A stretch of DNA of 64,000 nt from an uncultured Candidatus Saccharibacteria bacterium (GTDB lineage: Bacteria > Patescibacteriota > Minisyncoccia > Phycocordibacterales > Zambryskibacteraceae), in contig CAYHDI010000002.1 in the NCBI GenBank assembly GCA_964355645.1, forward strand, positions 11,452 to 75,451, given 5' to 3'. Numbering within the stretch: the stretch's first letter is position 1; the number at the start of each line of letters is the position of its first letter. Positions 1-64,000 of this stretch are shown here, one piece after another. The notes beneath the pieces are model-generated. The model had not been told where the DNA came from and did no database searches. It saw nothing but the letters and a program-made list of their open reading frames with translations. A program made the position numbers and the translations under genes.

Positions 1-478
1 AAGAAACAACATGAAGAAGCGAAGCCCCGATGAATCGAAATCCACCCGCAGAAATAGCCGAAGGGATGATAGCTTCTTTTTGAAGCAAAGGATTGAGTAA
101 TGGACTGGCAATGAAAAGTGCATTTTCGAGAGCAGCAAATCCCAGGGCGACAGTAATCATATAGATGACAGAGTCTATAGGTTCATCATCATCTCTGGTG
201 TGAATGGCAATGAAATAAGCCCCAGCGAATTTTAATCCTTCTTCAACCAAGGCCCAAAGCGAGAAAGTCAGTGGACTCATGCCCGGGAAAAAATCATTAA
301 TGATTTTTTCTAATGGAAGGACAAGTATCACTGCACCCATACCGGCCAAAAAAGTTTTAGTAATAAGAAACGGAGATTCAGGATGCTTTGAATCTTCTTT
401 TAACCAAAACAAAAGCCAAATCACAGCCGGCAGGATTCCTCCCAAGAGCGCATAGAAGATTGTGTTGAAAGTAATCAT
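1..478 (-). CDS. PrsW-family intramembrane protease, partial (C-terminus lies beyond the window edge)
   Basis: The reverse-strand ORF starts at an ATG at 478-476 and overlaps the valS stop by 4 bp (ATGA). The translation MITFNTIFYALLGGILPAVIWLLFWL...EEGLKFAGAYF...FAALENALF carries the EEGLKF and FAxLEN motifs of the PrsW/YhfC protease family. Confidence 0.5.
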   Translation of the reverse strand, partial: MITFNTIFYALLGGILPAVIWLLFWLKEDSKHPESPFLITKTFLAGMGAVILVLPLEKIINDFFPGMSPLTFSLWALVEEGLKFAGAYFIAIHTRDDDEPIDSVIYMITVALGFAALENALFIASPLLNPLLQKEAIIPSAISAGGFRFIGASLLHVVS

Positions 479-2565
479 TGTTTTGTCGGCCAGGGTTCAA
501 TCATGAGTAAATTCTTTTTGTTCATGGACTGCCAGATTTCTTCGGTGATGAACGGCATGAAAGGATGAAGGAGTTTGAGTGAATTCTCAAGGATATAAAA
601 CAAAGTTTCTCCATAACCTTCTTTGTTTTTGCTTTCCTCCAAAATTTCATCAGCAAATCGATGCCAAACATAAGCATAAATCTTCTCAGCGGCAATATAA
701 AAACGAAAACTTTCCATATCACGCGTTATATCCTTAGCCAGATTATCAAACTCTTCAATCAAATCTTTTTTTAATTCGCCTCCGTCAGCCGGCGGATTTT
801 CTTGAGAAAGAACGTAGCGCGCGATGTTCCAAATTTTGTTCGCAAAGTTTTTGTAGGCTTTAATTTTGTCTCTGGACATTTTCATATCAGTACCGACCGT
901 ATTTCCAACCACCAACGCCATGCGCCCAGCGTCCATTCCAAAATCCTTAGCCACATCCAAAGGGTCTATTCCATTGTTCAAACTTTTGCTCATCTTTCGA
1001 CCCTTATCATCCCTGACGGTACCGTGGAGATAAACAGTATGAAAAGGAATATCCTCTAAACAAAATCCAGTCATCATAATCATTCGGGCTACCCAGAAGA
1101 AAAGTATCTCATAACCAGTTTCAAGCACGTTTGTTGGATGATAAATTTTTAAATCAGGTGTATTTTCGGGCCAGCCGAGAGTTGAAAAGGTCCAAAGGGC
1201 AGAAGAAAACCATGTGTCGAGGGTATCGGAATCTTGTTCCCAGCCATCTCCTTTCGGAGCTTCTATATCACAAGAAATCTCATCGTTTCTATACCAAACT
1301 GGAATTCTATGCCCATACCAAATTTGTCTTGAAATGCACCAATCTCGCAGGTTGTCTATCCAATGAAAATAGGTTTTATTGAAATAATCTGGGATGATTT
1401 TTATCTTGCCTGACTCGACTGTCTCACGCATCATTTCTTTCAGAGTGTGTCCTTTCCATTCTTTGTTCACATTTACAAACCATTGAGTCATGATTTGCGG
1501 TTCAACAAATCCACCCGTTCTTTCGGCTGTGGCAATATTGTGAACATAGTTTTCATCCACTTTTTCTACTAACCCTTTCTTTTGAAGTTTTTCTATAATT
1601 TTTTCTCTGGCATCCTTTATTTTTATTCCGGCCAATTCTCCAGCAATAGGTAAAAGCTTGCCGAATGGATCGATAATTTTCTCTTTGTCCAAGGAATGTG
1701 TTTCTGCAATTTCGAAGTCCACCACAGAATGTGCCGGAGTGATGGTCATCACTCCCGTGCCGAATTCCGGGTCAATGCGTTTGTCTTTGATGATAGTGGC
1801 TTCGATAGGACCATTAATCCATTCAACTACAAGCTTGTCTCTATGTTTATAATCTTTGTACCTCGTATCATCCGGGTGCATTACTACATACTTGTCTCCG
1901 AACTTCGTTTCGGGCCTGGCAGTGGCAATAGTGAATGGTCCGTATTTCAAATAATAAAATTTTGTTTTCTCTTCAACATAAACAATCTCATCATCAGCGA
2001 TAGTCGTTTGACCCTTGGGGTCCCAATTCACAATTCTTTCTCCTCTATAAATCAATCCAGCGTCGAACATTTTTTTAAATGCGGTTCTCGTAGCCAGAGT
2101 TCTTTTTTTATCCAAAGTGAAAGCTTCACGACTCCAATCGCAAGATGCTCCGAGGACTTTGATTTGGGAAACAATCGTATCGTGACTTTCTCCAGCAAAT
2201 TTTTCAACGCGAGAAATAAACTCATCTCGACCGAGATCGTGTCTGGATTTCCCTTCTGTTTTGTGAATATCTTTCTCTACTCTGGATTGAGTGGCAATAG
2301 CTGCATGGTCTGTACCTGGAAGCCACAAAGTTTTCTTTCCACGCATTCTTTCGAAACGAATCATGATATCTTCAATGGTCAACATTAAGGCATGCCCCAT
2401 ATGCAGGATGCCTGTCACATTCGGAGGAGGCATGATGATGGTGAATGGTTCGATGTGTCTAGAAGGTAAGTTGTCGGGATTAAAAAAGCCACTCTTTTCC
2501 CAAAGAGTGTAAATTTTCTGCTCTGTTTCAACCGAGTTGTAGGGTGTAAGAAACTTCTTATCCAT
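475..2565 (-). CDS. valS: valyl-tRNA synthetase (short form, 696 aa)
   Basis: It carries the class I HIGH-type motif PPPNVTGILHMGHA, which is ValRS-specific, and the KMSKS motif (KMSKSLNNGIDP). It has no C-terminal coiled-coil extension. Confidence 0.85.
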   Translation of the reverse strand: MDKKFLTPYNSVETEQKIYTLWEKSGFFNPDNLPSRHIEPFTIIMPPPNVTGILHMGHALMLTIEDIMIRFERMRGKKTLWLPGTDHAAIATQSRVEKDIHKTEGKSRHDLGRDEFISRVEKFAGESHDTIVSQIKVLGASCDWSREAFTLDKKRTLATRTAFKKMFDAGLIYRGERIVNWDPKGQTTIADDEIVYVEEKTKFYYLKYGPFTIATARPETKFGDKYVVMHPDDTRYKDYKHRDKLVVEWINGPIEATIIKDKRIDPEFGTGVMTITPAHSVVDFEIAETHSLDKEKIIDPFGKLLPIAGELAGIKIKDAREKIIEKLQKKGLVEKVDENYVHNIATAERTGGFVEPQIMTQWFVNVNKEWKGHTLKEMMRETVESGKIKIIPDYFNKTYFHWIDNLRDWCISRQIWYGHRIPVWYRNDEISCDIEAPKGDGWEQDSDTLDTWFSSALWTFSTLGWPENTPDLKIYHPTNVLETGYEILFFWVARMIMMTGFCLEDIPFHTVYLHGTVRDDKGRKMSKSLNNGIDPLDVAKDFGMDAGRMALVVGNTVGTDMKMSRDKIKAYKNFANKIWNIARYVLSQENPPADGGELKKDLIEEFDNLAKDITRDMESFRFYIAAEKIYAYVWHRFADEILEESKNKEGYGETLFYILENSLKLLHPFMPFITEEIWQSMNKKNLLMIEPWPTKQ

Positions 2566-2599
2566 GCGTCTCTTATATTAGCACGGGTTAATTATTGTT

Positions 2600-2780
2600 C
2601 ACACTCTCTATAAAGGACAAAATATACATTGTTGACGTATGAATTCATGAAGCTGGTTTATAGGACATAAAAAAACCAACTAGGACAAGCTGTAGTGAAA
2701 TTAACAAAGTTTTGTATAGGACACTTTATTGATAAAGGACAAATCATGTAAATACGTTGCAAACAAAGGATAAATTTGAA
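2600..2780. repeat. array of 5-6 TAWAGGACA boxes in the valS / surface-protein divergent intergenic region
   Basis: Copies are taaaggacaaaa (2611), tataggacataa (2660), ctaggacaagc (2681), tataggacact (2716), taaaggacaaat (2734) and aaaggataaat (2765). Spacing is irregular at 17-49 bp. Confidence 0.45.
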
Positions 2781-2800
2781 ATCACTATTTTTTCCTCGCC

Positions 2801-2829
2801 TTGACAGGTTCCACTAGGAAACGTAGTGT
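2801..2829 (+). promoter_or_regulatory. sigma70-like promoter candidate (TTGACA-17-TAGTGT) upstream of the surface-protein gene
   Basis: TTGACA lies at 2801-2806 with a 17-nt spacer; the -10 is weak. Confidence 0.3.
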
Positions 2830-2841
2830 AAGAATATCTTC

Positions 2842-4773
2842 ATGTCGAAAGCCATTTCTCATAAATTTTTAGTTAAATTTTTGACCATATACACCATGGT
2901 CTGTATTCTCTTGGTAAATTTCCCTTTGTCTGCTCTCGCTGCCGGAGTTTCAGTCAGTGTCACGGCAAATGGTCTTAGTGCTCTTACTCTTTCTAGCTCA
3001 ACGGATACCTTCACGATTGACGTTTCCTCTACAAACGCCACAGCATGTCAAACGACTTCACCATCTGCTTCTGGTATTGCCACCTCAGTCAGCATGAGTA
3101 TTGGACCCGGAAATCCTTTTTATCCATCGGTTGGTGGAAATTCGACTTTCACTGTTACTTGTACCGATGGTGTGGATAATGCCACTGGGAGTGTTATCGT
3201 ATCTTTGCCCGCAACCCCTCCGGTCACTCTTTCTGTGGACATCAAAGCCAACAGTTCAGATGGTCCAGTGAATTTAAATACAGGTGATACTTATACATAT
3301 TCTTGGACTTCAACCAATGCGACAGCATGTCAACTCACTTCACCTGCAGTTTCCGGTATTTCAACATCGGGAACAAGTGCCACGATTGATTCTGGTAATC
3401 CATTTTATCCGTCAGCGGGCGGTTCTGTGACCCTAACTATTACCTGTACTGATGGAGCAACTAACGTCACGGATTCAGTCATGGTAAATCTCGCGGCCCC
3501 ACCTCCACCAAGCGGAGGAGGTTCGTGTACCCTCCCAACCATAAATAGCCCACTCACTGCTTCGGGGACTGTAAACACAACTTTTTCATATACAACTACG
3601 ACCACCAGTACTTCTACTCCAAGCTTTTCAATTGGCGCCTCAGTCCTTCCAACAGGTTTGTCCTTTAGCCCTACAACAGGAGTTATTTCTGGTACTCCCA
3701 CCCAATCAGGAACATTTAATATAATTATCACTCCAACAAATCCTTGCGGAACAGACACTCAAACACTTGTTTTGACCATAGCTCCTGAAGTCATTCCTCC
3801 TGCAGGTGGTGGGGGTGGGGGAGCCGGTGGAGGTGTAGGCAGTATCCCAATAAACAACACTGTTCTTCCTGGAGGTCATAGACATGGCGGAATAGTATTG
3901 GGAGCAGAAACATCTGATTTGGAGTGTTTTTACCTCCATGATTATATGAGAATTGATTTTCAGAATGACCCCATTCAGGTTATGAGACTTCAAGCCTTCC
4001 TCAAATCTTTCGAGGGATATGATTATGTGACGGTAAATGGTGTCTTTGATCAAGCAACCTTTGATGCTGTTTCTGCTTTTCAAATGAAGTATAAGGATGA
4101 CATCCTTACTCCATGGGGGCATACCGCTCCTACTGGCTATGTCTATATTTTGACTCTCAAAAAAATAAATGAATTATATTGTCAACACACCTTCCCAATA
4201 AACGAGGCACAGGCCCGCGAAATAGTGGCTTTCAGAGCACTTTTGGAAAGCCTAAGAAATAAGGGCATACAAATTAACTTCACTCCTGAAGGCACGATAG
4301 TGATACCGGAAGGAACATCTACTCCGGCCGAACTACCAATCGTGGGTGAAGCAAGTCCGCCTAAAGGACAAAATCTAAATAACCTCGCGACTGCTATCTT
4401 TGCGGGGCCACCATCATTAGCCAGCGCGCTAGGGTGTTTATATCAATTTCTGATTATCTTAATTGTCCTTTATATTATTGCTAGTATATTGACTGATGTC
4501 CTTTATAATAAGGAACAAAATGTCCTTAAGAAAAGATTGACCAAATGGATTATATTCTCCCTTGAATTAATCATCGCCCTAATCATTGCCTATATTCTAA
4601 AAGAATGGTGTCTTATTCTTCCACTTTTCATTGCCTTGATTTGTTCAATAATCTGGATTGTTTTCTACAAGAAACATGATTCAATTAAAGCTTCTTTCAA
4701 ATCATGGTCTATGGTAATCGATGCTCGTATTAAAAGTATTCTAAAAAGAAACAATCTTCCTTCTAATAAGTAA
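2842..4773 (+). CDS. cell-surface protein
   Basis: It has a signal peptide (MVCILLVNFPLSALAAG) and two roughly 90-aa repeats (TACQxTSPxxSGIxTS...GNPFYPSxGG..T.TCTDG). An Ig-like domain follows (LPTGLSFSPTTGVISGTPTQSGTF), then a poly-Gly linker and a peptidoglycan-binding-like segment (YDYVTVNGVFDQATFDAVSAFQ). The C-terminus carries TM helices. Confidence 0.5.
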   Translation: MSKAISHKFLVKFLTIYTMVCILLVNFPLSALAAGVSVSVTANGLSALTLSSSTDTFTIDVSSTNATACQTTSPSASGIATSVSMSIGPGNPFYPSVGGNSTFTVTCTDGVDNATGSVIVSLPATPPVTLSVDIKANSSDGPVNLNTGDTYTYSWTSTNATACQLTSPAVSGISTSGTSATIDSGNPFYPSAGGSVTLTITCTDGATNVTDSVMVNLAAPPPPSGGGSCTLPTINSPLTASGTVNTTFSYTTTTTSTSTPSFSIGASVLPTGLSFSPTTGVISGTPTQSGTFNIIITPTNPCGTDTQTLVLTIAPEVIPPAGGGGGGAGGGVGSIPINNTVLPGGHRHGGIVLGAETSDLECFYLHDYMRIDFQNDPIQVMRLQAFLKSFEGYDYVTVNGVFDQATFDAVSAFQMKYKDDILTPWGHTAPTGYVYILTLKKINELYCQHTFPINEAQAREIVAFRALLESLRNKGIQINFTPEGTIVIPEGTSTPAELPIVGEASPPKGQNLNNLATAIFAGPPSLASALGCLYQFLIILIVLYIIASILTDVLYNKEQNVLKKRLTKWIIFSLELIIALIIAYILKEWCLILPLFIALICSIIWIVFYKKHDSIKASFKSWSMVIDARIKSILKRNNLPSNK

Positions 4774-5842
4774 GATTTCCTCGAGCCTTTAACTTTTCTT
4801 TTTTTGTTTTATACCCCGTTTTGATTTTTATGTATCCGGCTACGGCTATCATGACCGCGTTGTCTGTTGTCAAAGATGGTTCTGGTGTTCTTAATATGAG
4901 TTCATGAAATTTTAGAGAGAATTTTTCCAATTCTCGGCGCAGATGTGTGTTGAGCGAAACCCCACCGGCCACGATAAGAGTTTTCGGATAAAACTCGTCC
5001 AATGCCTTCTTCGTTTTCTCCACGAGAACACCGATAGCCGAATCTTCAAAAGCTCGAGCCGCTTCGTTTCTTTGTTCCTCGGTTAATTCTCTCCCTCTTA
5101 GTTTATACAAAACAGAAGTTTTCAATCCAGAAAAAGAAAAATCTAAATCCTTCGAATGAATCATTGGTCTAGGAAATTCGTATGATGGGGATAGTCCTTC
5201 TTTTCGGTGTTGTTCGGCTAGAATAGAAATTTTTGGCCCTCCCGGGTAAGACAAACCGAGAAGTCGAGCAACTTTGTCGAAGGCTTCACCCACGGCATCA
5301 TCCTTTGTCCGCCCAACAATTTTATAAGAACCAAAATCATCAATATAAACAAGTTCAGTATGCCCGCCTGAAACGAGAAGAGCTAGGGCAGGGAATTGAA
5401 TTTGTTGACACTCGGTGTCAACATCATTATATAAAACAGAATAAATATGTCCTTCCATATGATTGACTGGGACAATTGGAACATTCCAGTTCTCACCCAA
5501 CTTTTCGGCGAAGAGAATTCCTTCCCAAAGAGCAGGCTCAAGTCCGGGTCCTTCTGTGACAGCGATGTAGTCAATGTTTTTTGGATTTTCTCCAGTCTCC
5601 TTTATTACCTTCTCAAGTAGAATTGGCAAATTTTTTTGATGTTCACGTTTGGCGAGCATGGGGTAAACCCCGCCGTATTTCTCGTGAATATCAATCTGAG
5701 AAATAAGGGCATTCCCAAGGAGTTTAAATTTTAATGGTTCCCACCCCGCTTCGCCAAGGCTACGCGGGGTAAGTGTTCCCTTACATTCAAGCAGGGCAAT
5801 AGCCGTCTCGTCGCAACTCGTTTCTATGGCCAAGATTTTCAT
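4763..5842 (-). CDS. tsaD: tRNA N6-adenosine threonylcarbamoyltransferase TsaD (Kae1/YgjD family)
   Basis: The N-terminus MKILAIETSCDETAIALLE is the hallmark of this family, and the 359-aa length fits. Confidence 0.85.
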   Translation of the reverse strand: MKILAIETSCDETAIALLECKGTLTPRSLGEAGWEPLKFKLLGNALISQIDIHEKYGGVYPMLAKREHQKNLPILLEKVIKETGENPKNIDYIAVTEGPGLEPALWEGILFAEKLGENWNVPIVPVNHMEGHIYSVLYNDVDTECQQIQFPALALLVSGGHTELVYIDDFGSYKIVGRTKDDAVGEAFDKVARLLGLSYPGGPKISILAEQHRKEGLSPSYEFPRPMIHSKDLDFSFSGLKTSVLYKLRGRELTEEQRNEAARAFEDSAIGVLVEKTKKALDEFYPKTLIVAGGVSLNTHLRRELEKFSLKFHELILRTPEPSLTTDNAVMIAVAGYIKIKTGYKTKKEKLKARGNLTY

Positions 5843-5880
5843 TATATTGGTGATTATCAGTATATCGGACTATAAACTAA

Positions 5881-8223
5881 GTGTATAATAAGGCAATGAT
5901 TAAGGATTATGTACGGGCAGCCAATTATTTGAGTGCCATACAGATTTATTTGTGGAGTAATTTTTTGTTAGAAAAACCTCTTAGTAGTGATGATATCAAA
6001 TCAAGACTTTTGGGTCATTGGGGCACTTGTCCGGGAATTAACTTTGTTTATGCACATTTAAACGACCTCATCATTAGGCACAAACTCGATATGATGTTCG
6101 TGCTCGGTCCGGGGCATGGTTTCCCAGCTCTCCAAGCCAATTTATTCTTAGAGAAAACTCTCGGCCAATATTATCCCGAAGCCACTCAAACAGAAAACGG
6201 TATTGCCTACATGGCGAAAAATTTCAGCTGGCCATACGGATTCCCGAGCCATTCGAATCCTGGAGCGCCCGGAGTGATTCTTGAGGGTGGAGAACTCGGG
6301 TATTCGCTCTCAACGGCCTGGGGTACGGTTTTAGACAATCCGAATCTCATCACAACATGTCTAGTTGGAGACGGTGAAGCTGAGACCGGACCTCTGGCCA
6401 CTTCATGGCATTTAAATAAATTTATCAATCCGAAAACCGATGGAGCCGTTCTTCCTATTCTTCATTTGAATGGCTACAAGATTTCTGGTCCCACGATTTT
6501 CGGTCGAATGAATAATGAAGAGTTGAAAAGTTTGTTCTATGGGTACGGCTATGAACCAATCATAGTAGAGGGGAATGATGATGAACTTTATGAACGCATG
6601 CCAATCGCTTTGGAAACTTGCTTAGGGCAAATTAAAAAACTTCAACAAGAAGGCAAGGCAGAGAAAGATTCCTTCGCTCGGTTCCCAATGATTATTCTTC
6701 ATACGAAGAAAGGTTGGACCGGAGTGAAAGAATCGAGAGGTCGAAAAATCGAAGATAACTGTCTTTCTCATCAAGTTGTGTGTTCACATGTGAAGTCTGA
6801 TGCCGAAGAATTGAAATCCGTTGAAGCTTGGTTTCGTTCATACAAATTCGAAGAATTGTTTGATAAAGAAAAAGGCTTTTCCAAGGACATTACCGACCTC
6901 ATTCCTCCACTAGAACTGGCGATGGGGAACAACAAGCATGCTTTCGGTTTGAAATATTTGGGCCAACCTCTCGAGCTTCCTTCGGCCGAAAGTTTGATGG
7001 AAGACGCTTCCATTCCGGGCACCATAGGTTCAAGCAGTATGATTCGCATGGCCCTTTTCCTCAAGGAAGTGTTTCAAAAAAACCAAGCAAACAAAAATTT
7101 CCGCCTAATGTCTCCGGACGAAACTTATTCAAACAAACTTCAGGAAGTATTCAAAGAAACTGCTCGAGCATTCGACGGTCCTACAGAGGCTTGGGATATG
7201 GATTTGTCCCCAGACGGGCGAGTGATGGAAATGCTTTCTGAACATTCGCTTCAAGGTTTGGCCCAAGGTTATATTTTGACTGGGCGACATGCTGTCTTCG
7301 CTTCTTATGAAGCTTTCGTGCAAGTAGTCTCAAGCATGGCTGATCAATATGCGAAGTTCCTGCGCGTCGCTCGCGAAACTCCTTGGAGAGGCGACATTCC
7401 TTCTTTCAATTATATTTTAACTTCGTCGGGTTGGAGGCAAGAACACAATGGCTTCTCTCATCAAAACCCAGGGTTCATTGATACCATGCTTCAGAAACAT
7501 GGATGCTTCGTGCGAGTATTTTTCCCACCAGACGGCAATACCGCGCTTTCTGTACTCAAACAATGTTTAGAATCCAAGAACGAAATAAATTTGATTGTGG
7601 CTGGGAAAACTCTCGAACCACGTTGGCTTACACCAGAATTGGTGAAAAAAGAATTAGAAACAGGAATTATGATTTGGGGCTTCGCGAGCGACGAGAATCC
7701 AGATTTGATTTTCTCTGCAGCTGGTGAATATCTGACCAAGGAAGCACTCGCAGCCATGATGATTGTTCGGAAACATTTACCGAAAATTAAATTGCGCTTT
7801 GTGAGTATTTTGGAAATTTCGGCCATCGGTCTCGGCAATTCTGCTTGCAAAATTCCTCTTCAAACTTTCAATGATTATTTCGAGAAAGACAAACCGGTCA
7901 TATTCAATTTTCACGGCTATCCGGAAACTCTCAAACAAGTTCTATTTGACGAACAAGACGGAACGAGTCGTTTCTATGTCCACGGCTACACGGAGAACGG
8001 TTCGACCACCACACCATTCGATCTTCATCTAAGGAACAAAACCAGTCGCTACGACCTCGCCATGGAGGCTTTCAAAATCCTGTCTGAGAAAAATCTTATT
8101 TCTACAGAAGAAGCTCAACAATTAACCGAAGAATATCAAAAGAAAATCTCCGAGCATCATGAATATATAATTCTGCACGGTGTTGACCCAGAAGAAATTA
8201 CCAATTGGCAATGGTCGAGATAA
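5881..8223 (+). CDS. xfp: xylulose-5-phosphate/fructose-6-phosphate phosphoketolase
   Basis: At 780 aa it carries the motifs HWGTCPGINFVYAHLN, LGPGHG and GYSLS, which are typical of phosphoketolase. Confidence 0.85.
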   Translation: MYNKAMIKDYVRAANYLSAIQIYLWSNFLLEKPLSSDDIKSRLLGHWGTCPGINFVYAHLNDLIIRHKLDMMFVLGPGHGFPALQANLFLEKTLGQYYPEATQTENGIAYMAKNFSWPYGFPSHSNPGAPGVILEGGELGYSLSTAWGTVLDNPNLITTCLVGDGEAETGPLATSWHLNKFINPKTDGAVLPILHLNGYKISGPTIFGRMNNEELKSLFYGYGYEPIIVEGNDDELYERMPIALETCLGQIKKLQQEGKAEKDSFARFPMIILHTKKGWTGVKESRGRKIEDNCLSHQVVCSHVKSDAEELKSVEAWFRSYKFEELFDKEKGFSKDITDLIPPLELAMGNNKHAFGLKYLGQPLELPSAESLMEDASIPGTIGSSSMIRMALFLKEVFQKNQANKNFRLMSPDETYSNKLQEVFKETARAFDGPTEAWDMDLSPDGRVMEMLSEHSLQGLAQGYILTGRHAVFASYEAFVQVVSSMADQYAKFLRVARETPWRGDIPSFNYILTSSGWRQEHNGFSHQNPGFIDTMLQKHGCFVRVFFPPDGNTALSVLKQCLESKNEINLIVAGKTLEPRWLTPELVKKELETGIMIWGFASDENPDLIFSAAGEYLTKEALAAMMIVRKHLPKIKLRFVSILEISAIGLGNSACKIPLQTFNDYFEKDKPVIFNFHGYPETLKQVLFDEQDGTSRFYVHGYTENGSTTTPFDLHLRNKTSRYDLAMEAFKILSEKNLISTEEAQQLTEEYQKKISEHHEYIILHGVDPEEITNWQWSR

Positions 8224-8227
8224 ATAT

Positions 8228-9211
8228 ATGAAAATTTTAACTGTTAATGTAGGAAGTGAATCGAAGAAATACGCTCTGTTTGGAGACGACAAGGAAATTT
8301 GGAATGTGCATATTGAAGAACGAGAGGGGGGTTTAGAAGAAGGCAAACTGTCCGAGCAATTTGATTCAATTGTTTTTAGAATTGTTGCCCCGGGAACGTA
8401 TTTCAGACAACACAGAGTCATAGACGCAGAATTTTTGAATCAATTAAATTTGGCTCGACCGAAGGCCCCACTTCATATAGATAGAACTTTGGCAGAGATT
8501 AAACTCTTCCAAACGAAATTTCCAAATACCAAGATGGTTGGGATTTCTGATTCAGCATATCACTCCACCCTTCCGGATTATGCCCGACTTTATGCTTTGC
8601 CTACGGAGGATGCGAAAACTTTGGACATAGAACATTTCGGCTATCACGGCATTGCTCTTTCTTCAGTGGTGGAAAAGCTAAAAGCCCAAAACAATTTGCC
8701 CGAAAATATTATTATTTGTCACCTCGGCGGAGGTTCGAGCATTACTGCAGTGAAAAACGGCGCAAGCATTGATACTTCAATGGGCTTCACTCCGCTTTCT
8801 GGTTTGACCATGGCCACGAGGGTAGGGGAAATTGATCCGGGAGCTCTCGTTTATCTTTCTGAAGTGAAAAATTTGCATGGGGAAAAATTCGAAGAATATT
8901 TGGCCAATCAATGTGGTTTCCTCGGCTTCGCTGGCACTCCAAGTATGAAGCAACTCCTGGCCCAAGAAGCCACAGATGAAAAGTCGGCCATGGTCATAAA
9001 GATGTTTGTCTATCAAGTTCAAAAATATATTGGAGCTTATACAGTTGCTCTCGGCGGTCTCGATTTACTTGTTTTCTCTGGAGGAATCGGCGAACCATCA
9101 GAACCCATTCGTACAAAAATTCTCGCAGGTCTTGGCATGTTAGCCAAAAATATCTTGGTTGTGCCTGCAGATGAAGCCAAGGAGCTGGTGAGGCTGTCAA
9201 AAAATTTATAA
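8228..9211 (+). CDS. ackA: acetate kinase (short)
   Basis: It begins MKILTVNVGSESKKY and continues ...GYHGIA...HLGGGSSITAVKNGASIDTSMGFTPLSGLTMATRVGEIDPGAL, with the acetate/propionate kinase motifs. The start was chosen at the ATG at 8228 rather than the upstream in-frame M, which overlaps xfp. Confidence 0.75.
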   Translation: MKILTVNVGSESKKYALFGDDKEIWNVHIEEREGGLEEGKLSEQFDSIVFRIVAPGTYFRQHRVIDAEFLNQLNLARPKAPLHIDRTLAEIKLFQTKFPNTKMVGISDSAYHSTLPDYARLYALPTEDAKTLDIEHFGYHGIALSSVVEKLKAQNNLPENIIICHLGGGSSITAVKNGASIDTSMGFTPLSGLTMATRVGEIDPGALVYLSEVKNLHGEKFEEYLANQCGFLGFAGTPSMKQLLAQEATDEKSAMVIKMFVYQVQKYIGAYTVALGGLDLLVFSGGIGEPSEPIRTKILAGLGMLAKNILVVPADEAKELVRLSKNL

Positions 9212-9213
9212 AA

Positions 9214-9240
9214 CCTAGCAAGAACGGTTCTTGCTAGGTA
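9214..9240. terminator. perfect 13-bp-arm palindrome acctagcaagaac-g-gttcttgctaggt, copy 1 of a 3-copy motif family
   Basis: It lies 3 bp after the ackA stop. There is no U-tract after it. Confidence 0.45.
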
Positions 9241-9309
9241 TATATCATTCCAACATTCTATAGAACATTGGAATGTATATTCTAGGATTTTGCAAAAGAC
9301 TTAATTTGT

Positions 9310-9382
9310 GCGCGATGCAGGACTTGAACCTACAACATCCTCAACGTCAATGAGGCGCTCTACCAATTGAGCTAATCGCGCA
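9310..9382 (-). tRNA. tRNA-Val (anticodon GAC)
   Basis: The reverse complement folds as a cloverleaf with anticodon loop ttGACgt. Confidence 0.75.
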
Positions 9383-9411
9383 ATAAATCTACTTTATACT
9401 AAAATTTAAAT

Positions 9412-9502
9412 TGGCGGAAGCGGTGAGATTTGAACTCACGAGACCCTTTCGAGCCTGCCAGTTTTCGAAACTGGTGCCTTCAACCACTCAGCCACGCTTC
9501 CG
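9412..9502 (-). tRNA. tRNA-Ser (anticodon CGA), CCA encoded
   Basis: The reverse complement is cggaagcgtggctgagtggttgaagg...ttCGAaa... with a long variable arm; the T-arm is gttcaaatc. Confidence 0.75.
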
Positions 9503-9554
9503 TAGGGCGAACTATAGCATTTTTCTTAAAAAATGTTAATATAAGCTTTGTTTT

Positions 9555-9640
9555 AAGGCCTCCCGACCCCGATTTTAATCGAGGGTCGAGGATCCTCGAT
9601 TCACGACTCGAAAGAGTCGGAATCGGGACTATCGTCTGCA
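9555..9640 (+). repeat. left direct repeat of the GIY-YIG cassette (hairpin-rich; ends with a partial copy of the tRNA-Glu 5' end)
   Basis: Its sequence tcccgaccccgattttaatcgagggtcgaggatcctcgatt...aatcgggactatcgtctg is about 80% identical to 9906-9992. Confidence 0.55.
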
Positions 9641-9653
9641 CAATACTTTCTGA

Positions 9654-9896
9654 ATGTTTTATATTTATATTCTCCAATCACTAACAGATAACTCCTACTA
9701 TGTGGGTTGTACAGAAAATACATCCAGAAGAATTTCTGAACACAATTCAGGAAAAGTGAGAAGCACAAAGACACGCCAACCATGGTCATTGCGATATACA
9801 GAGAAATATAATACATTATCAGAAGCTCGAAGCCGTGAAAATCAGATTAAACGCTGGAAAAGTCGAGCTGCTATTGAAAGATTGTTAAATAAGTAA
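9654..9896 (+). CDS. GIY-YIG nuclease family protein (80 aa, UPF0213-like)
   Basis: YIYILQSLTDNSYYVGCTENTSRRISEHNSGK...RENQIKRWKSR carries the GIY-YIG motifs, including the conserved Arg and the Glu. Confidence 0.75.
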   Translation: MFYIYILQSLTDNSYYVGCTENTSRRISEHNSGKVRSTKTRQPWSLRYTEKYNTLSEARSRENQIKRWKSRAAIERLLNK

Positions 9897-9905
9897 TAAC
9901 ATCAC

Positions 9906-9992
9906 GTAAGGTCCCGACCTCGACTTCAGTCGGGTCGAGGACCCGCGATTTTGTAACAACTTCGTTTAACAAAATCGGGGCCCTATCGTCTA
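9906..9992 (+). repeat. right direct repeat of the GIY-YIG cassette, running into the authentic tRNA-Glu 5' end
   Basis: Its sequence gtcccgacctcgacttcagtcgggtcgaggacccgcgatt...aatcggggccctatcgtcta matches the left repeat in the same orientation. Confidence 0.55.
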
Positions 9993-10050
9993 TCGGTTAG
10001 GACACATCCTTTTCAAGGATGGAAGCAGAGTTCGACTCTCTGTAGGGTCA
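9979..10050 (+). tRNA. tRNA-Glu (anticodon TTC)
   Basis: ggccctatcgtctatcggttaggacacatccttTTCaaggatg...gttcgactctctgtagggtca has a 7-bp acceptor stem with one G-U pair. Confidence 0.75.
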
Positions 10051-10056
10051 CAAATT

Positions 10057-10314
10057 ATGAGTTTATTCAAAGAAAGAGTTTTAAAAGTGGTCAGGGGGAT
10101 ACCAAGGGGTCGAACACTTTCATACGGAGATGTGGCTAAACTTGCCGGAAACCCTGGTGCAAGTAGGGCAGTAGGAACAATTATGAAAAACAATCACGAC
10201 AAGTCAGTTCCGTGCCATAGAGTTATAAAATCAAATGGGGAAGTCGGAGAATACAATAACGGAGGACCAAAGATGAAACGGGCTCTACTCAAAAAAGAGG
10301 GCGTAGATATATAA
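10057..10314 (+). CDS. methylated-DNA-protein-cysteine methyltransferase DNA-binding-domain protein (MGMT/Ogt C-terminal domain only, 85 aa)
   Basis: ...GRTLSYGDVAKLAGNPGASRAVGTIMKNNHDKSVPCHRVIKSNGEVG... carries the PCHRV active-site motif. Confidence 0.7.
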   Translation: MSLFKERVLKVVRGIPRGRTLSYGDVAKLAGNPGASRAVGTIMKNNHDKSVPCHRVIKSNGEVGEYNNGGPKMKRALLKKEGVDI

Positions 10315-11108
10315 TGTTCTACACAATGTTCAGAAAACTTTTCTCAACTTTATTCTTTGTACTACTTCTCGCGGGAGCGGGGGTTTATTTTTATAATCAG
10401 CAACCTTGCGTTCAACCGATTGGATTTAGGATTGGGACCCTCGACAGTCGGTTTGGATTGAGTCAGGTGGAGTTTAAGCAGATTGCTATTCAAGCCGAAG
10501 AAATTTGGAGCAAAGATTTGGGTAAACCATTATTCAAATACGATCCAAATGGGTCGCTGGCGGTGAATTTGATTTATGATTCAAGGCAGGCAACCGCGGA
10601 CAAGAATGCGAATATCATCTCAGACATAAATCAAACGACCGAATCCGCTGATGCGGTTCGTACCCAATTTCTCGCCCTTGAATTAAATTACAAAGAAAGT
10701 CTTGCAGATTACAACGCGCTTCTTTCAGAGCGAAAGGATTTTCAGGCGATTGAAGAGAAAAGATTGGAAGTCAACGCTTTGGCCGAGCAAATCAATGCGT
10801 TGGTAAAAAAATATAATTATTTGGTTAGTGCGGTGAACACAAATATAAATACGGTGAACCAGTCGGCGGGCAAAGAATTCGAAGAAGGGGAGTATGTTTA
10901 TGATTCGAACGGCAAGAGAATAAATATTTATGAATTTAAAACTCGATCGGAACTTATTCGAGTGCTAGCTCACGAATTTGGCCATGCGCTCAATATGAAT
11001 CACAACAATAATCCAAAATCGATTATGTATTATTTGAATCAGAGCTCAAATGAAGTCCCAACCGCAGAAGATACGAACGCCTTGAAAACAATTTGTAGAG
11101 TGAAATAA
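10314..11108 (+). CDS. membrane-anchored zinc metalloprotease (HExxHxxxxxH, matrixin-like)
   Basis: It has an N-terminal TM segment and the C-terminal motif LAHEFGHALNMNHNNN. Confidence 0.55.
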   Translation: MFYTMFRKLFSTLFFVLLLAGAGVYFYNQQPCVQPIGFRIGTLDSRFGLSQVEFKQIAIQAEEIWSKDLGKPLFKYDPNGSLAVNLIYDSRQATADKNANIISDINQTTESADAVRTQFLALELNYKESLADYNALLSERKDFQAIEEKRLEVNALAEQINALVKKYNYLVSAVNTNINTVNQSAGKEFEEGEYVYDSNGKRINIYEFKTRSELIRVLAHEFGHALNMNHNNNPKSIMYYLNQSSNEVPTAEDTNALKTICRVK

Positions 11109-11222
11109 AACCCTTGCTCCATCGGCATACAAGTGGACAAAGGCAGTGTTTTGTGCTAAGGTGCCCTCAGATCATGATGTACGCGGATTCCCCGCACAAA
11201 CCTGCTCCCGAGGTACCAACTC

Positions 11223-11801
11223 ATGCGCTCCTTTACCCTCGTTGTACTCCTGGCTATCCTGCTGGCCCCGTTGGGCCTGATTCAGGCCCAGAACACGTGC
11301 GGTATCTGTCCGCCCAAGGACACCACTGCCCTAGCCCTCAACGCCTTCAAGGCGAAGATGGACAAGACGGACAGGAGTCAGAATGCTCGCATCGCGAGCC
11401 TCCAGGTCTCCCGTGTCCAGATGCAGAAGAGCATCGAAGTCCTGTCCGGCAAGGTCCTCGACCTCAACGCGAGGCCTACGACCGATACGTCGGTCATGAA
11501 CCAGCTTACTTGGAATTCGGCCGAACTCGCTCGGCAGAAGGTCGAACTCTCCAAGGTCGAGAACGAGATCTCTGGGCTCGGGCGTCAGCTAGCCGAAGCA
11601 AGGGCAAAGGCTCTTGAACAGGCGAACAAGGATACCAAGAAGAAGACAAGCGGTCTGTCGACGGGCGACAAGTGGCTAATCGGCGGCTCAGCCGTCGTCG
11701 TGACTGGAGGACTGGTGTATCTCGCTGTCCAGAAATTGGGCAGGTCGGAGACTCACACCAGCTCCTCCAGCTCCTCCTGCTCCGGCAGCAATTGCCGATA
11801 G
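11223..11801 (+). CDS. secreted coiled-coil protein with C-terminal TM and Ser-rich tail, encoded in a roughly 60% GC block (likely foreign)
   Basis: It has a signal peptide (MRSFTLVVLLAILLAPLGLIQAQ). GC content jumps sharply relative to both flanks. A GC-rich terminator hairpin follows directly. Confidence 0.35.
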   Translation: MRSFTLVVLLAILLAPLGLIQAQNTCGICPPKDTTALALNAFKAKMDKTDRSQNARIASLQVSRVQMQKSIEVLSGKVLDLNARPTTDTSVMNQLTWNSAELARQKVELSKVENEISGLGRQLAEARAKALEQANKDTKKKTSGLSTGDKWLIGGSAVVVTGGLVYLAVQKLGRSETHTSSSSSSCSGSNCR

Positions 11802-11806
11802 CGCAC

Positions 11807-11840
11807 CCGGGCCTCGCAGAACATGCGAGGCCCTTTTGTT
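11807..11840 (+). terminator. rho-independent terminator
   Basis: The hairpin gcctcgcagaacatgcgaggc is followed by ccttttgttttt. Confidence 0.55.
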
Positions 11841-11867
11841 TTTATTATTTATAGTGAGCCTGTCGAA

Positions 11868-12827
11868 CTATTTTCCAGCGTGCAAGTACAAATAAATATC
11901 TTCGAGAGCCTTCACCGCGTCGCCGGCAGCGATGTTGTTTTGATGATAAAGTCCATCTGTGCAATCTCCAGCAGCCCAGAGACCTTCGACTTCAGATACT
12001 TGAGTTTTCGGATTAACCGGGATTTGTTTGTATTCGTTTAATTTAATTAAATTTTCTACAAATGAAGTGGATGGGATAAGTCCAATTTCAACAAATATGC
12101 CGGTGACGGGCAATTCAACTTTTTCTTTTTTTTCATTCTCATAAACAATAGATGAGACAAAGTTTGTTCCTTTAATTTCTACAGGCGTAGCATTCTTTGT
12201 AAGCTTCATATTCGGATGAGAGAGGACTTTTTCTACTGTGGATGGATCGGCCTTAACTACCTCACTTCTGTTGAGTAGGGTTACAGATCTTGCATAAGCC
12301 AAGAGTTGGGCGGCAGATTCGAATCCTGCATTTCCGCTTCCTATGACCACGACATCTTGTCCGGCGAAGAGAGGGCCGTCGCATGAGGCACAATATGTGA
12401 TACCTTTGTTTTCAAATTCTTTGGCTCCAGGGATGTCTAGTTTTCTACGAGTGCTCCCAGTGGCCACAAACACAGTTTTGGTTTCGTATCTTCCTTCTTT
12501 GGTAGTGACAGAGAAATTGTCACTGTTCTTTTCGATTTTCTGTACCCATTCGTTTAAATGAATATCTACCACATCGCTCGCCACGGCTCGAAGATGATTT
12601 TCTAAAGCTTTGCCCAGATCTGCTCCAGAAATATTCAAAGTGCCAACCCAGTTTTCTACCCCCATGGATTCTACTGATTGCCCCCCAATAGATTCTGCGA
12701 TGAATAGGGTTTTCAATCTTTTGCGCGCAGCATATATACCAGCAGAAACCCCGGCTGGGCCCCCTCCGATGATAGTCAAGTCGTATTGCATAAAGCACAG
12801 AATACCAGAAAATTTTTTTATATACAA
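11868..12827 (-). CDS. trxB: thioredoxin-disulfide reductase-like FAD/NAD(P) oxidoreductase
   Basis: It has the GGGPAG dinucleotide motif, a redox CxxC (CASCDG), and a second Rossmann motif GSGNAG. The likely start is the internal Met at 12788. Confidence 0.7.
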   Translation of the reverse strand: MYIKKFSGILCFMQYDLTIIGGGPAGVSAGIYAARKRLKTLFIAESIGGQSVESMGVENWVGTLNISGADLGKALENHLRAVASDVVDIHLNEWVQKIEKNSDNFSVTTKEGRYETKTVFVATGSTRRKLDIPGAKEFENKGITYCASCDGPLFAGQDVVVIGSGNAGFESAAQLLAYARSVTLLNRSEVVKADPSTVEKVLSHPNMKLTKNATPVEIKGTNFVSSIVYENEKKEKVELPVTGIFVEIGLIPSTSFVENLIKLNEYKQIPVNPKTQVSEVEGLWAAGDCTDGLYHQNNIAAGDAVKALEDIYLYLHAGK

Positions 12828-12849
12828 AAAAGCCCCGCTCCGATTTCAC

Positions 12850-12890
12850 ATCGGAAGTACAAAAAAGTTCCCCCACTATAATTTCCGACC
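12850..12890 (-). terminator. terminator for the ftsZ operon (reverse strand)
   Basis: On the minus strand the hairpin cttccgatgtgaaatcggag is followed by cggggcttttttgtat. Confidence 0.4.
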
Positions 12891-12939
12891 GCGAAAAATA
12901 GTGTATTATTGTTTCGATATATCGATACAAAAACCGAAA

Positions 12940-12980
12940 CCCCTCTCCTTAATAAGGAGAGGGGCAGGGGTGAGGTGTAT
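12940..12980. repeat. GC-rich palindromic element, copy A (inner hairpin plus right outer arm)
   Basis: cccctctccttaataaggagaggggcaggggtgaggtgtat abuts the ftsZ stop codon. Confidence 0.6.
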
Positions 12981-14140
12981 TACTTCAATTTTGAACGACG
13001 GAGGAAAGCAGGCACGGCGCCCCAATCATCTTCGTTGTCATTCGCCGAAGGAGCAGGAGTGACTTCAGGCTTCTTTGTTTCCTCAACTTTTTCGCCCGGC
13101 TTTGTGAAGGAGTTGAAAATCTTGCCTTTGTCCCCATCATTTGAAGGAGTACCCCCGAACAAGGAAGTCGCTTTCTTCTGCATGTGCTCAGGGAAACTTG
13201 AAGCGATGACCGTAATCTTGAGTTCACCTTTTTTGAGTTTGTCATCCTTGACTGTCCCGAAAATAATCTTGGCATTCGGATCGACTGATTCGGTGATAAC
13301 CTTGGCTGCGTCTTGGATTTCAAACATAGTGAGGTCGTCTCCACCGGCGATAGAGAAGAGTACGCCCTTGGCCCCATTAATTGAGATTTCAAGAAGTGGA
13401 GAAGAGATGGCCATACGAGCCGCTTCCTCGGCGCGTTTCTCACCCGAAGCCCGTCCGATACCCATAAGTGCAGCACCTGCATTCTCCATGACCGCGCGAA
13501 TATCAGCGAAGTCAATGTTGATGATGCCCGGTGTAGTGATGAGGTCCGAGATTCCTTCAACGGCTTGTTTAAGAATGTTGTCGCAAGTGGCGAACGCATC
13601 CTTGGCTGTAGTGTCCTTGTCTATGGTTTGAAGAAGTCGGTCATTCGGAATGATGATGAGAGCGTCAACGGCTTGTTTGAGTTCATCTATAGCCACATCA
13701 GCAATTTTCATGCGTTGAATACCTTCGAAGAAGAAAGGCTTGGTAACTACAGCGACGGTGAGACAGCCAGCTTCCTTGGCTGTTCTCGCAATGACTGGAG
13801 CAGCCCCGGAAGCTGTCCCTCCTCCCATTCCGCAAGCAATGAAGACCATGTCTGCACCCTTGATGGCTTCTTGAATTTCTTCCTTCGTTTCTTCGACCGC
13901 GCGTTTACCCAAATCAGGATTCATCCCTGTACCCAAACCTCGAGTGAGGTTTTTCCCAATATGAATTTTCTTCTTGGCCAATGAGTGATGCAAATCTTGG
14001 GCATCTGTATTGACTGAAATGAAATCTACCCCCTTGACCTTCGAATTGATCATGTGGTTGATCGCGTTTTTCCCCGAACCTCCTACCCCGACGACCTTTA
14101 TCCTAGCGAAAGCTTCTACTTCTGGTTTGATTTGTGGCAT
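12980..14140 (-). CDS. ftsZ: cell division protein FtsZ
   Basis: It carries [13 protein letters not shown], a variant of the tubulin signature, and N-terminal [15 protein letters not shown]. Confidence 0.9.
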
Positions 14141-14261
14141 GTTTTTCTTATAAGTTTCTTGCGCCTTATACTACCTAAGCCCAGTCTAAAAGAAAAGGAG
14201 TTGACATTTTCTTTAAATGGTTTGTGAAAAAGAGTAATTTTTGAATTATTTTTATAAAAAG

Positions 14262-14302
14262 CGAAACCCCCTCTCCAACCGAAGTTGAATTGGGGGTTTT
14301 TG
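14262..14302 (-). terminator. terminator downstream of the acidic mini-protein gene
   Basis: On the minus strand the stem aaaccccc...gggggttt is followed by a T-run. Confidence 0.4.
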
Positions 14303-14303
14303 T

Positions 14304-14516
14304 TTAGACTGGTTCGCTGTCGTCTTCCGGCCAATCATACTTACATCTTGGGCAGAGTGGGGTCGAATCCGTGGGGTCCAGTTTGCTGACTGGAAACGGA
14401 TTTCCACATTCACCACAAATGGCCGGTCCTTCTAGTTCGAACTTGAAGTCTACTGCGCAGTCGTCTGCCGTTCCTTCTTCGAGATAATCAGGGGATTCTT
14501 CATAGTCGTCCGACAT
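14304..14516 (-). CDS. highly acidic zinc-ribbon mini-protein (70 aa)
   Basis: MSDDYEESPDYLEEGTADD...ICGECGNPF...LCPRCKYDWPEDDSEPV has two CxxC pairs. There is a strong RBS (aaggagatacaaATG). A long, roughly 150-200-nt structured leader lies downstream of a TTGACT-17-TAGTAT promoter at about 14700. Confidence 0.4.
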   Translation of the reverse strand: MSDDYEESPDYLEEGTADDCAVDFKFELEGPAICGECGNPFPVSKLDPTDSTPLCPRCKYDWPEDDSEPV

Positions 14517-14679
14517 TTGTATCTCCTTTGAAGGTTTAACTTTAAAGGAGTTATCGCATCCGCTTATTCCTGAGGGAAGGGTGAAGGAAGCGAAACCTTA
14601 CTGGCCAATGTGTCTTGATTACCCGTACAGACACTTTGGTGACTTTCGTCGTTCAGGTTGCTCTAGACTTATACTAGCA

Positions 14680-14712
14680 CGGTTCAATATGAAAGTCAAG
14701 CATTTTATCCAC
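14680..14712 (-). promoter_or_regulatory. promoter candidate (reverse strand: TTGACTttcatattgaaccgtgcTAGTAT) driving a long leader and the zinc-ribbon gene
   Basis: Read on the reverse complement of 14680-14712. Confidence 0.35.
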
Positions 14713-14792
14713 TTGTAAGAAAAGGCAGATATGTTAGTATACAGGGTATATACGGCTTCGGCCCTCCCCGCAAGGGGTTAATATACAAAAGC

Positions 14793-15182
14793 TCAAGCAA
14801 TCAAAAGCTTGATCTTTTGTTTTATCTCCACATAATCTTTTATGTCTAAAACCCCGATTTTATATTGTAAGCGTTTGGAATCTATCATTCTCAGTTGTGA
14901 AAGTATCACTGTATTAGAACCTCTATTCTCTAGACTAAAAGTAAAGTAGTATTCACCTTTTTTAGTTTTCTTTGTAAGTGGAATGGCCCAAAAACTTTCA
15001 TTATTAAATTTTCTTAACACAAGTACCGGACGACGGAACTCCTTACCCCTACCGTCTTCTTCAAATCCGATGTTGGCTCCGAGCGAGGCAAACCAAATTT
15101 CTCGTTCATGGAAGAAAGGCCTTTGTCTATCCTCGTGAATATCGCTTTTTTCTTTGTGCCATTCAGAAAAATCTTTTTTCAT
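14793..15182 (-). CDS. MazF/PemK-family mRNA interferase toxin-like protein
   Basis: ...EREIWFASLG...RRPVLVL...WAIPLT...TVILSQLRMIDSKRL..KIGVLD parallels MazF/NdoA in Bacillus (...RPVLVIQ...VILLEQIRTIDKQRLTDKI). It lies 16 bp downstream of ftsA. No upstream antitoxin gene is present. Confidence 0.6.
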   Translation of the reverse strand: MKKDFSEWHKEKSDIHEDRQRPFFHEREIWFASLGANIGFEEDGRGKEFRRPVLVLRKFNNESFWAIPLTKKTKKGEYYFTFSLENRGSNTVILSQLRMIDSKRLQYKIGVLDIKDYVEIKQKIKLLIA

Positions 15183-15198
15183 TTTTCCAAATGTTTAT

Positions 15199-16410
15199 TT
15201 AAGGCAGGAATTGGGAGAACCAATCGGAAACTTGGCGCAAACCTTTTTTCCCAGACTCAGCCATTTTTTCTACATTTCCGAGACCAATTGAGCGTTGTTC
15301 GTTTTCAGCATTGAACCCGAGGACGGCGAGTCCGTAGGCGACCGACCAAGTTAAATCTTTTTGTTTTTTGTTTGATTCAGAATTTTCTTCTCCAAAATGA
15401 ATCTCAGCAATTCTTGAGGGAAGTTTCAAAGTACTTTCGGCCAATTCTTTAATCATCGAGAGCTTGGCTCCACCTCCAGTGATGACTATGCCGGCAGGCA
15501 AGAGAGCGTTGCGACCAATTTTCTTCAAATGTGTTTCAATCAGTTCAAACATATCTTCGAGCCGAGCAGAAATTATTTCATCCAGCTTTTTCTTAGAATA
15601 ATTTGAATTAGTGATAGAGCCTAGCTTGATTGATTCAGCTTCTTCGAGTGAAATTTTCAATCCGAGAGCTATGTCGTTCGTGATGTCTGTCCCGCCGATA
15701 GGGAAAACTTCGAGCGAAATGGGATTGCTGTTTTCAAAAACAATCATAGAAAGTGTTTCCGCTCCAACATTGACCAAGACCACCCCTGCTTTCTTTTGTT
15801 TCTTGTTTAAATTGACGAAGCTTGAAGCAATGGGCGAAGCGACGACGTCTATGACTTCAATATCTATTTCTTCTACTGCTTTGATTAAATTTTGAATATG
15901 ACTCTCGAGACACATAATGAAGAAAGTTTTCACATCGAGCTTCTCGGCTTTCAAACCCAGAGCCTGTCCCCACACGGTCTTCCCATCAATCTTGTATTCA
16001 ATCGGGATGGTGTTGATAATCTTTTTGTTCAAAGAAACCGAGTGGGGAATGGTCGCTTCAGCCGTTTCAAGAGCTTTGTTCACATCAAGGGCTGTGATTT
16101 CAAGGTCGGCCCTAGAAATGACTGTGGAACCGTTCGTGGTGATACCTGAAAGCCCGATGCCTCCGATAGAAACAAACGCTCGTTTAATTTTATAATTCGA
16201 TGACTTTTCTGCTTGGGCGACAGCCAGAGCGATAGCTTCTGAAGCCTCAGAAGTATTGGTGATGAAGCCGTGATGCAGGCCCTTTGATTCACTCGAACCA
16301 CTACCTATTATTTTTGAAAAAATTTTTCCTTCAGCGTGCAACTCTTCAGCTACTACAACTTTGATTTCGTGAGTGCCTATATCAATGCCTGTTGCTATTT
16401 GACGTGCCAT
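15199..16410 (-). CDS. ftsA: cell division protein FtsA
   Basis: It has the actin/Hsp70-fold N-terminus IATGIDIGTHEIKVVVAE... and the 3' end is ...ITGGGAKL. The start was trimmed to the second Met at 16410. Confidence 0.85.
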   Translation of the reverse strand: MARQIATGIDIGTHEIKVVVAEELHAEGKIFSKIIGSGSSESKGLHHGFITNTSEASEAIALAVAQAEKSSNYKIKRAFVSIGGIGLSGITTNGSTVISRADLEITALDVNKALETAEATIPHSVSLNKKIINTIPIEYKIDGKTVWGQALGLKAEKLDVKTFFIMCLESHIQNLIKAVEEIDIEVIDVVASPIASSFVNLNKKQKKAGVVLVNVGAETLSMIVFENSNPISLEVFPIGGTDITNDIALGLKISLEEAESIKLGSITNSNYSKKKLDEIISARLEDMFELIETHLKKIGRNALLPAGIVITGGGAKLSMIKELAESTLKLPSRIAEIHFGEENSESNKKQKDLTWSVAYGLAVLGFNAENEQRSIGLGNVEKMAESGKKGLRQVSDWFSQFLP

Positions 16411-16798
16411 GAATTTTAAATGTTTGGCGTAGTTTGGATTCCGCTTTCTCCATTGTACTGCCATGTCTCATTCCCTTCAAATGGCACAAACCGTGGACAA
16501 AGAGAAAACCGACGAAATTTTGAAAAGTTTGATTGAAAATAGGAGCCTCCTTCTTAGCTAGTTCGAGGTTTATGAAAATTTCTCCGGTTCCGCCAGTTGG
16601 CGGATTCGAGAGAGGAAACGAGAGAATGTTCGTCGGTTTGTTTTTCTGCCGATAAGTTTTGTTTAGTTGTTTAGAAAGTTTGTTGTTTATGAAAACCAGT
16701 GAAAGTGCGTAGGTCCGACCTAAGCAAGTGTTTTTGATTAATTCAAAATGAATTTTTGGAACAACCCTCCTTGTTTTTTTGGAAATTGAAAATGGCAA
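16382..16798 (-). CDS. ybeY: rRNA maturation RNase YbeY
   Basis: It carries the HGLCHLKGMRH (HxxxHxxGxxH) zinc motif at 138 aa. It overlaps the annotated ftsA start. Confidence 0.75.
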   Translation of the reverse strand: MPFSISKKTRRVVPKIHFELIKNTCLGRTYALSLVFINNKLSKQLNKTYRQKNKPTNILSFPLSNPPTGGTGEIFINLELAKKEAPIFNQTFQNFVGFLFVHGLCHLKGMRHGSTMEKAESKLRQTFKIHGTSNSNRH

Positions 16799-16817
16799 AT
16801 TGAAAATTTTCTGGCTC

Positions 16818-17069
16818 CTAGCGTTTGCGTTTGGTGAACTTGGTTACTTCAGCAATCTTGCCGAGCTTCACAAGTTCTGCGGTTTCCCCTTTCTTCTTTA
16901 GATAAGCGAGGGTCTTGGCTTTCCTGACATTTTCAGATTTGGTTCGCTCTGTATAGCGTTTGCTTCGAACACGATTCAAGACACCGGCTCCTTGAACACG
17001 TTTTTGGAAACGTCGAAGTACGGAGAGGTTGTTCTCACTGGCGCCCTTGATTACTTCAATATTTATCAT
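16818..17069 (-). CDS. rpsU: 30S ribosomal protein S21
   Basis: MINIEVIKGASENNLSVLRRFQKRVQGAGVLNRVRSKRYTERTKSENVRKAK matches the S21 pattern (LRRFKR..EKAGVL.E.RRR.FYEKP). Confidence 0.7.
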   Translation of the reverse strand: MINIEVIKGASENNLSVLRRFQKRVQGAGVLNRVRSKRYTERTKSENVRKAKTLAYLKKKGETAELVKLGKIAEVTKFTKRKR

Positions 17070-17097
17070 TGTGAGGGTCACTTTAGCACAAACTTAT

Positions 17098-18237
17098 CTA
17101 CAAGGCAATATGTTTTAGAAATTGAGGCAAATCGGCAATTTTCACTGTTTCTTGAGCGCGGGTGGAAACATTACGTACAGTGACAGTTTCTTCCAGAGCC
17201 TCTTTTTGACCAATGATTAAAAGATAAGGCACCCGCAAACTTTCAGCGTTCATTAATTGAGGAACGATTTTGTCCTTGCCGAGGAAATGATAGATGGCTA
17301 TATGGTTCTCTCGTAGAAGTTCGATGATAGGCAAGGCCTTTAATTTCGCTTTTTGACCAAGTTGAATTAAATAGAATTTTGGTCGAGGCAATTCCTTGCA
17401 TATTTTTTCATTATTTCCATTTGGGTTTTTTTTGTGCAAATCGAAAATGGTGGCAGAGACCGCGGGCATTTCTTTCTTTAATCCGAACCGTTTGGTCAAT
17501 CGAGTGTAGCGGAAACCTTCGCTGAGCAAATTTTCATTATCTGTGTCACGTATGGCAAACGCGGTGTGAGAGTTGAAATGTCTATTTCCAATCAATTTGT
17601 GGGCCAAACGAAATTCTACTCCTAGGGCTTCCAAATATTCGAGCATCTCTTTGAAATGTTCTCGACTTTGAATAGAAAGAGAGGCGATGGAAGGAGGGAT
17701 ATGATCATGAAGATTTTCAGCCAAGTCTAATTTTAATAATTTAAAGATGTCATCTTTCAATTTTTTCTTATGTTCGGGCGTAAGTTCGTGCGCCATCTTC
17801 CTCGCACACTGATGAAGCTCTCGTTCATAAGCGACGATAGAATCCTTGTCCCCGATAGAATTTATTTCTACTACCAAATGTTCGAACCCTCTTTCAAGAA
17901 GAATAGAAAGTGTGGCTCGAATCAAAATGGCCTCGGCCAGGGCGGAATGAAGACCGAGAATATGCAGAGCATGGGTGAAGCTTCGTTTGCCCACGTCTCT
18001 TTTTTTGTAAGAAATAGTCAGGGGGTGAGGAAGATTGGCCATCCCTCTTTCAACATATGAACGGAGAAAAGCGGATTTGTCATAAGCTTCCGGTCCGCAA
18101 TCTTTGACCGCCTCCATGTCTTTCTCTGAAACATGCGGAGCTTCAACAGGAACAAAACCGAAGTATGAAGCAGAGAAAAGAGATTTGTCGAATTCGTGGA
18201 GAATGTAAGCTGGACGTGAATTAGTTAGTTTGGACAT
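17098..18237 (-). CDS. hisS: class II aminoacyl-tRNA synthetase, HisRS-like (divergent, 379 aa)
   Basis: Its N-terminal motif GFVPVEAP resembles HisRS motif 1. The C-terminal anticodon-binding-like segment is YLLIIGQKEALEETVTVRN. Confidence 0.45.
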   Translation of the reverse strand: MSKLTNSRPAYILHEFDKSLFSASYFGFVPVEAPHVSEKDMEAVKDCGPEAYDKSAFLRSYVERGMANLPHPLTISYKKRDVGKRSFTHALHILGLHSALAEAILIRATLSILLERGFEHLVVEINSIGDKDSIVAYERELHQCARKMAHELTPEHKKKLKDDIFKLLKLDLAENLHDHIPPSIASLSIQSREHFKEMLEYLEALGVEFRLAHKLIGNRHFNSHTAFAIRDTDNENLLSEGFRYTRLTKRFGLKKEMPAVSATIFDLHKKNPNGNNEKICKELPRPKFYLIQLGQKAKLKALPIIELLRENHIAIYHFLGKDKIVPQLMNAESLRVPYLLIIGQKEALEETVTVRNVSTRAQETVKIADLPQFLKHIAL

Positions 18238-27063: not shown

Positions 27064-28359
27064 ATGTCAAAGTTTCAGCTCATTCTTCTCGTTTCATTCG
27101 GAGCCTTCATTATCATTGCTGTTCTCTTGTTCTCTTTCTATAGAAGCTCCGGAGGAACTCAAACAGCGAATATTGTGATTTGGGGAGATATTTCTGCCGA
27201 AGATTTCAATACACTTTCAAACAATGTCGGATTCGCGAATGACCGTACTCTCGTTCTTCAGTATTCCTTTAAAGATCCATCCACTTTCGACACTACTTTC
27301 ACCGAAGCTCTCGCTCTCGGCAGTGGACCGGACCTCGTGTTCCTTTCTCAAGACAAAATTTATAGAGAAAGAAACAAAATTCTCGTCATTCCTTCGTCTT
27401 CAGTTAGTCAGAAAGACTTCTCAAATACATTCATAGATGAAAGTGATTTGTTTCTAACTTCAAACGGAGTCTATGCCCTGCCTCTTTCTGTTGACCCACT
27501 TGTCCTCTACTACAACCGTGATTTACTTTCGAAAGCTTCCCTTGCTTTCCCGCCTGCGTTTTGGGATCAAATGTATAGCTACGCGAACAAGCTAACAACG
27601 AAGGACGGAGCAGGGAACATCACGAAGTCCGTCTTGGCTCTCGGCGAGGCGAAGAATATTCCAAATTCGAAAAACATCCTTTCTCTCCTGATGCTTCAAG
27701 CGGGCACACCTATCACCGATATCCCAAGCGATACTCAGACACCAAAACTACAAGCCGAGTTGACTAACAATTTCAATCTACCGCTTAATCCAGCGAATTC
27801 AGCTTTGGATTTTTATACTCAGTTCGCGAATCCAGCGAAGCCGTTTTATTCGTGGAATAGATCTCTCCGCAATGCGAATGTGAATTTTGTTTCTGGCGAC
27901 AGCGCGCTCTATATTGGATTTGCCAGTGAATTGCGCGAACTGCGAGCCAAGTCCCCAACTCTAAATATCGGAATCGCTCTCGTTCCTCAATCAAGGGTTT
28001 CAGGCAAATCGATGACGTACGGAACTCTACGAGGAGTGGCCATTTCGAAGGGCTCGAAGAATCCGAGCGCGGCTCTTCGAGCCGCGCTCCTCCTGTCCTC
28101 CGCGAACACGAGCCTCGCGTTGTCCAAAATCCTCCAACTTCCTCCTCCTCGTCGAGATTTGCTTTCGAACAAACCGACGGATACGGCCAGCGGTGTTTTC
28201 TATGACTCAGCCATTCAATCTCGCGGTTGGCTTGATCCAGATGATGCGGAGACGGCTTCGATTTTCACCAACATGATTGAATCAGTCACTTCCGGCCGAG
28301 CACGAGTGGATGAAGCTATAAGTACTGCGCAGGATCAAATTAATACTTTAATCAAATAA
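27064..28359 (+). CDS. membrane-anchored extracellular solute-binding-protein-like (SBP family 1-like)
   Basis: It has an N-terminal TM anchor and resembles periplasmic-binding proteins in its middle region (...YALPLSVDPLVLYYNRDLL...). Confidence 0.4.
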   Translation: MSKFQLILLVSFGAFIIIAVLLFSFYRSSGGTQTANIVIWGDISAEDFNTLSNNVGFANDRTLVLQYSFKDPSTFDTTFTEALALGSGPDLVFLSQDKIYRERNKILVIPSSSVSQKDFSNTFIDESDLFLTSNGVYALPLSVDPLVLYYNRDLLSKASLAFPPAFWDQMYSYANKLTTKDGAGNITKSVLALGEAKNIPNSKNILSLLMLQAGTPITDIPSDTQTPKLQAELTNNFNLPLNPANSALDFYTQFANPAKPFYSWNRSLRNANVNFVSGDSALYIGFASELRELRAKSPTLNIGIALVPQSRVSGKSMTYGTLRGVAISKGSKNPSAALRAALLLSSANTSLALSKILQLPPPRRDLLSNKPTDTASGVFYDSAIQSRGWLDPDDAETASIFTNMIESVTSGRARVDEAISTAQDQINTLIK

Positions 28360-28363
28360 ATTT

Positions 28364-28696
28364 ATGCCTGGATGGGAACCACTTATTGTTTGTAGCAATC
28401 CACCAGATTTTCCTAAAGCTTGTGATTTTAATGCCTTGATTCTGCTCGTGAATCACCTCATTACTGATTTGATTCTTCTTTCGACTCTATTTGCTACAGC
28501 GGGGTTTGTTTATGTCGGTATCAAGCTCCTCACAGCCGGAGGGGATGAAGGGGCGATGAAGTCGGCCAAGAGTTCTGCGTGGGCAATTCTCAAAGGATTC
28601 TTGTGGATACTTGTAGCTTGGGTTTTGGTTTATACTATTACCAATGTCTTATTAAGTTCATCAGGTTATTCACTTCTAGGCGCCCCAACAAAATAA
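28364..28696 (+). CDS. TrbC/VirB2-like small two-TM protein, paralog 1 of 6
   Basis: Its architecture is TM helix, then AGGDEGAMKSAK loop, then TM helix. Confidence 0.35.
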   Translation: MPGWEPLIVCSNPPDFPKACDFNALILLVNHLITDLILLSTLFATAGFVYVGIKLLTAGGDEGAMKSAKSSAWAILKGFLWILVAWVLVYTITNVLLSSSGYSLLGAPTK

Positions 28697-29104
28697 ATGA
28701 AAAAACATCTTCCATTTCTGCTTGTCCTCGTTCTTCTCTTGAGTTTTTCAACGATGATTGTTCACGCACAACAAGCCGCAGGTCAACCAGGAGGGTCTCA
28801 AGCAACAGGTAATACCCAAAAAATAAACACGGGCATAGAAAATCCATTTGGTCCAAATGGGCCCACGAATCTCAAAGACCTTTTCACCCTTTTGATTAAC
28901 AATTTGCTCATCCCAATCGGCGGAGTGGCCGCGGTGCTCGCGTTTATTTATTCGGGCTTTCTATATGTGATGGCTCAAGGTGATGAGACGAAGATTAAAA
29001 CTGCTCATCGGGCGCTTCTCTATACTTCTATAGGCACAGCCGTGCTCCTCGGCGCGTGGGTTATCTCAAATGTGATTAGTGCTACTATCAATCAACTCAA
29101 ATGA
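28697..29104 (+). CDS. TrbC/VirB2-like small two-TM protein, paralog 2 (with signal peptide)
   Basis: It has a signal peptide, then a TM helix, then the loop AQGDETKIKTAHR, then a second TM helix. Confidence 0.4.
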   Translation: MKKHLPFLLVLVLLLSFSTMIVHAQQAAGQPGGSQATGNTQKINTGIENPFGPNGPTNLKDLFTLLINNLLIPIGGVAAVLAFIYSGFLYVMAQGDETKIKTAHRALLYTSIGTAVLLGAWVISNVISATINQLK

Positions 29105-29502
29105 GCGCTCCAACAGATTTCAAAAGTTTAGTAGGAATATTCATTGATCTCATCAACACAGCTCTTCCTGTCCTCGCCGGAGTCGGTTTGCTTGTTTTCT
29201 TTTGGGGTCTAGCGAAATTTATTCGAAATGCGGGCGATGCGAAGAATCATCAGGAGGGGAAAGATTTAATGATATGGGGAATAGTGGGTTTGTTTGTGTT
29301 GTTTTCAGTTTGGGGAATTGTGGGGTTTGTTCAATCGAGTTTTGGTATCAGAAGTATGCCTTTCGGAATTCCTTATCTTCCATCAAGCAATAATTCACAA
29401 ACGGGATTTTGTACCTATCCTAACGGCACCGTTGTCTCGGGCTATAGCCCGGCACAGTGTTTATCGGCCAAGGGTGGATGGAGCCCTGCCAGCAATATTT
29501 AG
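29101..29502 (+). CDS. TrbC/VirB2-like small two-TM protein, paralog 3
   Basis: It has the FFWGLAKFIRNAGDAKNHQEGKDLMIWGIVGLFVLFSVWGIVGF core. Confidence 0.4.
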   Translation: MSAPTDFKSLVGIFIDLINTALPVLAGVGLLVFFWGLAKFIRNAGDAKNHQEGKDLMIWGIVGLFVLFSVWGIVGFVQSSFGIRSMPFGIPYLPSSNNSQTGFCTYPNGTVVSGYSPAQCLSAKGGWSPASNI

Positions 29503-29519
29503 GACAAAATTAAATAATT

Positions 29520-29765
29520 ATGAAAGCTTTGATTCAAGCCACTGGAGGTATCATAAATCAGCTGATTATTATTGTGGCTGGATTGGCCTTAATCTATTTC
29601 TTTTGGGGGTTAGCGAAATTTATTTTTCACGCTGGTGATGTTGAGAAGCACGAAGAAGGCAGAAACATCATGATTTGGGGCGTCGTCGCTCTATTCGTGA
29701 TGGTGTCTGTCTGGGGGTTATTGAATTTTATTAGCTCTGCTCTCAATATCTGGAGCACTGTTTGA
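29520..29765 (+). CDS. TrbC/VirB2-like small two-TM protein, paralog 4
   Basis: It has the FFWGLAKFIFHAGDVEKHEEGRNIMIWGVVALFVMVSVWGL core. Confidence 0.4.
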   Translation: MKALIQATGGIINQLIIIVAGLALIYFFWGLAKFIFHAGDVEKHEEGRNIMIWGVVALFVMVSVWGLLNFISSALNIWSTV

Positions 29766-29876
29766 TCTTTCGGTGCTTGTTTATAAGTGAATAACGGGGC
29801 TAGTATTCTGTCCATCCTCGGCGTATGATTAAAGCATACCGCATTCGGGTATATTAAAAGATAAATATATTTGTAA

Positions 29877-30224
29877 ATGAAAAGAATTATTCCGTTTCTT
29901 GTTCTGACGCCATTCCTTGCTTCGGCTCAGACGCTTGGTACTATTCCAACTTTGCTCAAGTCTGTAGGAAGCCTTATCAACACAGCCCTACCTATCGTGG
30001 TTGGACTGGCTCTTCTTGGGTTCTTCTGGGGATTGGCCATGTTCATTTTTGGCGCAAATGATGAAGAAAAACGCAAAGAGGGTCGTTCAATTATGATTTG
30101 GGGCGTCGTCGCTCTATTCGTGATGGTGGCTGTCTGGGGATTGGTAAACTTCATTGGAAGTGCTGTGGGTGTTGTTCCAGGAGCTGCTGGTATTCCGACA
30201 ATTCCGACCGTTCCAGCTAGATAA
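29877..30224 (+). CDS. TrbC/VirB2-like small two-TM protein, paralog 5 (with signal peptide)
   Basis: It has the FFWGLAMFIFGANDEEKRKEGRSIMIWGVVALFVMVAVWGL core. It shares a 48-bp DNA segment with paralog 4 with one mismatch. Confidence 0.4.
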   Translation: MKRIIPFLVLTPFLASAQTLGTIPTLLKSVGSLINTALPIVVGLALLGFFWGLAMFIFGANDEEKRKEGRSIMIWGVVALFVMVAVWGLVNFIGSAVGVVPGAAGIPTIPTVPAR

Positions 30225-30233
30225 TATTTCTGC

Positions 30234-30509
30234 TTGATGTCGATTGCCACGTTTCTAAACAAGATTAATGCAGCGATTCTTAATCCGCTCATAGGTTTGG
30301 TTTTCGCTGTGGCCACTATTGTGTTCATCTACGGTCTTGTTGAGTTCATTCGTTCAGAAACAGCGGACAAGGCCCGCGAAGCGGGCAAGAAGAAAATTCT
30401 CTATGGTCTCCTCGGAATGTTCATCATGTTCAGCGCTTACGGATTGATTCATCTGATTCTCGGAACATTCGGCATCCCGAATCCTCCGGGTGCTTACATT
30501 AGTTTCTAA
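30234..30509 (+). CDS. TrbC/VirB2-like small two-TM protein, paralog 6
   Basis: It has the same architecture with a diverged loop, ETADKAREAGKKKILYG. Confidence 0.35.
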   Translation: MMSIATFLNKINAAILNPLIGLVFAVATIVFIYGLVEFIRSETADKAREAGKKKILYGLLGMFIMFSAYGLIHLILGTFGIPNPPGAYISF

Positions 30510-30526
30510 GAAAATACAGAAATGAA

Positions 30527-30570
30527 TAAGCCCCGTCCCGCAAAGTCGCATGTGCGACCGCGGGGCGGGG
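30527..30570. terminator. GC-rich bidirectional terminator at the boundary of a GC-rich island
   Basis: The stems are agccccgtcccgc...gcggggcggggct. Confidence 0.5.
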
Positions 30571-30582
30571 CTTTGTGTTCCC

Positions 30583-31230
30583 CTACTTGTAGAATCGTAC
30601 GCCGATTCGGAGACTCGAATCACCGAGCGATTTGAACGCGATGGTTCTCACCATTCCGAATTGCACAGTTTCCATCTCCGGACGAATGGTGAATTTTCCA
30701 GCTTGAGTTGCCACGACGTACGGGACGTCGAGCTCCTCGGCATTCACTTCCATCGTGTAGCCTTTCCGCACTTCTCGGGGAAGCGTCCATGACTTGCCGA
30801 ATGTATTCGGCTGAGCTGTGAACCAAAATGTGGTATCGCTTGGGAACTGTGGATGCGTCTTCAAGTATTCGGCCTGAGCCTGAGCTTTGGCCATTTCCGC
30901 CTTCTGGTACTTCCCGTTGACCCACGGCCACACGATGAAGATGACGACGAGAGCGAAAATGGTCCAGCCCGCGAACTTCTGGAACCACTTGTGCGTGATA
31001 ACCGTGCCAGCTTTTGTTCGGCGATTCTCGTCCCAGGCAATCCAGGAGATGAGAGCGAGTAAAGCAAGCACTACCGCGGTGATCCACGTCCAGTGCCAGA
31101 CTCTTGACCAATCCACCGAACCGATGAAAAGGCTAAGAATCATAACCGCAACGATGAGCCCGATGACTGCACCGCCGGCTTGGAGCCTCTGTTTTCTGTT
31201 CATATCCCCTCCACGGGGAAATAGGTTCAA
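30583..31230 (-). CDS. membrane protein with C-terminal soluble domain (possible NfeD-like partner of the SPFH protein); GC-rich
   Basis: It has four predicted TM helices and a C-terminal domain of roughly 90 aa. It shares an operon and GC content with the SPFH gene. Confidence 0.35.
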   Translation of the reverse strand: MNLFPRGGDMNRKQRLQAGGAVIGLIVAVMILSLFIGSVDWSRVWHWTWITAVVLALLALISWIAWDENRRTKAGTVITHKWFQKFAGWTIFALVVIFIVWPWVNGKYQKAEMAKAQAQAEYLKTHPQFPSDTTFWFTAQPNTFGKSWTLPREVRKGYTMEVNAEELDVPYVVATQAGKFTIRPEMETVQFGMVRTIAFKSLGDSSLRIGVRFYK

Positions 31231-31314
31231 CTTCGTCTTTGCCCATTATACGCCCAAATTATATTTTGTCAAGTATGAAAAAGACTGGGAGATTTTTTGC
31301 CCAGTCTATGCACA

Positions 31315-32445
31315 TTACTTCGACCCAACGAGTTGGGCTGTCTTGCCTCCAACCACGAGAGTAGTAAGAGTTTTGTTCTCTCCGATTGCCTCGGCGAAAC
31401 GAATCCCCGCAGCGTTCGGAATTGCTCCGAGCGGAATGAGTACTCGAGTGACGCGATCAGCATCAGCGGTGTTCACAACCTTCTGTGCCTCGGCTTTTCC
31501 CTCACCGGCGAGGATGACAAGTTTCTTATCCTTCTCGGCTCGAGCGATGGCTGCCTTGTTCTCGCGCTCCGTGGTTTCTTGGAGTTCGAGAAGCGTACGT
31601 GTCTTCTCGTCCACATCGATGCCAAGAAGATTCGTAGTTCTGACCGTGATTCCAATCTTTTCTTCTATTTCTCCCTGCTTATCCATCACAGCCTTGACGA
31701 GGTCGTGTTTGTTGGAGACATCACCTTGGATGAAGTACTCAGGTTCTTGATTTCCCGTCGTGTTGTTTACGGCTTCCATCACCATCGCTGTGAGCACGGC
31801 GTTGGGGTCGGCCATTCCCAAAACGGCATGAACCGGATATTTCATCGCGTACAACAAGTTGAATTGCAAATCGAGCTCGTATGAGCCCATGGTTTCCGCA
31901 CCACGCACATCCACAGCTTGCTCGCGCGAGTAGTAGATGAACTTGGTGGAGAAATCCTTGCCTACGATTGAGTACACGTCGCGGTCTCCATCCTTGCCCT
32001 TCTTGAATCTGATTTCATGAACCTGATTTAGACGGAGAGAACGACCCCAGCCAATCCAGTGGATGCCGAAGAGGTAGTGAAGGAGTCCATATTCCTTTTC
32101 ACCATCCTCGAAGCACCACTTGAATGGATCTGGGTCATCGTCATTCAAGCGTTGGCCTGGAACGCCGTGGATAACTTTGTCGAGCTCACCATCAATGAGA
32201 TTGGATGCATCGGTTGAATCACTTGACGACCCCCAAGTGACAAGTGCGAAAGTATTCGCCGGAATGAAGCACCACCAGATCTCGTTGTAAGCGAGAATCC
32301 AGATGGTTCCAAGCACTAGTGTTACTAGTGCAAGGACGATGAGAAGGGAAATGAAAAGCGCTATCATTCTGTGCTCCCTGTGGCCATAGCCACGGAGTAA
32401 TGTGAAATGTGCATGAATCTTGCCTGTCGCGATTTTATCATACAA
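31315..32445 (-). CDS. SPFH/Band-7 (stomatin/prohibitin/flotillin) domain protein; GC-rich
   Basis: It has an N-terminal TM helix, a band-7 core and a C-terminal ...ILAGEGKAEAQK... Ala/Glu-rich coiled coil, typical of flotillin-like proteins. Confidence 0.65.
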   Translation of the reverse strand: MYDKIATGKIHAHFTLLRGYGHREHRMIALFISLLIVLALVTLVLGTIWILAYNEIWWCFIPANTFALVTWGSSSDSTDASNLIDGELDKVIHGVPGQRLNDDDPDPFKWCFEDGEKEYGLLHYLFGIHWIGWGRSLRLNQVHEIRFKKGKDGDRDVYSIVGKDFSTKFIYYSREQAVDVRGAETMGSYELDLQFNLLYAMKYPVHAVLGMADPNAVLTAMVMEAVNNTTGNQEPEYFIQGDVSNKHDLVKAVMDKQGEIEEKIGITVRTTNLLGIDVDEKTRTLLELQETTERENKAAIARAEKDKKLVILAGEGKAEAQKVVNTADADRVTRVLIPLGAIPNAAGIRFAEAIGENKTLTTLVVGGKTAQLVGSK

Positions 32446-32501
32446 AATCTACGAAGTCAAATAAAAAATACCAAACAAAAGTCTGGAATTTTTTGCATTG
32501 T

Positions 32502-32581
32502 GCCGAGGAGAGGACTTGAACCCCCACCCCTTGCGGGACCAGTTCCTAAAACTGGCGTGTCTACCATTTCACCACCTCGGC
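32502..32581 (-). tRNA. tRNA-Leu (anticodon TAG)
   Basis: The reverse complement is gccgaggtggtgaaatggtagacacgccagtttTAGgaactgg... with a long variable arm; the T-arm is ggttcaagtcc. Confidence 0.75.
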
Positions 32582-32585
32582 AGGG

Positions 32586-32658
32586 TGCGCCCAGTAGGAG
32601 TCGAACCTACGACCATCTCCTTAAGAGGGAGCTGCTCTACCAACTGAGCTATGGGCGC
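32586..32658 (-). tRNA. tRNA-Lys (anticodon CTT)
   Basis: The reverse complement is gcgcccatagctcagttggtagagcagctccctCTTaaggag...ggttcgactcc. Confidence 0.7.
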
Positions 32659-32729
32659 AAAACTTTTGTAACTTACAAACAATACCTAAAAAACAATTCT
32701 TTTTCAATTATGATAATGTATTAAAGAGT

Positions 32730-32801
32730 GGCCTAGTCGCCAAGTGGTAAGGCAAAGCTCTGCAAAAGCTTTATACGGCGGTTCGATTCCGCCCTAGGCC
32801 T
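32730..32801 (+). tRNA. tRNA-Cys (anticodon GCA)
   Basis: ggcctagtcgccaagtggtaaggcaaagctctGCAaaagcttt...ggttcgattccgccctaggcct. Confidence 0.75.
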
Positions 32802-32837
32802 CCTGTTCAAGAAAGTTTTGTTGTGTAGAATTAGATA

Positions 32838-33551
32838 ATGATTGATCGTGAAAAAATTAAACCTCAACATCTCTGGTATTTTATAGGATTGATTGTAACC
32901 GATGGAAATCTAAGTAAAAGTGGACGACATATTATTCTGACTTCTAAAGATAGAGAGCATCTATATTTAATTAAGAAGATTCTAGGGCTTACAAATGTTA
33001 TTGGCAGAAAGACTAGGGCTAGTTCAGAAGATAGATTATATTCTACCCTTCAGTTTGGAGATATTCGTTTTTATAAATACTTACAGAGCATAGGCATAAC
33101 CCAGAAAAAATCTCTTACTCTTGGAAAGATTGCAATAGACAAAAAATATTTCTGCGATTTTTTGAGAGGGGTAATTGATGGTGATGGCTATATTACTAGA
33201 TGGAAACATAAAAATAATGGGTTAAATCAGTGGGCTTTGGGCATTGTCTCTGCGGCTCCCGTATTTATTTGTTGGTTAAAAAATGAAATAGAGATACAGT
33301 TTAAAGTAAGGGGAAGGTTACACATTTATCTACCAAAAGGAAAGAAAAACCCTATAAACACATTAAAATTTGGGAAACTTGCTGGTAAGGTGATTATAAA
33401 AAATGTTTATTATAAGAATTCTTTTTGTCTGGAAAGAAAAAGACTCAAATGTGAAGAGTGTTTACTAGATAGGAATCGAATGGTAAATTATGGGGGTGTC
33501 ATTCGCCCGGGTGCTGAAATCGGTAGACAGCCTCGACTTAAAATCGAGTGA
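32838..33551 (+). CDS. LAGLIDADG homing endonuclease (double-motif)
   Basis: Two LAGLIDADG motifs are present: YFIGLIVTDGNL and DFLRGVIDGDGYI. The gene is AT-rich. Its last roughly 45 nt read into the 5' half of tRNA-Leu(TAA). Confidence 0.75.
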   Translation: MIDREKIKPQHLWYFIGLIVTDGNLSKSGRHIILTSKDREHLYLIKKILGLTNVIGRKTRASSEDRLYSTLQFGDIRFYKYLQSIGITQKKSLTLGKIAIDKKYFCDFLRGVIDGDGYITRWKHKNNGLNQWALGIVSAAPVFICWLKNEIEIQFKVRGRLHIYLPKGKKNPINTLKFGKLAGKVIIKNVYYKNSFCLERKRLKCEECLLDRNRMVNYGGVIRPGAEIGRQPRLKIE

Positions 33552-33588
33552 GGGAAACCTTGTGTGGGTTCGAGTCCCACCCCGGGCA
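33505..33588 (+). tRNA. tRNA-Leu (anticodon TAA)
   Basis: gcccgggtgctgaaatcggtagacagcctcgactTAAaatcgag... has a long variable arm; the T-arm is gggttcgagtccc. Confidence 0.75.
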
Positions 33589-33592
33589 CATT

Positions 33593-33663
33593 GCGGGTAT
33601 GGTTTAGTGGTAGAATGCGACCTTCCCAAGGTTGAGACCCGAGTTCGATTCTCGGTACCCGCA
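33593..33663 (+). tRNA. tRNA-Gly (anticodon CCC)
   Basis: gcgggtatggtttagtggtagaatgcgaccttCCCaaggttg...gagttcgattctcggtacccgca. Confidence 0.7.
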
Positions 33664-33717
33664 CACTTCTGCAAGCTCAGTGTAAACTATTATTTTATTT
33701 CATTCGTAATCTCGTCC

Positions 33718-33756
33718 AATCTCTGACGGTTGCGTTCACCATAATCAATTTTCCAA
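33718..33756 (+). repeat. 39-bp perfect direct repeat, copy 1 (aatctctgacggttgcgttcaccataatcaattttccaa)
   Basis: It is identical to 34804-34842, which lies inside the rbfA 3' coding end. Confidence 0.85.
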
Positions 33757-33801
33757 GCCCTATGGAACTCTCTTGCATTAACAGGAACACAAGGAAGGAG
33801 A

Positions 33802-34716
33802 TTATTCAGTTTTTAGATTTTCTGTAAGACCAGAATTTGCAATAATTATTTGAATAATCTTAAGTAAATTCTCAAGTATAGGTACAATTCTTCTGTTTTC
33901 TTCCGCGATATCTTCCTCAGAAGGCAGTTTTCTAGTTCTCAAATATTTGTCACGGTTAGTGGAAAGATACTCAAAACAATAATTAGCTTCGTCAATTATT
34001 TTATTAAATTCCTTTTGTTGTTGTGGGGTTAAAGATGACTCATCTCGTATGTCGAACGAAGGGTCACGCACCATTCGTTCCAAAAGATTTAGGCTAAGAC
34101 TTTTGATATATTGAGCATATTCGATTGCTTTTGTGAGAGTTTGTTGAGAGACAGCAATTCTTTTTGCAAGGATTGTTATCCTATCTTCCTCACTTGCTTT
34201 AGGAAGTTCACTTCCAAGAAATTGTCCGGTGTAGCACCCGTATGAGAGCTTGTTTGTTATATCTCCCCCTATCTCGATTATTTGCTCCAAGAACGTCATA
34301 GGGTTTTGCTCTTTTGTGGTTTCATCTTTGATACGACTCATCTGATACGAACGGAGAATTTTAATATCTGTTCCCACTATCATCTTAAGTGTTACGTCTA
34401 CGTTAGCTCCATGCCCAAGGCGATCTGTAATAGTTCGGACCAAACCTTCAGTATCTATAGGATTGGTTACGACAGGATGTTTATCAGCGCCCTTTATCTG
34501 ATCTAATAATCTATCAACATACCCCTCTTGGATGGCCTTAAGCAACATTGGATTAATTGTTGCCTGTTCCATCTGTTCATGACGATGAGCAGCAGTTTCC
34601 AGAGTAAATTTGGGATCACGAAAATCTTCTTCTCTTAATGCCAGATACCGTGCTAATATCCTTGGCTCAATTTCAGGTACGGGTTCTTCAAGTTTTTCTT
34701 CATTCATATAACGCAT
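33802..34716 (-). CDS. hypothetical protein (304 aa), cargo of the direct-repeat-flanked insertion; no recognisable domain
   Basis: The complete ORF is AT-rich and co-oriented with infB-rbfA. Confidence 0.4.
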   Translation of the reverse strand: MRYMNEEKLEEPVPEIEPRILARYLALREEDFRDPKFTLETAAHRHEQMEQATINPMLLKAIQEGYVDRLLDQIKGADKHPVVTNPIDTEGLVRTITDRLGHGANVDVTLKMIVGTDIKILRSYQMSRIKDETTKEQNPMTFLEQIIEIGGDITNKLSYGCYTGQFLGSELPKASEEDRITILAKRIAVSQQTLTKAIEYAQYIKSLSLNLLERMVRDPSFDIRDESSLTPQQQKEFNKIIDEANYCFEYLSTNRDKYLRTRKLPSEEDIAEENRRIVPILENLLKIIQIIIANSGLTENLKTE

Positions 34717-34784
34717 TATAACATTATGATAAATAGTACACTACACGTAGAAATTTCTAGCAAGAAATTATCTGTGACCACAAA

Positions 34785-35105
34785 TCAAACCGAAAGTTTA
34801 TCTAATCTCTGACGGTTGCGTTCACCATAATCAATTTTCCAACGGAGATGGGGGATAATACCGATTTTGGATTTGTCGCGGACGAAATGCATAAACTCGC
34901 TTCCTTTTCTTTCTAAAAATTTCAACGCGGTGTCTTCCTGACTGTCGGGTAGGGTAGTGAAGTATAGGTCGGCCACTTTCCCAGAAGGATTAAGTTCTAC
35001 TCGAGTGATGGTGATGAGGGATGCGGGAGTAGATTCTCGGAGGACGAAGTCTGCAGCGAGTTGACGAATGATTTCAGCTGTTTTGTCTTTCTTGATTTGT
35101 TTCAT
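34785..35105 (-). CDS. rbfA: ribosome-binding factor A
   Basis: Its 106 aa read ...ITITRVELNPSGKVADLYFTTL... It lies downstream of infB. The 3' end contains direct-repeat copy 2. Confidence 0.75.
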   Translation of the reverse strand: MKQIKKDKTAEIIRQLAADFVLRESTPASLITITRVELNPSGKVADLYFTTLPDSQEDTALKFLERKGSEFMHFVRDKSKIGIIPHLRWKIDYGERNRQRLDKLSV

Positions 35106-35124
35106 TTATAGTGAGTTTACCGAA

Positions 35125-36672
35125 CTATTTGGTCACCTTGATTATCTCTTCAAACATATCGCCTGGAGCAATTTCAATTTTCGATTCAATCATCGCGCCG
35201 AATTCACTACCTTCGGATACTTTGTCTACATCAACTTTATTTATCTGAAGCTCCTTCACTACTCCCTTACTTATTTCTTCTTCTCGTCTAGAAATTCTCA
35301 CTTGACCTCCAACCTTGATTGTCCCCGAGAGGACTCGGGCTCCCAACACTTGCTTGTCTTTGGTGGCACTAAAAATTTTTAAAACTTTCGCACTTCCACT
35401 AACTTCTTCGACCTCGATTCGAGGTTCGTGTTCGTTCAAAAGTTCTGTGATTCGCTCGGTCAATTTATAAATCACGTCGAATGATTCGATGTTTACACCC
35501 GAGCGTTCGGCGAGCGCGCGAGCCTGCGCATCAATTTTTGTGTGGAAAGCGAAGATGATGGTGCCGGGCATAGTCATAGCTGAATGGATATCATTTTCTC
35601 CGACAGTTCCTACCGCTTCGAGGATGATTTGAGGCACGATGCGCTCCTTCGAAAGTTTTTTAATCTCATAAACAATTGCTTCTAGACTTCCGGACACATC
35701 GGCTTTTATAATGATTGGTAGGGTAGACATATCTTCATCAATCTTCTGATTCTTTTTGCACTTGGCATTCTTGTTCGCTTCGCTTAGGGCATAAAATTCA
35801 GCTGCTTTTTTGTTTTCGAAAGTCTCGAAGACTGCTCCGACTGGGGGCATGAAATTCCAGCCAACAATTTGTACTGGGCTTGAGAACGAAAGTGATTCTT
35901 GTTCATTTCCATTTGAATCCAAAATAAATCGAATAGGAGCGATGGCTCCCACTGAAGCAGCGACCATGCCTTTCTTCACTGTTCCATCCTTAATTATTCC
36001 GACCGTAGTGATGCCTCTTTTTGAATCGAGGTGACTTTCGACGATAATGCCCATACCCCATCTTTCGCTGTGGCCCACGAATCGCTCAATGTCTGCGACG
36101 AGAAGTATCATGTCTAGAAGTTCTCTAATCCCTTCACCGGTTTTGGCCGAAGTTAGGACAATAGGAACATCACCGCCGTAGCCTTCCACATAAATTCCGT
36201 TCTCAGCGAGAGACTGCTTGACCATTTCAACATTCGCGCTCGGCTTATCAATCTTGGTAACCGCAATAATGAAAGGGAGTTCGGCTTCTTTGATTTTTGA
36301 ATAAGCCTCGAGAGTTTGATGTTTGACTGCGTCTTCGGCCGAGACCACGAGCACCGCAATATCTGCCACGTTCGCTCCGCGTGCCCGAATTCCTTTGAAA
36401 GCTTCGTGTCCGGGAGTATCGAGGAAAGTAATCTTCGCTTTCACACCATTTTCTCTTGAATGTTCTACTTCATATACACTGACGTGTTGGGTAATCCCGC
36501 CGGCTTCGCCTTCGACCACCTTTGTCTTTCGAATAAAGTCTAGGAGAGTCGACTTTCCATGATCAATATGACCCATGACGGCGACCACAGGGGCTCGTGT
36601 TTCATCATCGTTTGTATGAATAGAATCAATCATAGGTGGCCATACCTTATCATATTTTAGTTGCAAAAACAC
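35125..36672 (-). CDS. infB: translation initiation factor IF-2 (short form lacking the N-terminal domains)
   Basis: The G-domain is [17 protein letters not shown]...DTPGHEAF... The protein is 515 aa. Confidence 0.9.
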
Positions 36673-36694
36673 GGCTTAACACTAGAATGTGGTG

Positions 36695-37831
36695 ATGAAT
36701 CTTTTTTCTAAAAAACGAATCAATCTTGACTATGCGTCAGGGGGAGAGAATCCTTCGGCGATTTATAAGGAAGGGGTTGAGGTGAAGAGAAAATTAGAAA
36801 CCGCGCGAACAAAAATCGCTCGAGTCTTGGGCGTGCAATCAAGAGACATCATTTTCACTTCGGGCGGGACAGAATCAAACAACCTTGCTCTGCTTGGAGT
36901 TTTCAATGCGGTTAAAACACCGAGTGTTTGGAATCCCTTAACACTCGGTGTTGAAAGACCACATTTTATTATTTCTTCTCTTGAACATTCAGCCATTACA
37001 GAATGTGCTGAAGAGATTGTCCGTCGAGGTGGTGATGTGACCATTGTTTCCGCAGATGAAACAGGTCGAGTGAATCCTCAAGAAGTTTTAAAAAATATCA
37101 AACCGAATACCGTTCTCGTTTCTATTGTTTATGCGAGCAATGAAATAGGCACTATTCAACCAATTCACAAAATCTCACGTTTAATAAACGAATACAAAAA
37201 AGAACACGAAACGAACTTTCCTTATTTTCATACGGATGCCAGTCAAGCAGGGAAATATCTATCACTTCAAATTTCTTCACTCGGTGTAGACCTTATGACT
37301 CTCGATGCTTCGAAAGTTGAGGGGCCAAAAGGTTCCGGGCTTCTCGTTGTTCGCCCGAATGTAAATGTGGCACCAATAATTTTTGGTGGGGGACAAGAAA
37401 GAGGTTTGAGATCCGGAACTGAAAATGTCGAAGCCATTGTTCAATTCGCCGAAGCTCTCGAATCAGCTCAAAACAATCGAACGAAAGAATCCGAACGACT
37501 TTTTAAACTTCGAGATTATTTTATTGAGGAAATTTCAAAAAACTTTCCGAGAGCAACAATAAATGGAGGGGCAGCCACCGCCTCTCGCGGGGTCCCGCCT
37601 TCGGCGGTGAAAGAAACCTTGCCGAATATTGTGAGTATCACTTTTCCTAAACAACTGGCTGAATTTATGGCTATAAAGCTCGATCAAAACGGAATAATGG
37701 TTTCAGTTGGAAGTTCTTGCGATTCGAACAAAAGAGAATTAGAGAAGGAAGCCATTCGGTTTTCGTTCGGAGAGAAAACCACTCCCAAGGATCTTGAAAA
37801 AACAATTTATATTTTGAAGAAAATGTGCTAG
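36695..37831 (+). CDS. cysteine desulfurase (class V aminotransferase, IscS/NifS-like)
   Basis: It carries FTSGGTESNN and C-terminal ...SVGSSCDS. The ATG at 36695 lies 6 nt after TAGAAT. Confidence 0.75.
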   Translation: MNLFSKKRINLDYASGGENPSAIYKEGVEVKRKLETARTKIARVLGVQSRDIIFTSGGTESNNLALLGVFNAVKTPSVWNPLTLGVERPHFIISSLEHSAITECAEEIVRRGGDVTIVSADETGRVNPQEVLKNIKPNTVLVSIVYASNEIGTIQPIHKISRLINEYKKEHETNFPYFHTDASQAGKYLSLQISSLGVDLMTLDASKVEGPKGSGLLVVRPNVNVAPIIFGGGQERGLRSGTENVEAIVQFAEALESAQNNRTKESERLFKLRDYFIEEISKNFPRATINGGAATASRGVPPSAVKETLPNIVSITFPKQLAEFMAIKLDQNGIMVSVGSSCDSNKRELEKEAIRFSFGEKTTPKDLEKTIYILKKMC

Positions 37832-37840
37832 GATAGCGCC

Positions 37841-38668
37841 ATGACAACCATGGAAGACCTAACGAAGACACAGATTATTCTCCTCACGCTTCTTATAAGC
37901 TTTGTGACTTCAATTGCCACAGGGATTATCACCACCTCACTTCTCGCAGAAGCTCCGGCCGGCGTGACTCAAACTATCAACCGCGTAGTTGAACGCACTA
38001 TAGAGAAAGTGAGTCCTTCTGCAAACGGGGGCTCTTCGACCAAGGAAGTCACTATCATAAACGAAGATGATGCTATCACCTCGGCTATAACCAAAGCCTT
38101 GCCCGCAGTGGTTCGTATTTCTGCACCGGTAGTCGCAGACGGTTCAAGAGAATTTTATGGATTGGGAATTGTAGTTTCTAAATCAGGTCTTGTTTTGAGT
38201 GATAAACATTCTCTAGTCTTAAATACGATTTATAGTATTACTCTTCCTGATGGGACTACCTTGCCTGCCACCATTGTTCATATCAATGATGTGGATAATA
38301 TCGTCACTTTCCAAATTCAGCCGGACTCTACGCACAACAATAATTTTTCTTCTATAACCATTGCCCAAAACAACCTTAAACTCGGCCAAACAGTCATCGG
38401 CATAGAAGGTAGAAACAAAAATTCAGTTCAAGTCGGCAGAGCTACCAGTCTCAATACTCGTTCCGCTCAAGATTCTAAGGGCAAAGATATTACCACGATT
38501 TATTCTGTAGAAACCGACATCCGAGGTTCGACCGAAGTTTCCGGGGCACCACTTCTCAATCTTTCTGGGGAATTGGTCGGTATCAAAGGTTCTCAAGTTG
38601 ACGCGACCCTTCTTTCTGGTGTATATATAACCCTTTCGCCGATTATTGATCTAATAAATTCGAAGTAG
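37841..38668 (+). CDS. membrane-anchored trypsin-like (S1/HtrA-like) serine protease without PDZ domain
   Basis: It has an N-terminal TM helix. A chymotrypsin-fold-like core ends in ...GSTEVSGAPLLNLSGELVGI, a degenerate GDSGGP-type motif. Confidence 0.4.
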   Translation: MTTMEDLTKTQIILLTLLISFVTSIATGIITTSLLAEAPAGVTQTINRVVERTIEKVSPSANGGSSTKEVTIINEDDAITSAITKALPAVVRISAPVVADGSREFYGLGIVVSKSGLVLSDKHSLVLNTIYSITLPDGTTLPATIVHINDVDNIVTFQIQPDSTHNNNFSSITIAQNNLKLGQTVIGIEGRNKNSVQVGRATSLNTRSAQDSKGKDITTIYSVETDIRGSTEVSGAPLLNLSGELVGIKGSQVDATLLSGVYITLSPIIDLINSK

Positions 38669-38671
38669 TCT

Positions 38672-41353
38672 ATGCCACCACTTCAACGCCTTACAACTAA
38701 AGCCAAAGAGGCCATAAGGAAAGCTCACGAATTGGCCATAGAACGTGGTCAAAACCACGTGAATCCGATGCATCTTTTGGCCGCGCTTCTTATTCAGGAT
38801 GAAAGCATGGTGGTTTCTGTGTTGGACAAAATGGAGGTGGACACAATTCTCCTCACTGATTCGGTTTTGGATTTTATTGAAAATCCCGAAACTTCGCAAA
38901 CACTTGCCCAAACATATCAAATCTATCTGACTCCAGAGTTGGCGCACATTATGGAATCAAGTGTGAAGGTGGCTGAATCAATCGGAGATGAGTTTGTGTC
39001 TACTGAGCATCTTTTCCTTTCAGTGCTTGATGTGCCGGGTGAAGCGCGAGATTTGCTTTTGAAATTTAAAATTGCTCACGAGAAAGTGGTGAAGGTAATA
39101 GAAGAACTTCGCAAATCAAATTCAACGGAACCGAAAACAGACAAAAAATTTAAATCGCTTTTGAAATATACCCGCAGTTTGACCAAGCTAGCCAAGGCGA
39201 ACAAACTCGACCCAGTCATTGGCCGAGATGAAGAAATCTCTCGTATTATTCAAATCCTTTCACGTCGTACGAAGAACAATCCGATTCTCATCGGAGAAGC
39301 CGGAGTGGGGAAGACGGCCATCGCCGAAGGCTTGGCTATTCTCATGGCGAACGGCAACGTACCCGAATCTTTAAAGGACAAAGAGCTTGTGTCTTTAGAC
39401 ATCGGACTTTTAATCGCGGGCACAAAGTACCGTGGGGAATTCGAAGAACGTTTAAAAAACATTATTAAGGAAATAGAAAAGTCTGAGGGCAAAATCATTT
39501 TGTTTATTGATGAGATACATACTATTGTTGGTGCGGGGGCAGGAGATGGGGGTTCACTTGATGCGTCGAATATGCTTAAGCCGTCGCTCGCTCGTGGAGA
39601 TTTGAGAGCTATCGGTGCCACGACTCTCAGAGAATATCAGAAACACATAGAAAAGGATCCGGCCCTTACCCGTCGTTTCCAACCGGTGTATGTGAACGAG
39701 CCTTCGATTGAGGATGCCATGACTATTCTCCGCGGTCTCAAGGAGCGCTACGAACTTTATCATGGGGTACGCATTACTGATGATGCCATCCGTTCAGCCG
39801 TTATTCTTTCTTCACGCTACATTACCGATCGATTTCTTCCAGACAAGGCCGTTGATCTCATAGACGAAGCTGCATCATTTTTGAAAATTTCTCTTGAGAA
39901 CATGCCCCCAGTTCTTCAAGATGCTCATTCGAAAATCATGAAGTTTGAAATAGAGAAAGAAGCGCTCAAGAAAGAAACAAAAAATATAAAATCCAAAGCA
40001 CGTATAAAAATTATAGACAAGGAAATCGCCGATCTGCGAGAGAAAACTTCAGAGCTAGAATTAAAATGGAAAAACGAGAAGGAAACAGTCAATCAAATAA
40101 AAGAAATCAAAAAATCTCTCGAGAGTCTGCGTCTTGAGGCTGAATCGGCTGAGGCGAAGTCCGATCTCGCTCTGGCTGCTGAACTTCGCTACGGCAAGAT
40201 TCCAACTTTAGAAAAAGATTTAGAAACAAAAAGCAAGAGATTGAAAAAGCTTCAGAGCTCACGTCGAATTTTGAAAGAAGAAATTACAGAATCTGATATT
40301 GCCGATGTAGTCAGTCGTTGGACTTCGATTCCTGTCTCGAGAATGCTCGAAGAAGAGGCCGAGAAGCTCTCGCGCATGGAAGAATATTTGCACAAACGAA
40401 TCGTGGGTCAGGATGAAGCGGTCAAGAAAATCTCCGAGACCATCAAGAGAAGTCGGGCAGGAATTTCTGATCCGAATCGTCCGATTGGTTCGTTCATGTT
40501 CCTTGGTCCAACTGGTGTAGGCAAGACCGAATTGACTAAAGCACTCGCCGAATTTATGTTTGATGATGAGAAATCTCTCATTCGGGTTGATATGTCTGAA
40601 TACATGGAGAAGCATTCGGTTTCCAAACTTATTGGTGCGCCTCCGGGCTACGTAGGATTTGATGAGGGAGGTACTTTCACTGAGATAGTTCGACACAGAC
40701 CGTATTCGGTTATTCTTTTTGATGAAATAGAGAAAGCTCATCCGGAAGTTTTTAATATCCTTCTGCAAGTTTTGGACAATGGGCGTTTGACTGACACCAA
40801 AGGTCGAGTAGTGAATTTCAAAAACACAGTCATCATCATGACCTCAAATATTGGAGCAGAATATATAGACAAGATGCAATCCATCGGATTTTCTAAAGGT
40901 GGAGACAAAGAGGATTATGAAAATGTGAAGGACAAAGTTACAGGGGCTTTAAAGAATTATTTCAGACCAGAATTCTTGAATCGTTTGGACGACACCATCA
41001 TCTTCGATGTACTTTCGAAGGAAGTGATTAAAACCATTGTGGAAATTCAGATTGAACAAATTAAAAAACGTTTGGAAGATAAAGAAATTGTCCTTGAAGT
41101 GACAGAAAAGGTGATAGAAGTGTTGGCCAAGGAAGGCTACAATCCGCAATACGGCGCGCGACCTTTGAAACGTTTGATTCAAACCAAGATTCTTAACCCT
41201 GTAGCTAATCTGATGATTGATCGCAAGGTTCTCATCGGCGGAACGGTCATTGTTGATTTCAAAGGCACTGAATTTTTGTTCGAAGTGATTAAGGGAAAAA
41301 AGACCAAGAGCCTCGGCCACAAATTGACGATACCCGAAAAACAGTTGAATTAA
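38672..41353 (+). CDS. clpB: ATP-dependent chaperone ClpB
   Basis: It has a Clp N-domain, two AAA+ modules (GEAGVGKTAIAEGLA; GPTGVGKTELTKALA) and a long middle coiled-coil M-domain. The protein is 893 aa. Confidence 0.9.
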   Translation: MPPLQRLTTKAKEAIRKAHELAIERGQNHVNPMHLLAALLIQDESMVVSVLDKMEVDTILLTDSVLDFIENPETSQTLAQTYQIYLTPELAHIMESSVKVAESIGDEFVSTEHLFLSVLDVPGEARDLLLKFKIAHEKVVKVIEELRKSNSTEPKTDKKFKSLLKYTRSLTKLAKANKLDPVIGRDEEISRIIQILSRRTKNNPILIGEAGVGKTAIAEGLAILMANGNVPESLKDKELVSLDIGLLIAGTKYRGEFEERLKNIIKEIEKSEGKIILFIDEIHTIVGAGAGDGGSLDASNMLKPSLARGDLRAIGATTLREYQKHIEKDPALTRRFQPVYVNEPSIEDAMTILRGLKERYELYHGVRITDDAIRSAVILSSRYITDRFLPDKAVDLIDEAASFLKISLENMPPVLQDAHSKIMKFEIEKEALKKETKNIKSKARIKIIDKEIADLREKTSELELKWKNEKETVNQIKEIKKSLESLRLEAESAEAKSDLALAAELRYGKIPTLEKDLETKSKRLKKLQSSRRILKEEITESDIADVVSRWTSIPVSRMLEEEAEKLSRMEEYLHKRIVGQDEAVKKISETIKRSRAGISDPNRPIGSFMFLGPTGVGKTELTKALAEFMFDDEKSLIRVDMSEYMEKHSVSKLIGAPPGYVGFDEGGTFTEIVRHRPYSVILFDEIEKAHPEVFNILLQVLDNGRLTDTKGRVVNFKNTVIIMTSNIGAEYIDKMQSIGFSKGGDKEDYENVKDKVTGALKNYFRPEFLNRLDDTIIFDVLSKEVIKTIVEIQIEQIKKRLEDKEIVLEVTEKVIEVLAKEGYNPQYGARPLKRLIQTKILNPVANLMIDRKVLIGGTVIVDFKGTEFLFEVIKGKKTKSLGHKLTIPEKQLN

Positions 41354-41439
41354 TGGTGCGCCGGGCAGGATTCGAACCTGCGTAGCCCGAAGGCGCCTGA
41401 TTTACAGTCAGGTACGATTGACCACTCCGTCACCGACGC
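41354..41439 (-). tRNA. tRNA-Tyr (anticodon GTA), CCA encoded
   Basis: The reverse complement is gcgtcggtgacggagtggtcaatcgtacctgactGTAaatcagg... with a long variable arm; the T-arm is ggttcgaatcc. Confidence 0.7.
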
Positions 41440-41504
41440 ATGTTGGACATATTAGTCCATTTTTCATATACTTGCAAAACCTTAATATAATAAATTCTAA
41501 ATTT

Positions 41505-41807
41505 ATGGACAAAGAACCAAAATTTAATTTTAACGAGGAATTACTTCAAGAATATAAAGGCAAACTGTGGACCCTGGTCGATAAGTTTGTTTCTGATGGC
41601 AGAGCAGATGAAATAGCTGTTTTACTCGCAAACAAAGGAAAAGAATTAAAAAACCTATACCCTCATGTCGAGAATTACGTTTTTTGGCATGTTCTAGCCG
41701 GTAGTACTATTTTTGATAATGCCATGATACATACTGAAGATTTTCCTGGAAATGATTCTGTGGCTTTGTTTATAGATGAACTTGCAAATTCTGAAGGTCT
41801 AGGGTAA
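41505..41807 (+). CDS. hypothetical protein (100 aa)
   Basis: The ORF starts at the internal ATG at 41505, because the upstream in-frame extension overlaps tRNA-Tyr. Confidence 0.3.
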   Translation: MDKEPKFNFNEELLQEYKGKLWTLVDKFVSDGRADEIAVLLANKGKELKNLYPHVENYVFWHVLAGSTIFDNAMIHTEDFPGNDSVALFIDELANSEGLG

Positions 41808-41818
41808 TCTTACAATCT

Positions 41819-41992
41819 ATGTCGCAGAACCATCTTATTAAATTGGTTTCAGTGGGAGATTCGAAAGGAGTAGGCAAAGGCCACACCTATTTTTCTCGCA
41901 AGAACAAGAAGTCCGTTGAAAGGAAAATCGAAGTGAAGAAATATAATCCGATAGCTCGAAAACATACGGTTTATAAGGAAAAGAAAGCCTAG
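41819..41992 (+). CDS. rpmG: 50S ribosomal protein L33 (57 aa; below the ORF-track cutoff)
   Basis: MSQNHLIKLVSVGDSKGVGKGHTYFSRKNKKSVERKIEVKKYNPIARKHTVYKEKKA matches the L33 pattern (IKL.S..GTG.FYTT.KNKR...KLE.KKYDP..RKHV.YKE). Confidence 0.75.
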   Translation: MSQNHLIKLVSVGDSKGVGKGHTYFSRKNKKSVERKIEVKKYNPIARKHTVYKEKKA

Positions 41993-42038
41993 ATAAAGAT
42001 TCGCTCTCGGGCGAGTTTTTTGTTAATATGGCTTCACT

Positions 42039-42112
42039 GGGCGATTAGTATAGTGGTAGTACAAGGCACTCCAAACGCCTTAGTGAGGGTTCGATTCCTT
42101 CATCGCCCGCCA
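42039..42112 (+). tRNA. tRNA-Trp (anticodon CCA), CCA encoded
   Basis: gggcgattagtatagtggtagtacaaggcactCCAaacgcct...gagggttcgattccttcatcgcccgcca. This is the classic rpmG-tRNA-Trp synteny. Confidence 0.65.
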
Positions 42113-42996
42113 AGTTTGGTTTGTGAATATTTTTCTATCTTTTTATATTCATTCGGAGCAAACCATTTAATCTTTTTGTTGCGTTTAAACCATGTCATCT
42201 GTCGTTTGGAATAATCCTTAATCGCAGAATAAAGTTGTTCCACGAATTCTTGTTTAGTGATTTTCTTTTGCAGTAGTCGAGCGAGATAACGATATTCAAG
42301 TCCGAGTGCTTCCATGCGTTTAAAACTCAAACCCTGCTTGTGCAAACGTTTGGCTTCACGAATCATTCCATCCAAACGCTTCAAAATTCTTTTGTAAATT
42401 CTTTTTTCTAAATCCCGCTTATTTGGTCTGATACCAATGAAAATGTATTCGTATTCTGCTTTCGACTTTATGACTTTAGGGACTTGGCCAAGGGTTTCCA
42501 CTATCTCCAACGCTCTAATAATCCTCACCTTATTTCTCGAATCAATCTCTTTAGCCCTTCTTGGATCTTTTTTCAAAAGCATGGTAAAGAGTTTTTCCTT
42601 GCTTAACTTATTCAACTTTCTCCTTAACCACTTATTGGGTGGCACCTCAGGCAAATTTATTTTTCCAATTAAAGTATCAATATAAAATCCAGTACCCCCA
42701 ACAATGATAGGGAGTTTCTTATTGTATACGATATATGATATATATTCTTCTGCGAGTTTTTTATAATCAGAGACAGAAAAATACTTTTTTGGATTAACCA
42801 CATCGAGCATGTAATGGGGGACGCCACGCATTTCTTTTTTAGTAATTTTCCCCGTGCCAATGTTTAATCCACGATAAACTTGTCTCGAATCAGCGGAGAT
42901 AATTTCTCCGTTGAATTTCTGTGCGAGCCGAATAGCCAAGTCGCTTTTCCCCGAAGCTGTGGGTCCGAGAATAACTAAAACCTTTTGCTTTTTCAT
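42100..42996 (-). CDS. miaA: tRNA dimethylallyltransferase
   Basis: It has the P-loop LVILGPTASGKSDLAI and ...ISADSRQVYRGLNIGTGK. Its last four codons overlap the tRNA-Trp 3' end on the opposite strand. Confidence 0.85.
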   Translation of the reverse strand: MKKQKVLVILGPTASGKSDLAIRLAQKFNGEIISADSRQVYRGLNIGTGKITKKEMRGVPHYMLDVVNPKKYFSVSDYKKLAEEYISYIVYNKKLPIIVGGTGFYIDTLIGKINLPEVPPNKWLRRKLNKLSKEKLFTMLLKKDPRRAKEIDSRNKVRIIRALEIVETLGQVPKVIKSKAEYEYIFIGIRPNKRDLEKRIYKRILKRLDGMIREAKRLHKQGLSFKRMEALGLEYRYLARLLQKKITKQEFVEQLYSAIKDYSKRQMTWFKRNKKIKWFAPNEYKKIEKYSQTKLGGR

Positions 42997-43569
42997 TTCT
43001 TTTCTAATCCAATTTCTTTTATAAAACTCAATGCGTTTTTATGAATACGAAATGTAAATTTCAATCTCTGTTTGTCCAGATTTAATTTTTGTTCTGAAAA
43101 TTTATAATTTAAATTTTTAAGCATTGTTTCTACACTATTTGCCAGACTTGGAATTTGAGTTACAAAATTCGCGGTTAGATACCCTCTATCCTTATATAGA
43201 ACCATCTGTCTCAAAAAGCCCGCATAGACAATGTTTACTTAGTTTTTTATTTATTAAAATCCATTTTGGCACTCGTACTGATTGTTTTAATTTTGGGCCA
43301 CCTTTTGCTTTCCATCCCAGTACTTTTTCCCAGTCGTTTGAATAGCAATAAATATCCATGGCCGTATCTTGGCGATTAATTCTGCCCACTTTGTTGTTTG
43401 GAGCAACTATATGTAATGCGCTCTCTATTTTTCTGATTAGATGTGGATATTTTGTGTCACAAGTTATACGTAATCTAACCGCTCTACCGTTGGGATTGCT
43501 CAGATTTCCGTCTCCAAGTGCTACACCAATAATGTAAGCGAGCTTGGGTTTATTGGAAGTATTTAGCAT
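42993..43569 (-). pseudogene. LAGLIDADG homing endonuclease, frameshifted into two ORFs (43192-43569 and 42993-43214)
   Basis: The N-terminal ORF has YIIGVALGDGNL ... GLFETDGSI, then a stop. The +1 frame continues with a C-terminal part homologous to the intact LAGLIDADG protein at 32838. The gene starts 2 nt after the tRNA-Leu(CAA) 3' end. Confidence 0.6.
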
Positions 43570-43571
43570 TG

Positions 43572-43654
43572 TGCCGGGGGGGAGACTTGAACTCCCATGA
43601 GCTTGCGCTCACAGCATTTTGAGTGCTGCATGTCTACCATTTCATCACCCCGGC
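43572..43654 (-). tRNA. tRNA-Leu (anticodon CAA)
   Basis: The reverse complement is gccggggtgatgaaatggtagacatgcagcactCAAaatgctg... with a long variable arm; the T-arm is gagttcaagtctc. Confidence 0.75.
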
Positions 43655-43709
43655 GTCTACCAACATATTAACAAGAATTTGATTTTAAACAATATGCTAC
43701 AATATTTAT

Positions 43710-44690
43710 ATGTCGCAATTCATCAATGATGCAATTTTCTGGATTGAGGTAGACAAAATACACCCAAACCCGTATCAACCTCGCCGAGAATTCGATCAAG
43801 TCCAGCTTCAATCTCTGGCTGATTCGATTCGACAATACGGAGTGCTCCAAGCCCTTACGGTGACGAGGAACGAGACGGAGAAACCCGAAGGAGGTGGATT
43901 GGCTGTTGAATACGAATTAATTTCCGGTGAACGACGTTTGCGCGCTGCGAAGCTCGCTGGATTGAAGCAAGTTCCCGCGATGATTCGCAGTGGAGAAGAG
44001 ACCGATCTCATGAAGCTTGAGCTTGCGATTATTGAGAATATTCAGCGCGAAGATTTGAATTCAGTGGACAGGGCGAGAGCCTTTGACCGATTGGCGAAAG
44101 AATTTGGTTTCAAACATGTGGAGATTGGGAAGAAGGTGGGGAAGAGTCGAGAGTATGTTTCAAATACTTTGCGTTTGTTGATGCTTCCTGCCCACATTCT
44201 TGATGCGCTTTCAGAAGGCAAAATTACCGAGGGTCATGCTCGACCTCTTATGATGCTTGTGGACAAACCAGAAGAACAAGATACTTTATTCAAAGAAATA
44301 ATGTTCAAGAAATTAAACGTGCGTGATGCCGAGGGTATCGCCCGACGGATTGCATTTGAGAAGGCTCGCAAGCAGATGGATCCGGAGCTTGTGGATCTCG
44401 AAGAGAAGCTGAAAGAATCACTCGGCACACGTGTAAGGATTGAGAAGCGAGATGAAGGAGGCAAAATTACGATCGATTTCTTTAATGCTGATGATTTGCA
44501 AACTTTGTTTGATATTTTGATGAAGAAAAAATCCGATGAAGCAGAAAATATTCAAAATTTAAATGCGTCTGATGCACCAGTGCTGACCGAAGAAGAGAAA
44601 ATAGAAATGAATGAAGGTAGTGAAGATGCGATGGAAAAACCTCTCGACGAAGACGAAGGCTTGTATTCGGTGACAAACTTTACAGTTTAA
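43710..44690 (+). CDS. parB: ParB/Spo0J-family partition protein
   Basis: The ParB N-domain reads LTVTRNE...YELISGERRLRAAKLAGLKQVPAMI. The ATG lies 6 nt after TACAAT. Confidence 0.8.
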   Translation: MSQFINDAIFWIEVDKIHPNPYQPRREFDQVQLQSLADSIRQYGVLQALTVTRNETEKPEGGGLAVEYELISGERRLRAAKLAGLKQVPAMIRSGEETDLMKLELAIIENIQREDLNSVDRARAFDRLAKEFGFKHVEIGKKVGKSREYVSNTLRLLMLPAHILDALSEGKITEGHARPLMMLVDKPEEQDTLFKEIMFKKLNVRDAEGIARRIAFEKARKQMDPELVDLEEKLKESLGTRVRIEKRDEGGKITIDFFNADDLQTLFDILMKKKSDEAENIQNLNASDAPVLTEEEKIEMNEGSEDAMEKPLDEDEGLYSVTNFTV

Positions 44691-46871
44691 TTATTTCTTC
44701 TCGATTTTATGCGGATTGTGATTTAAACATTTCTTGTCGCTACATCTCTCTGGTATGGTCTTCGTGCCCTCCATCATCAAACTTCCACAGATTTTACAAA
44801 TGCTTCCAGTCGGCTTCGCCTTAATTGCATATTTGCAATCCGGATAATTTGAACAACTATAAAAAACCCCGAAACGACCCCGACGTTCAGTCATATGTCC
44901 AGTTTTGCAGGTAGGGCAGAGGATGCCGGTTGAATTGGCCTTCTCTTGTTCGGGATCTTTCTTCACAAATTTGCACTTTGGAAATCTTGAGCAGGCAGTG
45001 AACATACCGAATTTGCCCTCACGAGTGACGAGATTGCCCTTTCCGCACTTCGGACAAAGTTCACCCGTGTCCTTCGGACCTTCGAGAGCCTTGCCGTCTA
45101 TAGTCCGTGCGCCGTTGCATTCAGGAAATTTATCACACGAAAGGAATTTTCCACTCTTGCCGAGTTTAATAATCATTCCCGAACTGCAGACTGGGCATTT
45201 CTCTCCGTTCGGAGCGATGCCCATGTTCGTCACCTTGGCCACCTTTTCCTTCGCTTTCACATCTTTCAAAAATGGTTTATAAAAGTCTGAAAGAGTTTTC
45301 AAATAAGTTCTCTTGCCATTCGCAATCTCATCCAATTCATCTTCCATCTCGGCAGTGAACGAATCACTAATATAATTCGCGAAGTTTTCTTCGAGGAACG
45401 AACTCACAACTTCTCCTGTGTCTGTCGGATTTAAAGCTTTCTGAATTTTCTCCACATAGCCTCGGTCAACAATGGTTTTAATAATCGAAGCATAGGTTGA
45501 AGGACGACCGATGCCTCTCTTTTCTAATTCTTTAATCAAACCGGCTTCCGAGTAGCGAGCCGGCGGTTCAGTTTGCTTTTGTTCAGAACCAATATTCAAT
45601 AATTTCAAATCATCTCCAACCGTGAGTTGAGGGAGGATAACATCTTCACCTTGAGCATCAGGATCGGCCTTGGTCCAACCATCAAAAAGTATTCGTGAAC
45701 CGTTCAACCAAAAATCTGGAAACGCTGACTCATGAATCCGCGCTGTTATCTTTGTTCGCATCACTTGTGCGTCTTTCATCTGGCTAGAAACAGTCCTTTG
45801 CCAGATTAATCTATAAAGTTTTTTCTGTTCGTCATTCGCTCCGAGAATTTCATCATGCATGTGAGTTGGACGAATGGCTTCGTGCGCCTCCTGGGCATTC
45901 TTTGATTTTTTGGTGTAAACATGTTCCTCGTAATATTCGGAACCAAACTTGCTATTAATGATATTTTTAATATCAAGTTTGGCTTGCGCGCCGAGATTCG
46001 TCGAGTCTGTGCGCATGTAGGTGATGTGTCCAGCTTCATACAATCTCTGAGCCACTTGCATTGTGCGTGAAGGAGCGAAGCCGAGCCGACTCGAGGCGGT
46101 TTGTTGAAGAGTCGAAGTGATGAACGGTGCACGCGGGGTACGAGCGACTTTTGTTTCTTTAATATCTGTAATGGACCATGAACCTTTTTCTCCAGCTTCA
46201 ATAATTTTCTCGACTTCTTTCTTCTCCGTTGGTTCAACCGAACACACAAAATTTAAATCCTCCGGGGCTTGCCCTGCGGAGCCTTGGCGGAGCAGGGCGT
46301 TGATGGTCCAGAAAATCACAGGATTGAACGCTCGAATTTCGCGCTCACGCTCCATAATTATTCGAAGAGCGGGGGATTGGACTCGACCCGCAGAAAGGCC
46401 GTATCTTACTTTCTTCCAAATCAAACCCGACAAATCATAGCCCACGAGCCTATCTAGCACCCTGCGGGCTTCTTGGGCCTCCTTGAGGTCTATATCTATA
46501 GAACGGGGGTGCTTCAAGGCTTCCTCGACCGCTTCTTTGGTAATTTCATGAAAGACTATGCGTTCAGGATTTTTTAATCCAACTGATTCAGCGATATGCC
46601 ACGCTATGGCTTCGCCCTCACGGTCTGGGTCTGTAGCCAGGATGACTTCGTCAGCTTTCTTCGCGAGAATTTTAATATCTTTAATCACATGTTCCTTTCC
46701 ACTTGAAATTTCATAATGCGGAACGAAGCCGGCTTCAATATCAATCGCCACTTTGTTTGATTTAGGCAAATCGCGCACATGACCTACACTTGCGATGACG
46801 CGAAAATCCTTCCCGAGATATTTCTCGATGGTTTTTGCTTTCGATGGTGACTCTACGATGAGTAGCTTCAT
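44691..46871 (-). CDS. topA: DNA topoisomerase I with C-terminal zinc ribbons
   Basis: It has a TOPRIM N-terminus (MKLLIVESPSKAKTIEKYLG), the catalytic region ...GHITYMRTDS, and multiple CPxCG zinc-ribbon repeats. Confidence 0.9.
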   Translation of the reverse strand: MKLLIVESPSKAKTIEKYLGKDFRVIASVGHVRDLPKSNKVAIDIEAGFVPHYEISSGKEHVIKDIKILAKKADEVILATDPDREGEAIAWHIAESVGLKNPERIVFHEITKEAVEEALKHPRSIDIDLKEAQEARRVLDRLVGYDLSGLIWKKVRYGLSAGRVQSPALRIIMEREREIRAFNPVIFWTINALLRQGSAGQAPEDLNFVCSVEPTEKKEVEKIIEAGEKGSWSITDIKETKVARTPRAPFITSTLQQTASSRLGFAPSRTMQVAQRLYEAGHITYMRTDSTNLGAQAKLDIKNIINSKFGSEYYEEHVYTKKSKNAQEAHEAIRPTHMHDEILGANDEQKKLYRLIWQRTVSSQMKDAQVMRTKITARIHESAFPDFWLNGSRILFDGWTKADPDAQGEDVILPQLTVGDDLKLLNIGSEQKQTEPPARYSEAGLIKELEKRGIGRPSTYASIIKTIVDRGYVEKIQKALNPTDTGEVVSSFLEENFANYISDSFTAEMEDELDEIANGKRTYLKTLSDFYKPFLKDVKAKEKVAKVTNMGIAPNGEKCPVCSSGMIIKLGKSGKFLSCDKFPECNGARTIDGKALEGPKDTGELCPKCGKGNLVTREGKFGMFTACSRFPKCKFVKKDPEQEKANSTGILCPTCKTGHMTERRGRFGVFYSCSNYPDCKYAIKAKPTGSICKICGSLMMEGTKTIPERCSDKKCLNHNPHKIEKK

Positions 46872-46917
46872 TGCATAACAAATACTATAGAAAGATTTTT
46901 AATGCAAATTTTGAAAC

Positions 46918-47781
46918 CTAGAAAGTCTTTCTCACCTCGCCCAATTCTTCACAAATCAACCCCTTAATTTCAAGGAGTGAAAGGATGGCGTTCGCTTTTG
47001 AAGTATCAAATTTACTCTTGCGGATAAGTTCATCGCGTGAGGCGGGGGATTTCAAAATTTCAATAAAAACTTTTTCTTCATTGGTCAGGTCATTCATATC
47101 AAAAAGGGTTTTGTCTTCATCCCTTGATTTTAATCCGAGAAGTTCTAAAACATCTTTCGAATCTCGAATGAGTGCCGCACCGAGGCGAATAAGCATATGC
47201 GGACCATCGGATGATGGGGAATTAATCGGACCCGGCACACAACCAACTTCTCGATTGTATTCTGTGGCCAGGCGACTCGTGATTAAGGTGCCGGATTTCA
47301 TCGTGGCTTCTATCACAATAGTTGCGTGGCACATGCCGGCCATGATTCTGTTCCTTTTTGGAAAGCTCCACAACGTAGCCTTCATTTCATCCGGATATTC
47401 AGAAATTAATCCACCTCCGTTTTCAATAATTTCTCTGGCCAATTCCACATGAGCTCTTGGATGAATAGCCGAGTCTGAAATCCCCGAACCGGGTATGGCT
47501 ATTGTTTGTAATCCATTTTTCAAAGCAGCACGATGAGCAATAGAATCTATTCCAAGAGCAAGCCCAGAGATAATAGTGACAGGGTAGCCGGACAATCCAG
47601 CAATAATCGATTCACACATTTCTCTTCCATATCCGCTGTATTTGCGGGTACCAACGATGGCCAATAGTTTGTTACCCTCCTTCGGTAATTCACCTCGAAG
47701 ACGAAGCTTTTTCGGTGGGTCGTTTATTTCTTTGAGCAATTCAGGGAAATTTTCAAAGTTCAAATCGTGGATTTCATTCAT
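46918..47781 (-). CDS. dprA: DNA processing protein DprA (Smf)
   Basis: The Rossmann-like core reads LLAIVGTRKYSGYGREMCE...VTIISGLALGIDSIAHRAAL..GLQTIAIPGSGI. Confidence 0.8.
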   Translation of the reverse strand: MNEIHDLNFENFPELLKEINDPPKKLRLRGELPKEGNKLLAIVGTRKYSGYGREMCESIIAGLSGYPVTIISGLALGIDSIAHRAALKNGLQTIAIPGSGISDSAIHPRAHVELAREIIENGGGLISEYPDEMKATLWSFPKRNRIMAGMCHATIVIEATMKSGTLITSRLATEYNREVGCVPGPINSPSSDGPHMLIRLGAALIRDSKDVLELLGLKSRDEDKTLFDMNDLTNEEKVFIEILKSPASRDELIRKSKFDTSKANAILSLLEIKGLICEELGEVRKTF

Positions 47782-47886
47782 TTTTGTTTATGATATTATA
47801 ATGCAAGAATCAAAAACATTCTCCCGCTTTACCCACGTCTACGCGTGGGGCCTACACGGATAGAATTTTTTTGATTCTTCATTTCT

Positions 47887-49152
47887 ATGCTAGATATTAA
47901 ATTCATCAGAGAAAACAAGGACCTCATTGCTCTTGGGGCGAAGAAAAAACACATTGAATTTGATGTGGAAAAACTTCTTGAAGTGGATGATAGGCGCCGA
48001 GAACTCCAGAAAACTTTTGAAGACAAACGCTCTGAACAAAACACAGCGAGCGGAGAAATCGTGCGAGTGAGTGATTCAAAGAAAACAAACATCTTAGAGA
48101 AAATGAAATTTCTCAAACAGGAAATTTCTGATATAGAGGAGAAATTAAAAACAATCATGCCCGAGTGGCAAAGTCTGATGCTTCAAGTACCGAACGTACC
48201 GGATATTTCTGTGCCCGATGGAGACAGCGATATAGATAATATGGAAGTGAAAAAATGGGGCGAACTTCCAAAATTTAATTTTGAACCCAAGAGCCATATT
48301 GAAATTATGAACACTCTCGGAATGGTTGATTTTGAGCGAGGAACAAAAGTCGCTGGTTTTAGAGGATACTTCCTCAAAGCTGATGCAGTTTCCCTTTCCT
48401 TTGCTATTTGGAATTATGCGATGGACTTTTTCGGCAAAAGAAATTTTACTCCAATGATTGTTCCTTCTCTTGTTCGCAAAGCTCCGCTCATCGGGACAGG
48501 GATGCTTCCACAAAGCGAAGAAGATTTATACAAAACTCAAGATGGAGATTATCTGGCTGGTACAGCCGAAGTGGCCACGATGGGTTATCATCAAGATGAA
48601 ATTTTGGACAAGAAGGACTTACCCATCAAGTATCTTTCTTTCTCTCCGTGTTTTCGTAGAGAAGCGGGGAGTTATTCGAAGGACGTGAAAGGTCTCATTC
48701 GGGTACACGAATTTTTTAAGGTTGAACAGGTGGTGCTCTGCGAAGCGAGCCATGAGGAATCGGTGAAGTATCACGAAACAATCAACAGAAACACCGAAGA
48801 ATTTATAGAATCACTCAATATTCCATATCGGACTGTGGTGAATTGCGGAGCGGATCTCGGGTTAGGACAAGTGAAGAAACTAGACATAGAACTTTGGGTC
48901 CCTCTTGAGAATACTTATAGGGAAATTTCTTCAGCTTCGTATTTCCATGATTTTCAGACAAGACGATTGAACATTAGATACAAAGATGATGATGGAAAAA
49001 CCAAATATGTCCACTCGCTGAATTCCACAGCTATTCCGACGCCTCGTATTCTCGTTTCTCTCATCGAAAATTTTCAACAAGCTGATGGTTCAATTAAAAT
49101 CCCTGAAGTTCTCGTGCCTTATATGAATGGGAAGACGGAAATTAGAAAATAA
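47887..49152 (+). CDS. serS: seryl-tRNA synthetase
   Basis: It has an N-terminal coiled-coil arm and class II motifs (...FRREAGS...; ...GLGQ... ending NGKTEIRK). Confidence 0.9.
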   Translation: MLDIKFIRENKDLIALGAKKKHIEFDVEKLLEVDDRRRELQKTFEDKRSEQNTASGEIVRVSDSKKTNILEKMKFLKQEISDIEEKLKTIMPEWQSLMLQVPNVPDISVPDGDSDIDNMEVKKWGELPKFNFEPKSHIEIMNTLGMVDFERGTKVAGFRGYFLKADAVSLSFAIWNYAMDFFGKRNFTPMIVPSLVRKAPLIGTGMLPQSEEDLYKTQDGDYLAGTAEVATMGYHQDEILDKKDLPIKYLSFSPCFRREAGSYSKDVKGLIRVHEFFKVEQVVLCEASHEESVKYHETINRNTEEFIESLNIPYRTVVNCGADLGLGQVKKLDIELWVPLENTYREISSASYFHDFQTRRLNIRYKDDDGKTKYVHSLNSTAIPTPRILVSLIENFQQADGSIKIPEVLVPYMNGKTEIRK

Positions 49153-49164
49153 TATAAAATTGAG

Positions 49165-50016
49165 ATGAAAATTGTCTCAAGCGGAAAGGGGATACATTCC
49201 CTTGAATTTCACCAGAAGAAAAGGAGGGAAAGGAATATTCGCATTGCAGTGGTCGTTCTTTTCGTTATTGTTTTCATAGCTATCCCGACTTATCTTTTGA
49301 AGACCAAACGTTTTCTCATTTCCTCTGTGGAAGTTAAGGGCAATAGCGTGACCAGAACCGAAGAGATTGAACAAATTGTTTCAGGCAAAATCAGTGGGAA
49401 CTATCTTTGGCTTTTCCCCAAGTCGAATGATGTGCTTTATCCGAAAAGCACGATTAAAAATGTTCTTCTTCAAGATATTCCGCGTTTGAGTTCAGTGACT
49501 ATCTCTCTTTCGAATCCAAATTTGCTTTCTATTTCTGTAGTTGAACGACAACCCTTTGCTTTGTATTGCATAGATATTTCTCCACCAACTAGTGATTCAA
49601 ACAATTCGAACGGATGTTTTTTCCTTGATAAGACTGGATACGTTTTCTCCGAGGCACCCTCGTTCTCCGGCGGAGTGTACTTCGTCTATACGAGCGAACC
49701 CGTGTTTGATGCTCCACTCCGCCAATCTTTTTTAAATCCGGTCAGGTTTGGAGAACTCGCACCGTTTGTTTCAAGCCTAGGTAACATAGGGCTTTATCCA
49801 AAAATTTTTGTAGACAAAGGAAATGAATACAACCTTGAGCTTTCGAATGGTGGTAAGATTGTGATTCGGTCTGATTCTGATTTAGAGCGAATCGTTGGTG
49901 ATTTGGAAGCTTTTCTTAATAGTCCTAAAATTGAAGCCGAAAGAGATTTCATAAAAAGAATTGTTTCATTGGACTTGCGTTTCGGGAATCAAATTAGATG
50001 GACGTTGAAAGATTAA
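49165..50016 (+). CDS. ftsQ: FtsQ/DivIB-like cell-division protein (TM plus POTRA)
   Basis: It has an N-terminal TM helix and a POTRA-like segment ...LISSVEVKGNSVTRTEEIEQIV... Confidence 0.5.
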   Translation: MKIVSSGKGIHSLEFHQKKRRERNIRIAVVVLFVIVFIAIPTYLLKTKRFLISSVEVKGNSVTRTEEIEQIVSGKISGNYLWLFPKSNDVLYPKSTIKNVLLQDIPRLSSVTISLSNPNLLSISVVERQPFALYCIDISPPTSDSNNSNGCFFLDKTGYVFSEAPSFSGGVYFVYTSEPVFDAPLRQSFLNPVRFGELAPFVSSLGNIGLYPKIFVDKGNEYNLELSNGGKIVIRSDSDLERIVGDLEAFLNSPKIEAERDFIKRIVSLDLRFGNQIRWTLKD

Positions 50017-50037
50017 CTCCATACAAAATTTAAAACA

Positions 50038-51087
50038 ATGAATTTTTGGAAAAAGCTCAAGAAACCATTTTTCTGCCTTGCACCTATGTCGGACGTGACC
50101 GACGTGGCTTTTCGATTTATGTTGGCCAAATACAGCAAGAACAGAGAAAACAAAGACCAAGTTGTTTTTTGGACAGAGTTTGTGTCTGCTGATGGCCTGT
50201 CGAACAAGCTGGCCAAAAAGAAATTAGCTCATATGTTGAAATTTTCTGAACGCGAGAGACCGATTGTGGCTCAAGTTTTCGGCGCTAACCCAGAGAATAT
50301 GAAGAAAGCTTGCCAATATATCGCGAGCCTTGGCTTTGATGGAATAGACATAAACATGGGTTGCCCGGACAAATCGGTCGTTAGTCAAGGGGCCGGAGCG
50401 GGATTAATTAAAACTCCCGAGCTCGCGAGGAAAATTATACAGTCGGCTCATGCAGGGATAGAATCTGCCGGTTTGCATATTCCTGTGTCGGTCAAAACAC
50501 GAATTGGTTTCAACAAAGAAGAAATAGATCAGTGGATTGGGGAATTATTAAAGGAGGATATTTCGGCTCTGACGATTCACTTACGAACGGCCAAAGAATT
50601 ATCTCTCGTTCCGGCGAATTGGGATTATATGAAAAAAATCAAGGAACTAATTACTAAAAGTGGCAAGGAGGTCTTGCTCATCGGCAACGGAGATATTAAG
50701 GATATGAAGGATGCGAAAAGCAAAGCCCAAGAATACAGTTGCGATGGAGTGATGATAGGTCGTGGAGTTTTTGGTAAGCCGTGGTTCTTCGCGGATCTTC
50801 ATTCACCTCACCCCATCTGCTCGCCCAGCAGTCGCCCCTCTCCTTGTCAAGGAGAGGGGAAGGGGGTGAGGTGTATTGAGGAGCAACTCAATATTCTTGT
50901 TGAACATACACAACTTTTTGAGAAGGAACTTTCCATATCAAAACACAAGAGTTTCGCCGTGATGAAAAAGCATTTCAAGGCTTATGTGAACGGATTCAAC
51001 GGGGCAGGGAAACTGCGCACAAAGCTTATGGAGACAAACAACTCACAGGAGGTGGAGAAAATAGTGAAGGATTTCCTAATCAAATAA
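50038..51087 (+). CDS. dus: tRNA-dihydrouridine synthase with an in-frame 27-aa insertion encoded by a palindromic element
   Basis: The N-terminus reads FCLAPMSDVTDVAFRFM...VFGANPENM.., a Dus TIM barrel. The inserted peptide HSPHPICSPSSRPSPCQGEGKGVRCIE is encoded exactly by repeat copy D. Confidence 0.8.
   Translation: MNFWKKLKKPFFCLAPMSDVTDVAFRFMLAKYSKNRENKDQVVFWTEFVSADGLSNKLAKKKLAHMLKFSERERPIVAQVFGANPENMKKACQYIASLGFDGIDINMGCPDKSVVSQGAGAGLIKTPELARKIIQSAHAGIESAGLHIPVSVKTRIGFNKEEIDQWIGELLKEDISALTIHLRTAKELSLVPANWDYMKKIKELITKSGKEVLLIGNGDIKDMKDAKSKAQEYSCDGVMIGRGVFGKPWFFADLHSPHPICSPSSRPSPCQGEGKGVRCIEEQLNILVEHTQLFEKELSISKHKSFAVMKKHFKAYVNGFNGAGKLRTKLMETNNSQEVEKIVKDFLIK
50802..50876. repeat. GC-rich palindromic element, complete copy D, inside the dus ORF
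   Basis: The sequence is ttcacctcacccc-atctgctcgcccagcagtcg-cccctctccttgtcaaggagagggg-aa-gggggtgaggtgtat. Confidence 0.7.
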
Positions 51088-51182
51088 GGCCGTTAAAATT
51101 GGTTGACATTCATTGTCTTTTATGCTAGGAATAGGACAGACTAACCGCAGTTCCTCGTCTCGGCCCGGGAGGGCCTTCCATC

Positions 51183-52043
51183 ATGCGTTTGAACAAGTTG
51201 TTCCTCGTGTTGTCCGTTTTGACTGCATCAGCCTGTGGCGACAAGATTTATGTCACCGCTACCGCCACTGCCGTGGCGGGCGTGGATACCACGCATCACG
51301 CACCACCGATTGACACGACGAAGAAGGACACGACCACGTCCCCGTCTACCACAACCGTTGCGGTGACTCCGAAGACGCTCGATTTGTTCATCGGGCAGTT
51401 TGGACAACTCACGGCGACTGTCACGGTCTCAAGTGGGACGGCCCCGACGCCGACATGGTCAAAGACAAATTCCTGCATCAGCCTGTCTACGGCCATTGGC
51501 ACCATTACTTCGGTGTCAGCAAATGCTGTGTGCAACACATACGTTGTCGCTTCGGCGAACGGCATTCGTGACTCAGCTCTCGTCAACGTGACGAGCGGAG
51601 CATCGAGTTGCACATGGGCGAACATAGGCGGTTCAGCCGTATACAACGCCTACATTGTGGGTGTGCCCTTCAATGCCTTTGGTGGTTGCGTCTTCCATGG
51701 CGTGGCCCAGCAACCGTATTGGTATTCGAAGGATCCTTCACGGTTCACGGTGTTGGGTGCTCCGTTCGTCTGCATGATTTCGGGCGTCGGATACCCCTGT
51801 GGAACATCGGCGACAATCAAGCCGATTTTCGTGGGGACGGCTGATGTCTGTGTACAGGCAGCTGTCCAAGATCCGAACATGATCTTCTGTCGGACTCTGA
51901 CCTCTGTCGCAGGACTTTCTGCAAGTATGGTCCAAGGCGACATTGCTGAAGGTTACAGTATGGTTTTGCCGACCGCACCTCCGAAGGGAGCCAAGGTCGA
52001 CCGAATCATCCCCTGGGCAGAATGGGTGGCTACACATCGTTAG
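51183..52043 (+). CDS. secreted/lipoprotein-like protein with bacterial Ig-like (Big_2-like) domain; encoded in a roughly 58% GC block
   Basis: The signal peptide MRLNKLFLVLSVLTASAC is lipobox-like and followed by a Thr-rich linker. The strong GC deviation suggests foreign origin. Confidence 0.4.
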   Translation: MRLNKLFLVLSVLTASACGDKIYVTATATAVAGVDTTHHAPPIDTTKKDTTTSPSTTTVAVTPKTLDLFIGQFGQLTATVTVSSGTAPTPTWSKTNSCISLSTAIGTITSVSANAVCNTYVVASANGIRDSALVNVTSGASSCTWANIGGSAVYNAYIVGVPFNAFGGCVFHGVAQQPYWYSKDPSRFTVLGAPFVCMISGVGYPCGTSATIKPIFVGTADVCVQAAVQDPNMIFCRTLTSVAGLSASMVQGDIAEGYSMVLPTAPPKGAKVDRIIPWAEWVATHR

Positions 52044-52064
52044 TTTCTCCAAATCCTCTTCGGA

Positions 52065-52100
52065 GGTCCCTCGTCTACCAAGGCGAGGGCTTTTTCTTTA
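52065..52100 (+). terminator. rho-independent terminator
   Basis: The stem ccctcg...cgaggg is followed by ctttttctttatttt. Confidence 0.55.
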
Positions 52101-52131
52101 TTTTAGTAATGTTGAATTGGTTTGCTATAAT
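52101..52131 (+). promoter_or_regulatory. dnaX promoter: TTAGTA-17-(TGc)TATAAT, extended -10, with TATAAT-N6-ATG leaderless geometry
   Basis: TATAAT lies at 52126-52131 and the ATG at 52138. Confidence 0.45.
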
Positions 52132-52137
52132 ACCCAC

Positions 52138-53157
52138 ATGTCTCTCTACAGAAAATATCGCCCGAAGAATTTTAATGAAGTTATCGGCGAGGACCATATC
52201 ATCAAAGTTCTTTTGGGGGCGATTAAACTTGGAAATATTTCTCATGCTTATCTTTTCTCTGGCTCGAGAGGTACGGGCAAGACGAGTGTGGCAAGAATCT
52301 TCGCAGAAGAAATAGGCACGAGTGCAGATGATTTGTATGAAATGGATGCGGCTTCGACGAACAGCGTGGATGATATTCGAGCCATAAACGAAGCCGTTCA
52401 TACTCTGCCTTTCAAATCAAAATACAAAGTTTATATTGTTGATGAAGCGCATATGCTTTCTAAATCAGCTTGGAATGCTTTTTTGAAAACTCTCGAGGAA
52501 CCGCCGGCTCACGTGGTTTTCATCCTGGCTACCACCGAACTTGAGAAGGTCCCGGAGACAGTTGTCTCAAGGTGCCAGACTTTCGTTTTCAAACAACCGA
52601 ATCAATCAATCTTGAAGGAATTCGCTCAAAATATTGCGAAGAAGGAAGGAGCCACTCTTGAACCCGATGCGGCCGAACTTGTCGCACTTCTCGGAGATGG
52701 TTCATTTAGAGATGCACACGGAATCTTGGAAAAAATAATTTCTTCAAGCAAAAATAAAAAAATAAATCGTGCTGATGTAGAGGCAGTGACTGGGGCACCG
52801 AAAGCTGAATTGGTAAAAAATATTTTGGAATCAATTGTGAAGAAAGATTTAAAGAAGGGGATTGAGGCAATTCACAAGGCGTCGGAAGCAAACGCCGATA
52901 TGAAAATCTTTTCTAAAATGATTCTTGAGCGTTTGCGATTCGTCTTTCTTCTACGTTTGAAAGCCGGGATGGACAAATATATTGAAGAAAATGTTTCTGA
53001 GGATGATTTCAAATTTCTCAAAGAACTTGCCTCGACCGCTGGTCCAGATCTTACGTCCGAAACACTTGTTCGATTTATCACTGCGACCGAAGATGCCGGT
53101 CGAACAAGTCTCCCGGACCTTGCTCTCGAACTCGCGCTGGCTGATACAGTGAAATAA
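52138..53157 (+). CDS. dnaX: DNA polymerase III subunit gamma/tau (short, about 340 aa)
   Basis: MSLYRKYRPKNFNEVIGEDHI...HAYLFSGSRGTGKTSVARIFA...YIVDEAHMLS...SRCQTF. Confidence 0.8.
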   Translation: MSLYRKYRPKNFNEVIGEDHIIKVLLGAIKLGNISHAYLFSGSRGTGKTSVARIFAEEIGTSADDLYEMDAASTNSVDDIRAINEAVHTLPFKSKYKVYIVDEAHMLSKSAWNAFLKTLEEPPAHVVFILATTELEKVPETVVSRCQTFVFKQPNQSILKEFAQNIAKKEGATLEPDAAELVALLGDGSFRDAHGILEKIISSSKNKKINRADVEAVTGAPKAELVKNILESIVKKDLKKGIEAIHKASEANADMKIFSKMILERLRFVFLLRLKAGMDKYIEENVSEDDFKFLKELASTAGPDLTSETLVRFITATEDAGRTSLPDLALELALADTVK

Positions 53158-53194
53158 TGGTTACTGTTTTTCGTTATCCACCTACGTTTGATAT

Positions 53195-53230
53195 ATTACC
53201 TTGATTGTGTATAATGGAGATGTGCCTGTG
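53195..53230 (+). promoter_or_regulatory. promoter TTGATA-16-TATAAT
   Basis: The sequence is tttgatatattaccttgattgtgtataatgg. Confidence 0.4.
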
Positions 53231-53231
53231 G

Positions 53232-53315
53232 GCGTAAGCCCCGTTCAGCTAATAAACTAAGCTGAAGGCAGGCATTCGAAAACTCCCCGTTAATTCGGGG
53301 ATTTTTCGTTACTCA
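53232..53315 (+). ncRNA. candidate small RNA of about 80 nt (promoter, two internal hairpins, terminator)
   Basis: No ORF is present. Hairpins are gcctg...caggc and ttcagct-aataaacta-agctgaa. The terminator tccccg-ttaatt-cgggga followed by ttttt is also positioned to terminate the convergent reverse-strand gene. Confidence 0.3.
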
Positions 53316-53785
53316 TTAGAAATATTTTTGCTTGCTAAGTACAAATATGAGTCGCCGTCTTTTAATTTGATTGTTGGCATTACACTCCAAAATACAATAT
53401 TTCCATTACCAACTCTTCGAAGAATAATTTTAATACGAATTGGTCGTTCTCCTTTTGTAATGGCGATTATTCCCCAATATTCAATTTCCCGCATTTCTCT
53501 GGATCCATCGGAAAACCTTTTTTGACCAATTGGTTCTCGTGTATGCCTATATTCTTGTACGGTACCAGCATTTCTCAGAATTTGAGGGACCGCATTAAGA
53601 AGACTAAATTTTAACATTTGCTCTTGTTTTGAGCGTTCTCTTTCTGCAGAGAATTGAAGATGGTGAAAACCGTCTGAATTAAAAATTATATCGGTAGCAA
53701 AAAAGGGGCACCTAACCCTTTCAATAGTTTTATAGAAAGCCTCTGCCTTATCCTTTTCTTTTTTATGTCGAGATAGAATTCCCAC
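53309..53785 (-). CDS. hypothetical protein (158 aa)
   Basis: The ORF is complete; no recognisable motif was found. Confidence 0.3.
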   Translation of the reverse strand: MGILSRHKKEKDKAEAFYKTIERVRCPFFATDIIFNSDGFHHLQFSAERERSKQEQMLKFSLLNAVPQILRNAGTVQEYRHTREPIGQKRFSDGSREMREIEYWGIIAITKGERPIRIKIILRRVGNGNIVFWSVMPTIKLKDGDSYLYLASKNISNE

Positions 53786-53832
53786 AAGAAAATTCTACCA
53801 CAAAAAATGATTACGAAACAAAAAACAGTTTT

Positions 53833-54225
53833 CTAGAAAAGCCACACTGCGACGAACATTACGAGGAAGTTTATAAAGGAAACCACGCACCATGTACAGA
53901 AAGCTTTCAAGACGAAGCCTTGAACATACATAAAATACAGAGAAAAGAGAAAGCCAAAAGTCACGATGGCTTGAATCGGCCAAAATATAACCGAACCACC
54001 AACGTACATCCAAGTGAGAACGAGGATAATCGCATACATGGCGAATCCCGCATACGAATTAGGAATGCCGAAAGTTTTGCTCTGCGGGCTGTGTTGAACC
54101 TTCTCGCACCATTCTTTCGGAAAGAAAATACAGGCCACGTCTGTACCTCGAACTTTGTGATAAATCAAATAAAACGTATCAATCAAGCCAATAATTCCAA
54201 AAATATACAAAATATTTATTGTCAT
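53833..54225 (-). CDS. vitamin K epoxide reductase (VKOR)-family membrane protein
   Basis: It has four TM helices, CxxC motif CTWC, and a loop Cys pair (ACIFFPKEWC). Confidence 0.6.
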   Translation of the reverse strand: MTINILYIFGIIGLIDTFYLIYHKVRGTDVACIFFPKEWCEKVQHSPQSKTFGIPNSYAGFAMYAIILVLTWMYVGGSVIFWPIQAIVTFGFLFSLYFMYVQGFVLKAFCTWCVVSFINFLVMFVAVWLF

Positions 54226-54247
54226 ATATCAATTGTAGCACTAAATT

Positions 54248-54780
54248 CTATTCAATATTCGAGCCCATCTCCTTCTGCCATTTTTTCAGAAGCGCATCAT
54301 GGTCGATATAATAATTATCATTAAAATTTGGATTATTTTTTATTATATCAATTTCTTCATACGAAGAGTGCAGTTGCGAAAGTTCAACTAGTGACGGGTC
54401 TACTATCTCTTGTGGTTTAAGCCAATAAGTTTTATCTGCCTCTGGCCTAAGCAAATTTTCGTTTCCAGTGTCTAAAGTTGAAACATTAACGACCAGCGTC
54501 TGTATCTCACCATTGCGTGATAGATCCTTCCTTGAGAGATTTGTTTTTAGTATGCGGAATTAAAAATTTAAGAGTGTTCTTTAGTAGAAAAATTTATTTG
54601 ATTAAAAATATTTTCAACCTCATCTTCTTTTAACAAATCGCAGATATATACCGGGATATTTAATTCAGTATTTTTCCTACTCAATCCAATTACTTTTTGA
54701 TTGTTTTCCTGTAATGATTTAATAAAGCACCCACCTAATTTGGCAGATGCTCCTGTCACAATATACAACTCTTTATTCAT
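54248..54780 (-). pseudogene. disrupted short-chain dehydrogenase/reductase (SDR) gene
   Basis: The 70-aa N-terminal ORF carries the TGASAKLG Rossmann motif and then a stop. Translation resumes in another frame for about 106 aa; the central region appears to be missing. Confidence 0.4.
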
Positions 54781-54934
54781 AATTTAATTATACCAATTTT
54801 ACGAGCTGGGGGAGAAGGAATCGGACCTTCATTAGAAGCTTCAAAGGCTCCTGTCCTACCATTAGACGATCCCCCAAAATCTATAAACAATTACTTAATA
54901 GTCTTTAACTTAACAAAAAAAATCAATTTTCGCC

Positions 54935-55105
54935 ATATCAAATTTATTTGACGGGATTCTTTTGAAATGCTAGTTTGCTTTCAGACGTTTCCTGTTGCAT
55001 TCACCCTCTTGTGAGGAGCGTGCCGTGCATGTCAGAGATTTGCCAGCTTCGGTTTCTCGGACCCTCTCAAGCCCCTGCCCGCCCTCCTGTTAGTCAGGAG
55101 CAGGC
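54935..55105 (+). ncRNA. candidate non-coding transcript ending in a strong terminator
   Basis: The region is GC-rich, ORF-free and has hairpins. The terminator at 55066-55100 is followed by tttttc. The next gene is convergent. Confidence 0.25.
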
Positions 55106-55115
55106 GGGTTTTTCT

Positions 55116-55607
55116 TTATTTGTCTGGGTGATGTTCTTCGAAATCTTTTTTTAAGGCTTCTATTTCATTTCCAATTTTGTTTACAGCGTTTTGCATATTC
55201 TTGATTTGAGACTCCTCCACATCCAATTCCTCTTTTGTTTTTTCTGTTGTTTTCTTTTCTCCACGCAAGCCAGTCATAATAAGTCTGCTTCCAACAAAAG
55301 CAGAGACGAAAACCCCAGTCAGAAGAAGAATAATGCTCCCGACCAAGGTTGATACCCAGCTGTTGCTGAGATAGGGAATACTGTCTGCTGAATGCCATAT
55401 TCCACGCCAGAACAATACAATCCCAATCCCTCCTATAAGTGCGTATATAGTAGGATAGCGAGACAAATGGCCACGAACCTTGTCCTCAAGTTTGTCGAAA
55501 AATACAAATATCTTTCTATACATATTCATCATTATACTAAAGAGTCGAATAAAAGATATAATAGAGTCATGATTAAATATGGCTCCTATTTGGTTTGCAA
55601 GGAACAT
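55116..55607 (-). CDS. hypothetical membrane protein with C-terminal coiled coil
   Basis: It has three or four TM helices and a charged helical C-terminus. Confidence 0.3.
   Translation of the reverse strand: MFLANQIGAIFNHDSIISFIRLFSIMMNMYRKIFVFFDKLEDKVRGHLSRYPTIYALIGGIGIVLFWRGIWHSADSIPYLSNSWVSTLVGSIILLLTGVFVSAFVGSRLIMTGLRGEKKTTEKTKEELDVEESQIKNMQNAVNKIGNEIEALKKDFEEHHPDK
55541..55571 (+). promoter_or_regulatory. 30-bp promoter/start cassette agtcgaataaaagaTATAATagagNcATGA, copy 1 (leaderless TATAAT-N6-ATG)
   Basis: It matches 56634-56665 at 29 of 30 positions. Confidence 0.5.
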
Positions 55608-55949
55608 GTTCAGGAAGTCAGAGATTTTCTATGCGATTTTTTTGAAGAAAAGATAGATAAGTACAATCATGATAATTGGGTGACTTTTTTGATACTCGAT
55701 ACAAATTTTCAAGTGAATTTAATGAAAGGAAACGATCAACCGATGACTCAAAACATGACTTTTGAAATATACTGTGATTCAAAGGAGGAGTTAGAAAAAT
55801 ACGCCGAGAAATACAAATGTGAAATTGAAAGTTTTGTGGCCACAGAAACTTCACAACCATATACCTATTATTATATTGAGATTTTGGGACCATATAATAT
55901 TTGTAAAATCGAAATCAATTATTGTGAGGATTTAAAAGGTAGTTCTTGA
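55569..55949 (+). CDS. hypothetical Cys-rich protein (126 aa)
   Basis: The start was reassigned to the ATG at 55569, 6 nt after the TATAAT. Confidence 0.35.
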   Translation: MIKYGSYLVCKEHVQEVRDFLCDFFEEKIDKYNHDNWVTFLILDTNFQVNLMKGNDQPMTQNMTFEIYCDSKEELEKYAEKYKCEIESFVATETSQPYTYYYIEILGPYNICKIEINYCEDLKGSS

Positions 55950-56027
55950 TTTAGAAAGGTATTATAAATAGCTTTGTATTGTATTGACTTTTAAATCCTG
56001 TTTGTCTATACTTAAAGCATCACCAAT

Positions 56028-56070
56028 GGAAAAGATAACCCTATGAGGTTCCGTCCTCATGGGGCCTTTT
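56028..56070. terminator. bidirectional terminator
   Basis: The stems are ccctatgagg...cctcatgggg, flanked by T/A runs. Confidence 0.5.
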
Positions 56071-56074
56071 CTTT

Positions 56075-56572
56075 TTATTTTTTCTTGTATTCGAGTCGGC
56101 CCTTTAGATCGTTCATACATCGAAGATAAGGCTTAACCTCATCACGTTTGAGGAGAGCAGAAAATTTAAGTTCATCTGGGATTATTACAGCTTCCAATTT
56201 TTCCTTATCAATGAGGTGTTTTACCAAGCAATAGAAATCTCCATCACCAGTCACGATAACCGCCTTCTCATAATTTGGATATTCAATCATCGCTTGTAAT
56301 ACAAGCTCAGCATCACAGTTTCCTTTGGTTGTACCGTCTTTGTATTTAAGGGTAGGTTTGAAGATGCAAATAAATCCAGCGTCTTGAAGAGCAGTGTATA
56401 AATCATTATTTCCTTCGATAAATCCAATGAACAGAAAAGCTTTAGCTATTCCATATTTTTCTTTCAAATATATTCGAAATTTACGAAAATCAAGATTCCA
56501 ACCAAGCGAACGGATACTCAAATTAAGGTTCTGACTGTCAATGAAGGCGCAATTTGTTTGAGGTTTCAGCAT
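56075..56572 (-). CDS. NYN-domain (LabA-like) ribonuclease-family protein
   Basis: ..CAFIDSQNL...KGNCDAELVLQAM...AVIVTGDGDFYCLV is the NYN/PIN-like signature. Confidence 0.55.
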   Translation of the reverse strand: MLKPQTNCAFIDSQNLNLSIRSLGWNLDFRKFRIYLKEKYGIAKAFLFIGFIEGNNDLYTALQDAGFICIFKPTLKYKDGTTKGNCDAELVLQAMIEYPNYEKAVIVTGDGDFYCLVKHLIDKEKLEAVIIPDELKFSALLKRDEVKPYLRCMNDLKGRLEYKKK

Positions 56573-56633
56573 GAAAATCATTATACACTTTCTCAGCTTT
56601 TTATCGTAGTAAATAACATACTGTTTGCTATTA

Positions 56634-56665
56634 TTCAGTCGAATAAAAGATATAATAGAGCCATG
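56634..56665 (+). promoter_or_regulatory. 30-bp promoter/start cassette, copy 2
   Basis: TATAAT at 56651-56656 lies 6 nt before the ATG at 56663. Confidence 0.5.
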
Positions 56666-57385
56666 AATCTAATTTTCCTAGATACCGAGACGACGGGGAA
56701 TGATGTGGTCAAAGACCGCTTGGTGCAGGTTTGCTACAAACTAAGGGATGAAAAACCTAAGGTCGAATATTTCAAAGCCCCCTTGCCGATGAGTGTGAAG
56801 GCTATGAGCATTACGCACATCACGGACAAAATGCTTGCAGAAAAAGATTCGTTTGAGACGAGCCAAATGCGCAAGGATTTGGAATTTCTCCTCGCTGGAG
56901 GAGTGCTCGTGGCTCATAATGCGAAATTCGATGTGGCCATGCTCGAGGCCGAAGGAGTGAAAGTTTCTCGTTTCATTTGTACTCTTCGGGTGGCAAGATT
57001 CCTTGATGCGAAAAATTTAATTCCTGAATATAATTTGCAATTCCTTCGCTATTATATGGGTTTGGAAATTGAAGGTAATCCGCATGATGCAGAAGGGGAT
57101 GTGAATGTCCTCGTAGCTGTGTTCGAACGTTTGTATAAAAAAATATTGGAGGTAGAGAATCCGCCAGCTGGCGGAGAAGAGGTTGTCATAAACAAAATGA
57201 TTGAGATTTCGAGCAAGCCATCCCTCTTTACCTTTTTTAATTTTGGGAAATATAAAGACAAGAAGATTGAAGAAGTAGTGAAAACTGACCGAGGTTATCT
57301 CGAATGGCTTTTGAATCAGAAAACTATTGATGGGGGAATGGATGAGGATTGGATTTATACTTTGAAATATTATTTGGGTAAATAA
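56663..57385 (+). CDS. DnaQ-like DEDDh 3'-5' exonuclease with C-terminal extension
   Basis: Exo I is FLDTETTG, Exo II is VAHNAKFDVAML, and Exo III is HDAEGDVNVL. Confidence 0.7.
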   Translation: MNLIFLDTETTGNDVVKDRLVQVCYKLRDEKPKVEYFKAPLPMSVKAMSITHITDKMLAEKDSFETSQMRKDLEFLLAGGVLVAHNAKFDVAMLEAEGVKVSRFICTLRVARFLDAKNLIPEYNLQFLRYYMGLEIEGNPHDAEGDVNVLVAVFERLYKKILEVENPPAGGEEVVINKMIEISSKPSLFTFFNFGKYKDKKIEEVVKTDRGYLEWLLNQKTIDGGMDEDWIYTLKYYLGK

Positions 57386-57386
57386 T

Positions 57387-58481
57387 ATGTTTGGTCTAAC
57401 AACTATCAGAAATTGGTACGGGAAGTTTGAACGGCCGATTTCGTCCTTTTCACTCATAGGTGGATTCGTGTTTGATGCAATTTTCCTCAAACGAGTAGAT
57501 TTGTTCTGGGAAAATTTTTGGATTTTTGTTCACCTCGCCGTGGTAGCCATCTGTATTGTTTTAATTAATCTTCGAAAATATCGAACAGAAGAAGAAACTG
57601 ACCCGAGCAAACTTCACTTCTGGTATGTGAACATCTTACAATTCTTTTTTGGAGGATTGCTTTCAACCTTTCTCGTTTTTTATTTTCGCAGTGCCACCCT
57701 TTCGGCCAGTTGGCCTTTCTTTCTGATTTTAGGATTGGCCTTCGTGGCGAACGAACGACTGAAGAGGCATTTCAGCCGTTTGGAATTTCAAATTAGCCTT
57801 TTGTTTTTGTGTCTTTTTTCTTTTTTGATATTTTATGTGCCGGTTTTGGTGCATAGCATTAATCAATGGACATTTGTTTTGAGCGGATTTTTGAGTTTGG
57901 TCATTATTACAGTTTTTCTTCGTTTGCTGTCCAGATTTTCTAAGGAAAACTTATTTGGACACAAACACAAATTAATCATTTCTATCGCCGGTATTTTCCT
58001 CGTCATGAATGTTTTGTATTTCACTAATATTATTCCACCCTTACCACTTTCTTTAAAAGATTCGGGGATTTATCATGCTGTTCTTCATAATTCAAACGGG
58101 GATTATGTGATTCAAACTGAAAACGAAAGTTGGTGGCAGAAGTATTTTGCACTTTATCCAGATTTTCATTTGGTTTCCGGTGATGTGGTTTACGCCTTTA
58201 GTTCGGTTTTTTCACCCGAATCATTCAATACTTCCATCGTACATGAATGGCAGTATTTTAATCAGAAGACAAATGATTGGACGACGGAAGGCAAGGTTTC
58301 TCTTTCGGTTGCTGGTGGACGGGGCGGGGGATACAGAACTTATTCTGCGAGAGTCGATCTTAACTCAGGACACTGGAGAGTAAATGTTTTGACTTTGTCC
58401 GGTCTCGTTCTTGGACGTCTACGTTTCAATGTTGTTCCTGTTGTAGTCGAGCCAATTTTAAATACAAAAATTAGTCAATAA
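57387..58481 (+). CDS. hypothetical polytopic membrane protein with C-terminal extracytoplasmic domain
   Basis: It has about six TM helices followed by a soluble domain of roughly 150 aa. Confidence 0.3.
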   Translation: MFGLTTIRNWYGKFERPISSFSLIGGFVFDAIFLKRVDLFWENFWIFVHLAVVAICIVLINLRKYRTEEETDPSKLHFWYVNILQFFFGGLLSTFLVFYFRSATLSASWPFFLILGLAFVANERLKRHFSRLEFQISLLFLCLFSFLIFYVPVLVHSINQWTFVLSGFLSLVIITVFLRLLSRFSKENLFGHKHKLIISIAGIFLVMNVLYFTNIIPPLPLSLKDSGIYHAVLHNSNGDYVIQTENESWWQKYFALYPDFHLVSGDVVYAFSSVFSPESFNTSIVHEWQYFNQKTNDWTTEGKVSLSVAGGRGGGYRTYSARVDLNSGHWRVNVLTLSGLVLGRLRFNVVPVVVEPILNTKISQ

Positions 58482-58533
58482 GAAAGAATGATACAATAAA
58501 TCTAGTTTATTAATTAATTTTGTTTTAATAAAA

Positions 58534-59052
58534 ATGTCTGAACACAATACTACTGATTCGTGGCTTTCACAAAAAGTTTTTAATAATCACAAACTTGCTT
58601 GGCTTTGGCTCATTGTCCGAGTTTATGTTGGGTGGCAATGGCTTACGTCCGGGTGGGAGAAAATAATAAATCCGCTCTGGATTGGACCGAACGCTGGTCC
58701 CGCTCTCTTCGGGTTCATCAAAGGCGCACTGGCGAAGGCTGCCGGGGCACACCCTGATGTTCAAAATTGGTACGCTTCATTTCTTCAAAACGCAGTCCTG
58801 CCTCATGTTCACGGGTGGTCGGCCATCGTTGCCTACGGGGAAACTCTTGTTGGACTAGGATTAATTTTGGGGCTTTTCACTGGTTTGGCCGCTTTCTCCG
58901 GAGCCTTTATGAATTGGAATTTCCTCATGGCCGGTACCGTGAGTGTGAATCCGATTCTTATGATTCTTTCAATCTGGATTATACTTGCTCGAAGGGTCGC
59001 AGGACGAATCGGATTAGATAGACTTCTTCATTCTAGATTCAGAAAGTTTTAG
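58534..59052 (+). CDS. DoxX/DoxD-like membrane protein
   Basis: Its hydrophobic profile and W/G-rich helices resemble the DoxD/DoxX family. Confidence 0.3.
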   Translation: MSEHNTTDSWLSQKVFNNHKLAWLWLIVRVYVGWQWLTSGWEKIINPLWIGPNAGPALFGFIKGALAKAAGAHPDVQNWYASFLQNAVLPHVHGWSAIVAYGETLVGLGLILGLFTGLAAFSGAFMNWNFLMAGTVSVNPILMILSIWIILARRVAGRIGLDRLLHSRFRKF

Positions 59053-59876
59053 GACTTCTTGAGAAAAATTCGAATTCCATCCCACCACCCATCTCCGAGG
59101 CTATCGCGTTTGTTCGGATTTGTTTTCACACAATCTTTTGTAGCACCTTGATACGTGCAGGTTTCCACTTCGTCTGGTAGCCCGTCTTGGTCGCTGTCTT
59201 TCACTCGTTCGGTCAGTCGAGCATCCACAGTCGAAGTGGCCATCGGTTGGCTCTTGTCTATGAATATGTAGGTCACTTCATCAGGGAAACTATACGAAAG
59301 TATTTTCGGTGTTCCATTTGAATCCCGAGTGAAATAAATTCTTTTCTGAACGAAGCTTCGAGCGTTGTCTGATTGGTCAGTAATGAAGTTGGTCGAAAGG
59401 ATGATTTGTTTCTGGTCGAACCAAACATTAACGAAATCTTTCTCAACGAATTGAAGACCGACTTTGTAGGCACCGGTCATCAGGTCATTGCATTCTTTGG
59501 TTTTGGCTGGATCGTTGCAAGTGTCAGAGTTTTGATATGAGTAACTTTTGAGTTTGAGGAAGTCATTGTCCTTTGCCGCCGAGAGGTATCCTTGCCACGC
59601 GGTCCAAGCAATTTTCTTGATATAACCTGCGGTTTCAGTCTTTGTGCTCACAGAGGTTGAAGTTCCGACGAGCGGAGTGCCCACCGCCGTTGGCGTGGTC
59701 CCGCTTGCAGCGGTGATTGATGCGTCTGAATTAATAATAGGACCAGTGTTTATAAGAAGAGGGGAGGGTTTCTTGAGTCTAATTCCAAGGAAAATTGCTC
59801 CAATAATGACAATCACTCCGACTAAAATCAAAATTTTGTTTTGCATTAGAGCAGTATAACAAATGCTGAAAATCAA
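59049..59876 (-). CDS. membrane-anchored secreted protein with C-terminal Asp-rich (DxDxDG-like) calcium-binding repeats
   Basis: It has an N-terminal TM helix and a Thr/Ser-rich linker. The repeats are DSDQDGLPDE and DSLGDGWWDG. Confidence 0.3.
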   Translation of the reverse strand: MIFSICYTALMQNKILILVGVIVIIGAIFLGIRLKKPSPLLINTGPIINSDASITAASGTTPTAVGTPLVGTSTSVSTKTETAGYIKKIAWTAWQGYLSAAKDNDFLKLKSYSYQNSDTCNDPAKTKECNDLMTGAYKVGLQFVEKDFVNVWFDQKQIILSTNFITDQSDNARSFVQKRIYFTRDSNGTPKILSYSFPDEVTYIFIDKSQPMATSTVDARLTERVKDSDQDGLPDEVETCTYQGATKDCVKTNPNKRDSLGDGWWDGIRIFLKKS

Positions 59877-59923
59877 AATTCATTGACATTTCTAGTCTAA
59901 CTTGCTATAGTTAAGGTAAGTTT

Positions 59924-61081
59924 ATGTACCAAAAAAGAAAGTTTGCAGTCAGAAGAGCTCCACGAGGTAGATCATTTGCCCAGCATCTAGACATCAAGAA
60001 CTTTATCAACAAGGCGGTTATCGTCGAAGAGGTTGATCATTTCATTCCTGAACACGAATTCAGTGATTTTTTGATTGAAGAAAAGTTGAAGAAAAATATT
60101 GCAGACAAAGGCTACGTGGCTCCCACTTCGATTCAAGATAGAACCATTCCTCATATTTTGAAAGGACAGGATGTGGTGGGGATTGCGAACACAGGTACAG
60201 GCAAGACGGCGGCTTTTCTCATTCCGCTTATTAATAAAGTCATGCGTGACCCGAGCCAATCGGTGCTCATTGTTGTTCCTACGCGCGAATTAGCTTCTCA
60301 AATCAATGATGAATTGAAAGGCTTCGCGCCGGGCACCGGACTTTTCTCTGTAGTTTGTGTGGGGGGGACACCGATGGGACCACAGCTCAAAGAATTAAAA
60401 TACAAAAATCATTTTGTCATTGGTACCCCCGGACGATTGAAGGATTTAATCGAACGTCGAGCTCTCGACCTTTCAAAAACCAGAAGTCTGGTGCTTGATG
60501 AAGCAGACAGAATGCTTGATATGGGATTTATGCCCGACATGAAATTTATTTTGGGCCAGATGCCGAAGGAGAGACATACTTTGTTTTTCTCGGCGACCAT
60601 GTCGAAAGAAATTGAGAAACTGATTCAAGAATTTCTTCATGAGCCGGTTTCCATTTCGGTCAAGACGCAGGACACAGCGAAGAATGTAGATCAAGACATC
60701 GTGCGGATGCGAGCCGGTGAAGACAAACTCCTCGCCCTCGTAGATATTTTGAAGAAAGAAGGTTCGAACAAAGTTCTGATTTTCGGTAGAACTAAACACG
60801 GAGTAGAAAGATTGGCCTCAACTCTTTCGGCTAGGGGATTCAAGGCAGATTCAATTCATGGAGACAAAAGTCAGGGTCAGAGACAACGTTCTCTTGATTC
60901 TTTCAAACAGGACAAGCTTCAAATCTTGGTAGCCACAGACGTCGCCGCCCGTGGTCTCGACATTCCACTCGTCTCGCATGTCATCAACTACGACCTCCCC
61001 GCAACCTACGAAGACTACATTCACCGCATCGGCCGAACCGGCCGCGCCGGAGCCACGGGTAAAGCTTTGACCTTCGTGTAA
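59924..61081 (+). CDS. DEAD-box ATP-dependent RNA helicase
   Basis: The motifs are Q (APTSIQ), I (ANTGTGKT), II (DEAD), III (SAT) and VI (HRIGRTGRAG). Confidence 0.85.
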   Translation: MYQKRKFAVRRAPRGRSFAQHLDIKNFINKAVIVEEVDHFIPEHEFSDFLIEEKLKKNIADKGYVAPTSIQDRTIPHILKGQDVVGIANTGTGKTAAFLIPLINKVMRDPSQSVLIVVPTRELASQINDELKGFAPGTGLFSVVCVGGTPMGPQLKELKYKNHFVIGTPGRLKDLIERRALDLSKTRSLVLDEADRMLDMGFMPDMKFILGQMPKERHTLFFSATMSKEIEKLIQEFLHEPVSISVKTQDTAKNVDQDIVRMRAGEDKLLALVDILKKEGSNKVLIFGRTKHGVERLASTLSARGFKADSIHGDKSQGQRQRSLDSFKQDKLQILVATDVAARGLDIPLVSHVINYDLPATYEDYIHRIGRTGRAGATGKALTFV

Positions 61082-61086
61082 TTTAA

Positions 61087-61110
61087 GCAAGAACCGTTCT
61101 TGCTTAATAC
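61087..61110. terminator. palindrome ttaagcaagaac-c-gttcttgcttaa, copy 3 of the 3-copy motif family
   Basis: It lies immediately after the helicase stop and is followed by a partial tandem half-site. Confidence 0.45.
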
Positions 61111-61239
61111 GGTTCTTACTTAATAGTAGATACTTTTGATACATACGTTAATATGTTGTGGTCGCGAGATTATAGCGTATGGGTATGAATATATATTTTT
61201 TTGTTATAATACAATCCTTAATCTTAATTCATTAAAATC

Positions 61240-61623
61240 ATGCCACTTTTATTTGTCATTGGACGCATTATTTTGGGAGGATATTTCTTGATTAGTGGGT
61301 ATGGCCATTTCAAGAATTTGAGTGGTAGTGCGGGATATGCTGCTTCGAAGGGTGTACCCATGCCCAAGCTGGCTGTCGGATTCTCCGGATTGCTTCTTCT
61401 AGTTGGTGGAGCGACTATTGTTCTTGGTACTTGGACGAACATTGGCATTTATGCCCTTGTTCTCTTCTTCATCCCGGTGACGTTTCAAATGCATGCGTAT
61501 TGGAAAGAAACTGACCCGATGGTCAAAATGAATCAGAAAATCAGCTTTATGAAAAACATGGCTCTTCTTGGAGCTTTGCTCATGCTTCTCTCTCTTCCGA
61601 CACCTTGGATTAATTCTTTCTAA
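61240..61623 (+). CDS. DoxX-family membrane protein
   Basis: RIILGGYFLISGYGHF...HAYWKE...FMKNMALLGALLML fits the DoxX pattern. Confidence 0.55.
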   Translation: MPLLFVIGRIILGGYFLISGYGHFKNLSGSAGYAASKGVPMPKLAVGFSGLLLLVGGATIVLGTWTNIGIYALVLFFIPVTFQMHAYWKETDPMVKMNQKISFMKNMALLGALLMLLSLPTPWINSF

Positions 61624-62324
61624 TTGGCACCCTGTTGGGCATGCATAGATTCGATTATTCTCGTCGGGGTTTTGTGCAGAATGTTTAGAACTTCTCGATG
61701 ATCATCGGTCACCGTGAAAAGTTTTATGTCTTCATCTAGAATCACTCCTCGGCTTAATAGAGTATTACCAATGAAGTTTTGCATAGCATTCCAATAGTCA
61801 CTACCTACACAGATGATTGGGACGTCCTTAATCTTCTTCGTTTGAACAAGAGTTAAGACTTCGAAGAATTCATCGAGGGTCCCGAATCCTCCGGGGAAAA
61901 AGATAAAGGCTTCAGACGAAAATGTGAGGCAGACTTTGCGTACGAAGAAATAATAAAAGTTTACTTGAGCGGTGAGATATTTGTTCACGACTTGTCCGTC
62001 AGGAAGTTTGATAGTTAATCCCAAGGATGATCCACCAGCTTCGCTTGCCCCTCGGTTGACCGCTTCCATGATTCCCGGTCCACCACCAGAAATAATCGCA
62101 TAGCCGAGTTCCTTGGCGATTAAGCCGGCCAGTGTTCGCGCACTTTGATAATAAGGATTATCTTCTTTAAAGGTGGTAGAGCCGAAGAAAGTCACAGACT
62201 GTGGATAGTCCTCAAGCAGTTTGAATCCATCCTTAAATTCCTTGGAAATTTCTGATATTCGTTCTCTCGCCACTTCCTGCATTTCCAAGCGTGTCAGGGT
62301 GGGAATGTTTTTGTCTATATCCAT
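61620..62324 (-). CDS. LOG-family protein (TIGR00730; cytokinin riboside 5'-monophosphate phosphoribohydrolase-like)
   Basis: It has GGGPGIMEAVNRGA and PGGFGTLDEFFE motifs. Confidence 0.75.
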   Translation of the reverse strand: MDIDKNIPTLTRLEMQEVARERISEISKEFKDGFKLLEDYPQSVTFFGSTTFKEDNPYYQSARTLAGLIAKELGYAIISGGGPGIMEAVNRGASEAGGSSLGLTIKLPDGQVVNKYLTAQVNFYYFFVRKVCLTFSSEAFIFFPGGFGTLDEFFEVLTLVQTKKIKDVPIICVGSDYWNAMQNFIGNTLLSRGVILDEDIKLFTVTDDHREVLNILHKTPTRIIESMHAQQGAN

Positions 62325-62375
62325 TTGATTATAATAACATGGTATATTATATGCATAGTAATTTTAAGTAATAAG

Positions 62376-62849
62376 ATGAAACTATCAAGAAATCAATCCA
62401 TCGGAGTTTTCGTGGCCATTGTGGTGACGGGGTTTATCCTCTTTGGAGGACAGTTTTTAAATTTATTCTCATCGAACGATAATTCGAATCAAGCCAATAT
62501 GCAACAAGGAACAACAGGAGTGAAGGTGGAGAACATTATAAATGGTCAAGGTACTATAGCTGAGAAAAGCGACCTTATCACTGTGAACTATATTGGCACT
62601 CTCACAGACGGCAAAGTTTTCGACAGCTCAATTGATCGCAAGCAACCTTTCACTTTTCAACTTGGTGTAAAGCAAGTAATTCAAGGTTGGGATGAAGGAT
62701 TAGTCGGAATGAGAGTTGGTGGAAAGCGTCGATTGACTATTGGTTCTGATTTCGCCTACGGGAATCAAGCTGTGGGTACCATTCCTCCGAATTCTACATT
62801 GGTGTTTGAAGTAGAACTTTTGAAGGTAGAAAAGCCAGCAACCAAGTAA
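62376..62849 (+). CDS. FKBP-type peptidyl-prolyl cis-trans isomerase with N-terminal membrane anchor
   Basis: It carries ...YIGTLTDGKVFDSS..PFTFQLGVKQVIQGWDEGLVGMRVGGKRRLTIGSDFAYG. Confidence 0.75.
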   Translation: MKLSRNQSIGVFVAIVVTGFILFGGQFLNLFSSNDNSNQANMQQGTTGVKVENIINGQGTIAEKSDLITVNYIGTLTDGKVFDSSIDRKQPFTFQLGVKQVIQGWDEGLVGMRVGGKRRLTIGSDFAYGNQAVGTIPPNSTLVFEVELLKVEKPATK

Positions 62850-62859
62850 TTAAAACAAA

Positions 62860-63543
62860 ATGGAGATAGATACAAATAATCTCCACCATGCGTATCTTAT
62901 CCTCGGTCCCAAATCAGAAGGGGAAAATTTGGTCGTGTCTGTTTGTCATGAACTCGGATTAACCGAAGTAGGGAATCCGGATTTTCATGCGTACAGAGTT
63001 AATTCGTTCGACATAGAATCGGCTCGTGATGTTCGCGAACGTTCGCAAGAAAAGCCATTCGGCCTGAAGAAGATATTTTTGATTTCGGCCGAAAGGTTCA
63101 CGCACCAAGCTCAAAACGCTCTTCTGAAAACCCTCGAGGAACCTTCGATGAATGTGCATTTCTTCGTTCTACTTTCGGCCCCGGATTTGCTATTACCGAC
63201 ACTGCTTTCAAGGATGCAGGTAGTACGCTCAAATTCGCAGGAATCTTCTTTCAAGAAATCTTCGGATGTTTCCTCCGGAAAGCATGGCCAGATTTCTCTC
63301 AATAAGATTCCTGCTTCTCCAGAAGAGTTTCTTAGATTATCACTGAAAGACAGATTAAACTTCGCGAAGAAATTCGCAGACGATGAAAGATCACTCCCAA
63401 CATTTCTTGATTCTCTTATGTCCCTAATTCGCGAGAACGGTTCTAACGAAGCATTAAAAAAAATATTTACCGTCCGCCGTTTCGCCGATGACCCTTCGAA
63501 AAGTTCCCGCCTCATCCTCGAGCATTTAGCTTTGATTTTGTAA
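62860..63543 (+). CDS. holB: DNA polymerase III delta-prime-like subunit (AAA+ clamp-loader)
   Basis: It has HAYLILGP, sensor-region NALLKTLEEP and TLLSR motifs. Confidence 0.55.
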   Translation: MEIDTNNLHHAYLILGPKSEGENLVVSVCHELGLTEVGNPDFHAYRVNSFDIESARDVRERSQEKPFGLKKIFLISAERFTHQAQNALLKTLEEPSMNVHFFVLLSAPDLLLPTLLSRMQVVRSNSQESSFKKSSDVSSGKHGQISLNKIPASPEEFLRLSLKDRLNFAKKFADDERSLPTFLDSLMSLIRENGSNEALKKIFTVRRFADDPSKSSRLILEHLALIL

Positions 63544-63592
63544 ATAAAAAAACCATTTGCACTTTAGCAAATGGTTTTTGTGAAGGGTTAAC

Positions 63593-63997
63593 TTAAGCTC
63601 TCCACAAATATGTTTGAAGAATTGGAGCGATTCTCTCTTTCAAACTCAGAGCTTTCAGAAAGAAAAAATCATAACGCTCCGGAACCTCAAGAGGTACCAA
63701 GATGCATTCTCCCATCAATGAATCTTTCTCCGAGAGAAGCTGACCTTCTTTGACCTCGCAAGCAATCTGGAAGAAAACATCCTGTTGAAGTTCTTCACTA
63801 GATTGGGTGAGGCCAGCTTCTTCTCGCGCCCACGCTGAATGACGCTCAATCTCGATTCGAAGAGCTCCTTCAGAAACAAAGTCATAAATGCGAGCAATTA
63901 CTTCAATATCAGGTTTAGAACGAGCCTCAAGGACATCATCCTCCCAATCGAGAAGTATGAGCCAGCCTTCTTCCACAAGCGGTTTAGCTAGGTTCAT
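63593..63997 (-). CDS. hypothetical protein (134 aa)
   Basis: The complete ORF starts at 63997; no recognisable motif was found. Confidence 0.3.
   Translation of the reverse strand: MNLAKPLVEEGWLILLDWEDDVLEARSKPDIEVIARIYDFVSEGALRIEIERHSAWAREEAGLTQSSEELQQDVFFQIACEVKEGQLLSEKDSLMGECILVPLEVPERYDFFFLKALSLKERIAPILQTYLWRA

Positions 63998-64000: not shown

What the first reader, a model, noticed from the sequence alone, without database searches (positions are those of the whole stretch)
30527..32500. GC-rich (about 52-55%) two-gene island (SPFH/Band-7 plus membrane partner) inserted directly 3' of tRNA-Leu(TAG)
Composition changes abruptly from the roughly 38% GC genome to above 50% across exactly two co-oriented genes. 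It ends at a GC-rich hairpin (30527-30570) on one side and at the 3' end of tRNA-Leu(TAG) on the other, a classic island insertion site. The SPFH protein plus a multi-TM partner resembles stomatin/NfeD-type operons. Codon usage is GC3-rich, unlike neighbouring genes.
Basis: seen in the sequence. Interest (0 to 1): 0.55.

Follow-up and report, generated by a model that had tools for sequence, protein, structure and literature searches.

The report
Conserved GC-rich SPFH membrane-scaffold gene pair
The GC-rich two-gene patch is real, but it is not an inserted island: it is an old, vertically inherited membrane-scaffold (SPFH) gene and its membrane partner, found at the same chromosomal spot in related groundwater Patescibacteria, and it is GC-rich mainly because of its codon choice.

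Summary
Window 30527-32500 is 50.7% GC against a 42.3% window (not 38%). It covers two co-oriented minus-strand genes between a strong bidirectional terminator hairpin and tRNA-Leu(TAG).

The island interpretation fails. There is no integrase and no att repeat. The same layout (gyrA, methyltransferase, solute-binding protein, VirB2-like pilin array, partner, SPFH gene, usually the tRNA cluster) recurs in 10 related loci whose SPFH proteins are 91% to about 31% identical. Independent assemblies reproduce both boundaries.

In every locus the pair is GC-richer than its flanks, although synonymous sites are near saturation. The spacers are mostly not GC-rich. About three quarters of gene A's excess comes from codon choice (TTC, TAC, ATC, CTC and AAG up; CTG absent; GAT unchanged). 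This points to maintained codon bias, probably from high expression. Each gene has its own conserved strong promoter-like site.

Gene A is a genuine but divergent SPFH protein (model pLDDT 92; top fold matches are HflK, stomatin, prohibitin and QmcA). Gene B (three predicted TM segments plus a C-terminal domain) showed no sequence or profile match to NfeD. In more distant relatives its place is taken by a larger membrane protein with a lysozyme-like domain.

Verdict: an ordinary conserved gene pair, a new member of a known kind, of low to moderate interest.

The parts
32500..32581 (-). tRNA-Leu(tag), the first gene of a five-tRNA cluster. It is the conserved upstream neighbour of gene A, not an integration scar.
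   Evidence: ARAGORN and Rfam. The same tRNA lies upstream of the SPFH gene in L001, L020 and L021, and in L011 with an inserted island between them. Its 3' end is not repeated elsewhere in the window.
32432..32460 (-). Promoter-like site for gene A: TTGACT, 17 nt, TG-TAAAAT (extended -10).
   Evidence: Consensus scan. The TTGACTT box is shared by W, L001, L005 and L006. The TGATAnAA -10 block is invariant in all six aligned loci.
32374..32397 (-). 5'-UTR stem-loop of gene A: a GC clamp plus a pyrimidine stretch (CUCC) paired with the Shine-Dalgarno GGAG.
   Evidence: RNAfold gives -12.5 kcal/mol, z=-2.4. About 7-8 of the 11 loci examined carry an analogous GC hairpin with different stem sequences just 5' of the SD; in most of these the MFE fold also pairs upstream pyrimidines with SD bases. 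RNAalifold found no consensus because the alignment is out of register.
31315..32367 (-). Gene A: a 350-aa SPFH-family membrane scaffold protein. Layout: N-terminal TM 2-27, beta-rich SPFH domains about 30-252, a long helix 254-314, a helix 319-330 and a C-terminal tail.
   Evidence: Pfam Band_7 on the protein alone is E=0.0016, below the cut-off. The family profile matches PH stomatin at 8.7e-11, and also stomatin, QmcA, HflK/C and prohibitin. 56 of 78 family members hit Band_7. AF2 pLDDT is 92.1. Foldseek top hits are all SPFH cage proteins. hhalign against E. coli QmcA gives 92% probability. dN/dS is 0.058 against L001.
31277..31307 (-). Intrinsic-terminator-like hairpin plus T-run directly after the gene A stop codon.
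   Evidence: Fold of -15.1 kcal/mol, z=-2.95. A hairpin plus T-run is present at the same place in L001, L005, L008 and L011, with compensatory stem changes.
31245..31272 (-). Promoter-like site for gene B: TTGACA, 16 nt, TATAAT. It is the only 12/12 sigma-70 consensus match in the 64-kb window.
   Evidence: TTGACA and a TATAAT-like box are conserved in L001, L005 and L011.
30583..31203 (-). Gene B: a 206-aa polytopic membrane partner. It has three hydrophobic segments (about 10-28, 36-56, 76-95), a short helix-like linker and a C-terminal soluble domain of about 90 aa, predicted extracytoplasmic by the positive-inside rule.
   Evidence: ORF and hydropathy. Homologues are found only in close relatives: P0009 at 90%, P0010 at 67%, and L005, L006 and L008 at 24-37% in the TM region only. 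dN/dS of 0.215 is the highest in the neighbourhood. No Pfam, PDB or PADLOC family matched.
30527..30573 (.). GC-rich bidirectional terminator hairpin between convergent gene B and the last pilin gene.
   Evidence: -38.6 kcal/mol, z=-5.7; no shuffle of 200 folds as well. It lies between the stop codons at 30509 (+) and 30583 (-).
27064..30509 (+). Context: a solute-binding protein gene and six VirB2-like T4SS_pilin genes, convergent on the pair. They are part of the conserved block.
   Evidence: Pfam SBP_bac_8 and SBP_bac_1, and PF18895 in six genes (five above the cut-off, 28364-28696 below it). The same arrangement occurs in all loci whose downstream sequence is held: L001, L005, L006, L009, L011, L019, L020 and L021.

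Best explanation
The two genes are resident chromosomal genes of a groundwater Patescibacteria (Paceibacteria-type) lineage. They are not an insertion.

Gene A encodes a divergent SPFH protein with the complete family architecture: membrane anchor, SPFH domains, a long coiled-coil helix and a C-terminal tail. By analogy with HflK/C, QmcA, stomatin and prohibitin, it most likely assembles into a ring or cage on the cytoplasmic face of the membrane and fences off a membrane patch. That step is inferred.

Gene B encodes a three-TM protein whose C-terminal domain is predicted to face outwards. It is the likeliest client or partner held in that patch, also by inference. In more distant relatives the same position holds a larger polytopic protein with an extracytoplasmic lysozyme-like domain.

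Each gene has its own strong promoter-like site and its own terminator. Gene A also carries a conserved 5'-UTR hairpin that pairs with its ribosome-binding site.

The high GC is mainly a codon-usage signature. C-ending codons that match G34 tRNAs (TTC, TAC, ATC, CTC, AAC) and AAG are strongly preferred. The same bias is kept in orthologues from genomes of different base composition even though synonymous sites have turned over. This indicates selection on codon usage, most simply because the genes are highly expressed. The link to expression is inferred, not measured.
For: Synteny and vertical descent:
- The order gyrA, methyltransferase (absent in L019), SBP, pilin array, partner, SPFH gene is found in L001/L002 (91% aa identity), L005 (63%), L006 (51%), L009 (31%), L011 (39%), L019, L020 and L021.
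- L008 (54%) keeps the SPFH gene, partner and tRNA-side flank, but its contig ends before the pilins.
- Flank proteins diverge in step: GyrA 94/88/88% and SBP 84/73/76%.
- L018 is 100% identical to window 30099-32617, and that contig was assembled in 6 samples.

GC excess is conserved:
- The pair is richer than its flanks by about +4 to +11 points in all 10 related loci.
- dS between the window and L001 is 0.78 for A and 1.2 for B, against 0.9-3.4 for flanks.

Nature of the excess:
- For A, 6.0 of 7.8 points come from codon choice (z=3.6). For B, 7.1 of 10.6 points (z=4.2).
- In A plus B combined, TTC is 96%, TAC 87%, ATC 62%, CTC 50% and AAG 67%, while GAT stays at 66% and CTG is 0. Four-fold-site GC of A is 0.52, near background.
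- TTC and TAC are raised in gene A in all 7 genomes analysed.
- Spacers are 38-41% GC in the window and 27-48% in relatives, apart from the 57% L006 spacer that holds an extra gene.

Expression signals:
- Gene B has the only 12/12 consensus promoter match in the window. Gene A has an extended -10. Both are conserved.

SPFH identity.

Cytoplasmic orientation: K+R averages 2.26 after the TM against 0.26 before it, and is higher after the TM in 63 of 78 family members.
Against: - No expression data exist for this organism. No ribosomal-protein or EF-Tu genes were within reach to calibrate 'highly expressed' codon usage.
- Phosphoketolase and acetate kinase, plausibly abundant enzymes, show no such bias.
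- G-ending AAG, GAG and CAG are also enriched, and B has raised GC at four-fold sites (0.62). A general GC component is therefore not excluded.
- A diverges faster than the flanks at longer range (51-63% while GyrA stays at 88%). Allelic replacement within the clade is possible.
- An SD-sequestering hairpin suggests regulated rather than constitutively maximal translation.
- Physical interaction of A with B is untested. B's C-terminal domain is predicted to lie on the opposite side of the membrane from the SPFH domain.
Confidence: 0.62

Rival explanations
1. One reading: a recently acquired two-gene genomic island from a GC-richer donor, integrated at the 3' end of tRNA-Leu(TAG).
For: The region has atypical GC and GC3. 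It abuts a tRNA 3' end. In relative L011 a real island lies between tRNA-Leu(tag) and the SPFH gene: a large serine recombinase, DUF2268 and a YcaO/nitroreductase gene. The site is therefore usable for integration.
Against: The pair is present at the same place in all 10 related loci. It has no integrase, and no repeat of the tRNA end at the far boundary. The spacers are not GC-rich. dS to the 91% relative matches the flanks for B (1.2) and is the lowest of the set for A (0.78). No donor lineage was found: all named relatives are Patescibacteria, and there was no phage hit.
Confidence: 0.03
2. Ancient transfer into the common ancestor of this clade, or repeated allelic replacement within it, with the foreign composition still visible.
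For: The GC excess is shared by all descendants. A and B diverge disproportionately at longer range: A is 51-63% and B 24-37% identical where GyrA is 88%. Partner genes are duplicated or swapped (L005 has two paralogues; L006 has a duplicated, identical C-terminal domain; large and small partner types exist). Hinderhofer et al. 2009 (PMC2636767) argue that SPFH genes are often laterally transferred.
Against: Synonymous sites are near saturation, so an unselected foreign composition should have decayed. The excess tracks each host's own background rather than a fixed donor value. The bias is codon-specific, with CTG avoided and GAT unchanged. Spacers are host-like.
Confidence: 0.15
3. Local GC enrichment without selection on translation, for example GC-biased gene conversion at a recombination hot spot beside a rearranging tRNA cluster, or transcription-associated mutation.
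For: The tRNA cluster beside the pair is rearranged or inverted between relatives. Contig L017 joins a 99.8% identical A-B segment to a different upstream flank. G-ending as well as C-ending codons are enriched.
Against: Spacers inside and upstream of the pair are AT-rich or host-like. Four-fold-site GC of A is near background, while two-fold C-ending codons are at 60-100%. L017 has 2x coverage and breaks inside a tRNA that is 98.75% conserved between genomes, so an assembly chimera is likely.
Confidence: 0.08
4. Functional rival: B is a cryptic NfeD homologue and the pair is a classical stomatin/NfeD operon like qmcA-ybbJ.
For: The gene order is the same as E. coli qmcA-ybbJ, with the SPFH gene first. 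B has three N-terminal hydrophobic stretches, a short hydrophilic linker and a C-terminal soluble domain, which is the architecture Hinderhofer et al. describe for NfeD (PMC2636767). Known NfeD pairs can be only 21% identical (same paper).
Against: No NfeD signal appeared in Pfam at E<=10, in PDB profile search, or in hhalign against YbbJ (P=0.07, TM region only). B is transcribed from its own promoter after a terminator, unlike the 4-bp overlap in qmcA-ybbJ. The positive-inside rule places B's C-terminal domain outside and the SPFH domain inside. The position is occupied by a lysozyme-like protein in distant relatives.
Confidence: 0.15
5. Assembly chimera joining a foreign GC-rich fragment into the contig.
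For: None beyond the composition itself.
Against: L018 (Logan assembly, seen in 6 samples) is 100% identical over 30099-32617. L017 is 99.8% identical over 30090-32576. The same junctions exist in relatives from JGI, ENA, NCBI and Logan assemblies.
Confidence: 0.01

Closest known systems
Bacterial and archaeal stomatin-type SPFH proteins (E. coli QmcA/YbbK, P. horikoshii PH1511; PDB 8z5g, 3bk6)
   Same: Both have an N-terminal membrane anchor, an SPFH alpha/beta domain, a long coiled-coil helix and a C-terminal tail. The SPFH domain is probably cytoplasm-facing. A small polytopic membrane protein gene follows immediately downstream.
   Different: Sequence identity is only about 13-20%, and the window protein alone falls below Pfam's Band_7 cut-off. 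The region before the core SPFH2 domain (residues about 30-145) is longer and beta-rich. The partner has no detectable NfeD domain, and the two genes are separate transcription units.
HflK/HflC-FtsH and prohibitin cages (PDB 7vhq, 9cz2, 8rrh)
   Same: These are the best Foldseek matches over nearly the full length (E about 1e-9, 340-360 aligned columns). The same cage-forming architecture is expected.
   Different: There is one gene rather than a K/C pair, and no ftsH next to it. Orientation is predicted cytoplasmic rather than periplasmic.
NfeD/STOPP partners (YbbJ, YuaF, PH0471)
   Same: Three hydrophobic stretches followed by a soluble C-terminal domain, and adjacency to an SPFH gene.
   Different: No sequence or profile similarity. 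B is longer (206 against about 150 aa). Its C-terminal domain is predicted to be outside the cell. That domain differs between the W/L001 type and the L005/L006/L008 type, and the position is taken by a lysozyme-like protein in more distant relatives.
VirB2-like pilin arrays of Patescibacteria (Microb Genom 2025, PMC12102498)
   Same: The pair lies directly beside a six-gene PF18895 array of the kind described there.
   Different: A term search of that paper found no mention of an SPFH gene, and it states that most VirB2-bearing genomes lack VirB1. Here, distant relatives carry a lysozyme-like (SLT_3) membrane protein next to the array. Functional coupling is unproven, because the whole 20-kb region is syntenic.
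tRNA-linked genomic islands
   Same: Position next to a tRNA 3' end, and atypical GC.
   Different: No recombinase and no att repeat. The pair is present in all relatives, and the bias is at codon level only. L011 shows what a real island at this tRNA looks like.

Membership tests
SPFH / Band-7 superfamily (gene A) | Profile-detectable SPFH (PF01145) domain | tested here: met
   The window protein alone scores E=0.0016, 18.9 bits, below the 23.6-bit cut-off. However, 56 of 78 family members hit Band_7, best 3.4e-10. The family profile hits PH stomatin at 8.7e-11, human stomatin at 6e-8 and QmcA at 5e-7. hhalign against QmcA gives 92% probability.
SPFH / Band-7 superfamily (gene A) | SPFH alpha/beta fold followed by a long coiled-coil helix | tested here: met
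   AF2 model pLDDT 92.1, with helix 254-314. All of the top 13 Foldseek PDB hits are SPFH cage proteins at probability 1.00.
SPFH / Band-7 superfamily (gene A) | Membrane anchoring at the N-terminus | tested here: met
   Hydrophobic helix at residues 2-27. Conserved across the family.
SPFH / Band-7 superfamily (gene A) | Assembly into a multimeric ring or cage | not testable with these tools
   Multimer prediction and experiment were not available. Inferred from architecture only.
NfeD / STOPP partner family (gene B) | C-terminal NfeD OB-fold domain (PF01957) | tested here: not met
   No NfeD hit at E<=10 in any of 7 members. No NfeD chain appeared in PDB profile search. hhalign against YbbJ gave P=0.07, TM region only. 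The fold itself was not tested because structure jobs were exhausted.
NfeD / STOPP partner family (gene B) | Three N-terminal hydrophobic segments, a soluble C-terminal domain, and adjacency to an SPFH gene | tested here: met
   Hydropathy and gene order. Compared with the description in PMC2636767.
NfeD / STOPP partner family (gene B) | Co-transcription with the SPFH gene | tested here: inconclusive
   A conserved terminator hairpin and a consensus promoter lie between A and B. Read-through cannot be excluded.
tRNA-integrated genomic island | Integrase or recombinase gene | tested here: not met
   Only A and B lie between the tRNA and the terminator, and neither is a recombinase.
tRNA-integrated genomic island | Direct repeat of the tRNA 3' end at the distal boundary | tested here: not met
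   Only chance-level 12-20 nt repeats were found. The tRNA 3' 23-mer occurs once in the window at up to 3 mismatches.
tRNA-integrated genomic island | Absence from related genomes at the same site | tested here: not met
   Present in all 10 related loci.
tRNA-integrated genomic island | Atypical composition across the whole segment, including non-coding DNA | tested here: not met
   Coding GC is 51-54%, but the spacers are 41% and 38%. Most of the excess is codon choice.
Known anti-phage defence systems or phage genes | Match to PADLOC or PHROGs models, or to phage genomes | tested here: not met
   No PADLOC hit at E<=0.1 and no PHROGs hit at E<=0.01 for A or B. tblastn of A against 50,697 phage records found nothing.

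The most novel reading that the evidence does not exclude
The SPFH protein and the polytopic protein downstream of it may form a dedicated envelope module serving the adjacent VirB2-like pilin array and solute-binding protein in Paceibacteria-type Patescibacteria. That downstream protein carries a lysozyme-like domain in most relatives and is reduced to a small ectodomain protein in this clade.

In this reading, an SPFH cage corrals a wall-remodelling or pilus-assembly factor at the site where the pilins are assembled. Translation would be gated by a conserved Shine-Dalgarno-sequestering hairpin. This would be a new client class for SPFH scaffolds, and a missing VirB1-like component for the orphan pilin arrays of these bacteria.
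Probability: 0.15. Interest if true: 0.55.

Novelty: new member of a known kind. Interest (0 to 1): 0.27.

Why it matters
- It removes a false positive. GC-rich genes next to a tRNA are usually read as islands, and here synteny and codon-level analysis show the opposite.
- It offers a reusable test. If the GC excess persists across orthologues with near-saturated synonymous sites and is absent from the spacers, it is maintained bias rather than a relic of transfer.
- It defines a divergent SPFH subfamily of at least 77 clusters at 50% identity. The named members come from Patescibacteria, and the family keeps a conserved position beside VirB2-like pilin arrays.
- If the genes are indeed highly expressed, the family is a candidate major membrane-organising protein of these reduced bacteria and a handle for proteomic or imaging work.

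Tried and rejected
- PHROGs and PADLOC scans of A and B found nothing. tblastn of A against phage genomes found nothing.
- Rfam across the whole window found only tRNAs, so the GC-rich patches are not known structured RNAs.
- The first AF2 run, with 9 sequences, gave pLDDT 53 and was discarded. The 78-sequence alignment gave pLDDT 92.
- The afdb50 fold library was unavailable.
With A3, the genome and metagenome scans added only 3 new loci.
- Homology between the small and large partner C-terminal domains is inconclusive (hhalign P=0.014).
- An HMM of the small partners does not detect the large partners.
- B against YbbJ showed no similarity.
- RNAalifold on the gene A leader gave no consensus because the hairpins are out of register. 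They were examined singly instead.
- I tried to reach ribosomal-protein genes of the same genome by extending both window ends. Only PrsW, HSP20, RRF and an M50 peptidase were found.
- Literature searches found no paper linking SPFH proteins with Patescibacteria pilin arrays.
- I considered that ORF 11223-11801 might show the same conserved behaviour. It was found only in the same Hainich population and in one 78% variant, so this stays undecided.
Full report

Window 30527-32500 is 50.7% GC. That is z=2.8 among all 1974-bp windows and in the top 0.8%; the only other windows at or above 49% lie near 50.8 kb.

The patch holds two co-oriented minus-strand genes:
- Gene A, 31315-32367, 350 aa, with the ATG at 32367.
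- Gene B, 30583-31203, 206 aa.

Their GC3 values are 0.575 and 0.662, against 0.419 +/- 0.042 for 44 background genes (z=3.8 and 5.8).

tRNA-Leu(tag) lies at 32500-32581 on the minus strand, with its 3' end facing gene A. It is followed by tRNA-Lys, tRNA-Cys, a LAGLIDADG ORF, tRNA-Leu(taa) and tRNA-Gly.

The hairpin at about 30528-30573 is a strong stem-loop (-38.6 kcal/mol, z=-5.7). It sits between the convergent stop codons of the last pilin gene and gene B, so it is a bidirectional terminator.

Two qualifications apply. First, the left edge is gradual, because the pilin genes are 42-46% GC. Second, the patch is not unique: ORF 11223-11801 is 59% GC and ORF 51183-52043 is 56% GC.

**2. What are the genes?**

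*Gene A.* On its own it only grazes Pfam Band_7 (E=0.0016, below the cut-off). It had just 8 relatives in the word-indexed search of 5.8 billion proteins. A profile search of 1.84 billion cluster representatives found 77 full-length clusters at E<=1e-30.

Several lines confirm that the family is SPFH:
- 56 of 78 members match Band_7.
- The family profile matches PH stomatin (8.7e-11), human stomatin, QmcA, HflK/C and prohibitin.
- It aligns to E. coli QmcA at 92% probability.
- With the 78-sequence alignment, AlphaFold2 gives pLDDT 92.1: a TM helix at 2-27, beta-rich SPFH domains, a 60-residue helix at 254-314 and a further helix.
- Every top Foldseek hit is an SPFH cage protein: HflK/C, stomatin, prohibitin, QmcA, erlin, flotillin or the vault shoulder.
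- One member is already named 'SPFH domain-containing protein [Patescibacteria group bacterium]' by NCBI.

Across the family, K+R residues cluster after the TM rather than before it (2.26 against 0.26; 63 of 78 members). This predicts a cytoplasm-facing SPFH domain.

*Gene B.* It has three hydrophobic segments and a C-terminal domain of about 90 aa. Charge distribution places that domain outside the cell. B matched no Pfam, PDB, PADLOC or PHROGs family and showed no similarity to E. coli YbbJ. Its architecture does fit the published description of NfeD proteins (PMC2636767), but membership is not shown.

**3. Is it an island?**

No. Contexts of the homologues show one conserved block: gyrA, a methyltransferase (absent in L019), a solute-binding protein, five to seven VirB2-like pilin genes (convergent), the partner, the SPFH gene, and then usually the same tRNA cluster followed by rbfA, infB and clpB.

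| Locus | Source | SPFH identity to gene A |
|---|---|---|
| L001/L002 | metagenome contigs | 91% |
| L005 | metagenome contig | 63% |
| L006 | GCA_039740635.1 | 51% |
| L008 | nzgw498 MAG (contig ends before the pilins) | 54% |
| L009 | Ca. Paceibacterota MAG | 31% |
| L011 | metagenome contig | 39% |
| L019, L020, L021 | more distant family members | about 31-37% |

Other evidence points the same way:
- Flanking proteins diverge in parallel: GyrA 94/88/88% and SBP 84/73/76%.
- There is no recombinase between the tRNA and the terminator.
- There is no repeat of the tRNA 3' end.
- L011 provides the contrast. There, a large serine recombinase, a DUF2268 protease and a YcaO/nitroreductase gene sit between tRNA-Leu(tag) and the SPFH gene. 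That is a genuine island inserted next to the resident pair.
- Misassembly is excluded. A Logan contig seen in six samples is 100% identical to window 30099-32617, and a Hainich contig is 99.8% identical over 30090-32576.

**4. Why is the pair GC-rich?**

The excess recurs in every locus. In the three most distant loci the values are:

| Locus | Gene A GC | Gene B GC | Flanking genes, mean (max) |
|---|---|---|---|
| L019 | 0.512 | 0.512 | 0.429 (0.482) |
| L020 | 0.470 | 0.463 | 0.419 (0.469) |
| L021 | 0.483 | 0.478 | 0.398 (0.424) |

The remaining loci are listed. The excess rides on each genome's own background rather than sitting at one fixed donor value.

Between the window and its 91% relative, synonymous divergence is already 0.78 for A and 1.2 for B, against 0.9-3.4 for the flanks. 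More distant pairs are presumably saturated; this was not computed. An unselected foreign composition would therefore not survive.

Partitioning the excess shows that most of it is codon choice:
- For A, 6.0 of 7.8 points are codon choice and 1.7 are amino-acid composition.
- For B, 7.1 of 10.6 points are codon choice.

The bias is codon-specific. In A and B combined, TTC is 96%, TAC 87%, ATC 62%, CTC 50% and AAG 67%. CTG is absent and GAT stays at 66%. Four-fold-site GC of A is 0.52, close to background. TTC and TAC are raised in gene A in all seven genomes analysed.

The spacers are not enriched: 41% and 38% in the window and 27-48% in relatives. The one exception is L006, whose spacer holds an extra gene.

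Both genes carry top-tier promoter-like sites. Gene B has the only 12/12 TTGACA-N16-TATAAT match in the 64 kb. Gene A has TTGACT-N17 with an extended -10. Both are conserved in relatives. A conserved terminator hairpin with compensatory changes separates A from B.

The simplest reading is selection for C-ending codons that match G34 tRNAs in strongly expressed genes. High expression itself is inferred. No expression data or ribosomal-protein genes were within reach.

**5. How does it most likely work?**

Shown:
- Gene A has the full SPFH architecture.
- It is under strong purifying selection (dN/dS 0.058).
- The partner evolves fast (dN/dS 0.215). Its C-terminal domain differs between sub-clades, and it is duplicated in L005 and L006.

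Also shown: in the more distant loci the downstream gene encodes a 413-536 aa polytopic protein with a lysozyme-like domain. Pfam SLT_3 matches at E=2.2e-6, above its cut-off. The PDB profile search matches insect lysozyme at 1.4e-4 and the T3SS lytic transglycosylase EtgA at 0.02.

Inferred: A forms a cytoplasmic-face ring or cage, as in HflK/C, QmcA and stomatin, that confines the transmembrane part of the partner. The partner's ectodomain would then act at the wall or surface next to where the pilins emerge. Whether the small partner descends from the large one is unresolved (hhalign P=0.014).

The adjacency to the pilin array is weak evidence of coupling, because the whole region of about 20 kb is syntenic and the genes are convergent.

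The gene A leader carries a GC-clamp hairpin just 5' of the Shine-Dalgarno sequence in about 7-8 of the 11 loci examined, with different stem sequences. In most of these the predicted fold also pairs upstream pyrimidines with the Shine-Dalgarno bases. This hints at translational control.

**6. Comparison with what is known, and verdict**

The closest known systems are the stomatin-type SPFH proteins with a downstream small membrane partner, such as qmcA-ybbJ. Gene A meets the SPFH membership tests. Gene B fails the NfeD sequence test. The island tests fail on four of five criteria.

The literature searched describes the VirB2-like arrays of Patescibacteria (PMC12102498). It does not describe an associated SPFH gene.

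The finding is therefore an ordinary, conserved gene pair and a new member of a known kind. Two modest curiosities remain: the conserved codon-level GC excess, and the position beside the pilin array.

Noticed in passing
window 25230-25997 (+): A very AT-rich ORF (29.6% GC, 255 aa) matches the PADLOC candidate defence protein PDC-M04A (E=9e-21). It is wedged between gyrA and the methyltransferase gene. In L001 those two genes are only 18 bp apart, so this looks like a real single-gene insertion.
   Followed up: partly
window 32838-33551 (+): A free-standing LAGLIDADG endonuclease ORF (33.8% GC) lies between tRNA-Cys and tRNA-Leu(taa). It is absent in L001, where the gap is 30 bp, and present at the equivalent spot in L011 (565-1251). 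It appears to be a mobile homing-endonuclease gene inside the tRNA cluster.
   Followed up: partly
window 33802-34716 (-): A 304-aa ORF (37.5% GC) with no Pfam or PADLOC match lies between tRNA-Gly and rbfA. It is absent in L001, where rbfA abuts tRNA-Lys.
   Followed up: no
window 11223-11801 (+) and 51183-52043 (+): Two other GC-rich single ORFs (59% and 56% GC; GC3 0.77 and about 0.62) have no Pfam family. They encode a signal-peptide, coiled-coil, C-terminally anchored protein and a lipoprotein-like Thr-rich protein. Unlike gene A, their GC shift is across all codon classes. The first was found only in the same Hainich population and in one 78% variant, with no hit from the L001 genome.
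   Followed up: partly
window 20956-21616: An AT-rich DUF559 (Vsr-like endonuclease) ORF and a short GC-rich stretch lie between the S1 gene and the Lactamase_B gene. In L001 those two genes are about 200 bp apart.
   Followed up: no
L011 1907-7307: This is a genuine island between tRNA-Leu(tag) and the SPFH gene. It holds a large serine recombinase overlapping the tRNA end, a DUF2268 Zn-protease-like ORF (31% GC) and a YcaO/nitroreductase fusion, which may be RiPP maturation genes.
   Followed up: partly
window 32374-32397 (-) and equivalent leaders in L001, L005, L006, L007, L011, L019, L021: A conserved 5'-UTR hairpin lies upstream of the SPFH start. A 4-6 bp GC clamp with varying sequence sits just 5' of the Shine-Dalgarno sequence, and in most loci the predicted fold also pairs upstream pyrimidines with it. 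It may be a translational switch or thermometer.
   Followed up: partly
window 32500-33664; L001 8579-9135; L006 4082-4617; L008 7316-7863: The same five tRNA genes (Leu-tag, Lys-ctt, Cys-gca, Leu-taa, Gly-ccc) occur in different orders and orientations in related genomes. The cluster is a local rearrangement hot spot.
   Followed up: partly
L006 5906-6526 and 6601-7284; L005 68-679 and 1994-2713; L008 7947-8980 and 9792-10820: The partner genes are in flux. L006 has a second partner-like ORF whose last ~90 residues are identical to its neighbour's but which has a different, Pro-rich N-terminus. L005 has paralogues on both sides of the SPFH gene. In L008 the SPFH gene is split by a frameshift, and a second, distant SPFH paralogue follows.
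   Followed up: partly
L017 1-820 versus window 32576 onward: A low-coverage Hainich contig carries the A-B segment at 99.8% identity but has a different tRNA-Lys allele and unrelated GC-rich sequence upstream. The break lies inside tRNA-Leu. It is either a strain-level mosaic or an assembly chimera through the conserved tRNA.
   Followed up: partly
window 14793-15182 (-): A PemK-type toxin gene (Pfam family as precomputed for the identical contig L012) sits between the ftsZ and ftsA genes.
   Followed up: no

What the first reader, a model, noticed from the sequence alone, without database searches (positions are those of the whole stretch)
32838..33588. LAGLIDADG homing-endonuclease genes physically abutting tRNA-Leu genes at two loci
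An intact double-motif LAGLIDADG ORF (32838-33551) lies between tRNA-Cys and tRNA-Leu(TAA), and its 3' end overlaps the 5' half of that tRNA. A second, frameshifted LAGLIDADG gene (42993-43569) begins 2 nt after the 3' end of tRNA-Leu(CAA). Both are AT-rich. Neither lies inside an intron, because both tRNAs are contiguous. Free-standing LAGLIDADG genes repeatedly associated with tRNA-Leu isoacceptors suggest a homing site in or next to tRNA-Leu genes.
Basis: seen in the sequence. Interest (0 to 1): 0.55.

Follow-up and report, generated by a model that had tools for sequence, protein, structure and literature searches.

The report
LAGLIDADG endonuclease genes docked at tRNA-Leu genes
Two different LAGLIDADG endonuclease genes in this small groundwater bacterium each sit flush against a leucine tRNA gene, and almost all sampled relatives of each (72 of 80 and 76 of 81 loci) do the same, which points to an apparently undescribed kind of site-specific selfish gene that lives in tRNA-operon spacers.

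Summary
HEG1 (32838-33551, intact, Pfam LAGLIDADG_3) lies between tRNA-Cys and tRNA-Leu(UAA) and runs 47 nt into the tRNA. HEG2 (43569-42993, minus strand) starts 1-2 nt after tRNA-Leu(CAA). It is broken by a 2-nt TA deletion, not by the T5 run, and the same break is present in three other assemblies.

Comparative data show two distinct families, each with a fixed slot.
- HEG1 relatives: 72 of 80 genome loci (Patescibacteria, Omnitrophota, a few others) have a tRNA-Leu immediately downstream, and 53 have tRNA-Cys upstream.
- HEG2 relatives: 76 of 81 loci have tRNA-Leu(CAA) immediately upstream, with the start codon 0-22 nt after the tRNA.
- Control: of 80 distant phage LAGLIDADG loci, only one has this arrangement.

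Both proteins are predicted two-domain LAGLIDADG folds that keep the catalytic Asp residues, and both are under purifying selection (dN/dS 0.05-0.14). Empty slots and pseudogenes exist.

The best reading is free-standing homing endonuclease genes that target tRNA-Leu borders and are probably expressed from the tRNA operons. Cleavage is untested, and a domesticated host function is not excluded. I found no description of this in the searched literature.

The parts
32730..32803 (+). tRNA-Cys(GCA), the usual upstream partner of the HEG1 family
   Evidence: ARAGORN and Rfam 64.2 bits. A tRNA-Cys lies upstream on the same strand in 53/80 family loci.
32804..32837 (+). 34-nt spacer between tRNA-Cys and the HEG1 start. 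It contains a -10-like TAGAAT (32826-32831) 6 nt before the ATG and has no Shine-Dalgarno sequence.
   Evidence: Sequence. The same -10-plus-6-10-nt-plus-ATG layout is seen at other genes of the window. The consensus scan did not call a full promoter here.
32838..33551 (+). HEG1: an intact two-domain LAGLIDADG endonuclease gene (237 aa). The folded core is residues 1-~215. Residues 223-237 are read-through into the tRNA gene.
   Evidence: Pfam LAGLIDADG_3, E 7.8e-8. AlphaFold pLDDT is 87, with residues 216-237 below 50. The Foldseek top hit is I-Tsp061I, E 6e-11. D22 and D114-G-D116-G are invariant in 30 homologues.
33505..33589 (+). tRNA-Leu(UAA), the invariant downstream partner. Positions 33505-33551 are also the 3' end of the HEG1 ORF.
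   Evidence: Among 80 family loci, 68 have a tRNA-Leu directly downstream, 3 have an intron-split tRNA-Leu(UAA) and 1 is a pseudogene locus that keeps the tRNA.
33593..33664 (+). tRNA-Gly(CCC), the next gene of the same tRNA cluster
43571..43654 (-). tRNA-Leu(CAA), the invariant upstream partner of the HEG2 family
   Evidence: In 76/81 family loci this tRNA lies immediately upstream on the same strand.
42993..43569 (-). HEG2: a frameshifted two-domain LAGLIDADG gene. The N-terminal ORF is 43569-43192 and the C-terminal frame runs ~43193-42993. The ATG is 1-2 nt after the tRNA end, and the stop overlaps the miaA start (ATGA).
   Evidence: The reconstructed 192-aa protein is matched end to end by intact homologues at 52-72% identity. 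The model has pLDDT 94. Foldseek hits include the PI-SceI endonuclease domain and I-DmoI.
43193..43198 (-). Site of the inactivating 2-nt (TA) deletion in HEG2
   Evidence: Codon comparison with intact homologues L084-L088. The sequence is identical in L081, L082 and L083, which come from other samples.
42100..42996 (-). miaA, directly downstream of HEG2 and possibly part of the same transcript
   Evidence: ORF. IPT/IPPT Pfam domains are recorded on the identical gene in L081. miaA follows HEG2 in many related loci.
32500..32659 (-). tRNA-Lys(CUU)/tRNA-Leu(UAG) pair only 1 nt apart: an unoccupied slot of the type that UAG-associated relatives of HEG1 fill in other genomes
   Evidence: L060 and L071 carry a relative directly 5' of tRNA-Leu(UAG), with a tRNA-Lys 149-576 nt upstream (same strand in L060, opposite strand in L071).

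Best explanation
**What they are.** The two genes belong to two distinct families of free-standing, monomeric two-domain LAGLIDADG homing-type endonuclease genes. Each family is tied to a fixed slot at the border of a leucine tRNA gene.
- The HEG1 family fills the spacer immediately 5' of tRNA-Leu. Mostly this is the ancient tRNA-Cys to tRNA-Leu(UAA) junction. Some relatives sit 5' of tRNA-Leu(UAG) or tRNA-Leu(CAA).
- The HEG2 family starts immediately 3' of tRNA-Leu(CAA).

**How they most likely work (inferred).**
1. The enzyme cuts unoccupied alleles at or next to the tRNA-Leu border.
2. The break is repaired from an occupied allele, which copies the gene in (intronless homing).
3. The flanking, highly conserved tRNA genes supply both a conserved half-target and homology for repair.
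4. The occupied allele is immune because the insertion separates the two half-sites.

**Expression (inferred).** Expression is coupled to the tRNA operon. HEG2 has no room for its own promoter. It would be released as a nearly leaderless mRNA by 3' processing of tRNA-Leu(CAA), in a genome where leaderless genes look common. HEG1 is flanked by tRNAs on both sides. In this window, RNase P cleavage at tRNA-Leu +1 would remove its stop codon.

**State in this organism.** HEG1 is intact. HEG2 is a decaying copy.
For: **Positional linkage (shown).**
- HEG1 family, 80 species-representative genome loci: 68 have a tRNA-Leu directly downstream on the same strand (61 UAA, 6 UAG, 1 CAA). Three more have a tRNA-Leu(UAA) that ARAGORN missed because a group I intron splits it. 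One pseudogene locus (L069) keeps the tRNA. Three further loci end at contig ends.
- The distance from the core end to tRNA +1 has a median of 2 nt and an interquartile range of 1-15 nt.
- HEG2 family: 76/81 loci have tRNA-Leu(CAA) immediately upstream, and the start codon lies 0-22 nt after the tRNA, for example ...GGCAC|ATG.
- Control: only 1 of 80 distant phage LAGLIDADG_3 loci has this arrangement.
- The partner tRNA-Leu stays constant while the other neighbours vary.

**Endonuclease features (shown).**
- Pfam LAGLIDADG_3.
- Two motifs with invariant acidic residues: D22/D116 in A1 and D20/D122 in A2.
- Confident two-domain models whose best structural matches are I-Tsp061I, I-DmoI and PI-SceI.
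- dN/dS of 0.05-0.14 in both families.

**Selfish-element signatures (shown).**
- Empty slots occur in the same context. L139 has rbfA-tRNA-Cys-42 nt-tRNA-Leu(UAA), whereas L249 has rbfA-tRNA-Cys(CCA)|ATG-HEG1-tRNA-Leu(UAA).
- L018 has parB-tRNA-Leu(CAA) without HEG2.
- Pseudogenes exist: the window's HEG2 and L069.
- Both genes are AT-rich relative to the genome.
- The same slot is occupied in Patescibacteria, in Omnitrophota, and in MAGs labelled Proteobacteria and Armatimonadota.
- UAG-associated members from the two phyla are closer to each other (45.7%) than to UAA-associated members of their own phylum (41.6% and 42.2%).
- Some pairs are discordant. For L089/L129, ParB is 82% identical but HEG2 only 52%. 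For L141/L121, ParB is 41% but HEG2 is 71%.

**Expression model (supporting observations).**
- No promoter- or terminator-like sites lie between the tRNAs and the ORFs.
- Few genes of the window have a Shine-Dalgarno sequence, and many have a -10-like box 6-10 nt before the ATG.

**Ancient junction.** The Cys to Leu(UAA) order also exists in E. coli as glyW-cysT-leuZ, with a 12-nt spacer.
Against: - No cleavage or target-site data exist.
- The filled/empty comparisons involve distant relatives (RbfA 43% identical). No presence/absence polymorphism was found among close strains.
- HEG2 is largely inherited vertically. The topA-parB-tRNA-Leu(CAA)-HEG2 synteny persists down to ParB ~40% identity. 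HEG2 identity tracks ParB at close range and plateaus at 50-57%, so it is more conserved than ParB or TopA at depth.
- Nearly all sampled copies are intact and under strong purifying selection. That fits a host function as well as it fits recurrent homing.
- Bootstrap support for clades defined by target tRNA is low, 19-32%.
- For HEG2, the half-target outside the tRNA would not be conserved.
- Taxonomic labels of MAGs are unreliable.
Confidence: 0.6

Rival explanations
1. Domesticated LAGLIDADG proteins. These would be descendants of homing endonucleases that now serve the host at the tRNA-Leu loci, for example as DNA-binding regulators of the tRNA operon or as RNA-binding helpers. They would be kept in place because they are co-expressed with the tRNA.
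For: - Purifying selection is strong: dN/dS 0.05-0.14.
- HEG2 is more conserved than ParB or TopA between distant lineages, and topA-parB-tRNA-Leu(CAA)-HEG2 synteny is deeply conserved.
- Almost all sampled copies are intact.
- Neither family was found in the viral collection: HEG2 gave no relatives there and HEG1 gave only 22-37%-identical generic LAGLIDADG_3 relatives.
- Known precedents are WhiA and LAGLIDADG maturases. These appear among the structural matches (bI3 maturase, WhiA).
Against: - Both catalytic Asp residues are invariant, whereas WhiA has lost them (established knowledge). Neither protein has an HTH domain, and the NCBIfam WhiA match is far below its cutoff.
- The gene is dispensable. 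HEG2 is frameshifted in this population, is absent in L018, and HEG1 is absent in L139.
- The distribution is patchy and crosses phyla at the same slot, and some HEG/host pairs are discordant.
Confidence: 0.22
2. Collaborative homing with the tRNA-Leu(UAA) group I intron. The free-standing enzyme would cut intron-less tRNA-Leu(UAA) genes at the intron insertion site in the anticodon loop, about 35 nt from the gene. An ORF-less intron would protect occupied alleles. Intron-less carriers like this window would be derived states.
For: In L053, L055 and L066, the tRNA-Leu(UAA) next to the HEG1 relative is split by a group I intron in the anticodon loop (Rfam 65-77 bits). This is the geometry described for F-CphI/psbA and mobE/I-TevIII (PMC3984707, PMC2790892).
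Against: - The window's tRNA-Leu(UAA) and 61 other HEG1-linked tRNA-Leu(UAA) genes are contiguous, so they would be exposed to their own enzyme.
- This model does not explain HEG2 or the UAG- and CAA-linked relatives.
- Only 3 of 80 loci show the intron.
Confidence: 0.08
3. Passive relic. One ancient insertion beside each tRNA-Leu gene was simply inherited in compact genomes. There would be no present activity, and the adjacency would carry no meaning.
For: The genomes are compact and have conserved local gene order. HEG2 identity follows ParB identity among close relatives.
Against: - A relic would not show dN/dS of ~0.1 with invariant catalytic residues.
- The abutment to tRNA-Leu persists while all the other neighbours change and across phyla with larger genomes.
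- Relatives occupy the equivalent slot at other tRNA-Leu isoacceptors.
Confidence: 0.07

Closest known systems
Monomeric two-domain LAGLIDADG homing endonucleases of archaeal rRNA introns and inteins (I-Tsp061I, I-DmoI, PI-SceI endonuclease domain; Pfam LAGLIDADG_3)
   Same: - They share the fold, the ~190-235 aa size, and two LAGLIDADG helices each ending in a conserved acidic residue. D22/D116 and D20/D122 correspond to D21/E117 of I-DmoI (the I-DmoI numbering is from my own knowledge).
- The PDB profile hit to 2dch has E 6.7e-9. Foldseek gives E 6e-11 to 8e-9.
   Different: - These genes are not inside an intron or an intein.
- They live in bacterial tRNA-operon spacers.
- Sequence identity to solved enzymes is only 13-19%.
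- Their target is unknown.
Free-standing homing endonucleases and intronless homing in T4-type phages, especially SegB in the T4 tRNA gene cluster (GIY-YIG; PMC2330249) and mobE (PMC2790892)
   Same: - The endonuclease gene sits between genes rather than in an intron.
- SegB is likewise embedded in a tRNA gene cluster, and its gene is inherited together with flanking DNA.
- This is the proposed mechanism here.
   Different: - The nuclease family differs (LAGLIDADG rather than GIY-YIG or HNH).
- The hosts are cellular chromosomes of Patescibacteria and Omnitrophota, not phages. Neither family itself was found in IMG/VR.
- The slot is fixed to within a few nucleotides of one particular tRNA species across hundreds of lineages.
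LAGLIDADG genes in group I introns of rRNA genes of CPR bacteria (PMC11270868)
   Same: They occur in the same host group, belong to the same enzyme superfamily, and target very conserved RNA genes.
   Different: Those are intron-borne and lie within rRNA genes. The genes here are free-standing and lie beside tRNA-Leu genes. That paper does not mention tRNA at all.
Collaborative homing (F-CphI next to the psbA intron; reviewed in PMC3984707)
   Same: [quoted passage not shown] This is seen in the relatives L053, L055 and L066.
   Different: The window's tRNA-Leu genes have no intron, and F-CphI belongs to a different nuclease family.
tRNA punctuation of mitochondrial transcripts, and RNAs released from bacterial tRNA-operon spacers (E. 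coli 3'ETS-leuZ, annotated)
   Same: An ORF or RNA is bounded directly by tRNA genes, so tRNA processing would define its ends. In L249 the ORF runs exactly from the tRNA-Cys CCA to tRNA-Leu +1.
   Different: A protein-coding gene punctuated in this way is not, to my knowledge, a described bacterial arrangement. Processing was not tested here.

Membership tests
LAGLIDADG homing endonuclease superfamily (two-domain monomer) | Two LAGLIDADG motifs, each ending in a conserved acidic catalytic residue | tested here: met
   - HEG1 has GLIVTDGNL and GVIDGDGYI, with D22, D114 and D116 invariant in 30 sequences.
- HEG2 has GVALGDGNL and GLFETDGSI, with D20 and D122 invariant in 28 sequences.
LAGLIDADG homing endonuclease superfamily (two-domain monomer) | Profile match above the curated threshold | tested here: met
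   HEG1 scores 32.9 bits against a cutoff of 22.5 for PF14528. The broken HEG2 fragments score below the cutoff (15.7 bits), but most intact homologues carry PF14528 in precomputed annotation.
LAGLIDADG homing endonuclease superfamily (two-domain monomer) | Pseudo-symmetric alpha-beta-beta-alpha-beta-beta-alpha fold, present twice | tested here: met
   AlphaFold models have pLDDT 87 and 94. The top Foldseek matches are all LAGLIDADG enzymes with probability 1.00.
LAGLIDADG homing endonuclease superfamily (two-domain monomer) | Site-specific double-strand cleavage of a long (about 20 bp) target | not testable with these tools
   This needs purified protein and substrates.
Free-standing homing endonuclease gene (intronless homing) | Not embedded in an intron or an intein | tested here: met
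   The window has no intron family match and the flanking tRNAs are contiguous. The ORFs begin and end in intergenic or tRNA sequence.
Free-standing homing endonuclease gene (intronless homing) | Occupied and empty alleles of the same locus exist | tested here: met
   L139 is empty and L249/L250 are filled downstream of rbfA-tRNA-Cys. L018 is empty downstream of parB-tRNA-Leu(CAA). These are distant relatives only. No polymorphism was found among close strains.
Free-standing homing endonuclease gene (intronless homing) | Gene phylogeny is discordant with host phylogeny, indicating horizontal spread to the same site | tested here: inconclusive
   The same slot is occupied across phyla and some pairs are discordant. 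However, the signal is mainly vertical at close range and bootstrap support is low.
Free-standing homing endonuclease gene (intronless homing) | The enzyme cleaves the empty allele and spares its own | not testable with these tools
   This is an experiment.
Intron-encoded homing endonuclease (group I intron ORF) | ORF located inside a group I intron | tested here: not met
   The window has no Intron_gpI match. In L053, L055 and L066 the intron lies downstream of the ORF, inside the tRNA, and does not surround the ORF.
WhiA (domesticated LAGLIDADG regulator) | C-terminal helix-turn-helix domain, length of about 300 aa, and loss of the catalytic acidic residues | tested here: not met
   The proteins are 192 and 237 aa with no extra domain, and the acidic residues are retained. 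The NCBIfam WhiA match has E 0.16 and 11.3 bits against a cutoff of 44.1. The 'WhiA' labels on homologues are automatic JGI names.
Collaborative homing pair (free-standing endonuclease plus ORF-less intron) | [quoted passage not shown] | tested here: not met
   This is not met in the window, where the tRNA-Leu genes are contiguous. It is met only in three distant relatives.

The most novel reading that the evidence does not exclude
These would be a previously unrecognised class of bacterial selfish element. LAGLIDADG endonuclease genes would use the ends of tRNA-Leu genes as their homing address and the flanking tRNA genes as universal homology arms, which would let them move between phyla. 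They would be expressed as tRNA-punctuated messages: leaderless after tRNA 3' processing, and in some cases non-stop after RNase P cleavage. That would be a bacterial counterpart of mitochondrial tRNA punctuation.
Probability: 0.3. Interest if true: 0.75.

Novelty: new variant of a known kind. Interest (0 to 1): 0.62.

Why it matters
- **New target niche.** Homing endonucleases are known to persist by targeting the most conserved sequences in genomes, chiefly rRNA and essential proteins, from inside introns or inteins. Here two LAGLIDADG families achieve a comparably fixed address without any intron, by docking at the borders of tRNA-Leu genes. This occurs across hundreds of lineages of Patescibacteria and Omnitrophota. 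It would extend the known niches of these elements.
- **Natural meganucleases.** It would supply natural enzymes whose targets are tRNA-gene junctions.
- **Marker of DNA exchange.** It would give a marker for DNA exchange among uncultured ultra-small bacteria.
- **Annotation.** Many database entries call these proteins hypothetical or 'WhiA'. ORFs that run into tRNA genes may be mis-trimmed.
- **Expression.** The arrangement offers a testable case of protein expression coupled to tRNA processing in bacteria that appear to favour leaderless mRNAs.

Tried and rejected
- **Close relatives of the window organism.** I looked for them to obtain filled/empty alleles. The neighbouring orf304 turned out to be an orphan that hits only itself. 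Exact-sequence look-ups of RbfA and L33 returned only short contigs of the same or a near-identical population, and none reached the loci. The HEG1 protein itself is not on record as an exact sequence.
- **Phage origin.** The HEG2 family has no relatives in IMG/VR. HEG1 has only 22-37%-identical generic LAGLIDADG_3 relatives there. I used these as a negative control for tRNA adjacency.
- **Intron hypothesis for the window.** Rejected. Rfam finds only tRNAs.
- **T5 homopolymer or assembly error as the cause of the frameshift.** Rejected by codon comparison and by three independent assemblies.
- **Promoter/terminator scans.** Nothing above shuffle expectation was found around either gene, so the expression model rests on geometry only.
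- **Absence of a Shine-Dalgarno sequence.** I do not use it as special evidence, because most genes of the window lack one.
- **Neighbour-joining tree with bootstrap.** It gave only weak support for clades defined by target tRNA. I therefore rely on group mean identities and state the weakness.
- **PDB profile search for HEG2.** The sequence-only search gave spurious BamA hits. I used fold comparison instead.
- **Literature.** Searches for LAGLIDADG with tRNA-Leu, Patescibacteria/CPR or Omnitrophota found rRNA-intron and tRNA-intron studies but no description of this arrangement.
Full report
**1. What is in the window**

The window looks like part of a small Patescibacteria (CPR) genome from groundwater.
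- The closest homologues of its genes are labelled Zambryskibacteria, Parcubacteria or Patescibacteria.
- Identical contigs come from Hainich aquifer samples.

ARAGORN and Rfam agree on twelve contiguous tRNA genes and find no intron.

*HEG1.*
- ORF 32838-33551 (237 aa) lies between tRNA-Cys(GCA) (32730-32803) and tRNA-Leu(UAA) (33505-33589).
- It passes the Pfam LAGLIDADG_3 threshold and has two LAGLIDADG motifs.
- Its last 47 nt are also the first 47 nt of the tRNA gene.

*HEG2.*
- It lies on the minus strand. Its ATG at 43569 is 1-2 nt after the end of tRNA-Leu(CAA) (43654-43571/2).
- The reading frame breaks after the DGS of motif 2. The stop of the second frame overlaps the miaA start codon.
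- Joining the two frames gives a 192-aa protein. Intact homologues of 189-193 aa match it from end to end at 52-72% identity.

*The frameshift.*
- Codon comparison with the closest intact genes shows a 2-nt TA deletion (ATATATAA to ATATAA, 43193-43198). It is not a length change in the neighbouring T5 run.
- The same sequence, without a single mismatch over 682 nt, occurs in contigs assembled from three other samples. The frameshift is therefore a property of this population and not an assembly accident.

*Other properties.*
- The two proteins are only 31% identical over 121 residues.
- They are the only LAGLIDADG genes in the window.
- Both are AT-rich: GC is 0.324 and 0.338 against 0.423 for the window.

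**2. The association with tRNA-Leu is a family property**

*First hint.* Many HEG1 homologues are exactly 237 aa and end in ...PGAxxGxQPRLKIE, which is the translation of the 5' half of a tRNA-Leu gene.

*HEG1 family.* I fetched 80 loci from species-representative genomes and scanned them for tRNAs.
- 68 have a tRNA-Leu directly downstream on the same strand: 61 UAA, 6 UAG and 1 CAA.
- Three apparent exceptions (L053, L055, L066) have a tRNA-Leu(UAA) that ARAGORN missed because a group I intron splits its anticodon loop.
- One locus (L069) is a frameshifted copy that keeps the tRNA.
- Three loci end at contig ends.
- Only five distant members lack the tRNA.
- The conserved core of the protein ends a median of 2 nt before tRNA position +1.
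- tRNA-Cys(GCA) lies upstream on the same strand in 53 loci. The other neighbours vary.

*HEG2 family.* I fetched 80 metagenome loci.
- Counting the window, 76 of 81 loci have tRNA-Leu(CAA) immediately upstream on the same strand.
- The start codon lies 0-22 nt after the tRNA. Typical junctions read ...GGCAC|ATG, and in one case the A of an encoded CCA is the A of the ATG.

*Control.* Among 80 loci of distant phage LAGLIDADG_3 genes, 3 have any tRNA within 3 kb and 1 has this arrangement.

**3. What the proteins are**

- Both AlphaFold models are confident two-domain LAGLIDADG folds, with pLDDT 87 and 94.
- Their best structural matches are I-Tsp061I, I-DmoI, the PI-SceI endonuclease domain and related enzymes.
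- The HEG1 profile also finds I-Tsp061I by sequence, E 6.7e-9.
- The acidic residue at the end of each motif is invariant in both families.
- The part of HEG1 encoded by the tRNA overlap (residues ~216-237) is predicted to be disordered. Its length varies among homologues, and Omnitrophota members stop 3-9 nt before the tRNA. The overlap is therefore incidental, but the abutment is not.
- Pairwise dN/dS is 0.05-0.14 in both families, including pairs with unsaturated dS. The proteins are maintained by selection.
- They are not WhiA. They lack the HTH domain, they retain the catalytic residues, and the match is far below the curated cutoff.

**4. Selfish element or host gene?**

*Evidence for a mobile, dispensable element.*
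- Empty slots exist in the same context. L139 has rbfA-tRNA-Cys-42 nt-tRNA-Leu(UAA)-Lys-Leu(UAG). L249/L250 have rbfA-tRNA-Cys(CCA)|ATG-HEG1-tRNA-Leu(UAA), with the ORF filling the gap exactly.
- L018 has parB-tRNA-Leu(CAA) without HEG2.
- Pseudogenes occur: the window's HEG2 and L069.
- The same slot is occupied in Patescibacteria, in Omnitrophota, and in MAGs labelled Deltaproteobacteria, Pseudomonadota and Armatimonadota.
- Relatives occupy the equivalent 5' slot of tRNA-Leu(UAG) in both phyla.
- UAG-linked proteins from the two phyla are slightly closer to each other (45.7%) than to UAA-linked proteins of their own phylum (41.6% and 42.2%).
- Among HEG2 loci some pairs are clearly discordant with the host genes. 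For L089/L129, ParB is 82% identical but HEG2 only 52%. For L141/L121, ParB is 41% but HEG2 is 71%.

*Evidence that is neutral or against.*
- HEG2 is embedded in a topA-parB-tRNA-Leu(CAA)-HEG2(-miaA) block that persists down to ParB ~40% identity.
- At close range its identity follows ParB (87/87, 81/76, 78/70). At depth it plateaus at 50-57%, which makes it more conserved than ParB or TopA. Long vertical residence under strong constraint is therefore the dominant pattern.
- Bootstrap support for the clades defined by target tRNA is low, 19-32%.
- I could not find presence/absence polymorphism among close strains.

*My weighting.*

| Reading | Confidence |
|---|---|
| Homing-type element | about 0.6 |
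| Domesticated protein | about 0.2 |
| Collaborative homing with the tRNA-Leu intron | under 0.1 |
| Passive relic | under 0.1 |

**5. How it most likely works (inference)**

*Target and homing.*
- The Cys to Leu(UAA) gene order is old and widespread. E. coli glyW-cysT-leuZ has it with a 12-nt spacer. The window's own Lys/Leu(UAG) pair is 1 nt apart.
- A LAGLIDADG enzyme recognising about 20 bp across such a junction would see sequence that hardly changes between phyla.
- Insertion of its gene would split the site, which protects the carrier.
- The two tRNA genes would serve as homology for repair. This is the logic of intronless homing described for phage free-standing endonucleases (PMC3984707; SegB in the T4 tRNA cluster, PMC2330249).

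*Expression of HEG2.*
- There is no room for a promoter between the tRNA and the ATG, and no promoter- or terminator-like site is detected there.
- Processing of the tRNA 3' end would leave an mRNA that starts within a few nucleotides of the AUG.
- In this genome few genes have a Shine-Dalgarno sequence. Many have a -10-like hexamer 6-10 nt before the ATG, so leaderless translation appears to be the norm.

*Expression of HEG1.*
- It has such a hexamer, TAGAAT at 32826-32831, so it may have its own start.
- Its transcript must run into tRNA-Leu(UAA). RNase P cleavage at +1 would then remove the stop codon. This is a possible brake on a potentially toxic enzyme.
- None of these steps was tested.

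**6. Comparison with what is known, and novelty**

- The fold and chemistry are those of known LAGLIDADG enzymes, and free-standing homing endonucleases are known.
- What I did not find described is a LAGLIDADG family, let alone two, whose chromosomal address is the border of a specific tRNA gene across hundreds of bacterial lineages.
- The CPR literature treats LAGLIDADG genes only inside rRNA introns; that paper does not mention tRNA (PMC11270868). The recent survey of tRNA introns in Patescibacteria does not report free-standing genes (PMC13011429). Searches combining LAGLIDADG with tRNA-Leu, CPR or Omnitrophota gave nothing relevant.
- The library searched is incomplete, so prior description elsewhere cannot be excluded.
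- I rate this as a new variant of a known kind, of moderate to good interest (0.62). The mechanism is plausible but unproven.

Noticed in passing
L053:1105-1376, L055:4681-4917, L066:4689-4955: [quoted passage not shown] This is the geometry of 'collaborative homing'.
   Followed up: partly
L249:9419-10246: The tRNA-Cys ends ...CCA and the next base starts the ATG of the HEG1 homologue. That ORF then runs into tRNA-Leu(UAA), so it fills the tRNA-tRNA gap exactly, like a tRNA-punctuated mitochondrial gene.
   Followed up: partly
window, many gene starts (e.g. 43710 parB, 34716 orf304, 47781, 5842): Most long ORFs lack a Shine-Dalgarno sequence. Many have a -10-like hexamer (TACAAT, CATAAT, TATAAT, GATAAT) 6-10 nt before the ATG, which suggests that leaderless mRNAs are common in this organism.
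   Followed up: partly
window 32500-32659 (-): tRNA-Lys(CUU) and tRNA-Leu(UAG) are separated by a single nucleotide. In other genomes (L060, L071) a relative of HEG1 sits directly 5' of tRNA-Leu(UAG), downstream of a tRNA-Lys.
   Followed up: partly
window 33802-34716 (-): The 304-aa ORF next to the tRNA cluster is an orphan. In a search of 5.8 billion proteins it matched only itself.
   Followed up: no
window 30001-32000, 11001-12000, 51001-52000: These stretches have GC of 0.50-0.54 against a window mean of 0.42. For example, the SPFH/Band-7 gene at 31315-32445 has GC 0.504. Foreign origin is possible.
   Followed up: no
L014:3688-4000, L020:3642-4000: In some relatives an extra ~310-360 nt lies between tRNA-Cys and the HEG1 homologue. 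It looks like a short reverse-strand ORF with a repetitive, coiled-coil-like sequence.
   Followed up: no
L080:3375-4792; L167:3001-3725: A distant LAGLIDADG relative sits between a tmRNA gene and tRNA-Trp (L080). One viral contig carries a relative immediately upstream of a tRNA-Leu(UAA) (L167).
   Followed up: no
L245, L246 versus window 34716-34785: Contigs encoding an identical RbfA differ in the spacing and length of the next gene. This indicates strain-level variation beside the HEG1 locus, but the contigs are too short to reach it.
   Followed up: no

What the first reader, a model, noticed from the sequence alone, without database searches (positions are those of the whole stretch)
33718..34842. 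A 1.1-kb insertion with perfect 39-bp direct repeats at the 3' end of rbfA, carrying one unknown 304-aa gene and a replacement rbfA C-terminus
The 39-mer aatctctgacggttgcgttcaccataatcaattttccaa occurs at 34804-34842, inside the last codons of rbfA (encoding WKIDYGERNRQRL), and again at 33718-33756. After copy 2 the rbfA frame ends ..QRLDKLSV-stop. After copy 1 the same frame would read ..QRLDEITNEIK-stop, which looks like the original gene end. This is the signature of a site-specific integrative element that targets a gene 3' end and restores it. Here the element carries a single AT-rich ORF (33802-34716) with no recognisable domain. No integrase is present, so mobilisation in trans or a decayed element is implied. 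The cargo gene is a candidate accessory or defence function.
Basis: seen in the sequence. Interest (0 to 1): 0.7.

Follow-up and report, generated by a model that had tools for sequence, protein, structure and literature searches.

The report
Integrase-less mini-island in rbfA end
A 1.1-kb piece of foreign DNA carrying one gene of unknown function sits in the last codons of the ribosome-maturation gene rbfA of an uncultured groundwater bacterium and supplies a substitute gene end; it is present in some strains and absent in others, a well-documented but fairly ordinary small mobile island.

Summary
The 39-mer occurs exactly twice in the window (33718-33756 and 34804-34842; 42 nt with one mismatch), against 0 expected by chance.

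It flanks a real insertion. Ten rbfA loci of other lineages and one near-identical conspecific contig (L010) carry a single copy. In them RbfA ends ..DEI[TS].. directly before the tRNA cluster. Six independent assemblies carry the filled site.

The element supplies an rbfA-like end. Its tail D-K-L-S-V-stop re-creates the C-terminal motif D-[EKT]-[LI]-[SGT] shared by nearly all of 119 RbfA relatives.

The rbfA 3' half next to the insert is a patchwork of purely synonymous variants among near-identical strains. A third haplotype (L019) has the same element (99.9% identical) in a different rbfA allele.

There is no integrase, transposase, nuclease, terminal inverted repeat or intron RNA. ORF304 is a real, all-helical protein of a very rare family (six members) with no sequence or fold match.

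Best reading (0.5): a decayed or trans-mobilised att-flanked integrative islet, CIME-like, that now spreads between strains by homologous recombination.

Two things are unexplained: the repeats are perfect despite high local polymorphism, and any exchange point lies at the gene-distal edge of the repeat.

It is a new member of a known kind, of moderate interest.

The parts
34785..35105 (-). rbfA, filled allele (106 aa, ends ..QRLDKLSV*)
   Evidence: Pfam RBFA 5.6e-11. It follows infB at 35125..36672(-). The exact protein P0007 is on 6 contigs from NCBI, ENA and Logan.
34806..34983 (-). Divergent, purely synonymous tract in the rbfA 3' half next to the insert (mosaic or co-converted flank)
   Evidence: Compared with the conspecific empty contig L010 there are 0 mismatches in window 35420-34984 and 26 mismatches in 34983-34806, with the protein unchanged. 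Such clustering under a uniform spread has P about 1.7e-14. L019 shows a third, mosaic allele.
34804..34842 (-). Repeat copy 2 (attL-like), inside rbfA codons W89-L101; 42 nt if 34801-34803 are included
34785..34803 (-). Element-supplied replacement rbfA end (..D-K-L-S-V-stop)
   Evidence: K-L-S fits the motif D-[EKT]-[LI]-[SGT] seen in nearly all of 119 RbfA relatives. Random DNA of the element's composition fits in 0.4% of trials. The tail is homologous codon by codon to the native tail (AAA CTT TCG against GAG ATT ACG). Native DKLS* and DELSV* ends exist in other Parcubacteria.
34717..34784 (-). Leader of ORF304. It holds an extended -10 (TGTTATAAT, 34723-34715) and a 12-nt palindrome TAGAAATTTCTA (34748-34759). 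Promoter function is inferred only.
   Evidence: Read from the sequence. The consensus scan found no full -35/-10 pair and no terminator between rbfA and ORF304.
33802..34716 (-). ORF304 (304 aa; 301 aa from the second ATG at 34707), the single cargo gene: an all-alpha protein of an unnamed rare family
   Evidence: Four distant full-length homologs (E 3e-14 to 1.6e-4) plus one tandem paralog in L007 (3e-08). AF2 on a 5-sequence alignment gave pLDDT 76 and pTM 0.77, with 11 helices. No family, PDB-sequence or fold match. GC3 is 0.29, against 0.33-0.50 for housekeeping genes.
33757..33801 (-). Element-proper spacer between the ORF304 stop and copy 1 (P-arm-like); no similarity to rbfA
33718..33756 (-). 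Repeat copy 1 (attR-like); 42 nt if 33715-33717 are included
   Evidence: It carries the same 6-7 differences from L010 as copy 2.
33690..33717 (-). Displaced original rbfA end (..D-E-I-T-N-E-I-K-stop), now untranslated
   Evidence: Identical to the end of the intact rbfA in L010. It matches the ..DEIT/S.. ends of L002-L005 and L011-L014.
33593..33664 (+). tRNA-Gly(ccc), convergent neighbour of the ancestral rbfA end
   Evidence: ARAGORN and Rfam tRNA. The same neighbour is found in L003, L004, L013 and L021.

Best explanation
The unit is one repeat plus 1,044 bp (33757-34842). It is a strain-variable mini-island inserted into the last codons of rbfA in a groundwater Parcubacteria/Patescibacteria genome.

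Its rbfA-proximal end carries an rbfA-like tail (..L-D-K-L-S-V-stop) that re-creates the conserved C-terminal motif. RbfA therefore stays functional, while the original end (..DEITNEIK-stop) is pushed 1.1 kb downstream.

The most likely origin is att-type recombination. An element carrying about 58 nt of rbfA-like sequence (attP-like) recombined with the rbfA 3' end (attB-like), with the exchange in or right of ..CAGAGATT.. The recombinase was either lost by decay or acts in trans. This makes the unit a CIME-like, integrase-less islet.

Today it passes between closely related strains together with flanking DNA by homologous recombination.

ORF304 is passive cargo: a soluble all-helical protein of a rare family associated with mobile elements. 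It is probably expressed from its own extended -10 promoter, possibly as a leaderless mRNA.

Shown: the insertion, the empty sites, the presence/absence polymorphism, the rbfA-like replacement end, the mosaic flanks, and the absence of any recombinase in the element.

Inferred: att-type recombination, the trans or lost integrase, the promoter, and the passive role of ORF304.
For: The repeat is exact and unique.

Single-copy empty sites occur in L002-L005, L011-L014 and L021, where RbfA ends ..DE[IL][ST]... L010 is a conspecific empty site: 100% identical over the upstream 437 nt and about 99.4% identical downstream of 33717 (5 mismatches in about 750 nt).

The filled site is seen in the window (which corresponds to the 162,569-bp NCBI contig that carries the exact RbfA) and in contigs L001, L017, L018, L019 and L020, from separate ENA/Logan samples or runs.

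The replacement tail fits the RbfA C-terminal motif (random expectation 0.4%) and is homologous to the native tail codon by codon. Native DKLS* and DELSV* tails exist in other Parcubacteria.

The same element (1 mismatch in about 970 nt) sits at the same position in two rbfA alleles that differ by about 16% in the adjacent 180 nt.

The element has low GC (0.372, against a window mean of 0.423) and low GC3.

There are no terminal inverted repeats, no intron or other Rfam family, and no recombinase, transposase or nuclease domain in ORF304.

Decayed integrative elements that keep attL and attR but have lost their integrase (CIMEs), and islands inserted in the ends of protein-coding genes, are established kinds (PMC5704250; PMC4482086; PMC8409611).
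Against: No integrase-bearing element uses this site in any of 10 relatives. No rbfA-end fragment or junction of this element occurs in IMG/VR.

No integrase was seen in the 64-kb window. This rests on reading the N-termini of 52 ORFs by eye and on Pfam scans of 15 ORFs. The rest of the genome was not available.

The two copies are 39/39 identical, although the same 39 nt differ at 6-8 synonymous sites between conspecific alleles. An element-borne copy would have to match the host allele by coincidence or by descent.

In L019 the rbfA-side copy is of the chromosomal type up to window coordinate 34812. The exchange must therefore lie at the gene-distal edge of the repeat, so most of the repeat has no role in restoring the gene. 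This differs from the usual tRNA-type att design.

L010 and L019 are single contigs; L010 is low-coverage (cov 3 by its name).
Confidence: 0.5

Rival explanations
1. A one-off illegitimate or homology-facilitated recombination. Foreign DNA taken up by natural transformation was anchored by homology in rbfA, and its other end was joined illegitimately 39 nt upstream. This duplicated the recipient's own 39 nt. The resulting structure then spread only by homologous recombination of its flanks. No site-specific machinery was ever involved.
For: It explains the perfect repeat despite high local polymorphism. It explains the sharp gene-proximal repeat boundary and the rbfA-homologous tail, which would be the donor's native end. 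It fits the mosaic synonymous tracts, the lack of an integrase, and the lack of any other element at this site. A DprA-like ORF was read by eye at 46918..47781, which is compatible with competence.
Against: No lineage is known in which ORF304 follows rbfA natively; ORF304 is found only in this species. The same element sits at the same position in two different rbfA alleles, which needs an extra conversion event that stops within about 10 nt of the heterology.
Confidence: 0.22
2. An autonomous single-gene element. ORF304, or an unknown host enzyme, inserts the unit site-specifically by staggered cuts about 39-42 nt apart. This duplicates the target, as casposases and Cas1-Cas2 duplicate theirs.
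For: It explains the perfect 39-nt repeat in the window haplotype. It is also compatible with L019's repeat being of that strain's own allele type. ORF304 is the only gene on the unit and its fold matches nothing known.
Against: The DNA just after the repeat is homologous to the native rbfA tail, which a pure target duplication does not predict. ORF304 homologs elsewhere are not flanked by direct repeats. They sit in operon-like settings beside TrmB-family regulators. The only invariant polar residues are one His and one Arg, and no nuclease or integrase motif is present. No known enzyme makes site-specific duplications of this kind without Cas1.
Confidence: 0.07
3. A free-standing homing-endonuclease-like selfish gene. 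ORF304 cuts empty rbfA ends, and repair copies the element together with a co-conversion tract.
For: A sharply bounded, purely synonymous divergent tract lies next to the insert. The neighbourhood is rich in homing-endonuclease ORFs: LAGLIDADG at 32838..33551 and HNH at the same tRNA gap in L013 (read by eye).
Against: ORF304 has no nuclease domain or fold. The insertion does not destroy the target: copy 1 plus the displaced tail keeps 39 nt upstream and everything downstream of the insertion point intact. A filled genome would therefore remain cleavable. L019 carries the element with the 'susceptible' allele type.
Confidence: 0.05
4. An assembly artefact or chimera, either of the filled or of the empty form.
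For: L010 is a short, low-coverage contig (cov 3 by its name); L019 is also a short single contig.
Against: The filled form is 99.9-100% identical in four contigs from separate samples or runs (L001, L018, L020 and the window) and 98.7% in a low-coverage fifth, L017. L010's core has allele-specific bases found in neither window copy, so it is not a collapse of the repeats. All ten other lineages share the empty architecture.
Confidence: 0.01

Closest known systems
CIMEs (cis-mobilizable elements): decayed ICEs or IMEs that keep attL and attR but have lost their integration and transfer genes. One example sits at the fda 3' end in Streptococcus thermophilus. The definition is from PMC5704250; the fda example is from my own knowledge.
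   Same: Flanked by direct repeats that include the end of a conserved gene. No integrase. Small cargo. Strain-variable.
   Different: No related integrase-bearing element is known at this site. The host is a Patescibacteria bacterium. The unit is extremely small, with one gene. The exchange point lies at the gene-distal edge of the repeat.
Genomic islands that integrate into the ends of protein-coding genes and restore them: the SGI1 family at the trmE 3' end (PMC8409611) and the dusA-specific islands (PMC4482086).
   Same: The target is the end of a conserved translation or RNA-related housekeeping gene. The element supplies a substitute gene end, and the displaced original end remains at the far junction.
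   Different: Those islands encode their own tyrosine integrase and are 10-100 kb long. Here there is no integrase and only 1.04 kb. rbfA is not a reported target: no paper in the library holds rbfA, attB and integrase together.
Tycheposon-type cargo islets and satellites next to tRNA genes in streamlined marine bacteria (recalled from memory, not checked here).
   Same: Small cargo units in a variable hot spot beside tRNA genes of a streamlined genome. Some lack their own recombinase.
   Different: The target here is a protein-coding gene, not a tRNA. No associated recombinase family was identified.
Co-conversion tracts beside homing introns and free-standing homing endonuclease genes (own knowledge).
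   Same: A sharply bounded tract of foreign-looking silent substitutions lies immediately next to the insert.
   Different: No endonuclease is present, and the target is not disrupted by the insertion. The tract is better read as ordinary homologous-recombination mosaicism.
Homology-facilitated illegitimate recombination in naturally transformable bacteria (own knowledge).
   Same: One homologous anchor and one illegitimate joint can insert foreign DNA with a local duplication. This would explain a perfect repeat made from recipient sequence.
   Different: It gives a unique event rather than a reusable site. Here the same element is seen in two rbfA allelic backgrounds.

Membership tests
Site-specific integrative element / genomic island (integrase type) | Direct repeats (att core) at both junctions | tested here: met
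   39/39 nt (41/42) repeat, unique in the window, 0 expected by chance.
Site-specific integrative element / genomic island (integrase type) | Unoccupied site with one repeat copy in relatives | tested here: met
   Ten other lineages and one conspecific contig carry a single copy.
Site-specific integrative element / genomic island (integrase type) | The element restores the interrupted gene end | tested here: met
   The tail DKLSV* fits the D-[EKT]-[LI]-[SGT] motif shared by nearly all of 119 relatives.
Site-specific integrative element / genomic island (integrase type) | Encodes a tyrosine or serine recombinase next to one att site | tested here: not met
   The only ORF has no recombinase domain. 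None was seen in the 64-kb window.
Site-specific integrative element / genomic island (integrase type) | Excision to a circle with attP and regeneration of attB | not testable with these tools
   This needs read-level data. The attP-type junction strings were absent from IMG/VR.
CIME (cis-mobilizable element) | attL and attR retained, integration and transfer genes lost | tested here: met
   Repeats are present and there is no recombinase.
CIME (cis-mobilizable element) | Derived from, or recombined by, a related ICE or IME that uses the same att site | tested here: not met
   No such element was found at rbfA in 10 relatives, or in viral contigs searched with a degenerate rbfA-end pattern. 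The search space was limited.
Transposon / IS / MITE | Terminal inverted repeats, a transposase and a short (2-15 bp) target duplication | tested here: not met
   No terminal inverted repeats, no transposase domain, and a repeat of 39-42 nt.
Free-standing homing endonuclease gene | LAGLIDADG, GIY-YIG, HNH, PD-(D/E)xK or similar nuclease domain | tested here: not met
   No Pfam or PHROG hit. The fold is a helical bundle with no match.
Free-standing homing endonuclease gene | Insertion or linked polymorphism makes the carrier immune to cleavage | tested here: not met
   An intact target is retained at copy 1 plus the tail. L019 carries the element with the empty-type allele.
Group I / group II intron | Conserved ribozyme structure | tested here: not met
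   An Rfam E-value search of 32000-36000 found only tRNAs.
Anti-phage defence gene (cargo) | Match to a known defence protein family | tested here: not met
   PADLOC gave 0 families at E up to 10.

The most novel reading that the evidence does not exclude
The unit is a minimal, self-sufficient insertion element. ORF304, founder of an undescribed all-helical protein family, would direct site-specific insertion into the rbfA end and make a 39-42-nt target duplication. The evidence does not exclude this. The repeat is perfect although the target is highly polymorphic. In the second filled haplotype the rbfA-side repeat is of that strain's own allele type almost to its edge.
Probability: 0.06. Interest if true: 0.85.

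Novelty: new member of a known kind. Interest (0 to 1): 0.4.

Why it matters
Mobile elements of Patescibacteria (CPR) are poorly known, and these streamlined genomes have few accessory genes. This locus is a clean case resolved at population level. Filled, empty and recombinant alleles all occur in public assemblies, several of them from groundwater samples labelled Hain_H43 and Hain_H52.

It shows how a one-gene islet can occupy an essential-gene end without harm, and how it moves between strains. It also names a previously unreported insertion target (the rbfA 3' end) and a new orphan protein family.

The value is mainly descriptive. It would rise sharply only if the repeat proved to be a target duplication made by ORF304.

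Tried and rejected
Readings considered and rejected:
- Group I or II intron or other structured RNA: Rfam found only tRNAs.
- IS or MITE: no terminal inverted repeats.
- Xer-exploiting element at a dif site: considered from memory and dropped. The target is inside a coding sequence and shows no dif-like dyad. No formal test was run.
- HEPN-like R-x4-6-H motif around the invariant GHG: the Arg is not conserved in alignment A1.
- Polarising the a-type and b-type alleles with outgroups: uninformative, 10 against 10.

Searches that found nothing:
- Phage or plasmid origin of ORF304: tblastn against INPHARED phages and PLSDB plasmids gave no match. IMG/VR scans with ORF304 and with a family alignment gave none.
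- Direct repeats around the distant homologs: none.
- An integrase in the window: none.

Technical dead ends:
- The single-sequence AF2 model was poor (pLDDT 45).
- The afdb50 library was not available.
- I tried to recover the attR junction of the L019 strain by exact look-ups of the neighbouring LAGLIDADG ORF and of a 58-aa ORF over the tRNAs. Nothing was on record. The LAGLIDADG protein is in the collection, but only on NCBI and ENA contigs.

Full report
1. OBSERVATION

The 39-mer is present exactly twice, at 33718-33756 and 34804-34842. There are no further copies at up to three mismatches, and none in 100 shuffles. The repeat extends to 42 nt with one mismatch.

Copy 2 lies in the last codons of an ORF at 34785..35105(-). 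This ORF matches Pfam RBFA (5.6e-11) and follows infB at 35125..36672(-). The frame after copy 2 reads ..QRLDKLSV-stop. The same frame after copy 1 reads ..QRLDEITNEIK-stop.

Between the copies lie 1,044 bp with one ORF, 33802..34716(-). tRNA-Gly(ccc) and four more tRNA genes follow.

2. IT IS AN INSERTION, AND IT IS POLYMORPHIC

I scanned genome and metagenome collections with RbfA and made one look-up. This gave ten loci from other lineages with RbfA 68-86% identical: L002-L005, L011-L014 and L021.

In every one, window sequence up to 34801 and window sequence from 33756 map onto the same stretch. Each has a single copy of the motif. RbfA ends ..DEI[TS].. or ..DELSV directly before the tRNA cluster.

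One contig, L010 (ENA ERZ1292629, named Hain-H43), is a conspecific empty site. It is 100% identical to the window over 437 nt of infB and rbfA, and about 99.4% identical downstream of 33717 (5 mismatches in about 750 nt). It has one repeat copy and an RbfA identical to the reconstructed ..DEITNEIK protein.

The filled form occurs in the window and in contigs L001, L017, L018, L019 and L020, from separate ENA or Logan samples or runs. The exact RbfA is also on a 162,569-bp NCBI contig. An assembly artefact is therefore excluded.

Names given by sources for RbfA relatives place the organism among Parcubacteria/Patescibacteria. The window otherwise holds ordinary housekeeping genes.

3. THE ELEMENT BRINGS AN rbfA-LIKE END

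In nearly all of 119 RbfA relatives the residues after ..QRLD follow [EKT]-[LI]-[SGT], and tails are 3-17 residues long. The element-supplied K-L-S-V-stop fits this motif. Random DNA of the element's composition fits it in 0.4% of trials.

Codon by codon the tail resembles the native one: AAA CTT TCG against GAG ATT ACG. Native ..DKLS* and ..DELSV* ends exist in other Parcubacteria. L021 is one example, where ..DELSV* directly precedes tRNA-Gly(ccc).

The rbfA-homologous segment at the rbfA-side junction is therefore about 58 nt long. It consists of a 39-nt identity block plus a diverged tail. This is the pattern expected from recombination between two diverged rbfA ends. It is not the pattern of a simple target duplication followed by drift.

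4. MOSAIC FLANKS

Window against L010: there are 0 mismatches in 35420-34984 and 26 in 34983-34806, all synonymous. The chance of such clustering is about 1.7e-14.

Both repeat copies in the window share the same differences from L010. Downstream of 33717 there are only five mismatches in about 750 nt.

A third haplotype, L019 (Logan SRR32696708), carries the element with one mismatch in about 970 nt. Its rbfA 3' half is L010-like, with an extra unique patch at 34887-34842. The L010-like type runs through the repeat as far as 34812.

Three points follow:
- The element is found at the identical position in two rbfA alleles that differ by about 16% locally.
- Any exchange point lies in the last 11 nt or fewer of the repeat (..CAGAGATTAGA).
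- The rbfA 3' half is a local recombination hot spot.

Outgroups could not polarise the alleles.

5. WHAT THE ELEMENT LACKS

There are no terminal inverted repeats. There is no Rfam family other than tRNAs. No consensus terminator lies between rbfA and ORF304.

No recombinase, transposase or nuclease domain is present. No integrase was recognised among the window's ORFs.

The junction strings and a degenerate rbfA-end pattern are absent from IMG/VR. ORF304 is absent from phage and plasmid collections.

6. THE CARGO GENE

The word-indexed search found only ORF304 itself. The exhaustive HMMER search found four full-length relatives of 290-302 aa, at 21-28% identity by alignment and E 3e-14 to 1.6e-4. 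A tandem paralog in L007 brings the family to six members.

Three of the four distant loci pair the gene with a divergently oriented TrmB-family regulator; these regulators are 46-83% identical to one another. One of those contigs also carries Bro-N and helicase genes. None of the loci shows flanking repeats.

The protein is real, rare and seemingly associated with mobile DNA. Nothing points to a recombination or defence role. Its GC3 (0.29) is well below that of the housekeeping genes.

An extended -10 (TGTTATAAT, 34723-34715) overlaps the first ATG. It would place a transcript start at the second ATG (34707), which suggests a leaderless mRNA. This is inference from the sequence only.

7. MECHANISM

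Best reading (0.5): an att-flanked, integrase-less islet. It would be the decayed remnant or satellite of an element that recombined its rbfA-like attP with the rbfA end. It now spreads between strains by homologous recombination of its flanks. It works like a CIME (PMC5704250) and like islands that restore the ends of protein-coding genes (PMC4482086, PMC8409611).

It fails two membership features. It has no integrase, and no integrase-bearing relative is known at this site.

Two facts fit this reading poorly:
- The repeats are 39/39 identical, although these 39 nt differ at 6-8 sites between conspecific alleles.
- The exchange lies at the gene-distal edge of the repeat, so most of the repeat has no part in restoring the gene.

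Rivals:
- A one-off homology-facilitated illegitimate insertion followed by spread through homologous recombination (0.22). It explains the perfect repeat, but it needs an unknown donor lineage and an extra conversion event to account for L019.
- Target-duplicating insertion by ORF304 or an unknown enzyme (0.07). The rbfA-homologous tail and the settings of the homologs speak against it.
- A homing-endonuclease-like gene (0.05). There is no nuclease, and the target survives intact at copy 1.
- Artefact (0.01).

The single most decisive datum is the attR repeat of the L019 strain. I could not retrieve it: the contig ends 73 nt short of the repeat.

8. VERDICT

The finding is a new member of a known kind: a mini integrative islet in an unreported target, in an understudied phylum, with an orphan cargo family. 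It is well documented at population level and of moderate interest (0.4). A small chance (about 0.06) remains that it works by an unknown target-duplicating mechanism.

Noticed in passing
window 32838-33551 (+): A LAGLIDADG homing-endonuclease ORF (Pfam LAGLIDADG_3 7.8e-08; phrog_4645 3.8e-24) lies between tRNA-Cys and tRNA-Leu(taa) and runs 47 nt into the tRNA-Leu gene. It has low GC (0.34; GC3 0.27). It is absent in L003 and L004, where the two tRNAs are 34 nt apart, and present in the conspecific L010. L013 has an HNH-type ORF (L013 7127-7603, read by eye) in the same tRNA gap.
   Followed up: partly
window 43192-43569 (-): A 125-aa ORF with a LAGLIDADG-like motif by eye (..IIGVALGDGNLS..) abuts tRNA-Leu(caa) at 43571-43654. 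It has no Pfam hit at E<=0.01 and GC3 0.29. The corresponding ~570-nt stretch is missing in L003 and L004, and largely in L005.
   Followed up: partly
window 32500-33664; loci L002, L011-L014: The five-tRNA cluster downstream of rbfA (Gly-ccc, Leu-taa, Cys, Lys, Leu-tag) is inverted as a block in L011, L012 and L014. It also holds different single-gene inserts between rbfA and tRNA-Gly: a 151-aa ORF in L002 and a 206-aa membrane ORF in L013. This is a variable hot spot.
   Followed up: partly
window 34806-34983: The rbfA 3' half is a patchwork of purely synonymous variants among three near-identical strains (a-, b- and c-type alleles), while the flanks are 99-100% identical. Short conversion patches are visible, for example L019-specific changes at 34887-34842.
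   Followed up: yes
window 25230-25997 (+): A low-GC islet (about 0.32) holds a DUF3800 ORF (Pfam 1.4e-07) right after gyrA. It may be another small insertion.
   Followed up: no
window 14793-15182 (-): A PemK/MazF-like toxin ORF (Pfam 7.5e-11) lies next to ftsA. No antitoxin partner was examined.
   Followed up: no
window 30583-32445 (-): Two membrane-protein ORFs have unusually high GC (0.50-0.53; GC3 0.57-0.65) for this 42% GC genome. One has a weak SPFH/Band 7 match. The region is conserved at 78% identity in L011.
   Followed up: no
L007 516-2203; L006, L008: Distant ORF304 homologs occur as a tandem pair of paralogs in L007 (BLASTP 3e-08 between ORF304 and the second gene). In three loci they lie next to a divergently oriented TrmB-family regulator.
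   Followed up: partly
window 34707-34759 (-): An extended -10 (TGTTATAAT, 34723-34715) overlaps the first ATG of ORF304, and the second ATG (34707) lies about 7 nt downstream, so the mRNA may be leaderless. A perfect 12-nt palindrome TAGAAATTTCTA at 34748-34759 could be an operator.
   Followed up: no

What the first reader, a model, noticed from the sequence alone, without database searches (positions are those of the whole stretch)
50802..50876. A GC-rich palindromic element inserted in frame inside the dus coding sequence
A 75-bp element sits inside the tRNA-dihydrouridine synthase ORF without breaking the reading frame. It comprises outer inverted arms atacacctcacccc / ggggtgaggtgtat, a spacer hairpin, and an inner hairpin cccctctcc-ttgNNaa-ggagagggg. 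The element adds 27 residues (HSPHPICSPSSRPSPCQGEGKGVRCIE) between the Dus TIM barrel and its C-terminal domain. Related copies occur at 12940-12980, abutting the ftsZ stop, and as two halves around a DUF559 gene at 20881-21352. In-frame insertion of palindromic repeats into protein-coding genes is known for Rickettsia palindromic elements (RPEs); the same behaviour in this very different, CPR-like genome is noteworthy.
Basis: seen in the sequence. Interest (0 to 1): 0.75.

Follow-up and report, generated by a model that had tools for sequence, protein, structure and literature searches.

The report
Triplex-motif palindromic repeat inside dus
A 75-base GC-rich palindromic repeat of the widespread BoxC / "triplex-motif" family sits in frame in a floppy linker of a tRNA-modifying enzyme gene of a Patescibacteria genome. 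The same repeats form the two ends of a small DUF559 nuclease gene cassette 30 kb away, which suggests these long-unexplained repeats come from a nuclease-carrying mobile element.

Summary
Window 50801-50876 is a nested palindrome (outer arms, spacer hairpin, inner hairpin) inside an intact 349-aa Dus ORF. It has 61% GC against 42% for the window. Three related pieces lie elsewhere in the window.

The closest syntenic orthologue lacks exactly this block (66 nt). In an AlphaFold model the insert is a disordered loop between the TIM barrel and the helical domain.

The repeat is not CPR-specific. It is a variant of the BoxC/PIT/TMECO G/C-rich "intrastrand triplex motif" known from E. coli and cyanobacteria. 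An exact-pattern scan found it in more than 12 phyla.

Three further points appear to be undescribed in the literature I could search:
- The repeat is translated in frame here. The same Dus linker carries at least 8 unrelated palindrome-derived inserts in 67 of the 120 closest orthologues.
- The repeats flank DUF559 (Vsr-like, EDxHD-related) nuclease genes as a discrete cassette, which sits at different loci in related genomes.
- In Bacteroidota and other phyla, repeat-flanked DUF559 sits in frame inside leuS, aroC, metH, recG and RM genes with no recognisable intron or intein domain.

Best reading: the dus copy is a gene-less derivative or companion of a DUF559 cassette, tolerated because it stays in frame in a permissive loop. 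Whether the nuclease actually mobilises the repeats is inferred, not shown.

The parts
50038..51087 (+). tRNA-dihydrouridine synthase (DusB-like) ORF, 349 aa, host gene of the insert
   Evidence: ORF list. Pfam PF01207 E = 2.4e-58. NCBIfam DusB 217.7 bits, below the equivalog cut-off. 75-87% identical to Patescibacteria orthologues over its full length.
50801..50876 (.). Gene-less palindromic triplex-motif (TM/BoxC-type) repeat, in frame in dus
   Evidence: Absent from the syntenic orthologue L001.
50801..50814 (+). Left outer arm ATTCACCTCACCCC
   Evidence: I11.
50817..50831 (+). Spacer hairpin CTGCT-cgccc-AGCAG between the left arm and the inner hairpin
   Evidence: A different-sequence hairpin occupies the same position in the DUF559 cassette (20895-20912).
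50835..50859 (+). Inner pyrimidine/purine hairpin CCCCTCTCC-ttgtcaa-GGAGAGGGG
   Evidence: family D2, 97% identical to 20911-20939; I19.
50863..50876 (+). Right outer arm GGGGTGAGGTGTAT. It is a mirror repeat of the purine stem and so a potential third strand.
   Evidence: 9 of 9 G.G / T.A / A.A triads against GGAGAGGGG.
12940..12980 (.). Half element (hairpin + ca + right arm) directly after the ftsZ stop codon. On the minus strand it reads as an intrinsic terminator.
   Evidence: (D7). Terminator-like: 12-bp stem followed by TTCGGTTTTT.
20881..21352 (+). Complete repeat-DUF559-repeat cassette
   Evidence: An 83%-identical cassette lies at another locus in a relative, with homology starting and ending at the arms. 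It is absent from the syntenic spacer of relative L210.
20881..20937 (+). Left end of the cassette: arm ATACACCTCACCCC, spacer hairpin GCCACGtcggTCGTGGC, hairpin CCCCTCTCCttgttaaGGAGAGGGG
20956..21309 (+). DUF559 (Vsr-like / EDxHD-related) nuclease gene, 117 aa, free-standing, with its own ATG
   Evidence: Pfam PF04480 E = 1.5e-31. Columns invariant across 22 family members, including E64, D66, H70 and D79, are all present here; that these are catalytic is inferred from Vsr/EDxHD. The family profile hits 3hrl at E = 1.5e-30 and I-Bth0305I (3r3p) at E = 2.4e-5.
21312..21352 (+). Right end of the cassette: hairpin CCCCTCACCttagcaaGGAGAGGGG + ca + arm GGGGTGAGGTGTAT
   Evidence: D7: 84% identical to the ftsZ copy over 56 nt.

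Best explanation
The dus insert is a gene-less, single-hairpin palindromic copy of the BoxC/PIT/TMECO-type G/C-rich triplex-motif (TM) repeat. In this genome and across many phyla these repeats flank a small DUF559 (Vsr-like, EDxHD-related) endonuclease gene.

Proposed history:
1. A repeat unit, either alone (mobilised in trans) or as a full repeat-DUF559-repeat cassette that later lost its nuclease gene by recombination between its two hairpins, entered dus at the linker between the TIM barrel and the helical domain.
2. It persisted because the net change is a multiple of three, the frame in use has no stop codon, and it encodes a Pro/Ser/Gly-rich peptide in a disordered surface loop.
3. The ribosome therefore reads through it, and Dus carries about 22 extra residues.

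Nothing found here points to a benefit for Dus.

Shown: repeat identity and copies; the clean insertion relative to the empty orthologue; the loop location; the cassette as a discrete unit found at different loci; a strong, directional repeat-DUF559 association; an intact set of family-conserved nuclease residues; and DUF559 in the slot between the N- and C-terminal Hint parts of two probable inteins.

Inferred: that DUF559 (or repair of the breaks it makes) moves the repeats; that the dus copy descends from a cassette; and that the insert is translated rather than removed.
For: Clean insertion:
- 66 extra nt relative to the syntenic orthologue L001.
- Disordered loop in the AlphaFold model.
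- The Dus sequence is otherwise conserved.

Same family as the cassette ends:
- The dus hairpin is 97% identical over 29 nt to the cassette's left hairpin.
- The arms are identical and share the genome-specific extension ...GGTGTAT.

The cassette is a mobile unit:
- An 83%-identical DUF559 sits between pgk and a HIT gene in a relative, and similarity begins and ends at TACACCTCACCCC / GGGGTGAGGTGTAT.
- The syntenic S1 | Lactamase_B_3 spacer of relative L210 is 159 nt with neither repeat nor DUF559.

Association between the repeats and DUF559:
- Of 133 repeat sites in 120 loci from more than 12 phyla, DUF559 lies within 410 nt on the hairpin side at 10 sites and on the arm side at 0.
- Left-right repeat pairs enclose less than 170 nt in 24 cases. 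Of the 7 pairs that enclose 300-1000 nt, 6 carry DUF559.
- Of 80 metagenomic DUF559 loci, 61 have a triplex-capable motif within 300 nt: 3.04 per kb near the gene, 0.19 per kb elsewhere in the same loci, and 0 in shuffled flanks.
- Hairpin and arm co-vary: GGAGAGGG pairs with GGGTGAGG, and AGGAGGGG with GGGGTGGT.
- The only DUF559 gene in the stretch of E. coli K-12 examined, ycjD, has TMECO#9 about 170 nt downstream.

Nuclease character:
- The family profile hits I-Bth0305I.
- DUF559 lies between the N- and C-terminal Hint parts of two probable inteins.

In-frame tolerance is general:
- Repeat-flanked DUF559 sits in frame in LeuRS (two recurrent sites), AroC, MetH, RecG, GlgB, iPGM and RM enzymes.
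- Solo repeats sit in frame in topA of a relative and in other genes.
Against: - Only about 7.5% of repeat sites have an adjacent DUF559, and none of 50 sites in viral contigs does.
- In the metagenome sample, repeat orientation relative to DUF559 is mixed (14 outward against 9 inward by my count; 21 against 21). Some genes are flanked by directly oriented repeats. A simple terminal-inverted-repeat transposon model therefore does not fit all cases.
- No target-site duplication was seen.
- No Dus orthologue with DUF559 at this site was found among 120 close homologues or the 10 longest of the 150 listed 50%-identity representatives.
- The same Dus linker holds at least 7 other, unrelated palindrome families. 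This favours 'permissive site plus a general propensity of palindromes' over a DUF559-specific route.
- Holder et al. found no mobility genes near the E. coli repeats and report very different copy numbers between strains (PMC4666352), while the full fabI-ycjD-sapF arrangement is present in at least 3346 of 5426 E. coli genomes.
- There is no biochemical evidence that any DUF559 cuts these repeats.
Confidence: 0.6

Rival explanations
1. The repeats spread on their own, by structure-driven processes such as replication slippage, template switching or host recombination at hairpin/triplex-forming DNA, or through an unidentified transposase. DUF559 genes are secondary: they are homing-type nuclease genes that target or settle next to pre-existing repeats. 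On this reading the dus copy never had anything to do with DUF559.
For: - Most repeat sites have no DUF559 nearby, and 0 of 50 viral sites do.
- Two-hairpin gene-less pairs exist that could serve as empty target sites.
- Orientation is mixed in the metagenome sample.
- Many unrelated palindromes occupy the same Dus linker.
- Holder et al. link these repeats to local instability without finding mobility genes (PMC4666352).
Against: - The empty site of the window cassette in relative L210 has no repeat at all, so repeats and gene are absent together there.
- The cassette at a different locus in L208 has the same outer boundaries at the arms.
- DUF559 is the only recurrent cargo.
- DUF559 lies only on the hairpin side in the genome sample, 10 against 0.
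Confidence: 0.25
2. The insert was retained because it is useful. It could act as a flexible linker that tunes the movement of the two Dus domains or tRNA binding. Alternatively, as a very stable mRNA hairpin it could pause ribosomes at the domain boundary or stabilise the transcript.
For: - Very stable fold, -53.8 kcal/mol.
- It sits exactly at the domain boundary.
- 56% of close orthologues have some expansion of this linker.
- The ftsZ-adjacent half copy looks co-opted as a terminator.
Against: - The inserts at this site are unrelated in sequence, length (up to +34 aa) and reading frame.
- The closest relatives do without any insert.
- The loop is predicted to be disordered.
- This pattern fits tolerance better than selection for a particular peptide or structure.
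Confidence: 0.1
3. The insert is not part of the mature product. It is removed from the mRNA, with the arms pairing like an intron or bulge-helix-bulge substrate, or it is bypassed by the ribosome, or it is excised from the protein.
For: - The outer arms bring the two ends together in the predicted fold.
- Nuclease-associated coding gaps such as the one in T4 gene 60 are a precedent (title and abstract of bioRxiv 10.1101/2022.08.31.505936, listed).
Against: - Frame and freedom from stop codons are kept through the dus insert, through all 67 expanded orthologue linkers, and through 150-400-aa repeat-DUF559-repeat inserts in 15 of 80 loci. This would be unnecessary if the segment were removed before translation.
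- No Rfam family matches.
- No Hint/intein domain was seen in the Pfam scans of the repeat-flanked inserts.
Confidence: 0.03
4. It is a chance palindrome, an ancestral Dus linker, or an assembly chimera.
For: None beyond the general possibility.
Against: - Four related pieces in the window against about 0.02-0.4 expected.
- Absent from the closest orthologues.
- The identical protein is on 3 independent contigs.
- The same motif is found in more than 120 loci of other genomes.
Confidence: 0.01

Closest known systems
[quoted passage not shown] 2015, PMC4666352)
   Same: - Same building plan: C-rich stem, short loop, G-rich stem, about 3 nt, then a second G-rich block that mirrors the purine stem (CCCCTCTCC / GGAGAGGGG / GGGGTGAGG against E. 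coli CCCTCTCCC / GGGAGAGGG / GGGTGAGGG).
- Dispersed and multicopy.
- Also occurs as 'palindromic TM' pairs.
- Marks variable regions.
   Different: - Register variant (C4TCTC2) that does not fit the published E. coli regular expression exactly.
- Here it is inside a coding sequence and presumably translated, whereas TMECO is reported as 'always intergenic'.
- Here it forms the ends of a DUF559 cassette, whereas Holder et al. report that they never found mobility functions nearby.
- The host is a CPR bacterium.
Rickettsia palindromic elements (RPEs; Ogata et al. 2000, as summarised in PMC10969869)
   Same: - Palindromic repeats inserted in frame in unrelated housekeeping genes.
- Translated as extra peptide segments at positions compatible with the protein fold.
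- No transposase of their own.
   Different: - RPEs are about 150 bp, in ten families reported from Rickettsia, and each encodes a conserved peptide.
- This element is 75 bp, belongs to a cross-phylum family, is read in several frames, and has a candidate protein partner (DUF559).
- Sequence similarity to RPEs was not tested.
EDxHD / Vsr-like homing endonucleases (I-Bth0305I; Dassa 2009 PMC2677866; Taylor 2011 PMC3239194) and inteins
   Same: - The cassette's protein belongs to the Vsr/DUF559/I-Bth0305I clade (PMC3424549).
- It recurs at the same site of orthologous genes (LeuRS).
- It occupies the position between the N- and C-terminal Hint parts of two probable inteins.
- In-frame residence inside essential genes resembles inteins.
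   Different: - The repeat-flanked copies have no recognisable intron or intein domain and so no evident means of removal from the product.
- The flanks are 40-nt triplex-motif repeats.
- Insertion sites are very diverse.
- The protein is a minimal 117-aa nuclease domain without the extra DNA-binding domains of I-Bth0305I.
MITEs and REP/RAYT systems
   Same: - Short terminal-inverted-repeat-bounded or hairpin repeats that greatly outnumber a protein-coding partner.
- Gene-less copies that look like internal deletions of a longer element.
- Hairpin-forming ends, as in REP and IS200/IS605.
   Different: - No DDE or Y1 (RAYT/TnpA) transposase gene lies inside any cassette examined here; the only cargo is a PD-(D/E)XK-type nuclease, which cannot by itself carry out strand transfer.
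- No target-site duplication was seen.

Membership tests
BoxC/PIT/TMECO triplex-motif repeats | Pyrimidine-rich stem (about 9 nt), short loop, and complementary purine-rich stem forming a hairpin | tested here: met
   CCCCTCTCC-ttgtcaa-GGAGAGGGG; the stem extends to 12 bp.
BoxC/PIT/TMECO triplex-motif repeats | A second G-rich block about 3 nt downstream that mirrors the purine stem (G.G, A.A or T.A triads) | tested here: met
   GGGGTGAGG against reversed GGAGAGGGG gives 9 of 9 allowed triads, with a 3-nt spacer aag.
BoxC/PIT/TMECO triplex-motif repeats | Fit to the published E. coli pattern CCCTCNCCC-N3-6-GGGNGAGGG-N3-GGGNGAGGG (one mismatch allowed) | tested here: not met
   By inspection, the best register has one mismatch in each of the three blocks and a 5-nt second spacer. 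It is a register variant, not the E. coli subtype (pattern taken).
BoxC/PIT/TMECO triplex-motif repeats | Dispersed, multicopy, and conserved across distant bacteria | tested here: met
   Four pieces at 3 loci in the window.
BoxC/PIT/TMECO triplex-motif repeats | Intergenic location ('always intergenic' in E. coli MG1655) | tested here: not met
   The dus copy is inside an intact ORF. Other in-frame copies occur in topA, LeuRS and other genes.
BoxC/PIT/TMECO triplex-motif repeats | Actual formation of an intrastrand triplex | not testable with these tools
   Only the sequence potential could be checked. Holder et al. saw a triplex in vitro for single-stranded DNA but not in vivo.
Rickettsia palindromic elements | [quoted passage not shown] | tested here: met
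   Frame kept and no stop codon. Translation itself was not tested.
Rickettsia palindromic elements | Sequence membership in one of the RPE families; restricted to Rickettsia; about 150 bp | not tested
   No RPE sequences were compared. Length (75 bp) and host differ (for RPE properties).
MITE (non-autonomous derivative of a transposon) | Terminal inverted repeats shared with a longer, protein-coding element in the same genome | tested here: met
   The dus arms and hairpin match the ends of the DUF559 cassette at 20881-21352.
MITE (non-autonomous derivative of a transposon) | Target-site duplication, and a partner that encodes a transposase | tested here: not met
   No direct repeat was seen at the element borders. 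The partner protein is a 117-aa Vsr-like nuclease, not a known transposase.
Homing endonuclease element (EDxHD/Vsr-like) - applies to the DUF559 cassette | Nuclease of a homing-endonuclease-related family with its conserved active-site residues intact | tested here: met
   E64, D66, H70 and D79 are invariant. The profile hits I-Bth0305I 3r3p at E = 2.4e-5 and 3hrl at E = 1.5e-30.
Homing endonuclease element (EDxHD/Vsr-like) - applies to the DUF559 cassette | Recurrent insertion at the same site of orthologous genes, with presence/absence polymorphism | tested here: met
   LeuRS site 1 in L004, L071, L091, L152, L160 and L192; site 2 in L160 and L163. The cassette is absent from the syntenic site in L210.
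Homing endonuclease element (EDxHD/Vsr-like) - applies to the DUF559 cassette | Embedded in a self-splicing intron or intein, or free-standing next to its cleavage site | tested here: inconclusive
   Two probable intein-embedded copies rest on sub-threshold Hint hits plus hallmark C...TADH...HN|C residues. The repeat-flanked in-frame copies showed no Hint/intein family in Pfam scans at E <= 1e-5; Rfam was run only on the window, and intron structure in those loci was not tested.
Homing endonuclease element (EDxHD/Vsr-like) - applies to the DUF559 cassette | Site-specific cleavage of the empty allele | not testable with these tools
   Needs biochemistry.

The most novel reading that the evidence does not exclude
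BoxC/PIT/TMECO-type triplex-motif repeats have been known for about 30 years with no known origin or function. On this reading they are the cis-acting ends and decay products of a cross-phylum family of minimal DUF559 (Vsr-like) nuclease cassettes. These cassettes would be a third way for a homing-type nuclease gene to live inside essential genes: neither intron nor intein, but a permanently translated, in-frame nested domain flanked by repeat-encoded Pro/Ser/Gly linkers. Gene-less copies, such as the one in dus, would be left behind in permissive loops.
Probability: 0.4. Interest if true: 0.85.

Novelty: new variant of a known kind. Interest (0 to 1): 0.7.

Why it matters
Three consequences would follow if the link holds.

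1. A testable origin for a puzzling repeat family. BoxC/PIT/TMECO repeats are abundant in E. coli, Enterobacter, Microcystis and, as shown here, in at least a dozen phyla. So far they have only been correlated with genome instability. E. coli carries both the repeats and one DUF559 gene (ycjD) next to one of them, so the test can be done in a model organism.

2. A possible new lifestyle for homing-type nucleases. They would be nested in frame in LeuRS, MetH, RecG and other enzymes without any splicing machinery. This is relevant to protein-domain insertion, to the mis-annotation of small DUF559 proteins as 'leucyl-tRNA synthetase', and to nuclease discovery.

3. Proteome evolution in CPR bacteria. 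In their compact genomes, surface loops of housekeeping enzymes would act as landing pads for selfish palindromes, which contributes to the unusual insertions seen in CPR proteins.

If the link to DUF559 fails, the finding is still a clear RPE-like case outside Rickettsia, but it is then of moderate interest.

Tried and rejected
- **Rfam.** No family covers the dus element; only chance microRNA-like hairpin hits with E above 0.2. The window holds only tRNAs at gathering score.
- **Literature.** Searches for DUF559, Vsr-like, triplex motif, BoxC, and in-frame palindromes in CPR found no paper that links these repeats to DUF559 or describes in-frame copies in Patescibacteria. This covers only the held library.
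- **DUF559 inside Dus at this site.** None among 120 close homologues, and none in the ten longest of the 150 listed 50%-identity representatives; those carry other inserts.
- **Nuclease remnants.** No decayed DUF559 fragments next to gene-less repeats, apart from L106.
- **Viral contigs.** 50 repeat sites, none with DUF559.
- **Empty site of the L208 cassette.** The window holds no pgk or HIT genes, so this could not be examined.
- **Look-up of the window's own Dus.** The exact protein was not on record in the contig index, so the assembly accession was not recovered.
- **E. coli fabI-ycjD-sapF comparison.** 38% of genomes diverge about 40 nt from TMECO#9. In the one such genome examined (ST131) this is a large island replacement, so it gives no clean empty site.
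- **'Split' topA in L205.** This is not a DUF559 insertion.
- **Arm-like hit at 36774.** One mismatch and no adjacent hairpin match; treated as chance.
Full report
**1. The observation.**
Window 50801-50876 reads ATTCACCTCACCCC-at-CTGCTcgcccAGCAG-tcg-CCCCTCTCCttgtcaaGGAGAGGGG-aag-GGGGTGAGGTGTAT. The 14-nt outer arms are 93% complementary, and the inner hairpin has a perfect 12-bp stem. The RNA fold is -53.8 kcal/mol, with z = -6.6 against dinucleotide shuffles. GC content is 61% against 42% for the window and 43% for the rest of dus.

The arm CACCTCACCCC gives 6 matches at up to 1 mismatch (5 exact) where 0.37 are expected. The hairpin pattern occurs 4 times where 0.02 are expected. The element lies inside ORF 50038..51087, a 349-aa Dus (Pfam E = 2.4e-58), and does not break the frame.

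- A hairpin plus right arm at 12940-12980, whose last base is the last base of the ftsZ stop codon.
- Two ends, 20881-20937 and 21312-21352, around a 117-aa DUF559 ORF.

Minor corrections: the left arm in dus has one mismatch (ATTCACC rather than ATACACC), and the net gain over the nearest orthologue is 66 nt / 22 aa. The identical protein is on three public contigs.

**2. It is an insertion, and the site is a hotspot.**
The nearest orthologue with DNA available is L001. Its protein is 82% identical and its gene order is the same (serS, an ftsQ-like gene, dus, a hypothetical gene, dnaX). It aligns on both sides and has a clean 66-nt gap exactly at the element.

Among the 120 closest Dus proteins, all from Patescibacteria, 53 have a 10-14-aa linker between GRGVFGNPWFF and EEKLxxLIEHT. 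The other 67 have expansions that bring the linker to as much as 44 aa (34 aa more than the shortest). These fall into at least eight peptide families that look like translated palindromes.

DNA from four orthologues confirms this:
- L203 has a single decayed triplex-motif repeat.
- L206 has two variant repeats.
- L204 has a perfect 22-bp hairpin of an unrelated family.
- L205 has a long, unrelated, imperfect palindrome.

A Nomurabacteria genome (L007) carries a repeat of the window's family at the same site. It is in the opposite orientation and in another reading frame (FTSPPTPLLDKERGAKGEVRS), so the site was hit more than once.

In a search of 1.84 billion representative proteins, many Dus alignments break at query residues 252-258. 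No unrelated bacterium was seen to carry this peptide.

**3. Where it sits in the protein.**
An AlphaFold model was built from a 37-sequence alignment (mean pLDDT 81.5, pTM 0.81). It places the insert in a coil from residue 245 to 274, between the last barrel strand (237-240) and the first helix of the C-terminal domain (275-298). Residues 255-273 have pLDDT below 50.

Three of the six reading frames of the element are open. By my estimate, an insertion whose length is a multiple of three therefore has roughly an even chance of being readable. Being in frame needs no explanation beyond purifying selection.

**4. What the repeat is.**
The unit [CCCCTCTCC-loop-GGAGAGGGG]-[2-3 nt]-[GGGGTGAGG] is a variant of the G/C-rich 'intrastrand triplex motif'. 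This motif has been described as BoxC, then as PIT, then as TMECO in E. coli and other bacteria (Holder et al. 2015, PMC4666352).

The third block mirrors the purine stem at 9 of 9 positions. The published E. coli regular expression is not met exactly, because this is a register variant.

Holder et al. report 3610 TMECO copies in 262 proteobacterial genomes, and 23 in MG1655. They state that the copies are 'always intergenic', that the motif has no promoter or terminator activity, and that it forms a triplex in vitro as single-stranded DNA but not detectably in vivo. They link it to local instability and say they 'never found' mobility functions nearby.

These came from Bacteroidota, Chloroflexota, Cyanobacteria, Gemmatimonadota, Planctomycetota, Armatimonadota, Myxococcota, Alphaproteobacteria, Ignavibacteria, SAR324, Bdellovibrionota and Patescibacteria. 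The single-hairpin 'arm, long spacer, hairpin, short spacer, arm' layout of the dus copy recurs in Cyanobacteria and Bacteroidota (L026, L045, L080).

**5. The repeats are the ends of a DUF559 cassette.**
In the window, the cassette at 20881-21352 is laid out as arm, spacer hairpin, hairpin, DUF559, hairpin, arm.
- An 83%-identical DUF559 (P0123) lies at a different locus (pgk | HIT) in related genomes. Sequence similarity starts and stops at TACACCTCACCCC and GGGGTGAGGTGTAT.
- In relative L210 (S1 protein 92% identical) the syntenic S1 | Lactamase_B_3 spacer is 159 nt and has neither repeat nor DUF559.

Statistics starting from the repeats:
- Of 133 repeat sites in the 120 genome loci, a DUF559 profile hit lies within 410 nt on the hairpin side at 10 sites and on the arm side at 0.
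- Left-right pairs fall into three classes: 11 share one hairpin (the dus type), 13 enclose 22-168 nt, and 7 enclose 300-1000 nt. Six of those seven carry DUF559. The seventh is two unrelated repeats.

Statistics starting from DUF559:
- Of 80 metagenomic loci, 14 have the strict motif within 250 nt (0.61 per kb against 0.068 per kb elsewhere).
- 61 have a generic triplex-capable motif within 300 nt (3.04 against 0.19 per kb; none in shuffled flanks).
- Variant hairpins come with matching variant arms, for example AGGAGGGG with GGGGTGGT. The mirror arrangement beats a direct-copy control by 42 to 19.

In E. coli K-12, the DUF559 gene ycjD has TMECO#9 about 170 nt downstream, a degenerate hairpin over its stop codon, and a duplicated fragment of its own 3' end.

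**6. What DUF559 is, and the in-frame nuclease inserts.**
The window protein keeps all the invariant residues of a 22-sequence alignment, including E64, D66, H70 and D79. The profile matches the DUF559 structure 3hrl (E = 1.5e-30) and the catalytic domain of the EDxHD homing endonuclease I-Bth0305I, 3r3p (E = 2.4e-5). This agrees with the published grouping of Vsr, DUF559 and I-Bth0305I (PMC3424549; PMC3384342; PMC9403480).

Two metagenomic DNA methylase genes carry a probable intein: C...LTADH...VHN|C residues plus sub-threshold Intein_splicing and Hint hits. In both, DUF559 lies between the N- and C-terminal Hint parts.

More surprising, 15 of the 80 DUF559 loci, plus several genome loci, have DUF559 in frame and co-oriented inside a long ORF; for most of these a recognisable host gene was identified. 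The nuclease is flanked by repeat-encoded peptides such as HLTPxPSPxxRG and SPSPxERGxGGEV. The hosts are:
- LeuRS, at two recurrent sites and once at both sites in the same gene
- chorismate synthase
- MetH
- RecG
- GlgB
- iPGM
- acetylglutamate kinase
- type ISP / type IIG restriction-modification enzymes

Pfam shows the host domains split around the nuclease. This probably explains why several free-standing 116-aa DUF559 proteins are named 'leucyl-tRNA synthetase' in public sources. Solo repeats are in frame in topA of a relative that also has one in dus, in an alpha-2-macroglobulin-like gene, in a MiaB-like gene, and in a TIR/FGE-sulfatase linker.

**7. Most likely mechanism.**
Shown:
- The dus element is a member of the repeat family.
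- It is a clean insertion in a disordered linker.
- The same repeats bound a discrete nuclease cassette that differs in location between relatives.
- The association is strong and, in the genome sample, directional.

Inferred:
- The nuclease, or repair of the breaks it makes, drives the spread of cassette and repeats.
- Gene-less copies arise in one of two ways: by recombination between the two 25-nt hairpins of a cassette (the dus hairpin is 97% identical to the cassette's left hairpin), or by mobilisation in trans.
- Copies in genes survive only where they are in frame, free of stop codons and in permissive loops.
- The ribosome reads through them.

I put this at 0.6.

**8. Evidence that cuts the other way.**
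- Most repeat sites have no DUF559 nearby, and none of 50 viral-contig sites does.
- In the metagenome sample the orientation of repeats around DUF559 is mixed, and some flanks are direct repeats rather than inverted ones.
- No target-site duplication was seen.
- No Dus with DUF559 at this site was found.
- The presence of many unrelated palindromes at the same linker suggests that a permissive site and a general property of palindromic DNA matter at least as much as any one nuclease.

The main rival (0.25) is that the repeats spread on their own and DUF559 genes settle in or next to them. The repeat-free empty site in L210 argues against that for the window's cassette, but it is a single case. 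Lesser rivals are an adaptive role as a linker or mRNA pause site (0.1) and removal of the insert from the mRNA or protein (0.03). Open frames maintained through 150-400-aa inserts argue against removal. Chance or artefact is excluded.

**9. Comparison with what is known, and novelty.**
The element works like an RPE, that is, an in-frame palindromic repeat in housekeeping genes (PMC10969869). It is not a tested member of any RPE family.

In architecture it is a member of the BoxC/PIT/TMECO class. It departs from the published description in its register, its location inside a gene, and its association with a nuclease.

The cassette resembles a homing-endonuclease element in three ways: its nuclease family, its recurrent sites and its residence in probable inteins. 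The repeat-flanked copies, however, show no recognisable intron or intein domain.

I found no description of the repeat-DUF559 link, of in-frame repeat-DUF559-repeat nesting, or of in-frame palindromes in CPR genes in the searchable library. That library is incomplete, so prior description elsewhere cannot be excluded.

I rate the dus element itself as a new variant of a known kind. The broader cassette hypothesis is the part that would matter.

Noticed in passing
window 21353-21746: About 390 nt of GC-rich, ORF-poor sequence directly to the right of the DUF559 cassette. It is absent from the 159-nt syntenic spacer of relative L210. The minus strand of 21375-21625 folds better than shuffles (z = -3.0), while the plus strand does not (z = -1.2). 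No Rfam family matches there and no tRNA or tmRNA was found. It may be a second inserted element or an unknown ncRNA.
   Followed up: partly
window 20892-20958: The left end of the DUF559 cassette (spacer hairpin, repeat hairpin, ribosome-binding region and ATG) matches Rfam RF03036 'osmY RNA' at 30.9 bits. This is below the gathering score of 46.9; E is about 1e-5. That Rfam motif may partly model leaders of such cassettes.
   Followed up: partly
window 12939-12965 (minus strand): The half repeat right after the ftsZ stop codon scores as an intrinsic terminator (12-bp stem followed by TTCGGTTTTT). This is a possible co-option of the repeat.
   Followed up: yes
L160:876-3998 (metagenome LeuRS): One LeuRS ORF carries two separate in-frame DUF559 insertions at two different sites, each flanked by repeat-derived peptides.
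   Followed up: partly
L154:84-4055 and L156:252-3299: DNA methylase genes with a probable intein, in which DUF559 lies between the N- and C-terminal Hint parts. [quoted passage not shown]
   Followed up: partly
L203:4762-4814: A Nomurabacteria relative with a triplex-motif repeat in dus also has a palindromic copy in frame inside topoisomerase I (…FEIPSLSPTPLHYYGEGKARGEVETV…).
   Followed up: yes
L122 (E. coli K-12 1351040-1351830) and L212 (ST131): ycjD (DUF559) has a degenerate repeat hairpin over its stop codon, a duplicated fragment of its own 3' end, and TMECO#9 downstream. 2080 of 5426 complete E. coli genomes lose similarity to K-12 about 40 nt before that repeat.
   Followed up: partly
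proteins P0129, P0153, P0156, P0173, P0225: Free-standing DUF559 proteins of about 116 aa are named 'leucyl-tRNA synthetase' by public sources. This is probably annotation transfer from LeuRS genes with a nested DUF559.
   Followed up: no
window 18942, 22103, 24595, 57073, 57154; and 9213, 19393, 61082: Two other short palindromic repeat families (AATCCGCCAGCTGGCGGAG and ACCTAGCAAGAACGGTTCTTGCT), probably terminators. They are unrelated to the triplex-motif repeats.
   Followed up: no
proteins P0407, P0452, P0435, P0377: More distant CPR Dus proteins carry further repeat-like inserts (for example TTPSRSAGHPSLTGGE and SSPPFQGGVP) in other surface loops, near query positions 30, 145 and 205. Dus is therefore hit at several loops across the radiation.
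   Followed up: partly
L211:955-3000 and the P0243 contig: The S1 | Lactamase_B_3 spacer varies between close relatives (159 nt, about 660 nt, 1019 nt, 2046 nt with three small ORFs). This intergenic site is itself an insertion hotspot.
   Followed up: no
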